From assembly GCA_951406725.2 (NCBI GenBank), contig OX597833.1, positions 69,192,001 to 69,256,000 on the forward strand: a stretch of 64,000 nt of DNA, read 5' to 3'. Both the position numbers and the translations under genes were made by a program. This DNA is from Octopus vulgaris. Taxonomy: Eukaryota. The notes below the pieces were generated by a model. That model did not search any database. It was given only the letters and a program-made list of their open reading frames with translations, and was not told where the DNA came from. Of this stretch, positions 1 to 64,000 are shown piece after piece (the stretch's first letter is position 1; each line of letters opens with the position of its first letter).

Positions 1-165
1 GGTTCTAGAGAGCAAGACAATCAGTGATTCCCAGGAAGCATTAAAGGGGCAGTCACACTGTTACATGTTACAGTTTCTCAAATCTCTCTTTGCGGACGTA
101 AAAGAAGAAAGGATACAGTGGAAACTATAGATCTTCTAATATGTATATATATATATATATATAGA

Positions 166-495
166 ACTCCACAAAGTCTGCATCGGTTGTCACATTTTGC
201 GGCTTTTCCGGCATCTCTATCCCTTTTTTTGCATCAGGTACTTGGTTGATACTTCCTGTCCCTGGATTGCAAACGCATACCCTTCAAACTGAGAGGTAGT
301 AATCCGGATATTCGTCCATGATAAACTGCTTTGATGATCGATGTTACTATCATCCTGGAGCTTTCTACTAACATATCCATGCATAGTCTTCTGCTCATAT
401 AGTCTCGTCCTTTCCTCTGAAGATACTTTGCGGTAGTCTCGTGCGACTTATTTAGGCGTGTACTCTAGGTTATCAGACATTGTTGTTTCACTCGC
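166..495 (-). mobile_element. Dong/R4-like (RLE-type) non-LTR retrotransposon fragment
   Basis: Minus-strand translation ...KTMHGYVSRK...WTNIRITTSQFEGYAFAIQGQEVSTKYL...CDNRCRLC matches the post-RT 'K.LHG / EG...AIQDQ..T / CR.C' region of R4/Dong-clade ORFs. Confidence 0.75.
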
Positions 496-1247
496 CGTCC
501 TTCGAGTTCCCTTAAATTATAAATATGTAGAGATTTAGACGTTGACCGTCTGCTTTCCGTTCTTTGCTGTCACGACCCCATCGTTGTATACGGAGGTCTA
601 TTCTGTTCTTTCTAATTATTTTAGTAATTACATCGATTCAATGTGTAATTGTTTGCTTGTGCTATCGGAAATATTAGGAAATAATGATTACATACACTTT
701 CACATAGATAATACCCGGCTGACAGCCTCTGTTGTTTTATATTAATAACACACAACAAAGCTAATATTGTCCAGCCAATGTTGTATTATTGTGTCATGAT
801 CCAAGTTTTATGAGACATTTTTGATTGCTTTTAGGAGCATAATTACAACCAATAACGATGTTTTATTGCATCTGTTATACGTTTACATCATCAATCTACA
901 TCCGGCTTTCAATAGATGATGTAATTACCAATTATTATTTGACGTGGACAATATGAACATTGAGACACATTATATATAAGAAAATAAAAGAAACTGAGAA
1001 TGTTTTGTATGGTAGATCTCTTCCTAAGTACTGTCCTTATATTTTTCATTTGAAATTAGACTTGGAAATTACCATCCGCCCTTCGTGTCGTTAACATATT
1101 CAGTAAGAACATTCCGCAGCAGAAAAATGTACTCTTTGATACCTAAAGCGAGATCGCACTCTCTCTCTCTCTCTAAATACAGTTTTGGTCGTGTTAAACG
1201 ATACTTGGGTTTCTCTAAGAGAGTATCATTAATTAATAAAGCCAGCA

Positions 1248-1465
1248 AGGCGGTGAGCTGGCAGAATTGTTAGAACACCGGGGGAAATACTGGGCAGCAT
1301 TTTGCCTGTCTTTACATTCAGATTTCAAATTCTGCCATGGTCGACACTGCCATTCATCCTTTCAGTATCTAAAAGATAAGCACTAGTTGCTTATCCGGGG
1401 TCGATTTAATCGACTTAACCCCCTCCACATAACTGCTGGCGTTGCGCCAAAATTGGAAATCAGTT
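1248..1465 (+). mobile_element. SINE family B (tRNA-like head, GTCGACTTTGCCTTTCATCC body), degenerate copy
   Basis: Aligns by eye to the better copies at 12195, 30136 and 60307. Confidence 0.75.
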
Positions 1466-1476
1466 ATGAAGACTAA

Positions 1477-1638
1477 TTAGTAGAAAGCTCCATGATGCTA
1501 GTAACATCGATCAGCAAAGCGGTTTATAATGGACGAATGTCCGGATTACTACTTCCCATTTTGAAGGGTGTGCATTTGCAATCCTGGGACAGGAAATCTC
1601 AACCAAGTACCTGATGCAAAAAAGGGATAGAGATGCCG
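1477..1638 (+). mobile_element. Dong/R4-like fragment, inverted second copy of 209-371
   Basis: Reverse complement of 209-371 with scattered substitutions. Confidence 0.8.
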
Positions 1639-1868
1639 AGTGATCGTAACAAATATATAAGCTATGTTTGGTTATTACGTCCATGGCTTGAAAGGATGTA
1701 GTGTATATTAAGACTCTCTATATTCGAACAATATATAGTGTGAAAGCTTCTGGCCATTGTGAAATTAACCGATGTTATGGTATTCCTGTTCAAGACTAAC
1801 TTCAGTACATTGGAAGAGATACAAATGCATGTCCGTCTCGATGGAGGTATCAATGTAAAGAAATATAT

Positions 1869-2066
1869 GTACAACAGAAACAGGAAGAAAGAGTGAGAGA
1901 AAGATGTGGTGAAATAGTGCAGCAGGGTTCGCCACCAGCCCCTTCCGGAGCCTGGTGGATGATTTAGGTGTTTTGCTCAATAAACACTCACAACGCCAAG
2001 TCTGGGAATCGAAACCGCGATCCTACGACCGCGAGTCCACTGCCCTAACCGCTGGGCCGTTGCGCC
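1869..2066 (-). mobile_element. SINE family A (OR1/OR2-like tRNA-derived), 3'-truncated
   Basis: Minus strand reads GGCGCAACGGCCCAGCGGTTAGGGCAG...GGTTTCGATTCCC (A/B boxes). Same head as the copies at 25970, 32576 and 40112. Confidence 0.85.
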
Positions 2067-2090
2067 AACACACACACACACACACACACA

Positions 2091-2125
<35 letters not shown>

Positions 2126-2783
2126 GAATTATATCCAACTGCTGCAATACCAGGTCACACGCTGTGAGTGCATGTATGTGTATGTCTATATGCGCGTTTG
2201 TATGTGTTGGTATGTCTGCCTATATTTGTATGAATGTGTGTGTATGTTGTATGTGTGTGCATGACATTGGACTCACGCCTGTGATTGAAACTTGTTAGAA
2301 AAAACTAGATGCAGGCCTGCAGAAAGATAATCTCTACATGTATTTGAAAATGTTTGACTTGTCTCATAACCTATCACCATGTCGGTTAAATTTTCCAGGA
2401 ATTTAGAATCTAGGTTGATCAATTGAACGAGTGGTTTAAACACTTATGGCAGATATTGATGTAGAATCTATTAAATTTCATAATATTTCAAACTGTGAAT
2501 GATCGTCGATAGTTGAGTTGAATTTGAGGAATAATTTATAAGAATATTAACAAGATTGCCAATATTTAGGAATGATATTCCGGCAAAATTATATTTTTCG
2601 ATTTTTTTCTGTTGTATTTATGATATGCACAAATGCATGTCTTAAAAGAGAGGCGCATGGCCAAGCACATACATATATGAATACTCACGTGCATGTGTGT
2701 GTATGTCGCAAAATCTCCAGATCTTCTGAAATGTAATGTTTCTGGAATCTATAAAAGAATATATATTCATACTTGCATATGTA

Positions 2784-2822
<39 letters not shown>

Positions 2823-4124
2823 GCATATATATATATATATATAAATACGCATATTTTTATATATATTTATATGTTAAATTATATATATTAATATATATAT
2901 ATACATACCTATATTGTATGTATATGTATATGCATATATATATATATGTATTATAAATACACGTATATACACACATATATATGCACACACACACACATAT
3001 ATATATATGTATTTGCATATATGCTCATAAAAGTTTGTGTGTATGTATATAACTGTGAGTGTGAGCGTGTGTGTGTGGGCTTGTGTGTGTTTGGGTGTCA
3101 CTCTCTATCTCTTTATCTCTCTCACAATCTCTCTCTTCCCCTCTCTCCCTCTCCCTCTCTCTCTTTCTCTCTCTCTGTTCAGATCGTCTTTTGGAAAGAG
3201 TGAAAAAAAATTATCTTTTGCATTTGATTTGCATTGACGTAACGAGATATTGTCAATGTGATAATAAACCAATTTAAATACTGTCACCCCTTGCGATAAA
3301 TTTCTTTCAATATTCTGTATTTCTATTAATATTTCATGAACGCAAGATATAGGTCATTAATACCCATCTTTATGCAACTCTACCTGAATGGATTATAGCT
3401 TGACTTTTCGGCTTTAGAGTTTAAAATATGCTCAAACTATTAGCAGCATGTGTAATCGTATGCATACATTTAATTTATAGCCATATATTACAAAGAATCT
3501 AATAGGAAATCATTTTAATTTGAGCAACGGGATTGAAATCTCCAGACATCAAACATATTGTTTCATTTCAGAATGATCTATTTTTCATCAGCTAGCTTTC
3601 TAGGTTGTAGCCCAGGGTTAATCCTAGTATAACCTCCATATACAGACAGACAAACAGACAGAAAGAAAGAGAGCCAGGCAGACAGATAGACAAATATATT
3701 TGCATATGCACTTTCAAAATCAACGAGAAAGAAAATAACTATGAACAACTGCTTCGAATCATCCAGATTCTGTAACGGATTGCAAATTTATGTTTAATAA
3801 TAATTGGTGCTGTTGGTTTTGTAAGTGAATGCAAAACTGTCAGTCTGGACGAGCTCGGAGATTTTGGAAAAGAAAAATCAACCAGCTGATTCGCACATTA
3901 CAAATACAATCTGTAAGCGGAACTGTGAAAATGTGCAAGACTTTCCTCAGGTTTAAAATATGACATCGTGTTCGTTATCTACATTCTAAAGATGGAACTT
4001 TGTATTTTTTTTTTAAAACCAGCTCTGTCTTCAGAGGGAGAATTTAATGATTAGAAACAAGAAAAGTATACATGTATACATACATACATACATACATACA
4101 TACATACATACATACATACATAAA

Positions 4125-4158
<34 letters not shown>

Positions 4159-4600
4159 CATACATAATACATACATACATACGTATATACATATATACGT
4201 TCGTACGTACATACATACATGTAAACAAGCATGCATATAAACGTACATACATAAATACATACATACATGCACACTTACGTACGTATGTTTGTACGTATGC
4301 ATATCAGTAATAAACAGACCAGCGACAGGAAATGGAATTCACGAGATATTTTATTCAAATCCATTACAATTGTTTCGATTTATTCTGCTCTTCTACCTCA
4401 GAGGTGAGATGCTGAGCAATAGATTTTCTTGAACTACACATGCAGGCTGCGCCGTTTTAGGAATTTTTAAAGTATATCCAATAGCATATGCATCTCTACT
4501 ATTAATGACATCAGGTAGCCAAAAACGGATTACGAGCTATACACAACATTCTACAAGGTATCTAGCTGAATATATATATATGTATGTCTGTATAAGCTAA

Positions 4601-5703
4601 GTTTGATCAATAAGTACCCGGACTACTGCTATAGTAATGATTTTAAAGCACGAAGGGTGGAGCCGCTTGGCATATATTGACCTTGAACTCTGCCTTTCAT
4701 CATGTGCACTAAATTTTAAGGTTCTAGAGCACATCTGTTGTTCACGGCATTCTTTGGAAAGAAAGAGGGTAACGTATGATCGTCGTATTGACCATGAAAG
4801 AGAAAGTTGTCATGGTGATACCAGTTCAGAGGCCAACACAAAATTGCAGAAAGTATACGGAGAAGTGTGTATGAGCCGCACACAAATGTACGAATGGCCG
4901 AAAAATGAGGTATTGGCGAACGTTCTGGGAGACCCGCAACAAGCAGAACTGAGAAAACATCACACATGCGCGTTCAGCTGTGAGGGAAAATCGTCGGAAT
5001 CTACATCCGTGAGTTATCAGAGGATGCCATCATCATCGTCATTGTTCGACCGTGGTCGAGACAATGGAATTTACCATGCTACGCCAGACTTCACGGTCCA
5101 TCATGGCATTACGGAGGTCCTGTTGCTGGATGCCTGTATCCCTGGAGATTACATCAGGGTAGGAGAGTGTGCGCCCTCTGGAATTGCGAGTAGATGGCTT
5201 CCAGAGGAGAAGAGTAGAAATTGCCCCGTTTTCAGCTCTACGACAATGTCCAGCAAACTGGACTCTCCTATCTTTCACAAGAGATGACACAGGTGGTAGC
5301 TTCCCATATATTTGCATTTTTGTCGGATAGCTCTTCCACGAGAGATTTTGAGCTCTCATAAGGAGGCGAGTGTAGGTTCCATCCAACCGCCTCTCAGAGG
5401 ATGTACAGATTAGTTACGACACAGTTGAGTGCATTATCCCTGACCATTCGTGTCTGCGAATTTTGTGCCAAAAAGGCACTCGGGTTTCAGTTGCACAAGA
5501 CCTCCTTTATTTTATCGAGAACGATGAAAACTTTTTGAAAACTTTTCGTAGTCCTCTGAGCAGGTATCACCAAGCATTTTGCAAAATTTGATGCAGGTCC
5601 TCTGTTCACCTCCCTCTGTCATCGCCAATGCGACGATCACACACTACACACGTCCCTTAGTTTCGTTTCTCTAGCAATAGTCCGGATACTTATTGATCAG
5701 ACC
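4601..5703 (+). mobile_element. Non-autonomous mariner element with TIRs, interrupted by an RTE insertion
   Basis: TIRs TGATCAATAAGTACCCGGACTACTGCTA and TAGCAATAGTCCGGATACTTATTGATCA. The N-terminal HTH relic reads GDTSSEANTKLQKVYGEVCMSRTQMYEW...IRELSEDVQISY. The right end is an inverted copy of the 5' region. Confidence 0.8.
5027..5393 (-). mobile_element. RTE-clade LINE 3' end (5'-truncated) with TSD
   Basis: ORF LDGTYTRLLMRAQNLSWK...RRVQFAGHCRR...LLLWKP...AMMDREVWRSMV, a (TGA)n tail, and TSD TCAGAGGATG at 5017-5026 and 5394-5403. Confidence 0.9.
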
Positions 5704-5866
5704 ACATATGTGTGTGCGTGTGTCCCTGTGTGTGTTTGTATCTCTGTATACACACACACACACACACACATAAATATATATATATATATATACACATATA
5801 CATATATATATATACATATATATATGTGTGTGTGTGTGTGTGTATACAGAGATACATACACACACA

Positions 5867-5923
<57 letters not shown>

Positions 5924-6230
5924 GCATGTATGTGTATGTATGTACAAATGTATATATATATTGGGCATAATGAATCTAGCATTACGATCACCCAATTAGT
6001 TTCGTTACTTTTAAGGCTGAATTGTTTCTTTTTTTCAGTTCATGGTTTTTCGCTGTTATTTCAAGCAGAATAAATTGACCGCAGACATTTTTTTTCGTTG
6101 CGTCCGGATGCCAGGCCCAAAAATTATAAATTCAAATTACGAAGACACTGAAAAGCTATAATTACTCTAATAAAGGATTTATTAATGAACTATTCATTAA
6201 TCAAAACTATTGTATAATTTCCTGTTGATC

Positions 6231-6276
6231 TTCTATTGTTGTTGTTGTTTTGCTCTTGTTCTAGTGCTTGTGCTGC

Positions 6277-6307
<31 letters not shown>

Positions 6308-6450
6308 GGCGGTGGTGGTGATGCTGGTGGTGGTGGCGGTGGTGGTGGTGCTGGTGGTGCTGGTGTTGGTGGGAGCTACTGCTGCTCCTGTTTGTGTCAT
6401 TACTGCTGTCCTTGTTACTACTGCTGCTGTTCATGATGCTGCGGCTGTTG
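6231..6450. repeat. Compound trinucleotide microsatellite (GTT)n/(GGT)n/(GCT)n
   Basis: Read directly. It accounts for the poly-V/G/H ORFs. Confidence 0.9.
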
Positions 6451-6727
6451 TCGATATTTCCCAGATCAGCTCTCTTATGAAAGTGAAATAAATTCGACAG
6501 TATTCTAAAAATGGACATCCCGAATTTGTCTCAGATATTTTAATGTTTTCCAATTTGTCACTCAATTATATTTTTGTAAGGCGGTCCGTTTTAATATTCA
6601 GGACACGTAACGCTTATTTTAGGAAGTTCTAAACTCCTCAAGGCTTCCATATTAATTTTTTATATATAGAGTAGTAGACATAAAAAAACCAAGGCTGCAT
6701 AGATATTAGAGCATTTATAGATGGAAG

Positions 6728-6896
6728 GTCTTACAGCTGCTTCTAGAATTTTAATTAATAATAATATGCCTTCATCGGAGACGGTATGAGAGGATGGTTA
6801 AGTCATATCACATCGAAACTAACTATGACTTAACTTTTCCTCTCACACCGTCTCCGATGAATGGATTTTATTATTAATTAAAATTCTAGAAGCAGC
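6728..6896. mobile_element. Palindromic Penelope-like pLTR remnant with degenerate hammerhead motifs
   Basis: Inverted arms of about 70 bp. Minus strand 6782-6728 reads GUCU-CCGAUGA-...-GAAGC-AGCU-GUA-AGAC. Confidence 0.6.
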
Positions 6897-7673
6897 GAGA
6901 AGTAGACATATTTATTTTTTACTCAAAAACTCTTAGAACATACAAACTATTCATTTAGATTTAAACATCTGTTTTTTTACATTTAAAATACAATAGGAAT
7001 GTCGAATAGTATACAAATAGGAATAAGTGCAAATAAATATTAGTACGCCGGGCCAAAAGCCTCTTCTTCCTTTCAGAAGCGATGAAAAATGTTGCAAATT
7101 AGTACGAGGGAGGGGAGATCGATGCTACGAACTTACTCATCCCCTGAAATAGCTCGACTTGTGCCCAAATTTGCAATGAATATAAAAGAAAGACTTGTGT
7201 AAAGATTGTATATTATGTGTTCATTTGCTAAAGGAAATTCTCACAATACTTAGACTTAACAAATACCTAGGACGGAAATAAAGATGTTTAAGCACACCTG
7301 AGATTCGATCCAGGCGTCTACTTGTAACCACGTATTTGTTGAGCCTTTTATGCATTTTAAATATATGTAAATTTGGTTTGATTTTCTCTCTAAATTGGAT
7401 GGAGTGAAGTCAGGAATCTATTGTATTGTATCACGACAGTAGATGATGCTCTTTTCTTTTCCACTTTGTGATTCTCTTCCTCATTCTATAGCTTACAAGA
7501 TTTCTATGTTTTATTGCCCCCAGGTCAAACCTCGTGGAGCAGGTCTAAATAAAAGCTGTATAAACATCTTGTTGTATTTAAGTTATTTCGAATTTAGGAT
7601 TGTGTTTATCTAATTTGTTTCTTTTTTAACATTGAACTTTGTGTTTTTACCCACATCATTTACATTTAAGATA

Positions 7674-8222
7674 CGACGGTGACTCAAAAGGTAATGTCAT
7701 TTTGTTTAGGACAGGTATAATTACCAACGCAGGAACATGTATCATACGTCAAAATGACGCTGGTCCTCTGTGGATCACATCCCTACTTCTCAACAGAGTC
7801 ACCGTTTCTCTCAATAGCAATGTTCCACCTTCGAATGAGAGCATGTATTCTTGCCCTGTAAAATTTTGTTGACTGTTCTTTGAGCCACTTCTTCAATACA
7901 GTTTTCACTTCCTCGTCACTGGAATAATGTTTGCCTCTCAAACCCTCTTTCATGGGACCGAAGAGATGATTGTCCAGTGACGAGGAAGTGAAAACTGTAG
8001 TGAAGAAGTGGCTCAAAGAACAGTCAACAGAATTTTACGGGGCAGGAATATATGCTCTCATTCGAAGGTGGAACATTGCTATTGAGAGAAACGGTGACTA
8101 TGTTGAGAAGTAGGGAATTGATCCACAGAGGACCAACTTCATTTTGAGGTCTGATACCTGTTTCTGTGTTAGTAATTATACCTGTCCTAAACAAAATGAC
8201 ATTACTTTTTGAGTCACCCTCG
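7674..8222. mobile_element. Fold-back mariner-derived MITE made of two inverted 3' ends
   Basis: Inverted arms of about 250 bp, TA flanks, and transposase C-terminus HLFGPMKEGLRGKHYSSDEEVKTVLKKWL...IHALIRRWNIAIERNGDSVEK. Confidence 0.92.
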
Positions 8223-8313
8223 TACTTCTTTGAGAGAAAACAAAATCTTTAATATATTTAAGAATGCTTGCACAATAATATCGCCTGAAAAGATTTCGAA
8301 TTACCGTACAAAT

Positions 8314-8349
<36 letters not shown>

Positions 8350-8350
<1 letters not shown>

Positions 8351-8655
8351 AAGTTAATCCAAACAAGAAAGCACAAACAAACACAACGACGCGAGGACGT
8401 GGAACAAATATAGTATTATTGGACGCTCAGGAAAGGAGGGTTTAACGTTTTGAGCGGAGCTCTTCGTCGGAAACATAGGAGAAGGACAGATCCAGAGAAG
8501 GGAAGACAGAGGAAAAAAATCGCCAACGGTACACACCAGGTCACATTTTTATATATATTTATGTATATATATTTGGACTGTTTGGGATTTTCCTCTATCA
8601 CCTGTTTCTGAAGAAGTACTTCCTTTCCTTCTCTGAGCGTCTTTTAATGCTTTAT
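8350..8655. mobile_element. Penelope-like pLTR remnant pair in inverted arrangement with a hammerhead-like motif
   Basis: Minus strand 8474-8440 reads GUUU-CCGACGA-AGAGC UCC GCUC-AAAAC-GUU-AAAC. A partial plus-strand copy lies at about 8570-8655, with related copies at 36600, 39960 and 46830. Confidence 0.55.
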
Positions 8656-9090
8656 ATATATGATGTATGACCTACATGTTAACTGTCCACTCAATCTCCT
8701 TCGAAATAATCCCTTTCGTAGTCACAAACGTTATTTAGCGTCGATTTTCAATTAGGGAAGCATCCCGGAAGCTCCTTTTGGGGATACCGAGAACGTGCCT
8801 CGTCGTATCCACTTCGATTTCCTCGAAGTCTTCAAATCTTGTTGGAGTCTTCCACAGCGTAGACTGAGCATTTGTTTTAGGGATATGACATTCCCATGAA
8901 GGGAATCACACCACTGCTATTTAGCCCTAGGAAGCATCAACGCTTCCTGTCGGCCTTGACACATTTCCTGTGTCTTTATGTTTACAAGGGGGAGACAAGC
9001 ACCTCCACCCAGCTGAGCCTGCATACAGAGACTAGTTTCTGAGACTTGCTATTTGGAGATGCCTGTCTTGCCTTTGCAAACATATAAGTA

Positions 9091-9194
9091 TTCTAGTGAA
9101 ATACATTCACTGATTACAAAAATAGAAATATTACCGAGATATTTAGAAATGTAATATTTCTATTTTTGTAATCAGTGGATTTATTTCACTAGAA
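9091..9194. repeat. Inverted repeat, 44-bp arms with 16-nt spacer
   Basis: TTCTAGTGAAATACATTCACTGATTACAAAAATAGAAATATTAC pairs with its near-perfect reverse complement (2 mismatches). Confidence 0.9.
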
Positions 9195-9195
9195 T

Positions 9196-9248
<53 letters not shown>

Positions 9249-9366
9249 TAATACAATTGTTTGTTTGTATTCCACCTGCCTTAGTCTTTTGTTTATTTCC
9301 GTAAACCTGCCTTCGTCTTTTGTCTATTTTCATAAAGCTTCCAGTTATATATATATGACCATTCCG

Positions 9367-9574
<208 letters not shown>

Positions 9575-10032
9575 GTAGCCAAGATGATTGTACTTGGAAT
9601 GTCATTGTCCTTGCTTATCAAGACCGACATTTTGTGAAACCAACAACCGTAGCAGCAGCAGCAGCAATAACAACAACAACAACAACAACAATAACAAACC
9701 CATATTGCTGATTTGTCAGTCATCCATCGAGCATTATCTCTCGGTTGGTATTTCATTCAGTATTGTATCTGGTCAGAATAAAATGAAAAGCCATAATTAA
9801 TTTACGCTATCAGTTTGATGAAGCGTTCAGTAATTACAATGTTCATTTTAATTAGGTTTAGTGCACGTTTATACCTATTTAATGATATCTTTCGGAGATG
9901 AGTGATAGGCTGGCAGACGTTTTAGCATGCTTGGGTAAATCCTTTGCTCTGTTAAGTTATGGCATTTTAAACTAGGTTGGTTGGCTTCAGCTCAGCCTAC
10001 AATATGTATATATATATTACATACACACACAC

Positions 10033-10160
<128 letters not shown>

Positions 10161-10599
10161 TTATATATATAATATTTGGGTCAAGTCTGACCCTTTTTGA
10201 CCCTAGGTCTGAACATCCAGTGACCTACAGGTGAAACTCGGTGTAGCATATGACTGCTTGAATCAAAATAAAACATCAATCTTTAATATTTAATTTGAAA
10301 ATAGTATTGTGTACTTTTCTCCGACTTAAAGCATTATACGGAGATGTGTGTGTGTGTGTGTATTTGTTGTTATGTCTGCGTTTGTGTGTGTGGTGTGTTT
10401 CTGTATACATATATGTAAGCTAGCCATTTTGGCATTTATCATCTATATGTTATCAGGTACATTATATCTAAAAGTATTCACAGCAGCATGACAGGAACCA
10501 TCAGGCTAAATTTGACTGATTGCGTCAAAAGAAAAGAAAACCCAATATTTATCTATTTTTAAGAAATCAAAATATGTCGACTGGATTATGGCTGGGAAG

Positions 10600-11060
10600 T
10601 AACAGTTTAATCACGGTGATATTCGCCTCAACAGGCCTTGGAAACTAGCGCATGAATTTGTTACGGTGTCCCTGGGGAGTTTACCGAACACCTCCTTTAT
10701 CTTGTCCACGATGATCTGGGCTTTAGTTTTCCAGTCATAATGGTTGATGTCTTTCTCAACCTCAGCCTATTCGTAGTAATCTATGGAATTATAGTCGGTG
10801 TGATTAGAAGGCCAGCAATTGGGAATGTGAAAGAAGTCGGAGAAATTCTCCAGCAACAGGTTCTGAGACTTTCCAGAGATATCGCAAGGAGCTGAATACT
10901 ATTGCCTTACATGTGGCCTTCCAGCAGCAACTCCGCCAAGCCAAAATTTGACCAGCGTCAAAAAAAGCCTCAGTTAGACGTCTGAATTGAGTATAATGTC
11001 CTCTTCAAAGATTTGCAGCTATTCGAACACCTACTGGAGGACTTCATGCTGGTCACGGTT
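10600..11060 (-). mobile_element. Degraded Tc1/mariner-superfamily transposase fragment (catalytic C-terminal half)
   Basis: Minus-strand translation VKFWLGGVAAGRPHVRQ*YSAPC...SQNLLLENFSDF...WPSNHTDYNSIDYY..VEKD...KIKEVFGKLPRDTVTNSC resembles the QQDSAPCH...WPPNSPD.NP.DY motifs. Confidence 0.75.
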
Positions 11061-11319
11061 TTAAAATCTCACTTCGATCTGTCCAGTTCACGTCTGACAA
11101 AATTTAAAGAGTTCTCAACCCAATGAGCAGCAGTCACGATGTCGGCATGTCAGCCAAAGTTTTCTCCACTAGTTTAACCTTTATGCTCTAAAACGCCTTT
11201 GTCTGTACACCAATATGTGGACGTATAACTGAGAAAAAAGAGACATACGAATTGTCAAATTCAGACTTAACAACCTGTATATACTTAACAACCCCCTTAC
11301 GAAAGTTCAGTATTAGTTT

Positions 11320-11510
11320 CAAACTTTGGCATAAGGCCAGTAATTTGAGAGCTGGGCGAAGTCGATTACAGCGACCCCAGACGCTCAACAGGTACTTATT
11401 TTAACGACCCTGAAGGATGAAATGCAAAGTCGAAACCGGCGGAATTTGAACTGAAACCGAAACGTAGGACGAAGGGCTATTAAGTATTTTATCCAGCGTG
11501 CTATCGAATT
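11320..11510 (-). mobile_element. SINE family B, degenerate
   Basis: Contains GAAGGATGAAATGCAAAGTCGA...GGCGGAATTTGAAC, the reverse complement of the family B body. Confidence 0.75.
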
Positions 11511-12194
11511 TTTGCGCAGAAGTTTAATATTCCAAGGGAGGTCGAAGGAGGAAAATGATTTCAATTCTGATGAGCTTGAGATTTGAAACCGTTGTGGAGA
11601 ACACGACGATTGCGCTTGTGAGACGCTACTTTAGAGTTACTTGCGTTCCATATAGATCGAAAACGGCATCGTCTCAAAATATCTGCTCTCTTCGAAAGAG
11701 ATATGCTGAGCTGTTGTGTCATACATTGTTCCAGTACCGGTTCACAGGAGGCAATATTCCCAGTTTAAACTATACTGCTCTGTGTCAAATTCCGATACAA
11801 AGAGACAAAACAACGTATGTCACACCATATTTCATATCTATGTTCCAGATGAGAGGAGTATATCGATCAGATATCTCTGCATTACACAGTCTTGATGCAG
11901 AACATATCATTTCCACTTTGTTTTCCCATTTCCCCCCCCCCCACGCTGTTCTGTTTTTTTTTTGTTTTTTTTTTGTACTTCGCATGTTGTTGTAGATGGC
12001 CCTGCATAGAATTTAGTGTAACTATAAATCGATGAGTTTGTATATAGCATAGAAGTTTCGACCGGGTAAACATATACATTGCTTGACACAAGTACTCTGT
12101 TCGTAACTGCATTTTATAAACAAACGAAAACAGGGGAAGTTCGAGAGCTTAAGACGGCGCACACTTCTATATTTTCTAAGAAGAAATACAAAAT

Positions 12195-12600
12195 AAGGCT
12201 GCGAGCTAGCAGAAACTTTAGCACACCGGGCGAAGTGCTTAGCGGTATTTCGTCTGTCTTTACGTTCTGAGTTCAAATTCCGCCGAGGTCGACTTTGCCT
12301 TTCATCCTTTCGGGGTCGATAAATTAAGTACCAGTTACGCACCGGGGTCGATATAATCGACTTAATCCGTTTGTCTGTCCTTGTTTGTCCCCTCTGTGTT
12401 TAGCCCCTTGTGGGTTGTAAAGAAATAGAAATAGGTATTTCGTCTGCAGCTATGTTCTGAGTTCAAATTCCGCCGAGATCGACTTTGCCTTTCATACTTT
12501 CCGTGTCGATAAATTAAGTACCAGTTACGTTCTGGGGTCGATGTAATCGACTCGCCCCCCTCTCCAAAAAATTCAGGCTTTATGTCTAAATTAGAAAAGA
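12195..12600 (+). mobile_element. SINE family B, full monomer plus head-less second unit
   Basis: Head GGCTGCGAGCTAGCAGAA...GAGTTCAAATTCC, body and tail ...GTAAAGAAATA, then the sequence restarts at GGTATTTCGTCTG. Confidence 0.9.
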
Positions 12601-13739
12601 AACACTACAAAATATACTAAGTAAAACAGTTAATTACTGTATCTCAACTCTATTCATTTTTAAAAACTTGTTTCAAAGACACAGCGGAAAGAAAGCCAGA
12701 ACTGACGTCATTAATTTCATGCTTTTAAAGAATAAAGAATTCTATTATTATTTATTAGTAATATTTCAGCATCTGATAACTATAGAATTAGCAAGGAAAT
12801 AATTCAGACATACTAAAGTTTTAATTTAAACTAATTTTGTCTTCTTTCATAACTAAGAAGATGAGGTACTCTAAACACTCAATACAGCTGGTGAGTATAT
12901 TACAATGAACACGTTTTTTGAAAGTCATAGCAGGCGTTTCTAAATAAAACCTTTAATCTTAAATTGGTTGCTTTTATGTCATTGAATCGTGGTTTACTGC
13001 GCACACGGCCAATTCAAACGATTAATTAGAAATGCAATATTAAACAAACATTAATGTAGTTTTTTGTTTTTAATATATTTTATCCACCGTAATATAAACA
13101 GATACAATTTTAATATAATCACAAATATCTTCTTTAGGCGAACGAAATATTGTTTTAAATCATTGCATTTGATCTGCAATTTTCGATGCATTTTTTTTTA
13201 TTCTTTCTAAGAAGAAAATAATTATTCCCGTGTATTAACATGAAATATTCACTACATTGTATAGGCGTTCGAACATTAAAAAAAAAACTTGTTCCTGGTT
13301 TTTATGTTAATGGCAATTTTGTATTATTTGTAGCTAGGTTTGATGTCTCTGTTTATTAATTTTAAGCAACGCTTTGGGGGGTTGAAAGGAAAGCATTCTT
13401 TGACGGTGTTCAGATAATTTTGCTTTACAAATCTTTCCTCCGTATAATAAGGAAGTATTCGACGAATATCTAAGTTGCTGTCGTCAATCATTTTCATTTG
13501 AATAGATTTACTTTATGGAAGCATTGATGGATATTAAAGCAGGAATTATATTTTATATACACCAGAATTTCCATTATAATTAATAGAGAGAAGGACGCTT
13601 ATCGGATTCGGGAGCACAATGGGGGCGTATATCAGGTGATCATTTTCTTCACAAATTATTCGTCAATGTTAGTGCCGAAGGCAAAGTGAAATGGTTCAAT
13701 ACAAGAGATTGGAAGTAGGGCCCAGATTTTCGAGGAAAT

Positions 13740-13905
13740 TTACTTTTTGCTCAATGCCCTGAGTTTAGAAAACTCACTGCTTATTTTGCTTAGAATGATA
13801 GGAAGTTTCAGCTGCCCACATCCAGCAGACTAAGGTGACACCTGTTTACTGGTCGTGCTTCAAGAACTCTGAAAAATTTCTTGTAGTTCCAAGCAATGCA
13901 GACGG
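13740..13905 (-). mobile_element. Dong/R4-like 3' end fragment
   Basis: SALLGTTRNF.. resembles the 'ALLGTARILR' C-terminus. The same GTTCTTGAAGCA(C/T)GACCAG end occurs at 50090. Confidence 0.6.
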
Positions 13906-13976
13906 ATTTTTGTTGATTTGTTGTTCTTGTTGCTGTTATTGTCGTCGACATCATCGCTGTTGTTGTTGTTGTTGTT

Positions 13977-14680
13977 GTTATTATTATTATTTCCTTTTAT
14001 TGCAAGTTTTGTTGGCGCTCCTGGAATTTTGCATGCGTAGTGGGATTAGAACCTGTAGCCTGCGGTACCATGCTATTCATTCTTTTCAGCTATCTAATAC
14101 TTTCCTGATTATTCTGGCGTACAAAGGAGGTAAATCTTTTCTAACAATTCTACTGGGCACTCTATTCCAATTTCCTTTATATTCCTCTTGATGCCTTCTG
14201 ATACTGCTCCCAAGGACCCAACAATAATTGGCGCTATCTTCACCAATTTCATTTTCTATAGCCGGGCTATTTCGTACTTAAGAGGGTTATATCTATCTAA
14301 CCTTTCGCCTTCCTTCTTGACAATTCATGGGTCAAAGGGGCTTGGAACATCAACTATATAGCATATGTGATGACTCTTGACCACCACCACGAGGTCCGGT
14401 CTCTTATGTTCTAGAATCTAATTTGTTGGAATTGGGAAATCCCAGAGGATTTTGCTAATTTCGGACTGCCGCCATTCTCTGAGGTTTGTGCTCATACCAC
14501 GTCTTTCCCTTCTAGCTCCAAGTTTTCGCGCAGTTTCTAATTTAGCGCTTTCCCTATCTGATCGTGCCGCCACAACTTGTAGTGGTTTTCGGCAAACTCG
14601 AGGGCATTCACCCGTGCTATAGGGAATGGTTTCAGTCACTGTAATGCAGATACTGCCCAGCGGAAACAATTACTCATTCC
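13977..14680 (-). mobile_element. Dong/R4-like retrotransposon 3' part: CCHC knuckle, RLE domain and 3'UTR
   Basis: Frameshifted SIC..TETI...GECP / YKLWRHDQIGKAL / WYEHKP / KILWDFPI.TN.ILEHKRPDLVVV...CYIVDVPSPFD...KKEGERLDRYNPLKYEIARL...PIIVGSLG, ending in (AAT)n. Confidence 0.9.
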
Positions 14681-14719
14681 TAAGGTTGACCCTCCAGTTC
14701 GTGACCAAAGGTTCGTCTT

Positions 14720-14945
14720 GCGCTATCTTTTGTTATCTTCTGTAGTTCACGAAGATTGGAGTTAACAGGGAGATGCTTAATAGACTTCTCAGTTCCCTTC
14801 TTTATCATTCTCGACGCACCAATTACTACTGGTATTATCGTAGTACTAGACATCCACATTTTCGTGATTTCAATTTGCAGATCTTTATAGTGAGAATACT
14901 TTTCGAATTCCTCTCTTGAGACATTTTGATCTTGTGGGACAGATA
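14720..14945 (-). mobile_element. Dong/R4-like RLE fragment (different subfamily)
   Basis: SVPQDQNVSREEFEKYSHYKDLQIEITKMWM..IIPVVIGASRMIKKG...LRELQKIT. Confidence 0.85.
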
Positions 14946-14966
14946 ATATTATTATTATCGTTATTA

Positions 14967-15021
<55 letters not shown>

Positions 15022-15104
15022 CATCATCATCATCATCATAACCATCATCATCATCAACATCATCAACATTATTATCATCATCATCATTATTATTTTCTCA
15101 TTAT

Positions 15105-15307
15105 CACAACTTTTTTTTGAGCTCCTGGAGTCTTGCATGCGTAGCGGTGGGCTTACTACCTGCAGCCTACGGTACCATGCTATTCGTTCTTTTCAGTTAT
15201 CTTATACTTTCCTAATTATTTTGGACGTGCCAAGGATGTAAACCTTTTGTAATAATTCTACTGGGCACTCTGTTCTAACTTCTTTAATATTCCTCTTGAT
15301 GCCTTCA
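15105..15307 (-). mobile_element. Dong/R4-like 3' end, second copy of about 14010-14200
   Basis: Directly similar to 14013-14197 and flanked by (TAT)n/(CAT)n. Confidence 0.85.
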
Positions 15308-15334
15308 TATATTATTATTTTATATTTATTTTCT

Positions 15335-15545
15335 TAGGCAGATAACAAACAGCATAATTACCTTACCGAATAAAATGCTTAGCGACATTTTTACCGGATT
15401 TATGTTCAGAATTCAAGTGCCACTGATGTCCACGTTGCTTTTATCCTTATGTTGCTGATACAACTCTCACCAGTCGAGCCCTGGTGTCGCTGTATTTGAC
15501 TGTGCCCTCCCCACAACATTTCAGGCCTTGTACCTATGGCAGAGA
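15335..15545 (+). mobile_element. SINE family B, old degenerate copy
   Basis: AAATGCTTAGCGACATTT...GTTCAGAATTCAAG...TTTCAGGCCTTGTACCTA. Confidence 0.55.
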
Positions 15546-16510
15546 ATATAATTATTATCACTATTCATGTTTTTAATGTAGCAACCTGGTAGACAGCTCA
15601 AGAGTCACGATTCCACTCAAACTGATGGACCAAAATGAGCAGCATCTTCTTTAAGTGCGTGTGTTGTTCATAACCGCCTTATCGAGAATCCGCCAGAGAT
15701 GACGTTTAACCTATTCCCACTATACCAAGATTACTGTGCGTCAGGGTTAACTAAAAAAAGATCGTCATCAATACGAGTAATATTTCGATTTATTCAAATT
15801 GATGTTTACCAAAAAATGGTTTCTGTTTCAGTATTTTATATATTCACGTCGCGAACTTCAAAAAGATGATACCTATGAATAAGTAATTAATATAGATTAT
15901 GCATATCAATATTTCAATTGCATTGTTATCTGAGAGCCATGTATATGTATGCCCATAAGGACGATAAGATATTTTTCTCAAAGAATTTAATTATAACACA
16001 GTCTAGCATTCCAATACTATTTTTACTGTGAAGTATTTTCCCCGAGATATCCAGCTGTGTAGTTTGTAACATATGTGTATATAGATACATATATTCATGA
16101 ACCCACACACACGCGCGCACACACAAAAGTACACACAAACACACACATACATATACATGGTATAGCACTTAAAAAACATTTCGGAATATTGTTTGATCGT
16201 GTAGCATTCACTTCTACTTTCATTGTTGGAGCTCTTATAAATTAATAAATTAATAAATTAATAAGGCACCAGACATTGCCGGGTGTTTAATAATTCTTCC
16301 TTCACACCAGTAGGTTTTCGGGTTTGATGTAACTATGGAGTATTTAACACAGTTATTTGTTATTGAAGCCTCAGGTTATCACACGCCTTTTTTACTGGAA
16401 CTTTTGTGGCCGAAACTGTGCTGACGTCCGTCTTGTACTTATGTATATATATGTACGTGTGCCTCTATCCGGTAATGTTTAGTGGTGTAAATATTGCTAT
16501 GGTGTCAAAG

Positions 16511-16890
16511 AAACGGGCGAAATGCTTAGCAGTATTTCGTCTGTCGCTACGTTCTGAGTTCAAATTCCGCCGAGGTCGACTTTACCTTTCGGGGATCTAT
16601 TAAATAATACCAGTTTCGCAATGGGGTCGATATAATCGACTTAATCCGTTTGTCTATCCTTGTTTTTCCCCTCTGTATTTATCCCCTTGTGGGTAGTAAA
16701 GAAATAGGTATTTCGTCTGTCGTTACGTTCTGAGTTCAAATTCCGCCGAGGTCGACTTTGCCTTTCAGCCTTTCGGGGTCGATAGATAAAGTACCAGTTT
16801 CGCACTGGGGTCGATGTAATCGACTTAATCCCTTTGTCTGTCTTTGTTTGTCTCCTCTATGTTTAGCCCCTCGTGGGCAATAAAGAAATA
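16511..16890 (+). mobile_element. SINE family B tandem dimer, 5'-truncated, with TSD
   Basis: Two units join at TAAAGAAATA|GGTATTTCGTCTG. The direct repeat TATGGTGTCAAAGAAA flanks it at 16498-16513 and 16891-16906. Confidence 0.92.
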
Positions 16891-19391
16891 TATGGTGTCA
16901 AAGAAAAGCATAACTGGGTAGTTTGACAAAAAATAAAATCGACAAATTTAGTTGGTGAGGCGTTAACATTGATTAAAAATTCTGAAGCTATTACTTCCAA
17001 ATAGACCAAGTGAATCTTGCAAAAGAATGAATTTTTACACAAGCATAAGAGCAGAAACCCTGTTGTTTGTGAAGTGAAACACGAGATTAATTCGTCTCAA
17101 AAATTAGACAGGCACATATTTTACTGAGCTTCGAGAAAGATGGAATGTGAAGGCCATTGGAGAAAGTTTTGAACTAAGAGTCTTTAATTATGTTTACTAG
17201 ATATCGAAGATAATTTTATCTGACGCGCTAACGATTCAGTGAACTCACTGCAAGAAATTCCTCCGGTGCTTTAAACGCAACTTATTTTATCCGGCACTGT
17301 ACCGAATTTACCAATCTACTGCCCTGTCAGAGAGGAAAAGCAATGAAAATACTGTTTCAATATTGAACACTGGAGAAAGAAGTAAGCATTATTGGGTCAT
17401 TTAATTCTGCTGGCAAAATCTGTTTCATTTTTATCAGAGGTCACTATCAAAGCAATGCATCAAGATTTAATCAGTTTCGTGCAAGGCAAGTCAATAAATA
17501 AATACAATAATGTAAGGTTTCTTTTTTTTCATTTCTCCCGTAAATTTGTAAGGCACATGTTCCCTCAATCAAACAACTCAATATTGATTTTATTAATAAA
17601 GGAATTCTTCCTCACTTTTCTATTTTCTTTTTTCTTTTTAGCTTTCAGGCATGCTTTTCATTTCTGAATATTGACTTTACTAATCTGTCTTAAGGTTTTC
17701 TATCTAATTTTGCACACAAAAATAACAAATATATTAAATTATTAAAAAAAATATATCTCTAGAAAATGGCCGCTGTGATAATTGGAGATTTCAAGTCTAC
17801 ATGTATCTTGTCTGCGCTCACAGTTTCATACTTCACAAATAATACGTGTAACACTAACCAATGCCAAACTGAGTGATTCGTGGAAACAGCCATACTACAA
17901 TCCATCAAAGTAGATTTAATTGTACTTTTATGTAAATTAATACGAGTACGCTCATGCGTTCGCTATTTTCATGCAGCGGCTTTAATCCGCAACATTTTCT
18001 CTCATTTCCTAGTTTGTAGTTCTATAAAATAAATGAGGTAATTTGAATATATATCATCAGGATAATAAAGATATCATCAGGATTATTCAGGATTAGGTCG
18101 TTGCGATGACTTGATCGATCACTTGTTTCTATGACTTCATCTATACAACTATCCTGATATTATGGATGTTACTTTATATCTCCTATTATTTACATAAAAT
18201 AGTTAAAGTCGGTCTTATTTCGAATGTCATAGAGATAGTTGTTTAAAAAAAAAAACAGCAATTCACCAGGAGTAACAGTAATTATGCATCGCTGATGAGG
18301 TTTACTTATCAGCATTATTTCCCCAACATAGCATGGCAGTTCTGGTTTAGGACGAATGTTACTGTAATTTGGGTTTAGGACGGATGAATATTTCTGTAAT
18401 TCTGTAATAAATAAGACGAATGGTTCTGTATAGCCAGCTGGAAACATCGTCTCCAGCTAGCTATACGTCACGATCTCTCTCCATATATTTTCGAACAAGG
18501 GAATGCAGCACCCCCACTCAGCTCAGAACCATATCTGTGTATTGCTATTTTCAGGTTATGATAAAATATAAATGAATTCCTAATCCTTTTAATTCTTTCT
18601 TCGAGCAGGATTTATCCAACAAAAATTCACGATAGGAAACTCTAAATTTATTCAAGACATATTACTTTTATATCTGCATATGAATATCAGAAAAACCTTT
18701 TAGCATTCATCGTAGATTACAAAATGAAATGCTAATTGCGAAACGGATGCTCATATGCGCGGGAATAACCTCTGGCAAAGTAAATTGTAATTACTGCACT
18801 CTTTTTGTTTCTCTTCAATTGTGAGAGATGGATTTAAATTACACCGCTTGAAATTAACAGGTAATTTTCTTCAGCGTTTGTCAGCCAATAAATACGTCAG
18901 TAATTCCCTTTCAACGCTTTTATGACCTTTCGACATGAAACTCTGTTGAAGAGGGTTTCAAATTCATTCAGCTTTGAGTCTTTCACTCGTGACGGAATTT
19001 CTTTTCACAAATATATGCCAGATTCCATAGCTCTTATAACGGAAATATATAACAGTATTGGTTAAAAGCTGCTATCAATTCAACCACGTTTAGTTCTTTA
19101 AAGCGAAACTCAGTCTATCTGTAAATATTGTTGTTTAATCATCGATGTAAGACCATGATTGAGAGCAATGGGAAAAGAGTATGAACATCTAATTTTTTTT
19201 TTGCTTCATGTCACACAGCGCAGAATCAGACAAGGTGATATGAAACACTTTATTAATAAGGTAGTTTGTGACAATGATTTCAAGAAGATTTGTTTGGTAA
19301 CACTAGAGAGATTAAAACACACGTAGGAATGTCTTTGATGCTTTGCCAGTTTACATATGCGCACACACGTAGAATGCGTGTGTATGCATGA

Positions 19392-19430
<39 letters not shown>

Positions 19431-19492
19431 TGTATTCATAAATATATATGTATGTATCTACCTATATATATGTATATATATGTGTGTGTCTG

Positions 19493-19523
<31 letters not shown>

Positions 19524-19553
19524 GAAAAAAAGCAACAAGAATAGATCAATATA

Positions 19554-19637
19554 TCGGTACAATTGTTTCGTACGAAGACATCTTTAATAAGGCTAAAAAA
19601 TTGCAGTAAATATAGGTGACTCGTACTCATCAGCCGA
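19554..19637 (-). ncRNA. Type I hammerhead ribozyme motif with canonical core
   Basis: UCGG-CUGAUGA-GUACGA-(loop)-UCGUAC-GAAAC-AAUU-GUA-CCGA. Stem I is UCGG/CCGA, stem II is 6 bp, stem III is the palindrome ACAAUUGU, and the cleavage triplet is GUA. Confidence 0.75.
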
Positions 19638-20875
19638 AAAAACATCTGAGATTCCCAAACATCAAAGGGGGTGATGTTACACTCGTGAAACATCATGGAA
19701 AGTTCTATAAAAATGAGATTTAGATAACAAATTGGTTTCTAAAAGTTCTATTAGTATTACACAGTCATATATCAGGTTTTTAAAAAACCTCTTAGTTTTC
19801 CAGAAAGTGAAAATGGAAGTGAGGGTGTGAGTTTATCCATATTGAAGAAAGTTTGATTCCTGGAGACTGATGAGAGGTATCGTACTCACAGAATATGTGT
19901 TTGTCCATATATAGTTCATAGTATATAGTTCATGTGTGCTCGTGTGTGTACGTGTGTGTGACTGTGCGTGCTTGTGTGTGTCTGTTGTTTACATACCCAT
20001 CCTAATTCCTTTCTTGTTGTACTACATGTTTACATAAGTGTATTTTCTTTCTTTCCATTTCATGTGTCATTGCGTCATTTCCCGTAGTTTTGACCGTAAT
20101 TTCTACTAGAGAGAGAAGTCTATAAGCTGATATCTTGAAATCTTTATATATCGTGTGTGAATAAAATCCACACCAACACTTCCAAGCATCAATTTAATAT
20201 GAACTGTTATAAACCGCAACATAAGGGAAACAATGCTTTGATTTAGATGTGGTAATCTCGCACTAAAGTTAAATTTCTCTCGGAATCGAGAGCTTCAGAA
20301 TCACGAAGACAATTAAATACCTTAACGTTATCGCCACTCTCCATATTAATAACGGTATCATTACTGATTTTAATTACACTAATGCCATGGAATATAGTAA
20401 TGAAGTGGCAATCAATACATCAGTTCAGTGAAATCATGGTCGCCCATCTTCCTTTAAGATAATTAATTTCAAAGATTACGTCAAATGCTACATGGCAAAG
20501 GTCTTCTCTTCATATTTTAATCAAAAGGTAAAATTCTCCGATGTTTCACTTCAGTTTCTTTTATGCGGTTTTCGGATTTATCAAAATCAAAATATGTCTA
20601 GTGTGATATCTAAAGAATATTAGTGGCAGTCCATAATAACTCGTAAAACTTTTTGAAAAATTACTTTGTGCAATACAATAGGGCAGAGCGCTTTCACCTA
20701 ATTCGTTGTTTCTAGTTTACATTCTGTTATTTTGATTAAGAACCATGGAAATTAAAACCGATTGAATGCCACCAAGTACCTCCTAACCATTTATAATTTT
20801 AGGAAATAGATGAGTATTTTCATCACCGTAACTATCATACCGATTTCCACACTTGGGAAAAGTTAATTTTCTGGA

Positions 20876-20924
<49 letters not shown>

Positions 20925-21039
20925 GATGAATATCGTACTTAAGTTGAGGATCCAGAATTTAGTACGGTATTATCCATACAATTTCAAAGTAAGGTGATTA
21001 AAATCAAAATAAGCAACAAGGATATCCAGAGGTAATGCA

Positions 21040-21127
21040 GTACGATCGTTTCATGCAACTCCATTAAATTGATGTAATGTAATGATTGCATCGTTCAATT
21101 AAATGGAGTTGCATGAAACGATTGTAC
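21040..21127. repeat. Inverted repeat (33-bp arms) carrying hammerhead 3' halves
   Basis: Arm GTACGATCGTTTCATGCAACTCCATTAAATTGA and its reverse complement. Each arm reads outward GAAAC-GAU(C/U)-GUA. Confidence 0.75.
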
Positions 21128-21148
21128 GCTCATATAGAACAGAATCAG

Positions 21149-21326
<178 letters not shown>

Positions 21327-22074
21327 GTAGGAGAGAATCAAAAATATAAGAGATTGCAAGCCCCCGCAAAAAGTCATTAAATAACTAAAGGATTAAACTT
21401 AATCAAATGACAGACTATGTATGACTACCTGCTGCAAATAAGTCAAAACTCTTATTTAAATCGCCAAAATAAGCTTTGGCTGTTATTTCCAGCAGGTAGG
21501 CACACTTGGTATGTCCTTTGATTAATTTTGACATATACATATGATATGCATGTGCGTACGTATTCATATATGCATGAATATATGCAATTCAGTATTGCAG
21601 AACGGTAAAATAACAAGTCACACGCTTCCGCGAATGATGGTGCCACGTTATGAGTCTGTATATGAATAAGCACATCGTTATTTGACTTTGAGTATACGAA
21701 TTAATGTGTGTGTAAACGTGTTGCGTACACATTTTGACGCTATATATTAAATAGACATATAAAAATCACGTAAAATACTATGTTTTGCAATGAAAAGCAC
21801 ATATAAAACATATTTACTTCACATATCTTGGTAAATATTCGTATGATATTCCTAGTTATATTATCGAATATCGATTTTTTTTGTTCACCCGTTAGCAACA
21901 GAATATATTACAATTTCGAAAAAATGCATTATGTCCAGGTGATATATTTATTTGTAGTAATATATTGGATATATTGGATATATATGTATGTATGTGTATA
22001 TATATGCATATATATGCATATTCATATATATATACAAACACACGCACATACACACACGCACACACACACACATA

Positions 22075-22141
22075 TATATATATGTATGAATATATATAAA
22101 GGTGTACATATATATATATATTCATGCATATATACACAAAT

Positions 22142-22182
<41 letters not shown>

Positions 22183-22293
22183 CGCATATATATAAGGAGA
22201 GAGATTTAATAATATATCTATATATATATATATGTATATGAATATATATAAAGGTGTACATATATATATATATATTCATGCATATATACACAA

Positions 22294-22333
<40 letters not shown>

Positions 22334-22374
22334 ATATACGCATATATATAAGGAGAGAGATTTAATAATATATT

Positions 22375-22392
<18 letters not shown>
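22075..22392. repeat. Tandem duplication of a ~150-bp compound microsatellite unit
   Basis: GAATATATATAAAGGTGTACA...AAGGAGAGAGATTTAATAATA occurs twice. Confidence 0.9.
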
Positions 22393-22405
<13 letters not shown>

Positions 22406-23143
22406 GTGTGTGTGTAGACTCGTACACACACACATATAATTATATTTAGATATGTGTGTGTGTGGTTATTCGTACGCACAGAAAGAAATGTAAGCAGCAT
22501 ACATATGTCTATATACTTGTATGCGTATGTATATAATGTAAAATAGTAAAAGTATTTTCACTCTAATTAAAAACATATTCTAGTTTTAATTGACGTAGCA
22601 AAGATCCCTGTAGATATGTTTTAACGGAAAGAACATGATAATTAAATTTAATTGCACACCACCAGAAAATCATACTAATTTACAACTACACGCACACATA
22701 CACACACACACACACGTAGACTCAAGGATTACAAGTCCATCGCAATGAAAGAACGCTAATTCATGCCTTCTCCTAAACTTTGTATTGTACGCGCAACAGC
22801 AAATGATTTAAAGAAAATCTCTATAGATCGCAAACTTGTAGATTCACATAAATGTTCATAGTTATAACGTGACGAAAATTCTATGTAAAGAAAATTTTAC
22901 TATCATGAAATTAGCTTAGATTCGATATATAAAATCACGCTGTAGCTTTCAAACAGGTGCTACACATATAAATTCTATCTCATTGGCCCACTACGGTTCG
23001 CAATTATGAAGGAGGAATAGAAAATACACCAGGCAGGTAGTGTAGATAATACTGGAATAAAACCAAACTGTTCCAGTTTAATAAAAAGGAGAAGACTGTA
23101 CAGGTTTTGTACAACACCAGTGGTTTATTAATCATTGTTTATA

Positions 23144-23247
<104 letters not shown>

Positions 23248-23361
23248 TGCATGATTGTACTTGTGTATGTATGCATATATATATATATGCATGTATGTAT
23301 GTATGTATATATATATATATGTGTGTGTATGTATGTATATATATATATATATGTATGTATG

Positions 23362-23405
<44 letters not shown>

Positions 23406-23419
23406 ATATGTGGCAATTA

Positions 23420-23555
23420 GTTGGTTGTCATAATAAAACTTAGAGTTTTGGATACCGGGACTGGATCCTGCTCCGGCATCTATCCTGATGAGATGTGGGA
23501 ACAGACTTCACCCCCAATATCCGAAACTCTGAATTTCATTATGATAACCAAAGAA
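23420..23555. mobile_element. Penelope-like pLTR remnant with degenerate hammerhead and partial inverted copy
   Basis: Plus strand CUGAUGA-GAUGUGGG...CCCAAUAUC-CGAAACUCUG. The 23420-23455 segment is an inverted copy of the 3' half. Confidence 0.5.
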
Positions 23556-23645
23556 ATGTCACATATTATATCTATAAATAAATTCCTCTATTTTTCATAA
23601 TATTGAGGTCTCGTTCAATCTTTTGTTATCATATTTTTATTATTA

Positions 23646-23699
<54 letters not shown>

Positions 23700-24138
23700 A
23701 TACGTATGTATGTATGTATATATCAGTTACGACGAAGCTTGTATACCGATGCCCGTGGGAGTTGACACTCGCAACGGATGACCCACAAACACGCAATAAA
23801 TAACGTTTTATAGACATAGGCAATGCCGTTGCTGGGCACTTTTCAACAGTTACTCATATACGTCAGCGTTCCTTAGCACAATACGAATATCGCTGTTGTC
23901 AGTTTTTTTTTGCTGTACACCTACGTTATAAAATATACGCAGATTGCAAATCAAAACTCCTTCCGTTTATATGGCAGAACAAATGTGTGGGAGAAATACA
24001 GAAAAAAACAAAACAAACTGAAGTGCCCATCAAGTAACAGAAAGTTCTTTAATTTGGGAGTCTTTTAACTTCCATCATTTCTCAGCAATTCACTGGTTTC
24101 ATTCCATAGTCTTCCTTATTGAGTTGGCGTGAATAACT

Positions 24139-24170
<32 letters not shown>

Positions 24171-24171
24171 C

Positions 24172-24263
<92 letters not shown>

Positions 24264-24319
24264 GTGTGTGTGATTGTGTATAGAAGAATATATTAATAAA
24301 AGAATTCCAACCTTGTCTG

Positions 24320-24670
24320 ATTTTCAGTTTTATTTACAATCTTATAATGATATATTATAAGATAATATATTATATTGAATAAAATAAAATGAATAGTAGA
24401 ATGTTAAATATTCATTCTGATTGAACTAGTACTTTCATGCATTGAATTCTGCAATCTTCGGGTTCATGTAGTAGTGTTGACAGTCATGCTTCACAATTTT
24501 TGACTGTGACTGTCAACACTACTACATGACTGTCAACATACTACATGAACCCGAAGATTGTGAATTCAATGCTGTGTACTGTTCAATCAGAATATATATT
24601 TCATTTTATTTTATTCATTATAATATATTATCATATATATCTTATAAGATTGTAAATAAAACGTGAAAAT
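24320..24670. mobile_element. Palindromic Penelope-like pLTR remnant between (TA)n tracts
   Basis: Imperfect inverted arms of about 165 bp centred near 24497. Confidence 0.7.
24422..24466 (-). ncRNA. Minimal type I hammerhead-like motif (U4C core variant)
   Basis: UGAAC-CCGAAGA-UUGCA GAAUUCAA UGCAU-GAAAG-UA-CUA-GUUCA. Stem I is 5 bp, stem III is the palindrome AGUACU, and the triplet is CUA. Confidence 0.55.
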
Positions 24671-24755
24671 ATATATATATATATGTGTGTGTGTGTGTAT
24701 ATCTATATACGTAAGCACAATATTTATATATCACTATATACGTAAGCACAAACAC

Positions 24756-24810
<55 letters not shown>

Positions 24811-25969
24811 TATACATACACATACCCATATACATATATACATATATATAAATACGTTACATTTTAAGTAGATAATGTGCACACCATCCTTGACCTTATG
24901 CAGCACGTTACTCAGTCCTAAACTCATGAGGCTTACTAAATGTAAAGGCAAACAGGGACAGTCTGATTAAGAGATATTTCGAATGAGAGTTACCAACATT
25001 TAACAACTGCAATGTGGTTGGTACTAAAACCAGTCATTCATGAGAGTATTGTTGTAAATGATAGAACAATTGAAACCATAACGTATGTAAATATGTCGTG
25101 AAACATAAAATCTGGCGCTTGCAAATCTCTCTTATATACCAACACATAGTAGGGGTGACGCATGTTATTTGAACCTGTCGAAACATTGTCCAAGTCAGGT
25201 GCCGATATAGGTTTCCAAAATATATCCGTGTATTATATCTTTTGGAACATCAGAGGAGCGATATGGTCAATAAATTGAAGTCTTACTTAGTCTGTTTCTG
25301 AATTATTGTTGATAAACGTGGAGCAGTTAAATATTAGGGTCAACAAATGGGATTTATGCTCCTTATTATTCTGAGAAATTCATTTAACGAAAACACCGCA
25401 GAGAATAGAAGATCTCAGCAACACTTCAGAAGAGAAGGAGGGAAAAAGAAAGAGAGGAAATGCAGAAGGAAAGAAATTAAATAAAATAGAAAGAAAGCAA
25501 TATTCACGAGGACAGCAATCTTCATTTATAAATGCTTAATTACAAACAGAATAGAATAATTATAATCGACGAAGTGGACTACACTATTGACCAGAAGACG
25601 GTGTTGATCTAATCATAGAATTGTTTATACCAGTCTAATGGAAGTAGCTGAGGCTATAACCAACGTCAACATAAAAGATAAAAAGGACAGACATTTATAT
25701 CAATTAATCGAAATTTAGAACGATAATATTGCTGCTACGAGTTTACGAGTCCAAAGAAAAAAACAGAAGCGGTAGTCGCATTAAGAAAAACGGAAAACCA
25801 AGAATTCCAACGTTTTTATTAGCTAATATTGACACATTACAACTGAGAATAAAGCAACTCAATTAATATCATATAGGTTAAGTATAGAGGACTGGGGTGT
25901 ATTAAGAAATTGTTTGAAAGAAGTCTGGGAGGAGGGGCTTTGTGTATTGTATTTATATTATATGTAATT

Positions 25970-26280
25970 GTGGAAGCGCAATGACCTAGTGGTTAGGGCA
26001 GCGGACTCGCGGTCGTAGGATCGCTGTTTCGATTCCCAGACCGGGCGTTGTGAGCGTTTATTGAACGAAAACACCTAAAACTCCACGAGGCTCCGGCAGG
26101 GGGTGGTGGCCATCCCTGCTGTGCTCTTTCGCCACAACTTCCTCTCATTCTTTCTTCAGTTGGCCTGCTCGCTTAGCCAGCGGGGTGGCGTCATTTGAAG
26201 GCTAAAACAATGCGAAGCACATTGTGACCAGCGATGTGTAACAACATCTGATGGCCTGGTCGGTCACGGTGATCACGGTG
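25970..26280 (+). mobile_element. SINE family A with tail type 1, full length with TSD
   Basis: tRNA-like head, tail ending (CACGGTGAT)2, and 13-bp TSD ATTATATGTAATT at 25957-25969 and 26281-26293. Confidence 0.95.
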
Positions 26281-27175
26281 ATTATATGTAATTATTGAAC
26301 TATGTTGTTGTTTGTAATGGACTGCTAAGTCCAAAAATTGAAAAGTTGTAAAAGTTGTAAGAGGTTTAATACTTCGTTTTGTGATTGGTTTTAAAGAACA
26401 ATGTTTTAGAGAAGCAGGCGCTTTTTGTCTTCTCTCTCATCCTTATCATCTTTCTTTCATTATCATTCATTTCATTAATGTCCTTGTCGTCCAGCCCGCA
26501 AAGCCTTTATGGCAAATGTAATGAAATAAAGAAATTGTTTGAAAGAATTATACAGAATTGTAAAGTCTATGAATGTTGAAAGAATTTATAAGGATCATAA
26601 AGAATTGCAAAGGACATAACCAAGTTGGATGAAGCAAGTAGTATCAAGATTTCACCTAAAGACAGACAGAACGGATTTTATAAAATAGATATACACGTAT
26701 GTATATGAGAGAGAGAGTGTGTGAACATTACTCCAAGAAAGATAGTGTGAGAGATATTACTCACAGTATTTTTTGGTGCATGGTAGTCTCCATATGTAAA
26801 AATAAATGACACACCCACATTCCCTTTCCAATTTGAAGCCATTCATATGAAGTGCAGCCTACGTTTTTACTCAGTGTATGAGAATATGTGCCCTGACGTC
26901 CCATCTGAAAGATGTCACATTTAACATTATATTTTACAGAATAGCGGAATTTCAGGTTCTTCCATATTAAATAGATTTAATAAAATTCAGTTTATCAAAA
27001 ACGACTGAATTAATAACATAGAAATTTGGCAAAGTTTATTAAATTATATGTTGCATGGAATTATTTATTAATATTTTCCAATAGTTTTCATTTCTTACTC
27101 CGTTGAGAGATGTATGCGCTCATTCGTTTTCAAGCAGCATCTGTTATAAAGTAAGTTAATATTGCTGTCTTATTT

Positions 27176-27249
<74 letters not shown>

Positions 27250-27367
27250 CATATATACATATATACATATATACATATATACATACATAAATATATACAT
27301 ATATACAAATATGTAAATATATATATAGTGATATATATATCAACTTCATTATATATGTATATATATG

Positions 27368-27450
<83 letters not shown>

Positions 27451-27489
27451 CATATATATATATATATATGTAAATATATAAAATATATG

Positions 27490-27522
<33 letters not shown>

Positions 27523-28189
27523 AGTCGTGCACATTTTTAACAATTTTTCTATAAACTAATTCATTATATGCTAGAAGTTATTAAAACGTAAGAATCTACG
27601 CAGAAATGAAAAGAAGAAGAATCTCTACATATTTATATCCAAATAGCATGTCCCTAAATTTTTCCCAAGTTGTTGCCCAATTCGTGCTTCATAGCTTCCA
27701 AAACTTTTAACAGAGTTTGCATATTTTCTTTCCCGAAGTTTCTACTGTGTACCAATACTCTATAGTGGATTAAATCTGAAATAATTTCTGTCGAAAGAAA
27801 ATTCTCACCTTTCTTTTTCTGTTCTCAAAACGTGTTTTATTTTTGCTTTATATTAGAAAATTAACCATGATGAAAAATTATGCTTAATTGTCCTTTTCTG
27901 GATGAAGTTGTTTTAGAAGTTTGAATTTACGTTTTTCCCTAGTTCTACTTATTTCCATATCAATAATTGAACGTTTATGCATTATAGCCACAACAGCAAT
28001 TTCAGATGAAAATTCACATGAAACCGCTTCTCACTCTAATTCACTTTTCAAACTTGTTGAAATAGAATGAAATGGGGATTAAGGCAGAAGCATTTGAAAC
28101 GTAAATCATTTTCCCATAGGGCGGGATAAACTAGAAAACCAGCGAAACAATCACATCCGAAAGTGCCAATCATCAAAAGTTCCAAAAGC

Positions 28190-28420
28190 TGCCATATTTT
28201 GGACCTACAATGTGCCGAGATCACCCCTGCAGGCAGGGAAAGATAGCAAGAAGCTATTTAATGGGTTTATGGACCGACGACATAAAAAAGAACAATGGAA
28301 AGAAAATATGATTTCGATTAATTGTATGAATACAGCACAACATAGCAGGGACTGGAAATTCGTTGGTATATCGATCACAAGTCACAAAGAGAGCACCGGG
28401 TTAATAAGTGATAAAGATTG
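28190..28420 (+). mobile_element. Possible APE-endonuclease relic of a LINE
   Basis: HIWTYNV..LQAGK resembles the 'I.TWNVR.L...GK' N-terminal motif. Heavily degraded. Confidence 0.3.
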
Positions 28421-28649
28421 CCCCACACAAGAGGTTGACTGTTAACTATTTATATATCCAGGAAGGCTTATATTCACTAATTACAATAAAGTAGAAGGTT
28501 TCATAATTCGGAACATATACCTTATAGTATATATGCTAGACCAAGCCTTAATGATGCGCCGAAACATAATCGTACGCACGGAAGCACATACAGTAAAGAT
28601 TCTTTGTGCGGGGAACTATGCGGTGTCTATTTTGTTCACGAGTCAAATT

Positions 28650-28815
28650 AATTTTCAATTCAATTCAATTCAATTTTTATTGGCTCGAAAAGCAAAAGCA
28701 AGATCATGTAGGGGGATAGGGAGTTATGTACAGGGAGGGTGGTCATACAAAGAGTTCAGGCCATTTCTGGTCAAGAGAGAATAAAACAGATTCCATGGTA
28801 GAGGTCTCTTACCTA
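28650..28815 (-). mobile_element. LINE 3'-UTR fragment with (ATTGA)n tail
   Basis: Minus strand ends ...TTTTCGAGCCAATAAAAATTGAATTGAATTGAA (AATAAA plus a short tandem tail). Confidence 0.45.
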
Positions 28816-29358
28816 ACATTCTATCTGAGGGAGGTCACACCAGAATCCATGTGACTGATAGGTACTTTTGAAAAATACACTGAAATGTCAGGCCTTTTAA
28901 AACTTGCTCTCGGCATTTGAAGCGGAATTTAAAATCTATTGACATGTTATAAACCATGACACACAACAAAATATATCACCAAAAGAAAAGTAATGAAGGT
29001 AAACGTCTATGCTGGTGGAAACAGTAAGACAAAGCCAGAATGTTCACTGTAATTAATCTGTTGCATCTACCATTCAGCAAGATGTCTATTTTGTAATAAT
29101 TATTTTTCTGACTATGGCCGAAAGAAATTTGCGTCACGGAACTGGAAACACGGGCTTCGACAATTTATCAAAGCTCGGTTGGATAATTATATAATTAAGA
29201 ATCGTTTCAAAATCTCCGCAATTAAACATTCCATCACATTCTTTCTAACCGAACTGTCTACCTTTGCCATTCTCTCTCTCTCTTTCTCTGTCTCTCTCTC
29301 TGTCTCTCTCTCACTGTCTCTCTTTCTCTCACTCTCTCTCTCTATGCACATGCACATA

Positions 29359-29404
<46 letters not shown>

Positions 29405-29409
29405 TGAAT

Positions 29410-29600
29410 GCATGTATATATATATGTGTGTGTATGTGTTTGACCCTCATCATCGTTTGCCAACCAATGTTGGTGTGTTTACGTCCGCGTAACCTAGCGG
29501 TTTGGTAAAGGAGTCCGATGGAATAGGTATTAGGCTTACAGAGAATAAGTCCTGATATCAAGTGACAGAAACAGGTAAAAGAATAGAAGAATGAAAAGAA
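29410..29600 (+). mobile_element. SINE family C (OK-like), 3' half
   Basis: GGTGTGTTTACGTCCGCGTAACCTAGCGGTT...AAACAGGTAAAAGAATA matches the 33168 copy. Confidence 0.75.
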
Positions 29601-30135
29601 TATATATATATACATATATATATATATACATTGATACATAGATAGATACATACATACATACACACACACACACTCCCACACACACGCACACACACACGCA
29701 CACACACAAACACATGCACACGCAAATGCACGTATATATATATATATGATCTTTTGATGCTATTATATATAGCTCTTACAGCATTTCTTTGATCACAAGT
29801 CCGCTTGATTAGCATTGAAATTCGGCGAAACAATAAGATTTGTCTTTAATTGTTTGTTTTTCACATCTAATTCGGCTTATAGCCACCATCAAACAATCTA
29901 TATATCTCTCTCTAGATAGACTTCTAACCTAAATAATTAACCGTATTTTCCAGAATGGTCTGGAATATTTCTACTGACAGACAAGCATCGAAGCCCAGTT
30001 TGTCTCTATACAGGTAAGGGGACTCTACACGTGAGATGATGTGGTTTAAAATGTTCGATGCTTTTCTTGCTAGCGTGCTCATATGAAGTAAAAAAAAACC
30101 AAAAAAACAAAAATAATAATAATAATAATAATTTG

Positions 30136-30365
30136 TTTCTTTACTACCCACAAGGGGCTAAACACAGAAGGGAACAAACAAGGACAGACGAACGGATTAA
30201 GTCGATTACATCGACCCCAGTGCGTAACTGGTACTTAATTTATCGACCCCGAAAGGATGAAAGGGAAAGTCGACCTCGGCGGAATTTGAACTCACAACGT
30301 AACGGCAGACGAAATACGGCTAAGCATTTCGCCCGGCGTGCTAACGTTTCTGCCAGCTCGCCGCC
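30136..30365 (-). mobile_element. SINE family B, full-length monomer within (AAT)n
   Basis: Minus strand GGCGGCGAGCTGGCAGAAACGTTAGC...GAGTTCAAATTCC...GTGGGTAGTAAAGAAA. Confidence 0.93.
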
Positions 30366-31354
30366 AATAATAATAATAGCTATACCCTGGTGGCGCCCAG
30401 AAGAGTCTGATATAAGATAGGCGCAAAGAAAAGGTAATAAGTGTAAAATGAGTGAGGACCCATAGAGGAGTAAAAGAAAAGCCAGCTCAAAGAGCAGATA
30501 CCATTATCGTAGCGACCGAAAAGACATAACCACGGAACCGTACGTCACAAGGCCAGAGATTGGGCTAAATAGTTGTGTGTGTGGGGGAGGGTTCAGTGTC
30601 TATATGTGATTGTGTTTGTATGATTCTTACGATGTCAGTTGGAATGTCAATAGTTTCAAAGATCTTTCACATTCCTATCGGTGGGGACGACTACAAAGTG
30701 GCTAAATCTCCCAAGGGCCGGAAAAAATGCTATGCGTTATTTCTTCCGGCTATTTACGTTGTGAAGACAGATTTTAACTGAAGGAAATTCAAGAATTTAG
30801 TGCCCAAGCTACTTTCAAGTATCCATAAACAGATGGAAAATTTAAAGGATGTTGGTAGCGGTTGCCGTTGCAGGAGCTTGTTAGATGCGGGTCGCAAGGG
30901 AGATACGCAAATAATAATCTGTTGTTGGCACTGGAAGTATTTCTTGTGTTTTAAAAGAAATGATAATGTTAGGAATACAGCTTATGTTATACGATACTTA
31001 CGCGTAATGATTATTAACTATGAGACCAGGAATTTGAAGTATTGTTGGTCAGGCCAGAGAAGTGATTTTGATGGGATATTTGCGTGTTGGAGATACGGGG
31101 AGTGTTAGATGCAATGGCAATTTCAAGTGATTGTGTACTCATTCAAATGGATGAATACCTATTTTGATCTTTGTAGAGACCAATGTGAAAATTCTATTTG
31201 GAATTTTCTAAAATTTTCCTTCGGTTACATCTCATACATGTCTTTAAATTTGCCGTTGAAAATCATTTTAACTGACGTAATAAACATTCGGGATTACACC
31301 GATATCTGCATATTGCATAAACTGATTAAGGAAAACACCGAAATTAACACTAAA

Positions 31355-31492
31355 CGAGGCTCTGTGGTAAGTAGCTTGCATACTGACCACATGGTTCCGG
31401 GTTCAGTCCCATTGCATGGCATCTTGGGTAAGTGTCTTCTACTATAGCCTCGTGTGTGGATTTGTTAGACGGAAACTGAAAGAAACCCGTCG

Positions 31493-31500
<8 letters not shown>
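31355..31500 (+). mobile_element. SINE family C, 5' half
   Basis: GTGGTAAGTAGCTTGC...CCACATGGTTCCGGGTTCAGTCCC...GACGGAAACTGAAAGAAACCCGTCG. Confidence 0.85.
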
Positions 31501-31536
<36 letters not shown>

Positions 31537-31585
31537 CATACACACACACACACACAAACATATATGCATATATTTATGCATACAT

Positions 31586-31629
<44 letters not shown>

Positions 31630-32246
31630 ACTAACACACACACCCATATATATATATCTATACATGTAGTTAAAGAGAGAAACAGACAGACGGAGGGAGA
31701 GAGAGAGAGAAATCGCGAAGAGACAGAGAAATTCAGACGCAACGATATAAATGTTATATACCAAAAAAAAAAACTGGGCCTCACAAATATGTTGCGGTTT
31801 TGTAAAAGTGAATTCAAAGCAGAAATATTTTCTTCAGACCTCATTCCCAGAAGAGCCAGACATTGAGATACTGAGTCGTAAAAACTCGCCTATTTCATTA
31901 ATTTATTAATAAAAACCTTACGTTATATTAATAGCTTAATTATACATATACCCCTAAAAAGCCACTACCATATTTGAATAGGGTAATATAGTCTTAATAT
32001 AATTTACTTAAAACGCGTTGTATGCTTTGATATTGCAGTGTAGGCACTGATATAGATAATGTGATTAATTAATAAACATCTTTTGGAGATATTTACTCTT
32101 AATGATTAATGGTAAGTCAATGTATTTAGAGCTCACACAAATATACGTATTTATTTAGTGAGTCTGTCAATGAATACAAATATTGATATTCTAGTCGATG
32201 TATTAACTTTCATCTATATCGTTGCGTGTGTGGACCTCTGTATATG

Positions 32247-32283
<37 letters not shown>

Positions 32284-32575
32284 ATGAGTATATGGGAGTG
32301 TTTTTGATAGGTACATAAGGCTCAAGGTATTGAGAACGATTTCAAAGGACGAAATGCAAGGCAAACATGGCGGAGCGTTTATCGATCAAAAGGAAATGAA
32401 AATCAATACAGATATAACAAAAGATGGGAAAATGAAATTTTAAAAACGATCAAGAAGAATTATAACCTTTCGGGGTTAACTTCATACAAAATAATCCGGA
32501 TTACTTTACCGTTTCTAAGGCATCGAACTGTCCTCCTCCATTTTTGGCGTCTTTAGTCTACAAGCACATGCAGGG

Positions 32576-32965
32576 TGGATGGAAGGACTCCGTCGGTTAC
32601 GACGATGAGGGTTCCGGTTGATCCGAATCAACGGAACAGCCTGCTCGTGAAATTAACGTGTAAGTAGCTGAGCACTCCACAGAGACGTGCACCATTAACG
32701 TAGTTCTCGGGGATATTCAGCGTGACACAGAGAGTGACAAGGCCGGCCCTTTGAAATACAGGTACAACAGAAACAGGATGTAAGTGTGAGAGAAAGTTGT
32801 GGTGAAAGAGTACAGCAGGGATCACCACCATCCCCTGCCGGAGCCTCGTGGAGCTTTTAGGTGTTTTCGCTCAATAAACACTCACAACGCCCGGTCTGGG
32901 AATCGAAACCGCGATCCTACGACCGCGAGTCCGCTGCCCTAACCACTGGGCCATTGCGCCTCCAC
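32576..32965 (-). mobile_element. SINE family A with tail type 2, full length with TSD
   Basis: Same head and core as 25970 but an unrelated 3' tail. ATGCAGGG is duplicated at 32568-32575 and 32969-32976. Confidence 0.93.
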
Positions 32966-33167
32966 TAAATGCAGGGAAGGCCTACTCAGACGCCCCATTC
33001 TTACCATTCTCGTCCACCTTTCGATTAACACACAATAAGAAAACATTACTCTTTTTACTCAAGCCCTGATCTTCAACAGATACTTGAAGAGGTTACTCTG
33101 AGTTTGGCCAGAAAGCAAAAGGCATGTCTTGAAACATTTCAATCGCGTCTCCAACGCCATTTTCGTA

Positions 33168-33573
33168 CTCTCTCTTTACTCTTTTACTTGTTTTAGGCAT
33201 TTGACTGCGGCCATGCTGGAGCACCACCTTAAGTCGAGCAAATCAACCCCGAGACTTATTCTTTGTAAGCCCAGTACTTATTCTATCGGTCTCTTTTGCC
33301 GAACCGCTAAGTGACGGGGACGTAAACACACCATCATCGGTTGTCAAGCAATGCTAGGGGGACAAACACAAATATATACACACACATGCATATATAAATA
33401 TACATATATACGACAGGCTTCTTTCAGTTTCCGTCTACCAAACCCACTCACAAGGCATTGGTCGGCCCGAGGCTATAGCAGAAGACTCTTGCCCAAGATG
33501 CCACGCAGTAGGACTGAACCCGGAACCATGTGGTTGGTAAGTAAGCTACTTACCACACAGCCACTCCTGCGCC
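33168..33573 (-). mobile_element. SINE family C (OK-like), full length with internal microsatellite
   Basis: Head GGCGCAGGAGTGGCTGTGTGGTAAGTAG...GGTTCAGTCC, internal (TA)/(TG) tract, tail ...AACAAGTAAAAGAGTAAAGAG. Confidence 0.92.
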
Positions 33574-33624
33574 TAAAAACATCCAATCATTCACTAGATC
33601 AGTGGTTCCCATGTGACCTTTATA

Positions 33625-34133
33625 TTGGGTTATCCGGAAAGTTCGTGCTGATTTTTAAAGGAAAGAAAAAGGTCAATAAATACTTGCCATTACATTTTTA
33701 ATCAACCAAATACGAACCATTTTGTTGCAAATTGAATCTCCATCTTTCCTTTCACTTGAAAATACCCTCTTCCCAGAATTGAGGTGGTTTCATGGCAAAG
33801 AATTCATCAAGGTATCTTTTTATGTCATCTAAGGAATTGAAATTTTTACCATTAAGACTATTCTGCAGAGACCTGAGTAAGTGGAAATCCGAAGTAGCAA
33901 TATCTGGTGAATATGGAGGGTGGGGTAACACATCCCAGCCGAGCTGCAGCAATTTTTGTCTGGTTCCCAAAGCATCAAGTGCCGAAAATGAACTTTCTTA
34001 TCTTACATTTTAAAAGGTTACAGAATTAACACAGGTTATAGGAACATAAACCTTCTTCCACGAAAAGATAGCTTCTAAAATAAGTCGAAATGTAAAATAC
34101 TATAAATCGGTACGAACTTTCCGGACAACCCAA
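33625..34133 (-). mobile_element. Internally deleted mariner element with TIRs and TA TSD
   Basis: TIRs TTGGGTTATCCGGAAAGTTCGTGCTGATTT and AAATCGGTACGAACTTTCCGGACAACCCAA. ORF relic LGWDVLPHPPYSPDIATSDFHLLRSLQNSL. Confidence 0.93.
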
Positions 34134-35234
34134 TATTTCATGGACCCTGAGTAGATAAAAGGCAATGTCGACGACCTCGACAAAATTTGAACTGAGATCG
34201 TAGAGCCGGAAGAAATAGCGCTAAATATTTATGCACAGCACGGTAACGATTCTGCTGCCACACTGCCTTTGGTCGGCCATGAATAACAATAATAATAATA
34301 ATAATAATCTAGGCGCTGAGTGTATGATGATCAATCAAGAGATAAGAATGCATTTTGGAAAGTAAGAATAGGTCAAGAAATACAATACAACGTGAAAATG
34401 ATTTTCGTTATCCGAAAGGCTTTTAACAGTTTAAGCATCTACCTAAATATGCAATATATTGAACAAGACATTTTAAAGACTATAATGCGTGTTGCTGACA
34501 TAAATTGTCTCCGGATCATTGTTTTTAGATAAGCAAATCAATAAGATTTTTGTAAAGCCAGTAGTTATATTGTATATAGCAATTCAAAAATCTATTATCG
34601 TATTTAATACAGGATGTGGATATTTCGTTGATATTTAAAACGACTTTCTTAGCCAGATTGTCAGAACGGCGATAATATCTTATTCAATATAAACTTGGTT
34701 ACACAGAATTGCCTTACGATATAATATATTCATAATTCAGAGTCTATTGTATTCGTTCATGTCAGAGAAATAAGCTATGCAATATCCTGAAACTGAATCT
34801 AACGGACAAACAGGAAAAAAAAAGAAAAAAAGAAAAAAGAAAAAATATATGGAATGTCATCATAATGTTTGGAAATCTTATTTGACAAGTTGTACAATGT
34901 TAGGTTAGTTTTGATAATTGACAGTATATATATTTCTATACCCTTCTTGGGTTGTTTAAAGTACCCCGCCTCCCAAACAAAAAACTTAAATGGTAATGGT
35001 GCGTGGAATACCTGATATAAAGCATAAAATAAATGACATTCCTTTAAGACTGCACTCCTGATCACACGAAAATAATCTGTACGTATGGATACGTATATGT
35101 AGGGATCTAAGTGTATTTATGTAGACATATCTGTGTGTCTGTGTATACACACACTCACACATACACACACATAGCTACGGCGGTACATATTCTAAATCCT
35201 CCTTGGTGTGAGACCAGACCGAATACATGATATC

Positions 35235-35313
<79 letters not shown>

Positions 35314-35465
35314 ATACTAAGTATGGGTATTTATTTCTTGGTGATATAAACGACTAGGTACGGTAGGTAAGTATTGTAGCAGTTGTAACAGATTACCAGG
35401 GTTCCAAGGTTAAAACCGAGACGGTAGTTATGGAGCCATTGTAGATTTCCGAATATATATATATA

Positions 35466-35545
<80 letters not shown>

Positions 35546-35546
<1 letters not shown>

Positions 35547-35711
35547 TTTATTTAAAGCAGCAGAAAATTCAACAAAACCTGTTACTCTGAGTTTCACGTT
35601 GCCGTTCATCGGACAGTTTTTGATAGAATTCTAGCAAAAACTGTCCGATGAACGGCAACGTGAAACTCAGAGCAACAGGTTTTGTTGAATTTTCTGCTGC
35701 TTTAAATAAAG
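35546..35711. mobile_element. Near-perfect 166-bp palindrome carrying two divergent hammerhead motifs, inserted in (TA)n
   Basis: No spacer (centre GAATTC at 35626-35631) and 2 mismatches. The right arm continues to about 35783. Confidence 0.85.
35579..35616 (-). ncRNA. Minimal type I hammerhead-like motif (U4C variant, GCAA tetraloop)
   Basis: CUGU-CCGAUGA-ACG GCAA CGU-GAAAC-UCAGA-GUA-ACAG. The plus-strand twin at 35641-35678 has GCA in place of GUA. Confidence 0.62.
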
Positions 35712-35780
35712 CATATTACTCTACCACTCGTATTTGAGTACTCTTTTTTCCACCTCGTTTCACATTTATGTGTTTACTCC

Positions 35781-35835
<55 letters not shown>

Positions 35836-36256
35836 GATTCGAGTTCTTCAAAACCATTCATTGGGTGGCATTATGTTTTGAAAAATCGGTATCCATCCAT
35901 ATAGAAAATCTGAAAATTTCCCTCCTCTCCTATAATATATAGCAGGGTGTTTTTCCTTTTCCTGCTGTTATTTATCTGTGAGTAGGAGAGATTTTTAGCA
36001 TTTCCATTGCCAACAAGGCTCTCTGCGGTGTGATTCTTTGCTTTCCTTGTTACTAGATAGATCTTTCATTATAGTAAAAGTCTAATAGCTGAAGTAGGTG
36101 GTTCCCTTGCGCTGTCTTTCCCATGTTTGATTGATAAGACTGTTATTCTTATCAGGATAAAAATGAGTATTATATCCGAGTTGAAATTGTATTTCAGTAT
36201 CTATATGTGTGTGTATGTATGTATGTGTTTATATGCTATACATATATATATGCATG

Positions 36257-36297
<41 letters not shown>

Positions 36298-36324
36298 ACA
36301 TACATACACGCATACATTCACATA

Positions 36325-36364
<40 letters not shown>

Positions 36365-36449
36365 TACATACACACACATACATATATTTATACACACACA
36401 CACATATATATGTACACACAGACATATATATACATATACACATTTACAA

Positions 36450-36490
<41 letters not shown>

Positions 36491-36784
36491 CATACATAAA
36501 TACATCTACACACACATATATACACACTCAATCACGCATGCACACATGACTGAACATATGCACATATGGCTGAAAATTATACTAAACAGAAAAAAAAACA
36601 AACGTCAGGGGTAGGTGTGGAAACAATAAAGTTGTATTAGATTCAGGCTCAGGAAAAATGGAAGAAGTGTTTAACATTTCTTTCCTACACTCGTCTACAG
36701 AAGAGAACAATACATACGTACAAGTGAATACATACCTACATACATATATGTATGCTTGCACGTATAATATGTGTGTACATATAC

Positions 36785-37120
36785 ATCAGGTTCGACCTTA
36801 ACAACCTTATGTGCGTGACGTCATGATCTCATATCGAGATAGACAGAGCGTGATCTTGCAAGTGGAGGCCAGTTAGAATTTTCTCCAGCTCGGATAGCCC
36901 AAAATGTCACTGAATAAGAGTTGTTCAATGATAATCAAACAAAACACCCATGTTTACACCGGTGAATTATCCAAACCCCAATGAATTCTTCTCAACAAAT
37001 AGCTATGATGCTACCCCACTTCTTCTGCACATATCGCCAGCCACTAAGGGACATGCTCAAACGGCTAAGGTCAAACAATTGACAAGAAAATCTGTAGTAT
37101 GGAGCAGAATATTTGCTGTA
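36785..37120. repeat. Interspersed repeat, related to 49752-50090
   Basis: Shares the blocks TGATCTCATATC.AGA.A.ACAG, GTTAGAATTTT, AAACACCCATGTTT and GCTATGATGCT. Confidence 0.75.
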
Positions 37121-37124
37121 ATCA

Positions 37125-37548
37125 GAGCTGGCAGAATTGTTAGCACGCCGGACAAAGTGCTTCACAGCATTTCGTTTGTTTCAATGTTCTGAGTTCAAAT
37201 TCCGCCGAGGCTTACTTCGTGTGTCATTTTTCGTGGTTGCTAAAAGAAACACCACTTGGAACAATGGTGTCCACGTAATCAGCCAGCCCACTCGCCCAAA
37301 TTTCAAGCAGTGTGCATATAGAAGAAAAGATTGATTATTAAGGTTGTGAACTCTCAGAATCGTTACAACACGGGACTAATAACTAAATTGCATGTCTTCT
37401 GTCTTTACGTCTTGAGCTTAAATGCAGTCCAGGACGGTTTAGTCTTTCATCTTTTCAGAAGTTGATAAAACACCATTGAATTAATGGGACGTATGTTATC
37501 CAATTTGGCGCCCCCCTCAAAAACTACTGGCTGGTGCTAAAATTAGAA
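37125..37548 (+). mobile_element. Two tandem degenerate SINE family B copies
   Basis: GAGCTGGCAGAATTGTTAGCACGCCGG...GAGTTCAAATTCCGCCGAGG, with a second more decayed copy from about 37338. Confidence 0.7.
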
Positions 37549-37552
37549 AACA

Positions 37553-37963
37553 CTAGCAGTATAGCCCTGCTTTGCTTGGGTTTGTTTTCATTTCGACCCT
37601 TTAGAATAGGAATTTTTCAAAAGTAAAACTTTTGCATTATGTAGCTTGTTATTCTCTTTAAGTGAACATTTTTCTGGTTGAAATGCACCGAAAAATGGCG
37701 ACACAGCAGTCAAAATATCGTAAAAAATAGGGATTTTCATAGAGAAAAAGCACCTTTTTGATGTAAATAATATTTGGTGTTAACATGGTCTGATTTGAAT
37801 TTGGTTTCTACGGAATGAAGAGCAAACCTTCTTCTATCATACTCTCAATTTTGGTCAACTTGCGCCGCAGGGTCTCGGAGGAGATAGTGTTAGTTGAAGG
37901 ATAGCAAACCTGCCTCACACACAAACAGACCACTTCAGCTTTATATATATGTATATAGATAGA
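37553..37963 (-). mobile_element. Non-autonomous Helitron
   Basis: Minus strand starts TC(TATC...ATAAAGCTGAAG) and ends CTAG, inserted between A and T without a TSD. A decayed subterminal hairpin CCCAAGCAAAGCAGGG lies about 10 nt before the end. Confidence 0.7.
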
Positions 37964-39959
37964 TTACCACTAGTAGTAGTAGTACTACTGCTGCTGCTGT
38001 TGCTATAAATGTTACTATCTTGTTATAAACTTATTGTTCTGCTTTTTTTAATATATATTTCCTATACAAAACAGAGATGGATATATGCCCCCATATCATT
38101 CCTCAACATGTGGATCGTCATGCCAGTGTTAGAAACTGTTATCATGCAAAAGTTGGATGAGCCCATAACGCAGTGTGTCAGAGTAAAACGCCTAACAATT
38201 ATCTACGTTCTAATTTCTAATACCAAAGATTTTCATTGTAAAGTTACCCCCAACTCTAAAAAAGAATCTGTACTTATATTAAGAACTAGCTTCTATTTCT
38301 TATATTAGAAAATTCATATTGAAATTGTCAAACAGAAATTATTGTGAGCGAACAGCATCTTCTCTATTATAACAAGTATTATGAAATCCTGTTGTGGTTC
38401 ATATTAAATTTCTTTTCCCGGGGGTCTAAACCATAGTAATATATTTGATTTAGTTCCATACACTATAAACCTCGCCAACGAAAATATCCATAAAACCACG
38501 CATGAACATAATATCAATGACAGTCGCAATAACATCATTATTTTTATTGGTGTTTGCATTGAGCGTCTTATCATAGACGGAGCTGTTATTTCTGATCTGC
38601 ATTTTATCACTGTGAAGACTATGTTTAGTGGCTCGTACTAGAATACGAATATAAAAATATCCATTTAATTTCCGCTGCTAGAGTTATATCGCCTTGTGTG
38701 TTGCTATAAAGCATTGCAGACAAATCTTTGCTAATTTTAAAAGGTAAAATGAATTATTTATTCTCGTAAACTAGAATCGCTTCATGTTTAATTTCATATG
38801 TGCTAAACTGCTTCTCGATACGCATTTGGCAAGCAAGGAATTCGAAATTCATATCCTTTGTGCAAAGGGAAGGCCGACTTTAAAGCTTTCCGCTTGCTTA
38901 CTTTCCTTGTACACGTCGAATATCTTTGCAAGGTTTACGAATCATAAAAATAGCAAGGAAATTAGTCTCTACGCTCGCGCAATTATCAATACGGGAAATA
39001 GAAATATTATAGCATTAACATCTAGTTTTACTGTGCGGCTCTTCATCATATGCTGGCTTGATGCAGAATATTTATGCACTGAAATATTCCAAAACTCTGT
39101 AGAATCAGCAGGTATATAGCATTACCACTTCAGCATAATATTACTTGTAAATTTTCCTTCTCAACTCGTATACATTTCAAGTGGAATACTGACAAATGCC
39201 ATTTTAATCTCTCTGACATTTTCAATCTAGTAAGATCGCTTACCCTTTATCGGATATGTGAGTTTATGTCATATGTTGACATATATCAATTCTTCTAAAC
39301 ATTCTGATCGGAATATATCAATATAATTTTCTTCAATATGAAATTGTTTACGCATATGAAAATAGGAGGTGGTTTTTAGTAAATACAGGAATATAGAAAT
39401 GAGATCTTCGCATTAATCATTCATATGTGGGTGTATATACATGTCCATGCGGGAATAAAAACACGCCAAAAACTTTGGAAATATACCACAGTACATACAT
39501 ATTTCACCTCGGATTTAAGTTACATTTATATTGTTATCGCAAGATTACATTATTTTCATATGTTTAAAGAATTCCATTGTGTCTAGCAATCTATATGTTT
39601 AGACTTTGAAAACTTGCCACAAACACAGATTTCCATTTTTTTTTAAATATATTTTTTCTCTCTCTCCAAGAAAATCGATACATTCCAATTGATTAGAAAT
39701 CTGTATGGCGACAATGATAAGGAACATAGATTTGCTATTTCACTGTGACTATGAAGACAGTGAAAAACTTGAAATACATTGTAAGATATTTCAAGTCATA
39801 TCTTATTTAATATAAAGAATACTTTAAAAAAAATACCATACAACTAGCTATATGCATTAATATGAACACCAATGTATATATATATATATATATATACAGC
39901 TATGTGAGTGTGTGTGTGTGGAGGGGTATTGGGCCGCTGAAATCTACAATTTTTTTATA

Positions 39960-40100
39960 TTCATTCTCTATATATTTTCTCTTATTTGCTTCTGTTGAAG
40001 AGCGCAAGCTCGAAACGGAAAATACTTTTTCCTATTTCCAGGGCATCAAACTAATAAACTTGCTTATTGTTCAGATACCTGGCTTCGTCCTTTACTTTTC
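39960..40100 (+). mobile_element. Penelope-like pLTR remnant with degenerate hammerhead motif
   Basis: CUGUUGA-AGAGC GCAA GCUC-GAAACG at 39992-40017. Related to 8440-8474. Confidence 0.5.
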
Positions 40101-40111
40101 TATATATATAT

Positions 40112-40417
40112 ATCACCGTGATCACCGTGACCGACCAGGCTATCAGATATTGCTACACATCGCTGGTCACAATGCACTTCGCTTTGTTTTAGCCTTCAAA
40201 TGTCGCCACCCCGCTGGCTAAGTGAGCAGGCTAACAGAAGAAAGAATGAGAGAAAGTTGTGGCGAAAGAGTACAGCAGGGATCGCCACTACCCCCTGCTG
40301 GAGCGTCGTGGAGCTTTAGGTGTTTTCACTCAATACACACTCACAACTCCCGGTCTGGGAATCGAAACCGCGATCTTACGACCGCGAGTCCGCTGCCCCA
40401 ACCACTGGGCCATTGCG

Positions 40418-40420
<3 letters not shown>
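40112..40420 (-). mobile_element. SINE family A with tail type 1, full length
   Basis: Reverse complement of 25970-26280. Confidence 0.93.
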
Positions 40421-40485
<65 letters not shown>

Positions 40486-40486
<1 letters not shown>

Positions 40487-40597
40487 TGGCCTGCTCGCTT
40501 AGCCAGCGGGGTGGCGTCATTCGAAGGCTAAAACAATGCGAACGCATTGTGACCAGCGATGTGTAACAACGTCTGATGATCTGGTCGGTCACGTGAT

Positions 40598-40605
<8 letters not shown>
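40486..40605 (+). mobile_element. Isolated SINE A tail type 1 (5'-truncated)
   Basis: TTGGCCTGCTCGCTTAGCCAGCGGGGTGGCG...GGTCGGTCACGTGATCACGTGAT. Confidence 0.9.
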
Positions 40606-40671
<66 letters not shown>

Positions 40672-41469
40672 GCATGTAATTCATATATGTATTCAATATA
40701 CACATATAATATCTTTGTGTGTGTATATATATATATGCATAATACACAGAGAGTCAGTATGTATGCTAATTTTGTATCCAGATATTCATCCTGTGCCGAA
40801 TTCAACCAGGAAGGTAGCATATACCCAATTTCTTTTCCAAGGGAAATCATTTGCGAGACCTTGAGTGAGGTTTATGACTGTAGAAAGATGACAAATTTCC
40901 GAAAGCAAAATGCGACAAGAGATGAGTTTGCATAGAATGAAAACTTTTATCTAGCAGTAAATTTCAAAGATTTGATACTGTTTGGACTTGTTACGACATG
41001 AATGACATTTTTGAAACCATATTTGAAAGGCGTCTTTTGCGGAAAGTATCTCTCCTTTAACGATTCATTTCTATGAAATTTTTGAAATGACTTTATTGCA
41101 TAATGCCCCAACCACCCCCAAGAAAACTGAAGTCATCTTCTTTCATTTCGCGTTCTGAGCATTTAAAAGCATCTTATGTAAATTCAGAGATACTTGTTAA
41201 TGCAACTCATGCAAAGATCATAAATGGAATCTTTATGGACGGAAATACAATAAGGATTCTCCAGCACAGTTTCATTTTACGACTACAGAACGATCGAGCT
41301 ATTACAGAGCTTTAAAACTAAAGTTATTTATTGGCAGATCCTCATATGTTGTTGCTAGAAATAATAAACAATTAATGACTTTCATTAATCCGTTAAAATT
41401 CTTGGATTAATGACGATACGTGTGAATACGATAGGATAAAAGTCTTCAAATTTTCTGTTTGTTTTTGAA

Positions 41470-41730
41470 GCAATTCCATATTCATTAACTTCCGTCAAAT
41501 ATTCTTAAGACATTACATCAAACCTTCCGATAACATATTAAAAGCCCCACTGAAGTTATCAGCAGACTGGTGGATGTTAACCCATCCATACTTAGAAAAA
41601 CTGATCCCACTTTTAGCTTGAACGTTGTTTCTCTATACACGTCTGTCGCAGCAACCGCAGCTGTCTACTTACTTATCAAATGTGATATAATACCATCATT
41701 GCCATCGGTAGGCTCTTTCTATACTCACTG
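41470..41730 (+). mobile_element. Penelope-like reverse transcriptase relic
   Basis: HIKSPTEVISRL...FSLNVVSLYTSVAATAAV matches the PLE RT 'IK.S..FI..L...S(F/L)DVVSLYTSVP...AI' motif, with the catalytic D changed to N. It has no start codon and is absent from the ORF track. Confidence 0.65.
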
Positions 41731-43420
41731 AGAAGGCTAGAAGTAGCTATCTATTATTCCTCAAGTTTTCACTGCCATTTTCAAATAACAGAAAAGAAAT
41801 GTGTCAGGGACAACAGGAAACTGTGTTTCCTGGGGCTAAATAGCAGTAGCATTCTTCCCTTTCATGGGACTGTCACACTAAGTTGAAGTTGACAACATGC
41901 CATTAATTTATTGCGCTGCTACTGTATAAATCTCTCTCAGAGATTTAGAAATGTATTATTTCTATAATTGAAACGAATATTTCATGTAATTACAGTTAAT
42001 TCTACAAAATATAAACTGGTCCAGGTTTACATTATAAACATGATGGGTCAGTTATCATAAATATCAAAACAACAACAAAAATCAAGACTTTACTCTTCTG
42101 TAGAAAACCTATCACTCGTTTCAAAGATTAGGAAAGGGAATCCCATACAAATAATTCATAGCCTCCACCAATATTTCTCCACATACAGATCACGTTATCT
42201 TCCGTGCCTTAAAATCTGCAGTGCTCTTCTAAAAATGGTTGTCAGATTGGTCTTCAATAACAAAATCACTTCCACTGTATACAGAATTTCTATTTTCAAA
42301 ACCCCTTCCGTATGTTGATTTCTCATTTATCTCCCCTATCATATCCCAATATGATCTGAGATAGACACAACACCAGCAACCATATTTTATCTGTAGAAAC
42401 CACGGAACCCACCCGCAAAGGTGAGTATTCGGCTGCAAGGCAGTGAAATATAAGGCACATGAGATGAGGCAGACTTTCCACCAAAACAAAACTCTAAAGA
42501 CATGTTATAACTTGATATTCATTTATTCAAATGGAGAGATTGCCAGGACACTAACTGCCTCTCTAATTACGTTTGGATAGTTTATCCATAAATAAAAAAA
42601 TTTCCATGACAGAAAGATTCCAAATTGTGTAAGAGTGAATCATATCACTGAATTAAAAGATCGGTTATATTAACAGCAGTTCTTCAACACAGAACCAACT
42701 AGAATAATGTAGACATTATGGGAGCCATGCAAAAATGTTGGCAAGACTAAAGCGAGTGTTATCCCTTATATAACAAGAGAAATAACAATCAGTGGAATTA
42801 TAATCCTGAATGGTGCGATATAAAATTCTATTCACATGACTACGTTCGACCAATAACAATCGACTGACTAAATACTATCTACTTATTTCAAAAATCAGGA
42901 TACAATCCACCCGTTTTCATTCTTGTAGAAGTCGATAAGTATAAGAGGAAAAAAAAACTTAAACAGAATTTGTATAGTACCACTTCCTTCCTTCCTTCCT
43001 GAAATATTTGTGGCCAAAAGCAAACTTTGGAAATAATAATGCAGTAAATATATTCACGTTGTTGTTGTTGATGGTGGCGGTTTTGTCGTTCGAGGTGCTT
43101 ATGTTTAAACTCATGTACAAAATCTAATTAGATACACACATTTATGTAGCCATTCGGGCTGTAAAACAGTTATTTTTTTAATTCATTTTTGTCGTTTGTC
43201 TTTTCGTTGGTTTATGCCCAGTTCAAACATGAATGAGAAGAAAAAACAATTACGTGCATTGTGTCGTTATCTTCCATTCTGTATCTTCCATTCTGCATCG
43301 AGTTCTATGTTATTTCAATGTGTCCTCTTTGTTAATTCTGTGCGCTTTGAGGGAAGGTGACTGGTATTTAGAGACGCTTTATCAACAGTTCTTACACTAG
43401 ACACGCTAATATGTCATCGC

Positions 43421-43497
<77 letters not shown>

Positions 43498-43526
43498 TAT
43501 ATGTATGTATGTATATATATCTGTAT

Positions 43527-43557
<31 letters not shown>

Positions 43558-43573
43558 GTATGTATATATGTAT

Positions 43574-43644
<71 letters not shown>

Positions 43645-43798
43645 TGTGTGTACCTACAAGAAGATATGTAAACATACACATAAGCATACACACACATATA
43701 TATCTATATACATATATATGTATGATTGTATATATATAAATATATTTATATATGTGTGTGTGTGTGTGTGTGTGTTTATATATATTCTTTTATAAAAG

Positions 43799-43830
<32 letters not shown>

Positions 43831-43846
43831 CTGATATATATATATA

Positions 43847-43889
<43 letters not shown>

Positions 43890-45078
43890 TTGTGTGAGTG
43901 TGTGTGTGAGTGTATGTGTGAGTGTATGTGTGTGCGTATGTGTGTATGTGCGTGTGAGTGTGTGAGCGTGCGTCTGTATGTGTGTGTAATCCAATAGAGA
44001 CGAGAGTATACAACGTCTTTGCAATGATATCGGTTTGAAATATTCATGAAGTTATTCAATCGCCCATACGCTTCCATCGATTTCACATTTAGAAATTTGC
44101 ATTATTTTCAAGTAATTATTCGCTAAATACACTTTAAACGCTGAAAGACAAAACTGGCTTAGACGACACTGACAATAATATGTTCCTAACTTGTAGGAAA
44201 ATTATTCTGAACAGCATTGTTCTCAGGTCACCGGCTTAGTTTAGTTTATGCTAAAATATAGGTTGTGCTTTTGTTCTTCACTTGTTGATAACTGAGAAAT
44301 TATGTATTATTCTTATAATGTAATATTGTGGAATATTATATTATGTTCATATTAATTTTTAATTCATGTATCGAAAATTCTGTGATATTATCTAGCATTC
44401 ATCAGCGTCATAGTATATAAAATTTCCTTGGGAAAAGTCTCTTAACGACATTTACAAGAGATAAAAGACCGAATGTAGCACTTCGGTTTAAAGCCATATG
44501 CTCTGTACAAACCAATAATCTACAAACATAATCAAATAACATTCGATCAATAGAACGCCGCTGAGTAACACTGTTTGATGCTAACTTAATTTCCTTGCTT
44601 TATTGTAGCAAGTGCACAAAATTTTGCAGAAAAAATCTATATTATAATATTATGCCTGTTACCAATGCAGCTTTTGTTCATTTTTCTATGTCGAAATGAG
44701 CAGATGTGATACATAGAAAGACTATATAATCAAACACTTTTTTTTTAACGTAGAGCATCACCTCCACCCCCCACATCACCCCCCATCACCCCCCCCCCCA
44801 GAGAAGCAGTACGACGACTACCAAATCCGTCTATACCTCATCCATCGTCACCTCTAACGCCACCGCTACAACCACTACGTCGACATTGTGTTGTGGGTAC
44901 CCGCATTCTAAATCTCAGCCTATACGTATGGCTATGAACATGCTTATAAAACTATAAATATATAGAGAGCAAATATACATATATATTATGTCTGACTTAT
45001 TTTTTTCTTTATGAATAACTCTTTGCAGGATTCGTCTCATAAATCTATTCATATTAATATACATACATACATACATAA

Positions 45079-45141
<63 letters not shown>

Positions 45142-45411
45142 TCAGAATATGGCTGTGAGCTTAACCATTTTGCTTACTAAACACATAATTTTGTTTTTAA
45201 TTCAGAGACAACAAGCGCCATGTTTATTCCTAATATAATGCAAACCTGGCGATACAGTTTCCAATGAATTTGGTAGAATGGAAACTGTGTAAAGCTCATC
45301 GCATACAAATACACACACGCATATTATACATATGTAACACTCCATTGTATTTTTACGCCAAACCTACGGCTAGGACCAGCCGTGATGTATACTTAATACT
45401 ATGAAATTCGG

Positions 45412-45447
<36 letters not shown>

Positions 45448-45846
45448 TATGGCGTTTGTATGTGTGTATCGGTGTGTGTTTGTGTGTGTCTATGTAACGG
45501 ACTTGTGGAACACTAAATTATCGACAAGAATGAAATGTGTTACCTGTTTTGCCATTCCGAGCAAATGCCATCAATATCAAATTTACTTCTCGTTCTTTGG
45601 AGACTGACGAAAATATACACCATGCCAGTGAACGGAAAAATGAATTAAATAATTAATGGAGGGACGGATGGACGGGCAGATGGATGCAATCATGCATGCA
45701 TTCATGGAATCGTTGGGTCTCACTATCAGAGAATTAATTTCCTCAGCGAATGCAAAGTGCTTAGCATAATTGAACCCCAAATCATCCCTTCTAAGATAAA
45801 TGATATTTGAAGCTTTAACATGGGTAATGTACATACTTCAGGTAGG

Positions 45847-45918
<72 letters not shown>

Positions 45919-46356
45919 CACACACAGGTATATTGTTCGTATATCTGGGCGGAGATGTAGCTGCATCACAAACAGAATCACTGGAACGATTCCAAGATTG
46001 GGCTACATTGCCGGATTTTCATTCTTCTAAATATCTCCCCTCAATCATAATGGCTTCTGTTCCTCTGAAGTAGTTGGTCTCGTGCCATTGTTCCTCAAGC
46101 ATTTCTATCCTTTGTGTCTCCCTTCCTTCCGTATTCAGGCACATCGATACCCAAGAACTGCGCTAATCACTACGTCCAGCCTTCCATTCCGGGAAATTTG
46201 GCCGTAAAATATGTTATATGTATTCACACCTGGTCCTTAGGGCAGTTCAATAATAATAGTTCAGGAGCAAAAGGAGTTGAAATAAAGTTATAAAAGCTCA
46301 GTAACCGTTTCTCTCTCTCTCTCTCTCTCTCTCCCCTTCTCGCTTGCCCTCTGTGT

Positions 46357-46827
<471 letters not shown>

Positions 46828-47398
46828 TCATGGGATCGAAAAAGGGCAATCGTTGGCGATTTTCTTCGTCCATCTTCCCTTCCTTTTCTGAGCCTCTGAT
46901 AATAGAGTACTTTACCACGTCCTCACATTACTGCTTGTTCTTGTATGTTCTTTGTTTGGATTCACTATATATATATATATATATATATATGCATATATAT
47001 GTGTGAGTGTGTGTGCATGTGTGTGAGTGTGTGTGAGTGTGTGTGCATGTGCGTCATCGTTTAGAGGCTGAGCAGAGATTAAGATTTGTGTATCAAATTG
47101 ATAGTCAGCATCCTAGAACGTATATATTCAGCTGCATTAAGCATATGGTATTTGCAGGAGAGTAAGGTGAATTGTATGGAAGATGCAAGAATTATTTAGT
47201 CGAAGACTGGGAGGAGACGGCGGAGGAGGAGGAGGAGGAGAAGGAGAGAGAATCAGAAACACTGACTCAAGAAGAGGTTTACTGATGGGTCAAAGGTTAT
47301 TACGACGGAGCAGTGGGAGAAGAACCAGGAATGCGGTGCTGTTAAAGTAGGTAAAACGGAAAACTAAAATAAACCATAAATAACAGACACGCACATTG

Positions 47399-47440
<42 letters not shown>

Positions 47441-47449
47441 AGATATACA

Positions 47450-47493
<44 letters not shown>

Positions 47494-47669
47494 GGTGTAT
47501 AACGAGAGAGGAAGAGAGAGACATCACTCCTGGGAGGATGTTGAAAGATAAATTAACATTAACTTTCAATAAATAATAGGTTGGTTCCTACTGACCTCAA
47601 AACCCCACACTGGTTATTTATTGTCCTGGGCAAACCTCTCAACCCAGATAAATTATACACCCCCCACAG

Positions 47670-47726
<57 letters not shown>

Positions 47727-47834
47727 CATACACAGATACACACACTCAAACATGCACACTCGCTCACATACACACATACACGTTAAAATGCTATAGGTAA
47801 GAACACGTCAGAAAGCTTAATATAAACGTGGTTT

Positions 47835-47885
47835 TAATAGACTAGTTTTCCTATACCACTGGAAATTTACCATCTTCAGCTATTT
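47835..47885 (-). ncRNA. Degenerate hammerhead-like motif
   Basis: AAUAG-CUGAAGA-...-GAAAAC-UA-GUC-UAUU with palindromic stem III ACUAGU. Stem II is decayed. Confidence 0.4.
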
Positions 47886-48829
47886 TTGAATAAAATTCCT
47901 TGCTATTTAAATCAATCACAAGGAATCGTAGTATATATTGTGTGTGGAAGTCATTTGCATATCTGTTGTTTACTGTCATTGTGATCAAATAATTAATAAA
48001 TATTTCTGTTTAATTTTCAACGCTGAGATTAAAATCTAATAAATATTTACGATTTACCCCGGCGAGTATTTGAATACATGATATGAATTTAGAATTACCA
48101 AATTATATTTTAACACTTTCCCTCTATGATTGTAAACAGTTGTAAACACATCTTTCTATGCTCTTAATAAACAGAAAAATATAGGCGATACTAAAGAACT
48201 TGCTCGATTTGTTGACCACTCACATTTAATTATATGTTATATTTCAAGTTTGATTTATTCTTTCAACGATTTTGCATCGTCTTTTGTCATAGCACGTATT
48301 TACAGTTTTTAATAACTACTCAACCGTTTCTAAGAATAATAACTCAATCGAAATTGTGCTCTGTTTTGTTGATGTTTGTAGTTTATCGTTCATTGTTCAT
48401 AGTTGTTGCCCATTGAAGCAACTTGTGAATTATTATCTCTGCTTTTAAGTAAGAGAACTTATTTCCGGTTGTATAAAACGTGATCAACATATTACGTTAG
48501 AATTTTGGCAACACCGGCTGTACGCTGTATCTAGCCCACACAACTGGTTAACAGTAATTTAATAGCTAAAGGTGGTAGAAATCTCTGTTGGACAACATGA
48601 AACCTTTATTGGTGATTCAGGTAGCTGATAAAGCGATTTCATGAAACAAATAATATTTTATGAGATATATCTCCAGTTCGACCCACTAATGTTCTGTCGT
48701 TTCGAATTGATATCTGTATAAATTTCCATATTCACAGAGACAGATGTGCATGCATACATTTATTCATATACATACGTATATTACATATCCATATTTAAAT
48801 GTATATATGTATATATATATATGTGTGTA

Positions 48830-48860
<31 letters not shown>

Positions 48861-49694
48861 GTTTGTGTGTCCTTTTTTACTTTTACACACACACACACAC
48901 ATATATATATGTATATATATAATATGATACACATGCGCATATATACACATGTATATTGTATATATTTTTATGCATGTATGTACATATATATATATGTATG
49001 TATATATATATAAACATAAATATTTATACATAATAGGTATGTGTGGACATAGATACACACACATACACACGCACGCACACACTCACATACACACTGACAC
49101 ATATTTACGATTCGCTGCAAATGGATACCCCACAAAATTCAAGTAAAAGCTTTATTCATTTAGAAAGCCCATCATTGAGTTATACCAAAGAATTGTTTCT
49201 CAGGAAAGCCATGTAGAAAATAAGGTTCATTAGAAAATTCTGGCCATAGCGACATTTTATGGGGTGAAAGAAACCTGAGTTAAAGGGGTTTTTTTTTTTT
49301 TCGATGCAGCGAACGCATTGTGGCTTTGCTAAAATGCAGCTTCTAAATAAAAGATATTGATAAACTCTTACAGGCATAAAATACACATAACTTACTTGGC
49401 TTCTAGAATGATATCGATTTCGGGGGGAAAAAACACCAGCAACGCGTCATGGACGATAATGTTACATCAACATTTGCGATACTAAATGACTTTCGACACT
49501 TAAACCTCTCTAAGGCCAGCATGATCATTTGATGTTCTCATATTATTACACATAATAGTGCCGCTATTTTCATTATCGTTTTCACCATCCTCATCTCTTA
49601 CCATTCTCCTTTTGGTGGTGATAAATTTCAGTTAAGTACTGCAATTGATGAAATAGCGAATACTCCGCACCCTACAGTTTCAGAAATTTTGTAT

Positions 49695-49735
<41 letters not shown>

Positions 49736-49751
49736 TATTATTATTATTATT

Positions 49752-50090
49752 AGTGAGTGAGAGAGCAGTTGATGCCATCAAAGTGACAGTGGGGTAAAAT
49801 ATACGAAGCCCTGTACACCCATCATGTCTATCCGTCTGATAAGGGTACACGAGGCACATGCATCACAACCATATGTACGCGACATGGTGATCTCATATCA
49901 AGAAAAACAGCACATGACCTTGTTAGAATTTTATCTTGGTCGAGCAGCCCATCCCGCTCAAAAGGTCCCTGAATAACGGTTGTTTAGGGATGTTGAACGA
50001 AACACCCATGTTTCCGCAGGCAAATTATTCAAATTCCCAAAGAATCCCTCTCAACACATGGCTATGATGCTCACCCACTACTTCTGCCTG
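49752..50090. repeat. Interspersed repeat abutting (TTA)n, fused to a Dong-like fragment
   Basis: Similar to 36785-37120 and begins immediately after the (CAT)n(TAT)n tract. Confidence 0.75.
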
Positions 50091-50300
50091 CTGGTCATGC
50101 TTCAAGAACCCTTCGAAGAATTCTTGCACTACCAAATCAATGCTGATTTTTCTACGTGTTCTACGTTCACACTTGCACCGATTTTTCTCAGCCATGTTGG
50201 TAATGGAGTACTGGTACTTCCAAGTACACCAATTGCTATTGGTATCACGTCTATTCTTTTCATTGACCATAATCGTCGTATTCCCCACTTTATATCATCA
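50090..50300 (-). mobile_element. Dong/R4-like RLE C-terminal fragment
   Basis: DDIKWGIRRLWSMKRIDVIPIAIGVLGS...WLRKIG...VEHVEKSAL. Confidence 0.8.
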
Positions 50301-50429
50301 GAGTAGCTTATGTTTTTTTTTTCTTTTCTTGCACATCTATCCTGTTGTCACCGCAGCATGTTAAGTTGGTTATTATACATGCTCTCCCGTCTTTATCCAC
50401 CACAACAATGTCCGATTTCCTGTTTCCGA

Positions 50430-50453
50430 TTCTTCTTCTTCTTCTTCTTCTTC

Positions 50454-50524
<71 letters not shown>

Positions 50525-50577
50525 GTTGTTGTTGTTGTTATATTATTATTAGTAGTAGTAGTAGTAGTAATAGCAGC

Positions 50578-50645
<68 letters not shown>

Positions 50646-50722
50646 CAGCAGCAGCAACAGTTGTAGCAGCGGCAGCAGCAGCAGCAGTAGTAGTAATCGC
50701 AGTAGTAGTAGTAGCAGCAGCA
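50430..50722. repeat. Compound (TTC)n(TTA)n(GTT)n(GTA)n(GCA)n microsatellite
   Basis: Read directly. Confidence 0.95.
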
Positions 50723-51985
50723 CTTCATCGGTTACGAACACCACATAGTATGCACACACCCGAAGAGCGGGGGGTGAGTTCTTTTGGTCCTGGAATCTTC
50801 TTTTCTGTCATCCCAATTTTGTGTTGTCTATCCACTTTAGCTTTCCCTAATGCCACTGCCATATTAACACATTATCCTTTCCCATTATTAATTTATATTC
50901 ATGTCATTATTAGCATTATTAATATTGCTATCAATATTGTTAATTAAATGAGCAATTATAATTATTCCTTAATTGTTGAATTACGTACGATGATTGTGTA
51001 TTGTGGGTGTAGCACTGATGCTAAATTCTCCGTAATTGCAATTATCCCGATTTCAAATTATATTATCTTCTCAGATAATTATCCCGCGCTCTTTCTATGA
51101 TGTATGTTGATTAGATCTCTTGATGGCATTAGTAATAATGTTTCTATAATCCTCTATAAATTCTCCTCCCACCCTCTCTACAAATCTCTTTCTATGTGCA
51201 TACTTAGTTAATTCAATTTAATATTTTGTTGTATTATTTTTTTATAGCTATTTATTTAATTATTTAATCAGTTTAAACATCCGTGTAAAGCTAGTAATCC
51301 GTGATAGACTGTGAGGAAGCTGTATAATAAACCGAATACGAAAAGAATAAACTTAAAAACAAATAAAAAAATTTAGAAAGAAAAAATAAAGAAAGAGAGA
51401 AAGAAGAAATGTGACGAACATTCAAATGTTCCTGTCGCTAAATATTTTTGTAGCCTCCAGGAATATAAAGCATCTTACCAATTGTTGCAATTTCCCGAAA
51501 TATATTCCACCACCGATGTTAATAGACAATAGATGACCATTTTAAAAGTCTTCCTCCCGAGGTTGATAACTCAGCATTGGTAAAAATTAGAGCAAGAAAT
51601 TTTTGAATAGAATGTATAAGAGCTTTTCGTTGCAGTTTTGTGCCTCGAGATAATCCTTGCTTGAGACCAAAAAGAGAATTAGAACATCATAGTTATCTCT
51701 GAAAGCCTTCTGGGGATCGATGAATTTATTTGGAATTTTTTCGTTTTCCAAACCACCAGAAATAAGAAAGGCGACTGGAAAGATTTGCGCCCTCAATCAG
51801 AAATCCAATGCTCATTATATTCACCGGTTCCCCCATATCGGCCACCAGATCGGTACAAATAGCGGGGGCTGGAGTGCGAGACTGCAAGTATATAAAGACA
51901 AATCTGATTGTCTTTCTGCAACGTTACATATGACACTATACCGAAGCCTGATAACTTAACTCCATCAACACCTAATATTTATCAG

Positions 51986-52185
51986 TGTGGAGGCGCAATG
52001 TCGGTCGTGGGATCGCGGTTTCGATTCCCAGACCAAGCAATGTGTGTGTTGTTTATTGAGCGAAAAGACTTCAAGCTCCACGGGGCTCTCTGGCAGGGAT
52101 GGTGACGAACACTGCTGTATTCTTTCACCACAACTTTCTCTCACTCTTTCTTCTTCTCTCTGTTGTACCTTTATTTGAAATGACC
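51986..52185 (+). mobile_element. SINE family A, internally deleted and 3'-truncated
   Basis: GTGGAGGCGCAATG..GGATCGCGGTTTCGATTCCCAGACC...CACCACAACTTTCTCTCAC. Confidence 0.85.
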
Positions 52186-52189
52186 GTTG

Positions 52190-52350
52190 ATTTCCATTTT
52201 GACAGAGATTGAGCAAATGACTGTGTTGATTGGAGGATATAACTCTTTTATTGTTCTGCTTCTTCAAATCAAATTGTTTTGATGCGTTATGACACATGTT
52301 GCACCATGCAGATCGATCTAAGCAATAACTTGTCCACGATGTTAAATATT
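52190..52350 (-). mobile_element. Possible RTE-clade C-terminal fragment
   Basis: LTSWTSYCLDRSAWCNMCHNASKQF resembles the RTE 'WE..A.DR..WR.......F' motif. Confidence 0.45.
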
Positions 52351-52403
52351 CCTCTCGAATGATTTGCATTTGACGGATGTTTGTTTTCATCTTGCTTGTT
52401 GTT

Positions 52404-52449
52404 AACACAACATTTCGGCTGATGTATCCTCCAGCCTTCATCAGGTGTC
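52404..52449 (-). ncRNA. Minimal type I hammerhead-like motif
   Basis: GACAC-CUGAUGA-A-GGCUG GAGGAUACAU CAGCC-GAAAU-GUU-GUGUU, with 5-bp stems I and II. GAAAU is probably a decayed GAAAC. Confidence 0.55.
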
Positions 52450-52548
52450 TATAAAATGTATTTCCTCTTGAAATACCTTTTATATAATTTTTGGTAATAC
52501 ATGGTAAATGTGCGCTCTCACCTCTCTCTAACTCTCGCCCTCTCTTAC

Positions 52549-52593
<45 letters not shown>

Positions 52594-52636
52594 TTATCTC
52601 TATCTCTCCCTCTATCTCTCTCACACACACTCACAC

Positions 52637-52751
<115 letters not shown>

Positions 52752-54565
52752 AATATCATCCAATACATTGAGACCGGTTCAATAATTGAGAGAGGGATAG
52801 AAACAGCGAGGTTTGTAGAATCGTTTGGAAAAATCCTTCAAATTTCCTTTCTCTAGTTTGGAAATTTCAATGATTGGACGCATTAAAACAATTTATACAT
52901 ATATATTGAACTTGTAAACACATTCACCAAAGCCTACGTGTATTTAGCATGGAAAATTAACTTCTTAATCCTGTATACTTACTGATATTTCTGTAATTCT
53001 AATAACTTTATAATAATAACCAAATTAATGCAGCAGAAATTTTATTTTAACAGAATGAAAGAGACACATTTTTCCCTCTAGGAATTCGATAATTTACTGG
53101 AATATGTCCGAATCCTTCTCAACTTATTTAGATTCTTTACCGCTTTATGAAATCTTCGTTGCTGTGTAAATATTGTTAAATACGCCTATTTCTGTTGTTT
53201 AATCAAGGAGCAATTGTTCAAATTTCTAACTGTATTTTCTTGTTTGGGAACTTAAATAAATTTAATTGTTTTACTCTTAAACGACCACTGATTGTCATGC
53301 AAGTCTCAGATGACCTCACGAGAAGATATCTGACAGACAGCCACAGGCTCGTTTTGGGTTGCATTGTTAACAGAAACGAATGTCTATAGCAAAATACACG
53401 TCAGATCTGTGTATGTTCAAGTAACTGTAAATATGTACCGAGGGATGAGAGCAATTCAATAATCGGAAGCAAACAGGGTTTCTATACGATTAAACAACGC
53501 TGTCTCATGTGATTGAAATATCAGTTTGAAATCATATTGTGTGCAGTCATGAAGTATTATTTGAAGCCACAGTGATGAATATTTGCTAATGCATCCTCTG
53601 GGCTTGCAGCGACAATAGCTTCTGCTTTGATTGCGAGAAATTACTGGGAGGTAAATCCAGTGCACATATATCTGTGTGCGTATGTGCATTTGTGTGTGCG
53701 TCTCTCTCTTTGTATATATATATATATACATATGTGTACATGTGCGTATTAGTAAATAGACGTGCGGGATTGGTTTCAAATTTCTCTTAGATTATTTATA
53801 CAATATTATTAATTCTACAAATGGTTTGTAACAATTTCGTTATTTCTTATTTGACGTTTCTAGAGCTTCAGAGTCGTGATTCCAAGAATGTAATACTTTA
53901 GCATTTGTGTTGTTTCTTAGATACTGGATGAATTCATAGAAGCTCTTCTTCAAAGTTTTTGTTTACTCTCAGCGTATTGGCCGCCAGCTACATGTTTATT
54001 TGCTTATTATGCACGAAACCTTCACCGTTAGACCTTCATGTCAGTTGCCACATGTTGATAATGTACGTTCAATTTCTACGTCTTTATTTTTGCTACATGA
54101 TTACGGCTTCAACGCTTCATCTTTTGCAAGGATTTTTACAGTCTCTACAACTTTTTTATCCTCTAGCATTTTCCCATCTAACTCCGTTTATTTGTGAGTG
54201 GTGTGACATTGTGCCGCTGCGTAGTGTGCCTACGCGAGATCTTTGTATAAATATGCTGAATGTCACACTTGGTCTTCTAAATTTTGCAATTCAGAGTCTT
54301 CCATCACACACACAAAAATACACACATACAAATGCGCATGCGCGATGCTGTCTTTGTGTGTGTTGTCCATCACCACTCTTTGACAACCGGTGTTGGTCTT
54401 TTTACGTTCACATAATTTAGCAGTTCGACCAAAGCGACCAATAGATTAAGTACGAGGGTCAAAATAATATTAATATTCTTTCAATAACAAAATTCAAGAC
54501 AATGCCCCAGCATGTCCGCAATGTGTATATATGTGTGTGTGTGTGTGCGTGTGTGTGTTTGTGTG

Positions 54566-54596
<31 letters not shown>

Positions 54597-54876
54597 ATGT
54601 ATTTTCATATTTGTTTTTATATTGTTATATATCAAAACAATTTCACATTATACTGAAGAATACATAATTTTTAGCAGAGGCGTGACAGAAATATATATTG
54701 TCTTCCCTTTATTACTCCCTATTTCCCCACTTGGGTTAATATCTTAATATCTCTATCCCCCTCTCTCTTTCTTCTTCTCTCGTATTACTCTTCCTCCTCT
54801 CTCTCTCCCTCCAACTGCGTCTCTTAATTTCCCTTTATACATACATACCTATATATGAATGTATGTACGTACGTAC

Positions 54877-54931
<55 letters not shown>

Positions 54932-54965
54932 GATGGATGGATGGATGTATATATGTATGTATGCA

Positions 54966-55330
54966 TGTGGAAGAGAGTGTAATTCGGCAGGAGGACTTAA
55001 ACGACATGCAAAGGTACATGAAGCCCAGTTACAACTACAGCCGGCTATTACCTGTAAAGGTTTTAGTTGCCAATTCTGTACAAGACATTGTAGATCTTTA
55101 GCTGGGCTAAAAAGTCACATTCGATTACAGCACCAGTAACAGTTAAGCTTCGTGCAATGGCCATACTCGATAACGAGGGGGCAGCCATAATGCACGTATG
55201 TATGTATGTATGTATGTATGTATGTATGTATGTATGTATGTATGTATGTATGTATGTATGTATGTATGTATGTATGCATGTATGTATGTATGTATGCATG
55301 TATGTATGTATGTATGTGCGTATGTATGTA
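54966..55330 (+). mobile_element. LINE 3' end (RTE-like) with two C2H2 zinc fingers and (TATG)n tail
   Basis: [18 protein letters not shown]...CQFCTRHCRSLAGLKSHIRLQH*, a short UTR, then long (TATG)n. No splice acceptor is present upstream, only microsatellite. Confidence 0.65.
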
Positions 55331-55974
55331 TATATGCATACATGTATGCATGGATGTATGTATGTATTTCAGTTATATTTCTTACTCTGTTTACATCAAC
55401 TAAACTTCCCTGAAACTGACGGGTTAATCAATGATTTTAGTCGATGCTATTTGCTTCAAGTTTTACTGTTCCAAGATCGAGAGGTTACGAACCAAGCTTT
55501 TCGAAAGCAGGTATATGTGTACCAGTTTCTAAATGGAACAGAAACTGCTACGTCACACAGTACAGGGGGGGGTTATCATATCGATAACTGTGATTCACAA
55601 TACGTTGCATTTTTTTTGAACCGTTGTTTACGATACGATGGGAGAAAAATCAATTTCCGAGTTTTCCAGTTAATTAATTAAACATTGCCGTGATTGCACA
55701 CCTGTATACGCATTTCATTATTTTCCGTAATTGTGTAATCAATATATTAAAAGAAACTATTGGAATTCAGGTGTTGTGGTTTTCTTTGAGTAAACTATCA
55801 TCAGCATCATCACTATGTAACTTTCGCACTTTGGTGATGGAAGGGGTTAGAAATTTTGCGTATAGTTGGAATACTAAGTTTTACGTATCAAATCTTGGCC
55901 GACTGCTCAGAGTTGTGCCCCACGAGGTGACGATTTCCATTGGGGAATAAGAATTCCATAAAGTCAGGTAGTGT

Positions 55975-56208
55975 TTGATTTATTCTTTTATTCTTTTATT
56001 CGTTTCAGGCATTTGACTGGGGCCATGCTGGAGCAAAACCTTTAGTCGAACAAATCGACACCAGGAATTATCCTTTGTAAGCCTAGTACTTATTCTGTCG
56101 GTCTCTTTTACCGAACAGCTACATTACGGGAGCGTAAACACACACGCATCGGTTGTCTAGCGATGTTGCAGACAAACACACAAACAAACACACTCACATA
56201 CACACACT

Positions 56209-56265
<57 letters not shown>

Positions 56266-56415
56266 GACGGGCTTCTTTCAGTTTCCGTCTACCAAATTAA
56301 CTCACAAGGCTCTGGTAGGCCCAAGGTTATAGTAGAAAACACTAAGCTAAGGTGCCATGCAGTGGGACTGAACCCAGAACTATGTGGTTGGTAAGCAAGC
56401 TACCACACAGCCACA
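55975..56415 (-). mobile_element. SINE family C, near full length
   Basis: Matches 33168-33573, with an expanded internal (CA)/(TA) tract. Confidence 0.9.
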
Positions 56416-56638
56416 TATTTTATTATGCATTTGTTCTATACTTCTGCATTAAGAGTTCCAATGGTACTGAGGTCGAGAAGTCGTCAAGTACCGATTTCCA
56501 CGTAAACGGCTACGGACATCATTTCAAATCTCTTGGCTTATATATATATATATATATATATCAGTAATAATATAGGGTGAAATTAATTAATTTGGAATAA
56601 TCATTAAGTTCACCAAGTAGATTTCGGCATGTAAAAGC

Positions 56639-56686
<48 letters not shown>

Positions 56687-56711
56687 TATACAGAGAAACA
56701 GACAGACTGTC

Positions 56712-56793
<82 letters not shown>

Positions 56794-56864
56794 GGATAGA
56801 ACTATAATTCATACATATGTATATACATGCTTACACACATACACATATACTTATATACATATAC

Positions 56865-57215
56865 ACTTGGGCGAATGTATTCTACCTGACCCTCTGGCCG
56901 TCGAACGCCTTATGAGTGGATTTGGAAGACGAAAATTGAAAGAACCCTGCCATGTATATTTATGTGTGAGTGAGTATGTGTGTGTATGTGTATACTTGTG
57001 TATGTGTCTCTCTCTGTCTTTTTGTCTGTGTACCCATCACCGCTTGACAACTGGTGGTTGTGTCTTTACCCCGTCTTCACTTAGCAATTCGCCAAAAGAT
57101 CGATAAAAATGTCTAGCATTAACAAAAGTTCTGCGATCGATTCATTCGACTACAAATTCTTCATCATGTTGCCCCAGCATGCCCGAAGTCTAACAAGTCA
57201 AAAATAAAAGATGCA
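56865..57215 (+). mobile_element. SINE family C, degenerate
   Basis: GTGGATTTGGAAGACGAAAATTGAAAGAA...CGCTTGACAAC...CCCCAGCATG. Confidence 0.7.
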
Positions 57216-57761
57216 TACACACGCACACACACACATAATATATATACAGAAAGAGTGGGAGAGAGAGAGGGAGGGAGAAGACAGACAAACAGACAGACAG
57301 AGACAGAGACAGAGAGTAACCCACATTTACAGATCGAACATCAAAAATTAAAATTTAAAACTTATCACATCTACACAACATCAAATTTCCAATAAATATA
57401 CAACTCAATTTTTCAAAATATTCAACTTGAAATATTTTCCTTTCATCAATCGATAATATTTTTTTTTATTATCCAAAATGGGATATCATATAAAATCTAC
57501 GAAACTCCGATATATATGTATATATATGGGCATGTTACGTGTCAATGTGTTTAGATCGATCAGTTTATCGGGTTATATAAAAAGATAATCTCAATCATCT
57601 CTCATAGATTTCCTACCACACCTCAAATTGTATTTAATCTTTAAAATTACAGTTTGAGCTGAAGTTTCTAAAATCAAATCCACACACACATACACACACG
57701 CGCACACGGAAACGTCTATGTATAAATATTTATAATTTCATATGCTACGAATGTATGCATG

Positions 57762-57802
<41 letters not shown>

Positions 57803-57804
57803 CA

Positions 57805-57829
57805 TAGACAGACAGACAGACAGACAGAC

Positions 57830-57875
<46 letters not shown>

Positions 57876-57903
57876 ATGGATAGATAGTTAGATAGATAGA
57901 TAA

Positions 57904-57968
<65 letters not shown>

Positions 57969-57998
57969 CAGATGGATGGATAAATAGATAGATAAATG

Positions 57999-58035
<37 letters not shown>

Positions 58036-58120
58036 GTAGACAGACAGGGAGAGAAACAGACAGACAGACAGACAGACTTATAGATAGATAGATACATGCA
58101 TACATACATACATACATACT
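57805..58120. repeat. (AGAC)n/(AGAT)n/(ACAT)n microsatellite
   Basis: Read directly. Confidence 0.95.
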
Positions 58121-59084
58121 TAGATAAGTGTGTAGATACATATATATACTTATAAATATATGTATCATAGAAAATATATATGAAATATAAATAAAATTTG
58201 CGTGTCATATAAGGTGTACATAATATATACGATATAATATACGCACAGGTGTAAAATAACAATATGTATTTCGTCTGTAAAGAAAGATAAAATACGCCTA
58301 CGTATTTTGTCCGGTATCCTTAATGATTTGCTAGCTCTCCGGCTTATAGAGGTGCATTTCGTATTTCCGTGCGTCTTTTCTGCCAACAGATGGCACCATA
58401 ATTTATGGGTAATGTTATGAAATATTATGAAACGCAGATAGAAGTTAGAATAATTTGGTAACAAATTAAATAAAAGTAAGGTTTTCTCACGCACTCACTC
58501 GAAACTTTGTTGTGAACAAAATCGACCAAGCAATTAATATTTTTCTCCACGTTATTTGATCACAATCATTATCATCGGTTATCCTTAAAAAAAGTATATT
58601 AATATTTCTTCTAAGCGGATTATTTTCTCGTTAAAGTTAATAACAGATTTCTTTAGTTAGGTTTCTTAATTTTAGAGAATCACTTGATAGTAAAATTCAT
58701 AAAAATGAAATAAAATAAATTGAATTAATCACATCATCAGAAAGTGGATGCAAAATTAATAAAAGGAATTGATAAAGAATTTTTCGCGTGACGAGATGAA
58801 TTTAAGACGGTAGAACTAATTAAAAGATATCGAATTTACAAATTGGAAAGAAAGTTTAAAAAATGTAAATATAGCGGATAATTCAATAATAGTAGAAACG
58901 AAATTTAAATTGACAGAAGGTAGCTAAAGTACATTGTATATATAAAGTCGTTGTATTCGACTCCAAGTACAAGCGAATTTACTACAAGGGAATTTACTAC
59001 AAGGGAATTTACTTCGCTTTGTGTTGAATGACGGAGTGTATAGCAAATGTGTATATTAACTGGCGCATAGCACATTTGTATATA

Positions 59085-59400
59085 AATTTCTTTATTGGCC
59101 ACACAGGGCTGAATACAGAGGGGACAAATACAAATGTAGAGCTTTTCTTTGCGAAGATGGAAAAAGAAAATAAAGGAGCAAAAATGGAAATAAATGTAAA
59201 ATTCCGATCAAAAGGGATCGGAAAAAAAGAAAAAAAAGGCTTCAAAAGGGATCGCGTATCACGGAAACAATTTTTTTCACAGTAAGAAACAAGATTAGGT
59301 TCATCCGTGGGAAGAAAAGCCTACAAAAAAGGCCACGGTAACCTCAGTCATGGAGGAAATAAACACACGAGAGCAAAGTGTTCTCTCTCTCACTTTTGAG
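59085..59400 (-). mobile_element. LINE 3'-UTR fragment sharing its terminal ~45 nt with SINE family B
   Basis: Minus strand ends TTTGTCCCCTCTGTATTCAGCCCTGTGTGGCCAATAAAGAAAT, while the upstream sequence is unrelated to the SINE body. Confidence 0.55.
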
Positions 59401-59529
59401 GTTTTTTTGTAAGCCCTATAAAAGGACTGGAAGTTTGGGCCACCAACCACTCTTTTACAGATACCCTTTTGCAGACCAGAACTTCTCAAATCATCAGAGT
59501 ACAATGCGTCCATTCGCCACACCAAACAC

Positions 59530-59705
59530 CACTGTGTCTGTGCTTGTCCCTCTCATCACCGCTTCGCAACCGGTGTTTGTTTACGTCCGCGTAACTTAGT
59601 GGTTCGGTACATGAACCTGGTATCGATTCATTAGACTAAAAATTCAAGACGGTGTCCCAGTATGACCGCAGTCTAATGACTGAAGCAAGTAAAATATAAA
59701 AGATT
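59530..59705 (+). mobile_element. SINE family C, 3' part
   Basis: CAACCGGTGTTTGTTTACGTCCGCGTAACTTAG...CCGCAGTCTAATGACTGAAGCAAGTAAAA. Confidence 0.75.
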
Positions 59706-60306
59706 TTCCTGCATATATTTTTTTATAAGTTCATACCTACCTACCTACATACATACATGAATGCATATATACATATACATACATGTAGATATACACACAC
59801 ACATATATATACACACACACATATATACACATATATACACACGTCGATGAATTTGTTTTCCAAGATTCCTTATTGTCTGAAATTGTCTGTTGAAAGAAGT
59901 ATTGTTATATTTCGGGATGGTCACTTTTATTATTTTACCAAATAAAAGCGTTCGCTAAATATTCGTTCTTCACTCGTTTGTTATTGTACTTATTATTATC
60001 CTACGTCTATTGCCTGGAGAATGGATTTAGGAGAACAAGAGCATGAACGTGGGATGTAAGAGTCGCTAAAGTGTTCACAGGTGTGTGACGAGAGATTTCC
60101 AGACTATGGACAGAAGATAAAATAAGAACAATTATAAACGAGTGAAGAACAAATATCAAGCAATTATTCATTCTTAAATAACAGGTTACAGACATTTGCA
60201 ATCGTCCACAGTGTGAAGTAGATTGAACGCAACGGAGACTTCGCTGTTGATGAAAGGATACGTTGAGGCTGACAGAATGTTTGAATGTCTCATATATTAT
60301 TTAAAA

Positions 60307-60716
60307 AGGTGGCGAGCTGGCAAAAACGTTAGAGCGCCGGGCGAAATGCTTAGCGGTATTTCGACTGTCGTTACGTTCCGAGTTCAAATTCCACTGAGGT
60401 AGACTTTGCCTTTCATCCTTTCGGGTCGATAAATAAAGTACCAGTTTCGCACTGGGTCGATGTAATCGACTTAATCCCTTTGTCTGTCCTTGTTTGTCCC
60501 CTCTGTGTTTAGCCCCTTGTGGGTAATAAAGAAATAGGTATTTCTTCTGTCGTTACGTTCTGAGTTCAAATTCCACCGAGGTAGACTTTGCCCTTCATCC
60601 TTTCGGGGTCGATAAATAAAGTACCAGTTTCGCACTGGGTCGATGTAATCGACTTAATCCCTTTGTCTGTCCTTGTTTGTCCCCTCTGTGTTTAGCCTCT
60701 TGTGGGTAGTAAAGAA
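60307..60716 (+). mobile_element. SINE family B tandem dimer with TSD
   Basis: Full monomer plus head-less unit. ATATATTATTTAAAAA is duplicated on both sides (about 60292-60307 and 60718-60733). Confidence 0.93.
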
Positions 60717-61074
60717 TATATATTATTTAAAAACTGCAGAAAGACGAGATTTAAGTGAAGGAAACATACACCAAATTCAGAGATGTAAATATATAGAGAA
60801 GGATAGCTATATGTGTGTGTGTTTGTGTTTGTGTGTGTGTGTTTGTGTTTGTGTGCGTGTGTGTGTGTATGGAAGAGCCGCTGATGAGTTAACAATATAC
60901 TATACAGTGCGTGAGTTTCTATGGCAAAATAAATTGATCATCCTGAAATATGATAATTAACGAAGGAAGCCAAACATTATCTGCAGTGTCGCTAAAACAG
61001 CTCTTTATTATTTTCACACTGCCTTCTGCGCATGCGTGATTATAGCTAATTGATGTCACATTAAACGTCTTGAG

Positions 61075-61530
61075 GTCTATCATCTTTTGCTCGATCACAA
61101 CAACAATGAGGGCGAGGAACTTTTGCGCAGGATAATCACAGCTGATAAAACGTGGATTCATTATGAGGCTATATACGAGAGACATTACGGAGTGGGAAAA
61201 TCCTGGCTCGCCAGCGACCAGGAAATTCATAACAAAGCCTTCTACGAGAAAGGTGTTGCTAACCTTTGTTGGGGATTCAAAAGGGCCTATACTGGAAGAC
61301 TACCTAGAAAGAGGTATACGATCAACGGCGCACGATACGATACGGTGCACGAAGCCAGCAATTCGCACCAAACGCCGAAGCATATTGTCGAAGAAAGTCT
61401 TGTTGCATGACAATGCACGTCCACACACGGTCGTCCAGATCAGTGAAACCATTAACCATTTGGGTTTTGAGGTGCTGGAATACCCTGCCTACAGCCCAGA
61501 TTTCACCCCTTCTGACTATCATATCTCTGG
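61075..61530 (+). mobile_element. Mariner transposase pseudogene fragment (DDD catalytic domain)
   Basis: Frameshifted LRRIITADKTWIHYE / KVLLTFVGDSKG / LLHDNARPHT / LGFEVLEYPAYSPDFTPSDYH. Confidence 0.9.
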
Positions 61531-61735
61531 AAAGCCTGCCTCCCATTAGTTCATGAGAAAAAAACCATTGAAAAGCAGGCGCTAAAATTGAAAACGGTTA
61601 AAGTGTATAGAAAAAAAAAACGTTCATCTCACCAAATATGTTGTGGTCTGCTTCGCGCAGTCCCGGTTATTTCATGAGGTCAATGTTCGCTTTTCAGTGG
61701 ATTTTTTCTCATCAATTAATGGGATGCAGTCTTTC
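61531..61735. mobile_element. Small MITE-like element with ~45-bp imperfect TIRs
   Basis: AAAGCCTGCCTCCCATTAGTTCATGAGAAAAAAACCATTGAAAAGC versus the reverse complement of 61689-61734. Confidence 0.55.
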
Positions 61736-62397
61736 TCTTTAACCCGGAGTACTCGTGGAAAGCTTTGATGAGAAACAAGATCTTATTGATCAAATTTCGA
61801 AATCATGTGATAAGTTTTTATCAAGCTAATTCACTCGAAATTCTGCTAATTTCCAATAGCCTTACGACAATCACATTCACATCCTCATAGCACTTATTTT
61901 TACTTTTATGATAAGCACATTTCTTCCTTCTATGGCAAGCAGTGAGATATTGGTTTCCAATCTTTATTCTACATATTTCTTGATTTCTTCTTCACACAAA
62001 AATATTTTAAGATATTTTTTTCATACTGATGTCTTGATCTCAAGAATATACACACACTTATATTTCGATAGGTAGACACACAGACGTATCCTTTTTCATC
62101 CCATCTCAAAATGTCCTTCATAATTACATTCGCTGCTAAGTGCTTATCATATGATACGTGGTGTACTACTTTTATTTTATCCAATAGTCTTATAGTAAAA
62201 TGTATATATGGACACTATTATTCGTTCAAATGTACTTGCACAATTCACTGCACTTTGCATTCGCTGTCTTTGATAACGTTAGCACAGTTCGCGTTTTCAT
62301 TGTTAATGATGTCGTTGCAGCGATGTTCGCATATAGAAATTTATTTTTTTTAACAATCGTGTAACAATGATGTCCATTTAAGATTAGTATTGCTATG

Positions 62398-62425
62398 GAT
62401 ATTATTATTATTATTATTATTGTTG

Positions 62426-62457
<32 letters not shown>

Positions 62458-62551
62458 GGTGATGGTGGTGGTGGTGGTGGTGTTGGTGGTGGTGGTTTGT
62501 TGTTGTCATTATTATCATTATCATCATCGTCGTTATTATTATTATTATTAT

Positions 62552-62585
<34 letters not shown>

Positions 62586-62593
62586 TGTAGTAT

Positions 62594-62643
<50 letters not shown>

Positions 62644-62645
62644 TT
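62398..62645. repeat. Compound (TAT)n(GTT)n(GGT)n(TAG)n microsatellite
   Basis: Read directly. Confidence 0.95.
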
Positions 62646-62649
62646 CATT

Positions 62650-63265
62650 AGTCTTATTTTTATCACGTGCATTCAATGCACCAGCGAGCGCAGGTCCGTG
62701 TACATTGGGTGTGTTCTATGGTTTGTTGTGGTGCTTTTATTTTCACGAAATTGAAAGTGATTCATGCAGGATGTATGTGGTGCCTAGTAGTGCTATTTCT
62801 GTATATTATATTTACTTGTAAGTCATGTCGTTTTGGTTATATATTTGTCTCAATCTTTTTATCATACCTAATGCGCCTACAATAATACGAATTGTTTCTG
62901 TGTTTAGGCACTACATTCGATTTAATTTTATTTCCAGATGTTTGTATCTTGAATGTTTCTCTGTTACATTTAGAGAAACTGCCGTCTGTTGACATTGTTA
63001 CATCGATTAGAAAACATTTTTCTTCTTCGTGATCTCTAACAACTATATCCGGCCAAATTTCTCTGCTTGTATGTATTAGCATATCTCAAAAATGGTTGCT
63101 TTCTCGTTTTCTCTGACCTTTTCTGGGGTTTGCCTATACCATCTTTTTTCTGTTATTATTCCAGAGTGAAGGCATAGCTTCCAGCGTATATAGGTCCCAA
63201 CACTGTCGTGTCTGTGAATATACTCCTTCTTAGCCAGGACTGGGCAGCCAGAGACAATCACCTCA
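62650..63265 (-). mobile_element. Dong/R4-like 3' part with RLE domain and 3'UTR
   Basis: IVSGCPVLAKKEYIHRHDSVGTYIRWKLC...WYRQTPEKVRENEKATI / PDIVVRDHEEEKCFLIDV / IALLGT, ending at the (CTA)n/(TAA)n array. Confidence 0.9.
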
Positions 63266-63360
63266 TATCCTGAAGTTACATACTTTTCATTATGTGTTTT
63301 TTGTGATTTCTGATGAGAAGGCTTTGATCTTCTGTTATCATTATTATTGCTTATTACCAA

Positions 63361-63500
63361 TAGATGGAAGCTGTTCTCGCGACAACGGGTCTCGGTTCCG
63401 TTCTCAAAAGCTGGATCACTGCAATGTACAGCAATATCTGCTTGGTGGTCCAAGTAAAAAAAAAAGGCCAACTTTCGGAATCGTTTAAATCACTCATTCG
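63361..63500 (+). mobile_element. L1/Tx1-like reverse transcriptase fragment
   Basis: EAVLATTGLGSVLKSWITAMYSNICLVVQV..GQLSESF resembles the 'L.VL...GFG..F..WI..LY.....V.VNG.LS..F' RT segment. Confidence 0.7.
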
Positions 63501-63512
63501 AAATTCCTCCAA

Positions 63513-63615
63513 GACACCTGAAGAAGGCTGGAGGGTGTATCAGCCGAAACTATGTGATAACAACAAACAAGATGAAGACAAATATCCGTCAAATGTAAAT
63601 AATGTAAATAATGTA
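63513..63615 (+). mobile_element. Penelope-like pLTR remnant with degenerate hammerhead, same family as 52365-52449
   Basis: GACAC-CUGAAGA-AGGCUG GAGGGUGUAU CAGCC-GAAAC-UAU-GUG followed by ACAAGATGAAGACAAATATCCGTCAAATG. Confidence 0.6.
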
Positions 63616-64000
63616 ATGTATAGAAATTGAAAATTATAGAAAATCAAATTCAGTTTTTTTACTATTTCTTGCCGAGTGTCTTCCTGACACCTAGGGCATC
63701 GAAACTCACTGTATACATTGGTAGAAACGGTGGAAGAAAGAGGGAGAGAGCGAGAGAGAGAGAAAGGAAAAAAGAAAATGAAAAATAAGTAAACAAAGAA
63801 AATAAGGAGGAAATAAAAAGAGAAAACTTAACAGTGACAATACTCTTTTCGGTCCGTGTGAGGTACCACCTGAGACAAGCTGTTGCAATTCCTGCATGGA
63901 TGGTAAGCCAGGGATTAATCTCGAATAATTTTCAGTTCCTTTTTTTTCCTCATTCCAAGTACTCCTGCAAACATTGGTATTTTAACCACCTTGAGATGCC

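Follow-up and report, generated by a model that had tools for sequence, protein, structure and literature searches.

The window analysed here, a 64-kb stretch of Octopus vulgaris DNA, carries on its minus strand a genuine type I hammerhead ribozyme motif (19554-19637) with a fully intact catalytic core, embedded in a repeat copy of ~410 nt (19515-19923, minus strand) that ends at a (TA)n microsatellite. This repeat is probably the 3' end of a Penelope-like element (PLE), truncated on its 5' side at insertion into (TA)n, and the lone copy in the window is predicted to be largely inactive. The hammerhead itself is of a known kind, that of PLEs, and is modestly unusual in one trait, a long stem II arm that is missed by Rfam.

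Structure of the hammerhead motif

When the minus strand is numbered as a hammerhead, each catalytic position is found in the sequence: the first half of the core, C3-U4-G5-A6-U7-G8-A9, lies at 19633-19627, followed by the G10.1-C11.1 pair (19626/19570), G12-A13-A14 (19569-19567), A15.1-U16.1 (19566/19559), C15.2-G16.2 (19565/19560) and A17 (19558). The motif has the conserved core of the type I class (C3-A9, G12-A14 and A15.1-U16.1), a base other than G at position 17, and three stems of 4, 7 and 2 bp (the last reaching 8 bp as a dimer), with stem I left open-ended. Stem I consists of four Watson-Crick pairs (19637-19634 with 19557-19554), and by the same numbering cleavage is predicted to follow GUA, with 19558 and 19557 on either side of the cut. 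A sequence-only reading of this DNA, which had proposed the intact core, a 4-bp stem I, this cleavage position and adjacency to (TA)n, was borne out on all of these points, the array beginning ~32 nt beyond stem I. Its description of the other two stems needed adjustment. Stem II, given as 6 bp with a loop of ~45 nt, does contain six Watson-Crick pairs, but the descriptor match adds a G-U pair to make 7 bp (19620-19626 with 19570-19576), and the insertion between the strands measures 43 nt (19577-19619, with UUAGCC inside it). The 8-nt palindrome proposed as stem III is likewise present (in 19559-19569, which also takes in G12-A14), but by folding energies it yields an 8-bp duplex only between two copies (-6.4 kcal/mol), whereas a single copy retains 2 bp and a 4-nt loop (+2.4 kcal/mol).

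A generic type I descriptor gives a single match, this motif, in the whole 64-kb window. Among 300 dinucleotide-shuffled windows, none held an arrangement with stems I and II of at least 4 bp and a short stem III, while the loosest setting gave 54 matches in the 300; the descriptor thresholds were chosen only once the motif had been seen. The sequence-only reading had also called for a search against hammerhead models, in which the core and the three-stem topology do align to Rfam Hammerhead_1 (RF00163), but the 14.2 bits obtained (E=1.1) fall short of the gathering score of 34. The alignment spans model positions 1-45 and omits 47 nt of stem II, and the motif does not appear in the listed part (150 of 388) of the whole-window Rfam matches. 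Since Rfam gives no more than 14 bits to a hammerhead that is complete but has a 43-nt arm, ribozyme counts in genomes of this kind are likely too low. A score so far under threshold, together with a fold z-score of only -1.41, would suit a chance arrangement of short boxes; we hold this to be vanishingly improbable, given the result with the shuffled windows, the changes tolerated among relatives of the motif and its PLE-type context.

The window is AT-rich, with 123 tandem-repeat rows, and other hammerhead-like sites occur in it. Positions 63518 (plus strand) and 52444 (minus strand) mark two copies of another hammerhead-bearing repeat, identical at 79 of 92 nt, in which an extra base after A9, a 6-bp stem II and an 8-nt loop are typical of minimal PLE hammerheads; each of these minimal motifs is altered at 15.2 or 16.2. 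An insert of ~240 nt between two (TA)n arrays (23410-23645, plus strand, core box at 23485) holds a hammerhead-like motif that has decayed; its stem III resembles, by eye, the Hydra-clade type, and Rfam gave no hammerhead match at 23400-23650. At 60881 (plus strand), CUGAUGAG precedes what may be a 5-bp stem II around ~65 nt, with GAAG in place of GAAA; this is possibly another decayed long-arm motif, or else chance. The string CTGAYGAR occurs at 11 sites in the window against 5.8 expected, a number reached by 5 of 100 shuffles, and this mild excess is compatible with scattered ribozyme relics. Repeats of other kinds include tandem dimers of a 183-184 nt SINE-like repeat (16532-16890 and 60355-60716), which we take to be of octopus type, and a near-perfect inverted repeat with 46-nt arms (7878-8018), possibly a miniature transposon, that also gives a sub-threshold match to a microRNA precursor.

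A repeat family with variable ends and inverted junctions

The bounds of the repeat copy were set by the points at which related contigs diverge from it. Behind the ribozyme lies a U-rich tail (19515-19553, minus strand), marked by contig loose ends before 19526 in three runs (X1, X2 and X6), which passes into a (TA)n-rich microsatellite (19393-19522, no strand) found by tandem-repeat scanning and likely to have been the insertion target. The cleavage site is 43 nt from the 3' end of the copy. Closeness of the hammerhead to the 3' end is a PLE trait, and insertion at (TA)n, another, is seen both at the window junction and in one X2 contig. Upstream of the ribozyme is a non-coding part that resembles a 3' UTR (19638-19866, minus strand), with no Pfam match and no protein relatives. 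Two further repeats were noted: an 11-bp inverted repeat inside the element (19672-19695), which contains several listed variants and may not be conserved, and a 12-nt direct duplication across the upstream end of the element (19908-19933), which we do not read as a target-site duplication since no match was seen at the other end.

Of the 24 listed runs, 20 (from 8 studies and two organisms) contain part of 19530-19900. Four runs (X1, X2, X6 and X13) were compared over 19523-20875 as assembled contigs only, which are unable to show RNA ends and whose depth was not taken as copy number. Run X1 contains pieces differing by 1 to 24 letters over about 90-260 nt, and X2 one piece with 28 differing letters in 206 nt; such differences exceed the allelic range, and the repeat therefore exists in several diverged versions, close relatives of the window copy showing 6-7 differing letters in 313 nt. 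One contig from X1 and two from X13 match the window up to 19916-19923 and then diverge, which suggests that the window copy is cut short there and that the family continues upstream; there was no contig cover from the four runs over 20029-20875. At the opposite end, an X1 loose end before 19526 agrees by eye with the window at 9 of 10 letters (19515-19524) and then continues for at least 20 nt, a lower bound, as loose ends are shown to 30 letters only, and an X2 contig has its 3' end in (TA)n ~5 nt before the end position of the window copy. Three or more 3' ends are thus present in the family, two at (TA)n.

The contigs also contain inverted junctions. A joint that leads from plus-strand 19569 to minus-strand 19866 is present in three of the four runs (X2, X6 and X13) and in both organisms, and represents an inverted copy of the last part of the ribozyme and its tail, head-to-head with the repeat body; a loose end behind 19651 in X6 is, by eye, arm sequence of the ribozyme strand and marks a second, different inversion. 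An adjacent inverted and 5'-truncated copy is typical of PLEs, as described in parts of PMC8557442 and PMC3846280, and this configuration is found in the repeat family but not in the window copy. It is distinctly unlikely that the form with the 19569/19866 joint instead spreads as a single unit, a non-autonomous mini-element bounded by inverted ends, and that the window copy is a longer relative of it. Although an identical joint with the same neighbouring changes in three runs and two organisms would fit such a unit, a single shared locus explains the identity equally well (contig depth giving no copy number), the second junction points to fresh inversions at each insertion, and the window copy is without the joint. 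The inverted-end form starts directly after a second core-like box (19867-19891, minus strand), which matches the first half of the ribozyme over 9 nt directly and over 8 nt in inverted orientation; both matches together were seen in 2 of 20000 shuffles, in a test picked after the fact. The box may be a decayed opposite-strand hammerhead or the relic of a snap-back junction, and Rfam gave no hammerhead match at 19800-19960.

One feature that counts against a PLE origin, the 2-bp stem III closed by a tetraloop, is also the hammerhead build of non-LTR retrozymes, which consist of head-to-tail repeats of 150-450 bp with a ribozyme in each and produce abundant, highly self-paired circular RNA, as set out in parts of PMC7229834 and 10.64898/2026.07.22.740005. 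The window copy might accordingly be read as a solo unit of such a non-coding tandem repeat, whose RNA would be cut, circularised and re-inserted with borrowed PLE enzymes. The element is non-coding with a GC content below 45%, carries a type I hammerhead, has a size near 150-450 bp (PMC7229834), and solo copies are among those counted in 10.64898/2026.07.22.740005. We nevertheless regard this origin as unlikely: the 64-kb window contains no second copy of the motif and no tandem array or head-to-tail copies; the only joint listed across the four runs is an inversion rather than a head-to-tail one (a head-to-tail unit above ~520 nt could escape); the family reaches past both ends of the 410 nt; self-pairing of the element is not unusual (z -0.37, with 32 of 100 shuffles as good); and stem I has 4 bp, without the 6-bp build that gives loop contacts.

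No PLE reading frame was linked to the element, so that its placement among PLEs rests on architecture. Partial tandem copies of the kind that forms direct pLTRs in PLEs are absent from the 64-kb window. Pfam was run on 223 of the 438 filtered frames of the window, namely 89 stop-free frames of at least 45 aa at 12-27 kb and 134 frames of at least 70 aa elsewhere, and returned no reverse transcriptase or GIY-YIG match in either the nearby (0/89) or the distant set (0/134); a 410-nt stump is itself too short to hold the frame for both. We also considered whether the element might be the end of a PLE protein, but its two searched frames yielded no relatives, the 37-aa frame having no protein match among 1.84 billion representatives and the 45-aa frame no candidate relative among longer proteins; both frames are short and broken by a 1-nt indel at 19866, and these blank searches are therefore weak. 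A frame opening at an AUG within the core, the arrangement in the anole element, was rejected because relatives disrupt it, by eye, with a +1 insertion near 19595 and with U7C. Elsewhere in the window, Pfam identified a broken DDE transposase (DDE_3, E=9e-6, 61054-61549, plus strand), C2H2 zinc-finger matches (54828-55136, plus strand) and six further matches that are weak and unrelated.

Pattern scanning for relatives gave no match in metagenome contigs and none in viral contigs. A looser scan gave one match in metagenome contigs and none in viral contigs; the single match (L001), which comes after a long unrelated frame, pairs over 3 bp in stem I and adopts a different fold, was treated as chance. 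Five short motif strings and one string from the tail of a relative were absent from the supplement of PMC8557442, in which line breaks could hide matches, and a literature search that extended to neither Repbase nor Dfam found no description of this repeat family or of cephalopod hammerheads. A recent repeat annotation of Octopus vulgaris reports 31 recently active PLE families, with ribozymes unmentioned in the available part of that source (PMC13282606).

The stem II arm, predicted folding and activity

Among the substitution rows listed (40 of 64), 16 fall within 19554-19637, at 12 of the arm's 43 places and 4 of the 41 remaining ones (Fisher p=0.051; p=0.33 once places closer than 31 nt to the contig end at 19554 are set aside). 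Every listed change is present in a contig at 31 or more letters from an end, places near contig ends apparently going unlisted, and the second half of the core is therefore poorly tested. The four listed changes outside the arm comprise U7 to C at 19629, a free position and the sole change in the first core half among the rows listed, two changes in stem II (19621 and 19623) that each leave the pair as G-U, and one in loop III (19561), where a partner change preserving the palindrome could escape listing. All six listed indel rows within the motif fall in the arm. These comparisons suggest a weak signal of conservation outside the arm. In one X2 contig, phased by eye on equal depth and with 18 of its 28 differences listed, stem II is longer and the inner hairpin is perfect over 7 bp; one X1 contig, likewise phased by eye, completes a 5-bp CAUCU/AGAUG helix in which the window copy has a mismatch. 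Since the hairpin and helix are complete in these contigs, the 43-nt "loop" is likely a structured arm in relatives that has decayed in the window copy, whose inner hairpin is broken. The sequence-only reading was about right on the length of this insertion, but it took for a loop what appears to be an arm in relatives, and it missed the larger repeat around the motif.

The intact core bases might also be explained by a working ribozyme that the host has kept and that cuts a long transcript through the locus. This is very improbable. An intact core is to be expected without selection when so few letters (6-7 in 313 nt) separate the copy from its relatives; moreover, the inner hairpin of the arm is broken, the predicted fold is inactive, and no host exon was found among the Pfam-scanned frames.

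Folding energies, which disregard tertiary contacts, magnesium and co-transcriptional folding, give a predicted share of active monomer of 2.5e-4 for the 84-nt motif; adding flanks lowers it to 5e-7 to 1.6e-6, and within the whole 409-nt element it is 1e-7. These low shares arise because both UUAGCC in the arm and the box at 19867-19874 pair with the catalytic core: in the free fold the core pairs with UUAGCC instead of forming the ribozyme, and the box pairs with it at probabilities of 0.84-0.87 at 9 of 10 positions and 0.65 at the first. A double hammerhead is predicted at -28.4 kcal/mol, against -36.8 for the free cofold and -27.2 for two free monomers, and the active fold is not favoured in prediction as monomer or as dimer. 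Efficient cleavage at this locus is, on these models, unlikely. The sequence-only reading had argued from the intact core to likely activity and had ranked the motif as the best candidate in the window for self-cleavage. It is indeed the sole full-descriptor match, but the predicted free fold contains no ribozyme, the window offers no second copy, and PLE hammerheads tested elsewhere were silent, weak or dependent on protein (PMC4209133, PMC11167929). A minimal PLE hammerhead from schistosomes showed no cleavage as a monomer and weak cleavage as a dimer or trimer in the part of the work that reports these assays (PMC4209133), while the anole PLE ribozyme, in the corresponding part of PMC11167929, cleaved only with the element's protein and was dispensable for in vitro insertion, and public reads showed no RNA ends from it. 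These published tests agree in direction with the inactivity predicted here. Against it stands a coral retrozyme hammerhead, which is described as cleaving well as a monomer (PMC7229834).

The history that we favour, and hold to be likely, is that a nick in (TA)n served as the starting place for reverse transcription of a PLE transcript, with synthesis beginning just downstream of the ribozyme and stopping after ~410 nt. The element's GIY-YIG endonuclease would nick AT-rich DNA, here (TA)n, and its reverse transcriptase would begin a little past the ribozyme and stop early, leaving a stump; AT-rich targets are described for PLEs in part of PMC11167929, and an optional tail of 30-40 bp and a (TA)n bias for PLE insertions in part of PMC8557442. 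Where full-length copies stand in tandem, the palindromic stem III would let two ribozymes pair and, probably aided by the element's protein, cut after GUA, giving unit-length RNA from read-through transcripts. At the locus in the window there is no partner and no linked frame, and the core is predicted to be held by UUAGCC of the arm or by the box at 19867-19874. We infer the PLE assignment, the route of insertion and the role of the ribozyme from published families. A more elaborate possibility, which we consider doubtful, is a switchable hammerhead held off by arm and box until the element's protein or a second copy refolds it, with the inverted-end form spreading alone; if this were true, some PLE clades reported as hammerhead-less or half-core would carry complete long-arm ribozymes that are invisible to Rfam and to the customary descriptors.

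Comparison with known elements

Hammerheads at PLE ends number in the thousands in animal genomes, so that a single further copy changes little. The natural variants of this family, with the arm intact or decayed and the core-blocking box present or absent, are of modest use for asking how PLE ribozymes function and why, in one tested case, the element's protein is required.

Animal non-LTR retrozymes, as described in parts of PMC7229834 and 10.64898/2026.07.22.740005, resemble the element in being non-coding and AT-rich and in having a type I hammerhead with a 2-bp stem III; they differ in that here there is no tandem array, no head-to-tail joint was seen, self-pairing is not strong and inverted junctions are present. 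The type I hammerheads in the pLTR or 3' end of EN+ PLEs, in the part of PMC4209133 that describes them, share with the motif a stem I of 4-5 bp, a stem II of 7-8 bp, G10.1-C11.1 and a palindromic stem III, and they likewise occur mostly as single, dispersed, truncated copies, with opposite-strand pairs 100-700 bp apart. By comparison, the motif is without the extra base between 9 and 10.1 that is usual in minimal PLE hammerheads, a point against its assignment to PLEs, and it has the 43-nt stem II insertion and no linked frame found.

Judged by build, the nearest described group appears to be the Hydra clade, which is defined by its protein, with RWK and DKT motifs, a CxCX5C linker and no CCHH; no such protein was linked to the element here. 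The Hydra-clade PLEs described in PMC8557442 share the (TA)n target, a ribozyme that lies behind a non-coding 3' region and near the 3' end, a near-palindromic stem III, and cleavage after GUA in 12 of the 26 rows tabulated there; one listed family has an inverted 5'-truncated copy, and Penelope-2_NV has the same four stem III pairs as the motif with two more bases between them. In all 26 of those rows, however, loop 2 measures 3-10 nt (43 nt in the motif) and stem III 9-10 nt (8 nt in the motif), and the ribozyme sequence of Hydra-1_Obim (from Octopus bimaculoides), as printed in the same source, differs from the motif by eye. A bias towards (TA)n is common to Hydra, Neptune and Naiad elements, and the (TA)n junction therefore does not tell these clades apart.

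A precedent for the long insertion is given by the PLE-X1 elements of spike-moss, with a loop 2 of 35 and 29 nt (PMC8557442). In PLE-X1 and in the Naiad elements that the same source labels HHR_half_core, the halves of the core lie far apart, as they do here, and standard descriptors miss them; eight Naiads carry this flag in the part concerned, and Naiad_Ovul combines a half-core with a preference for (TA)n, while the 3' end given for Naiad_Obim is unlike the sequence in the window. In contrast to the half-core Naiads of that description, the motif reported here has both halves of the core and all three stems complete, and given such a complete long-arm hammerhead, the half-core PLEs are worth re-examination.
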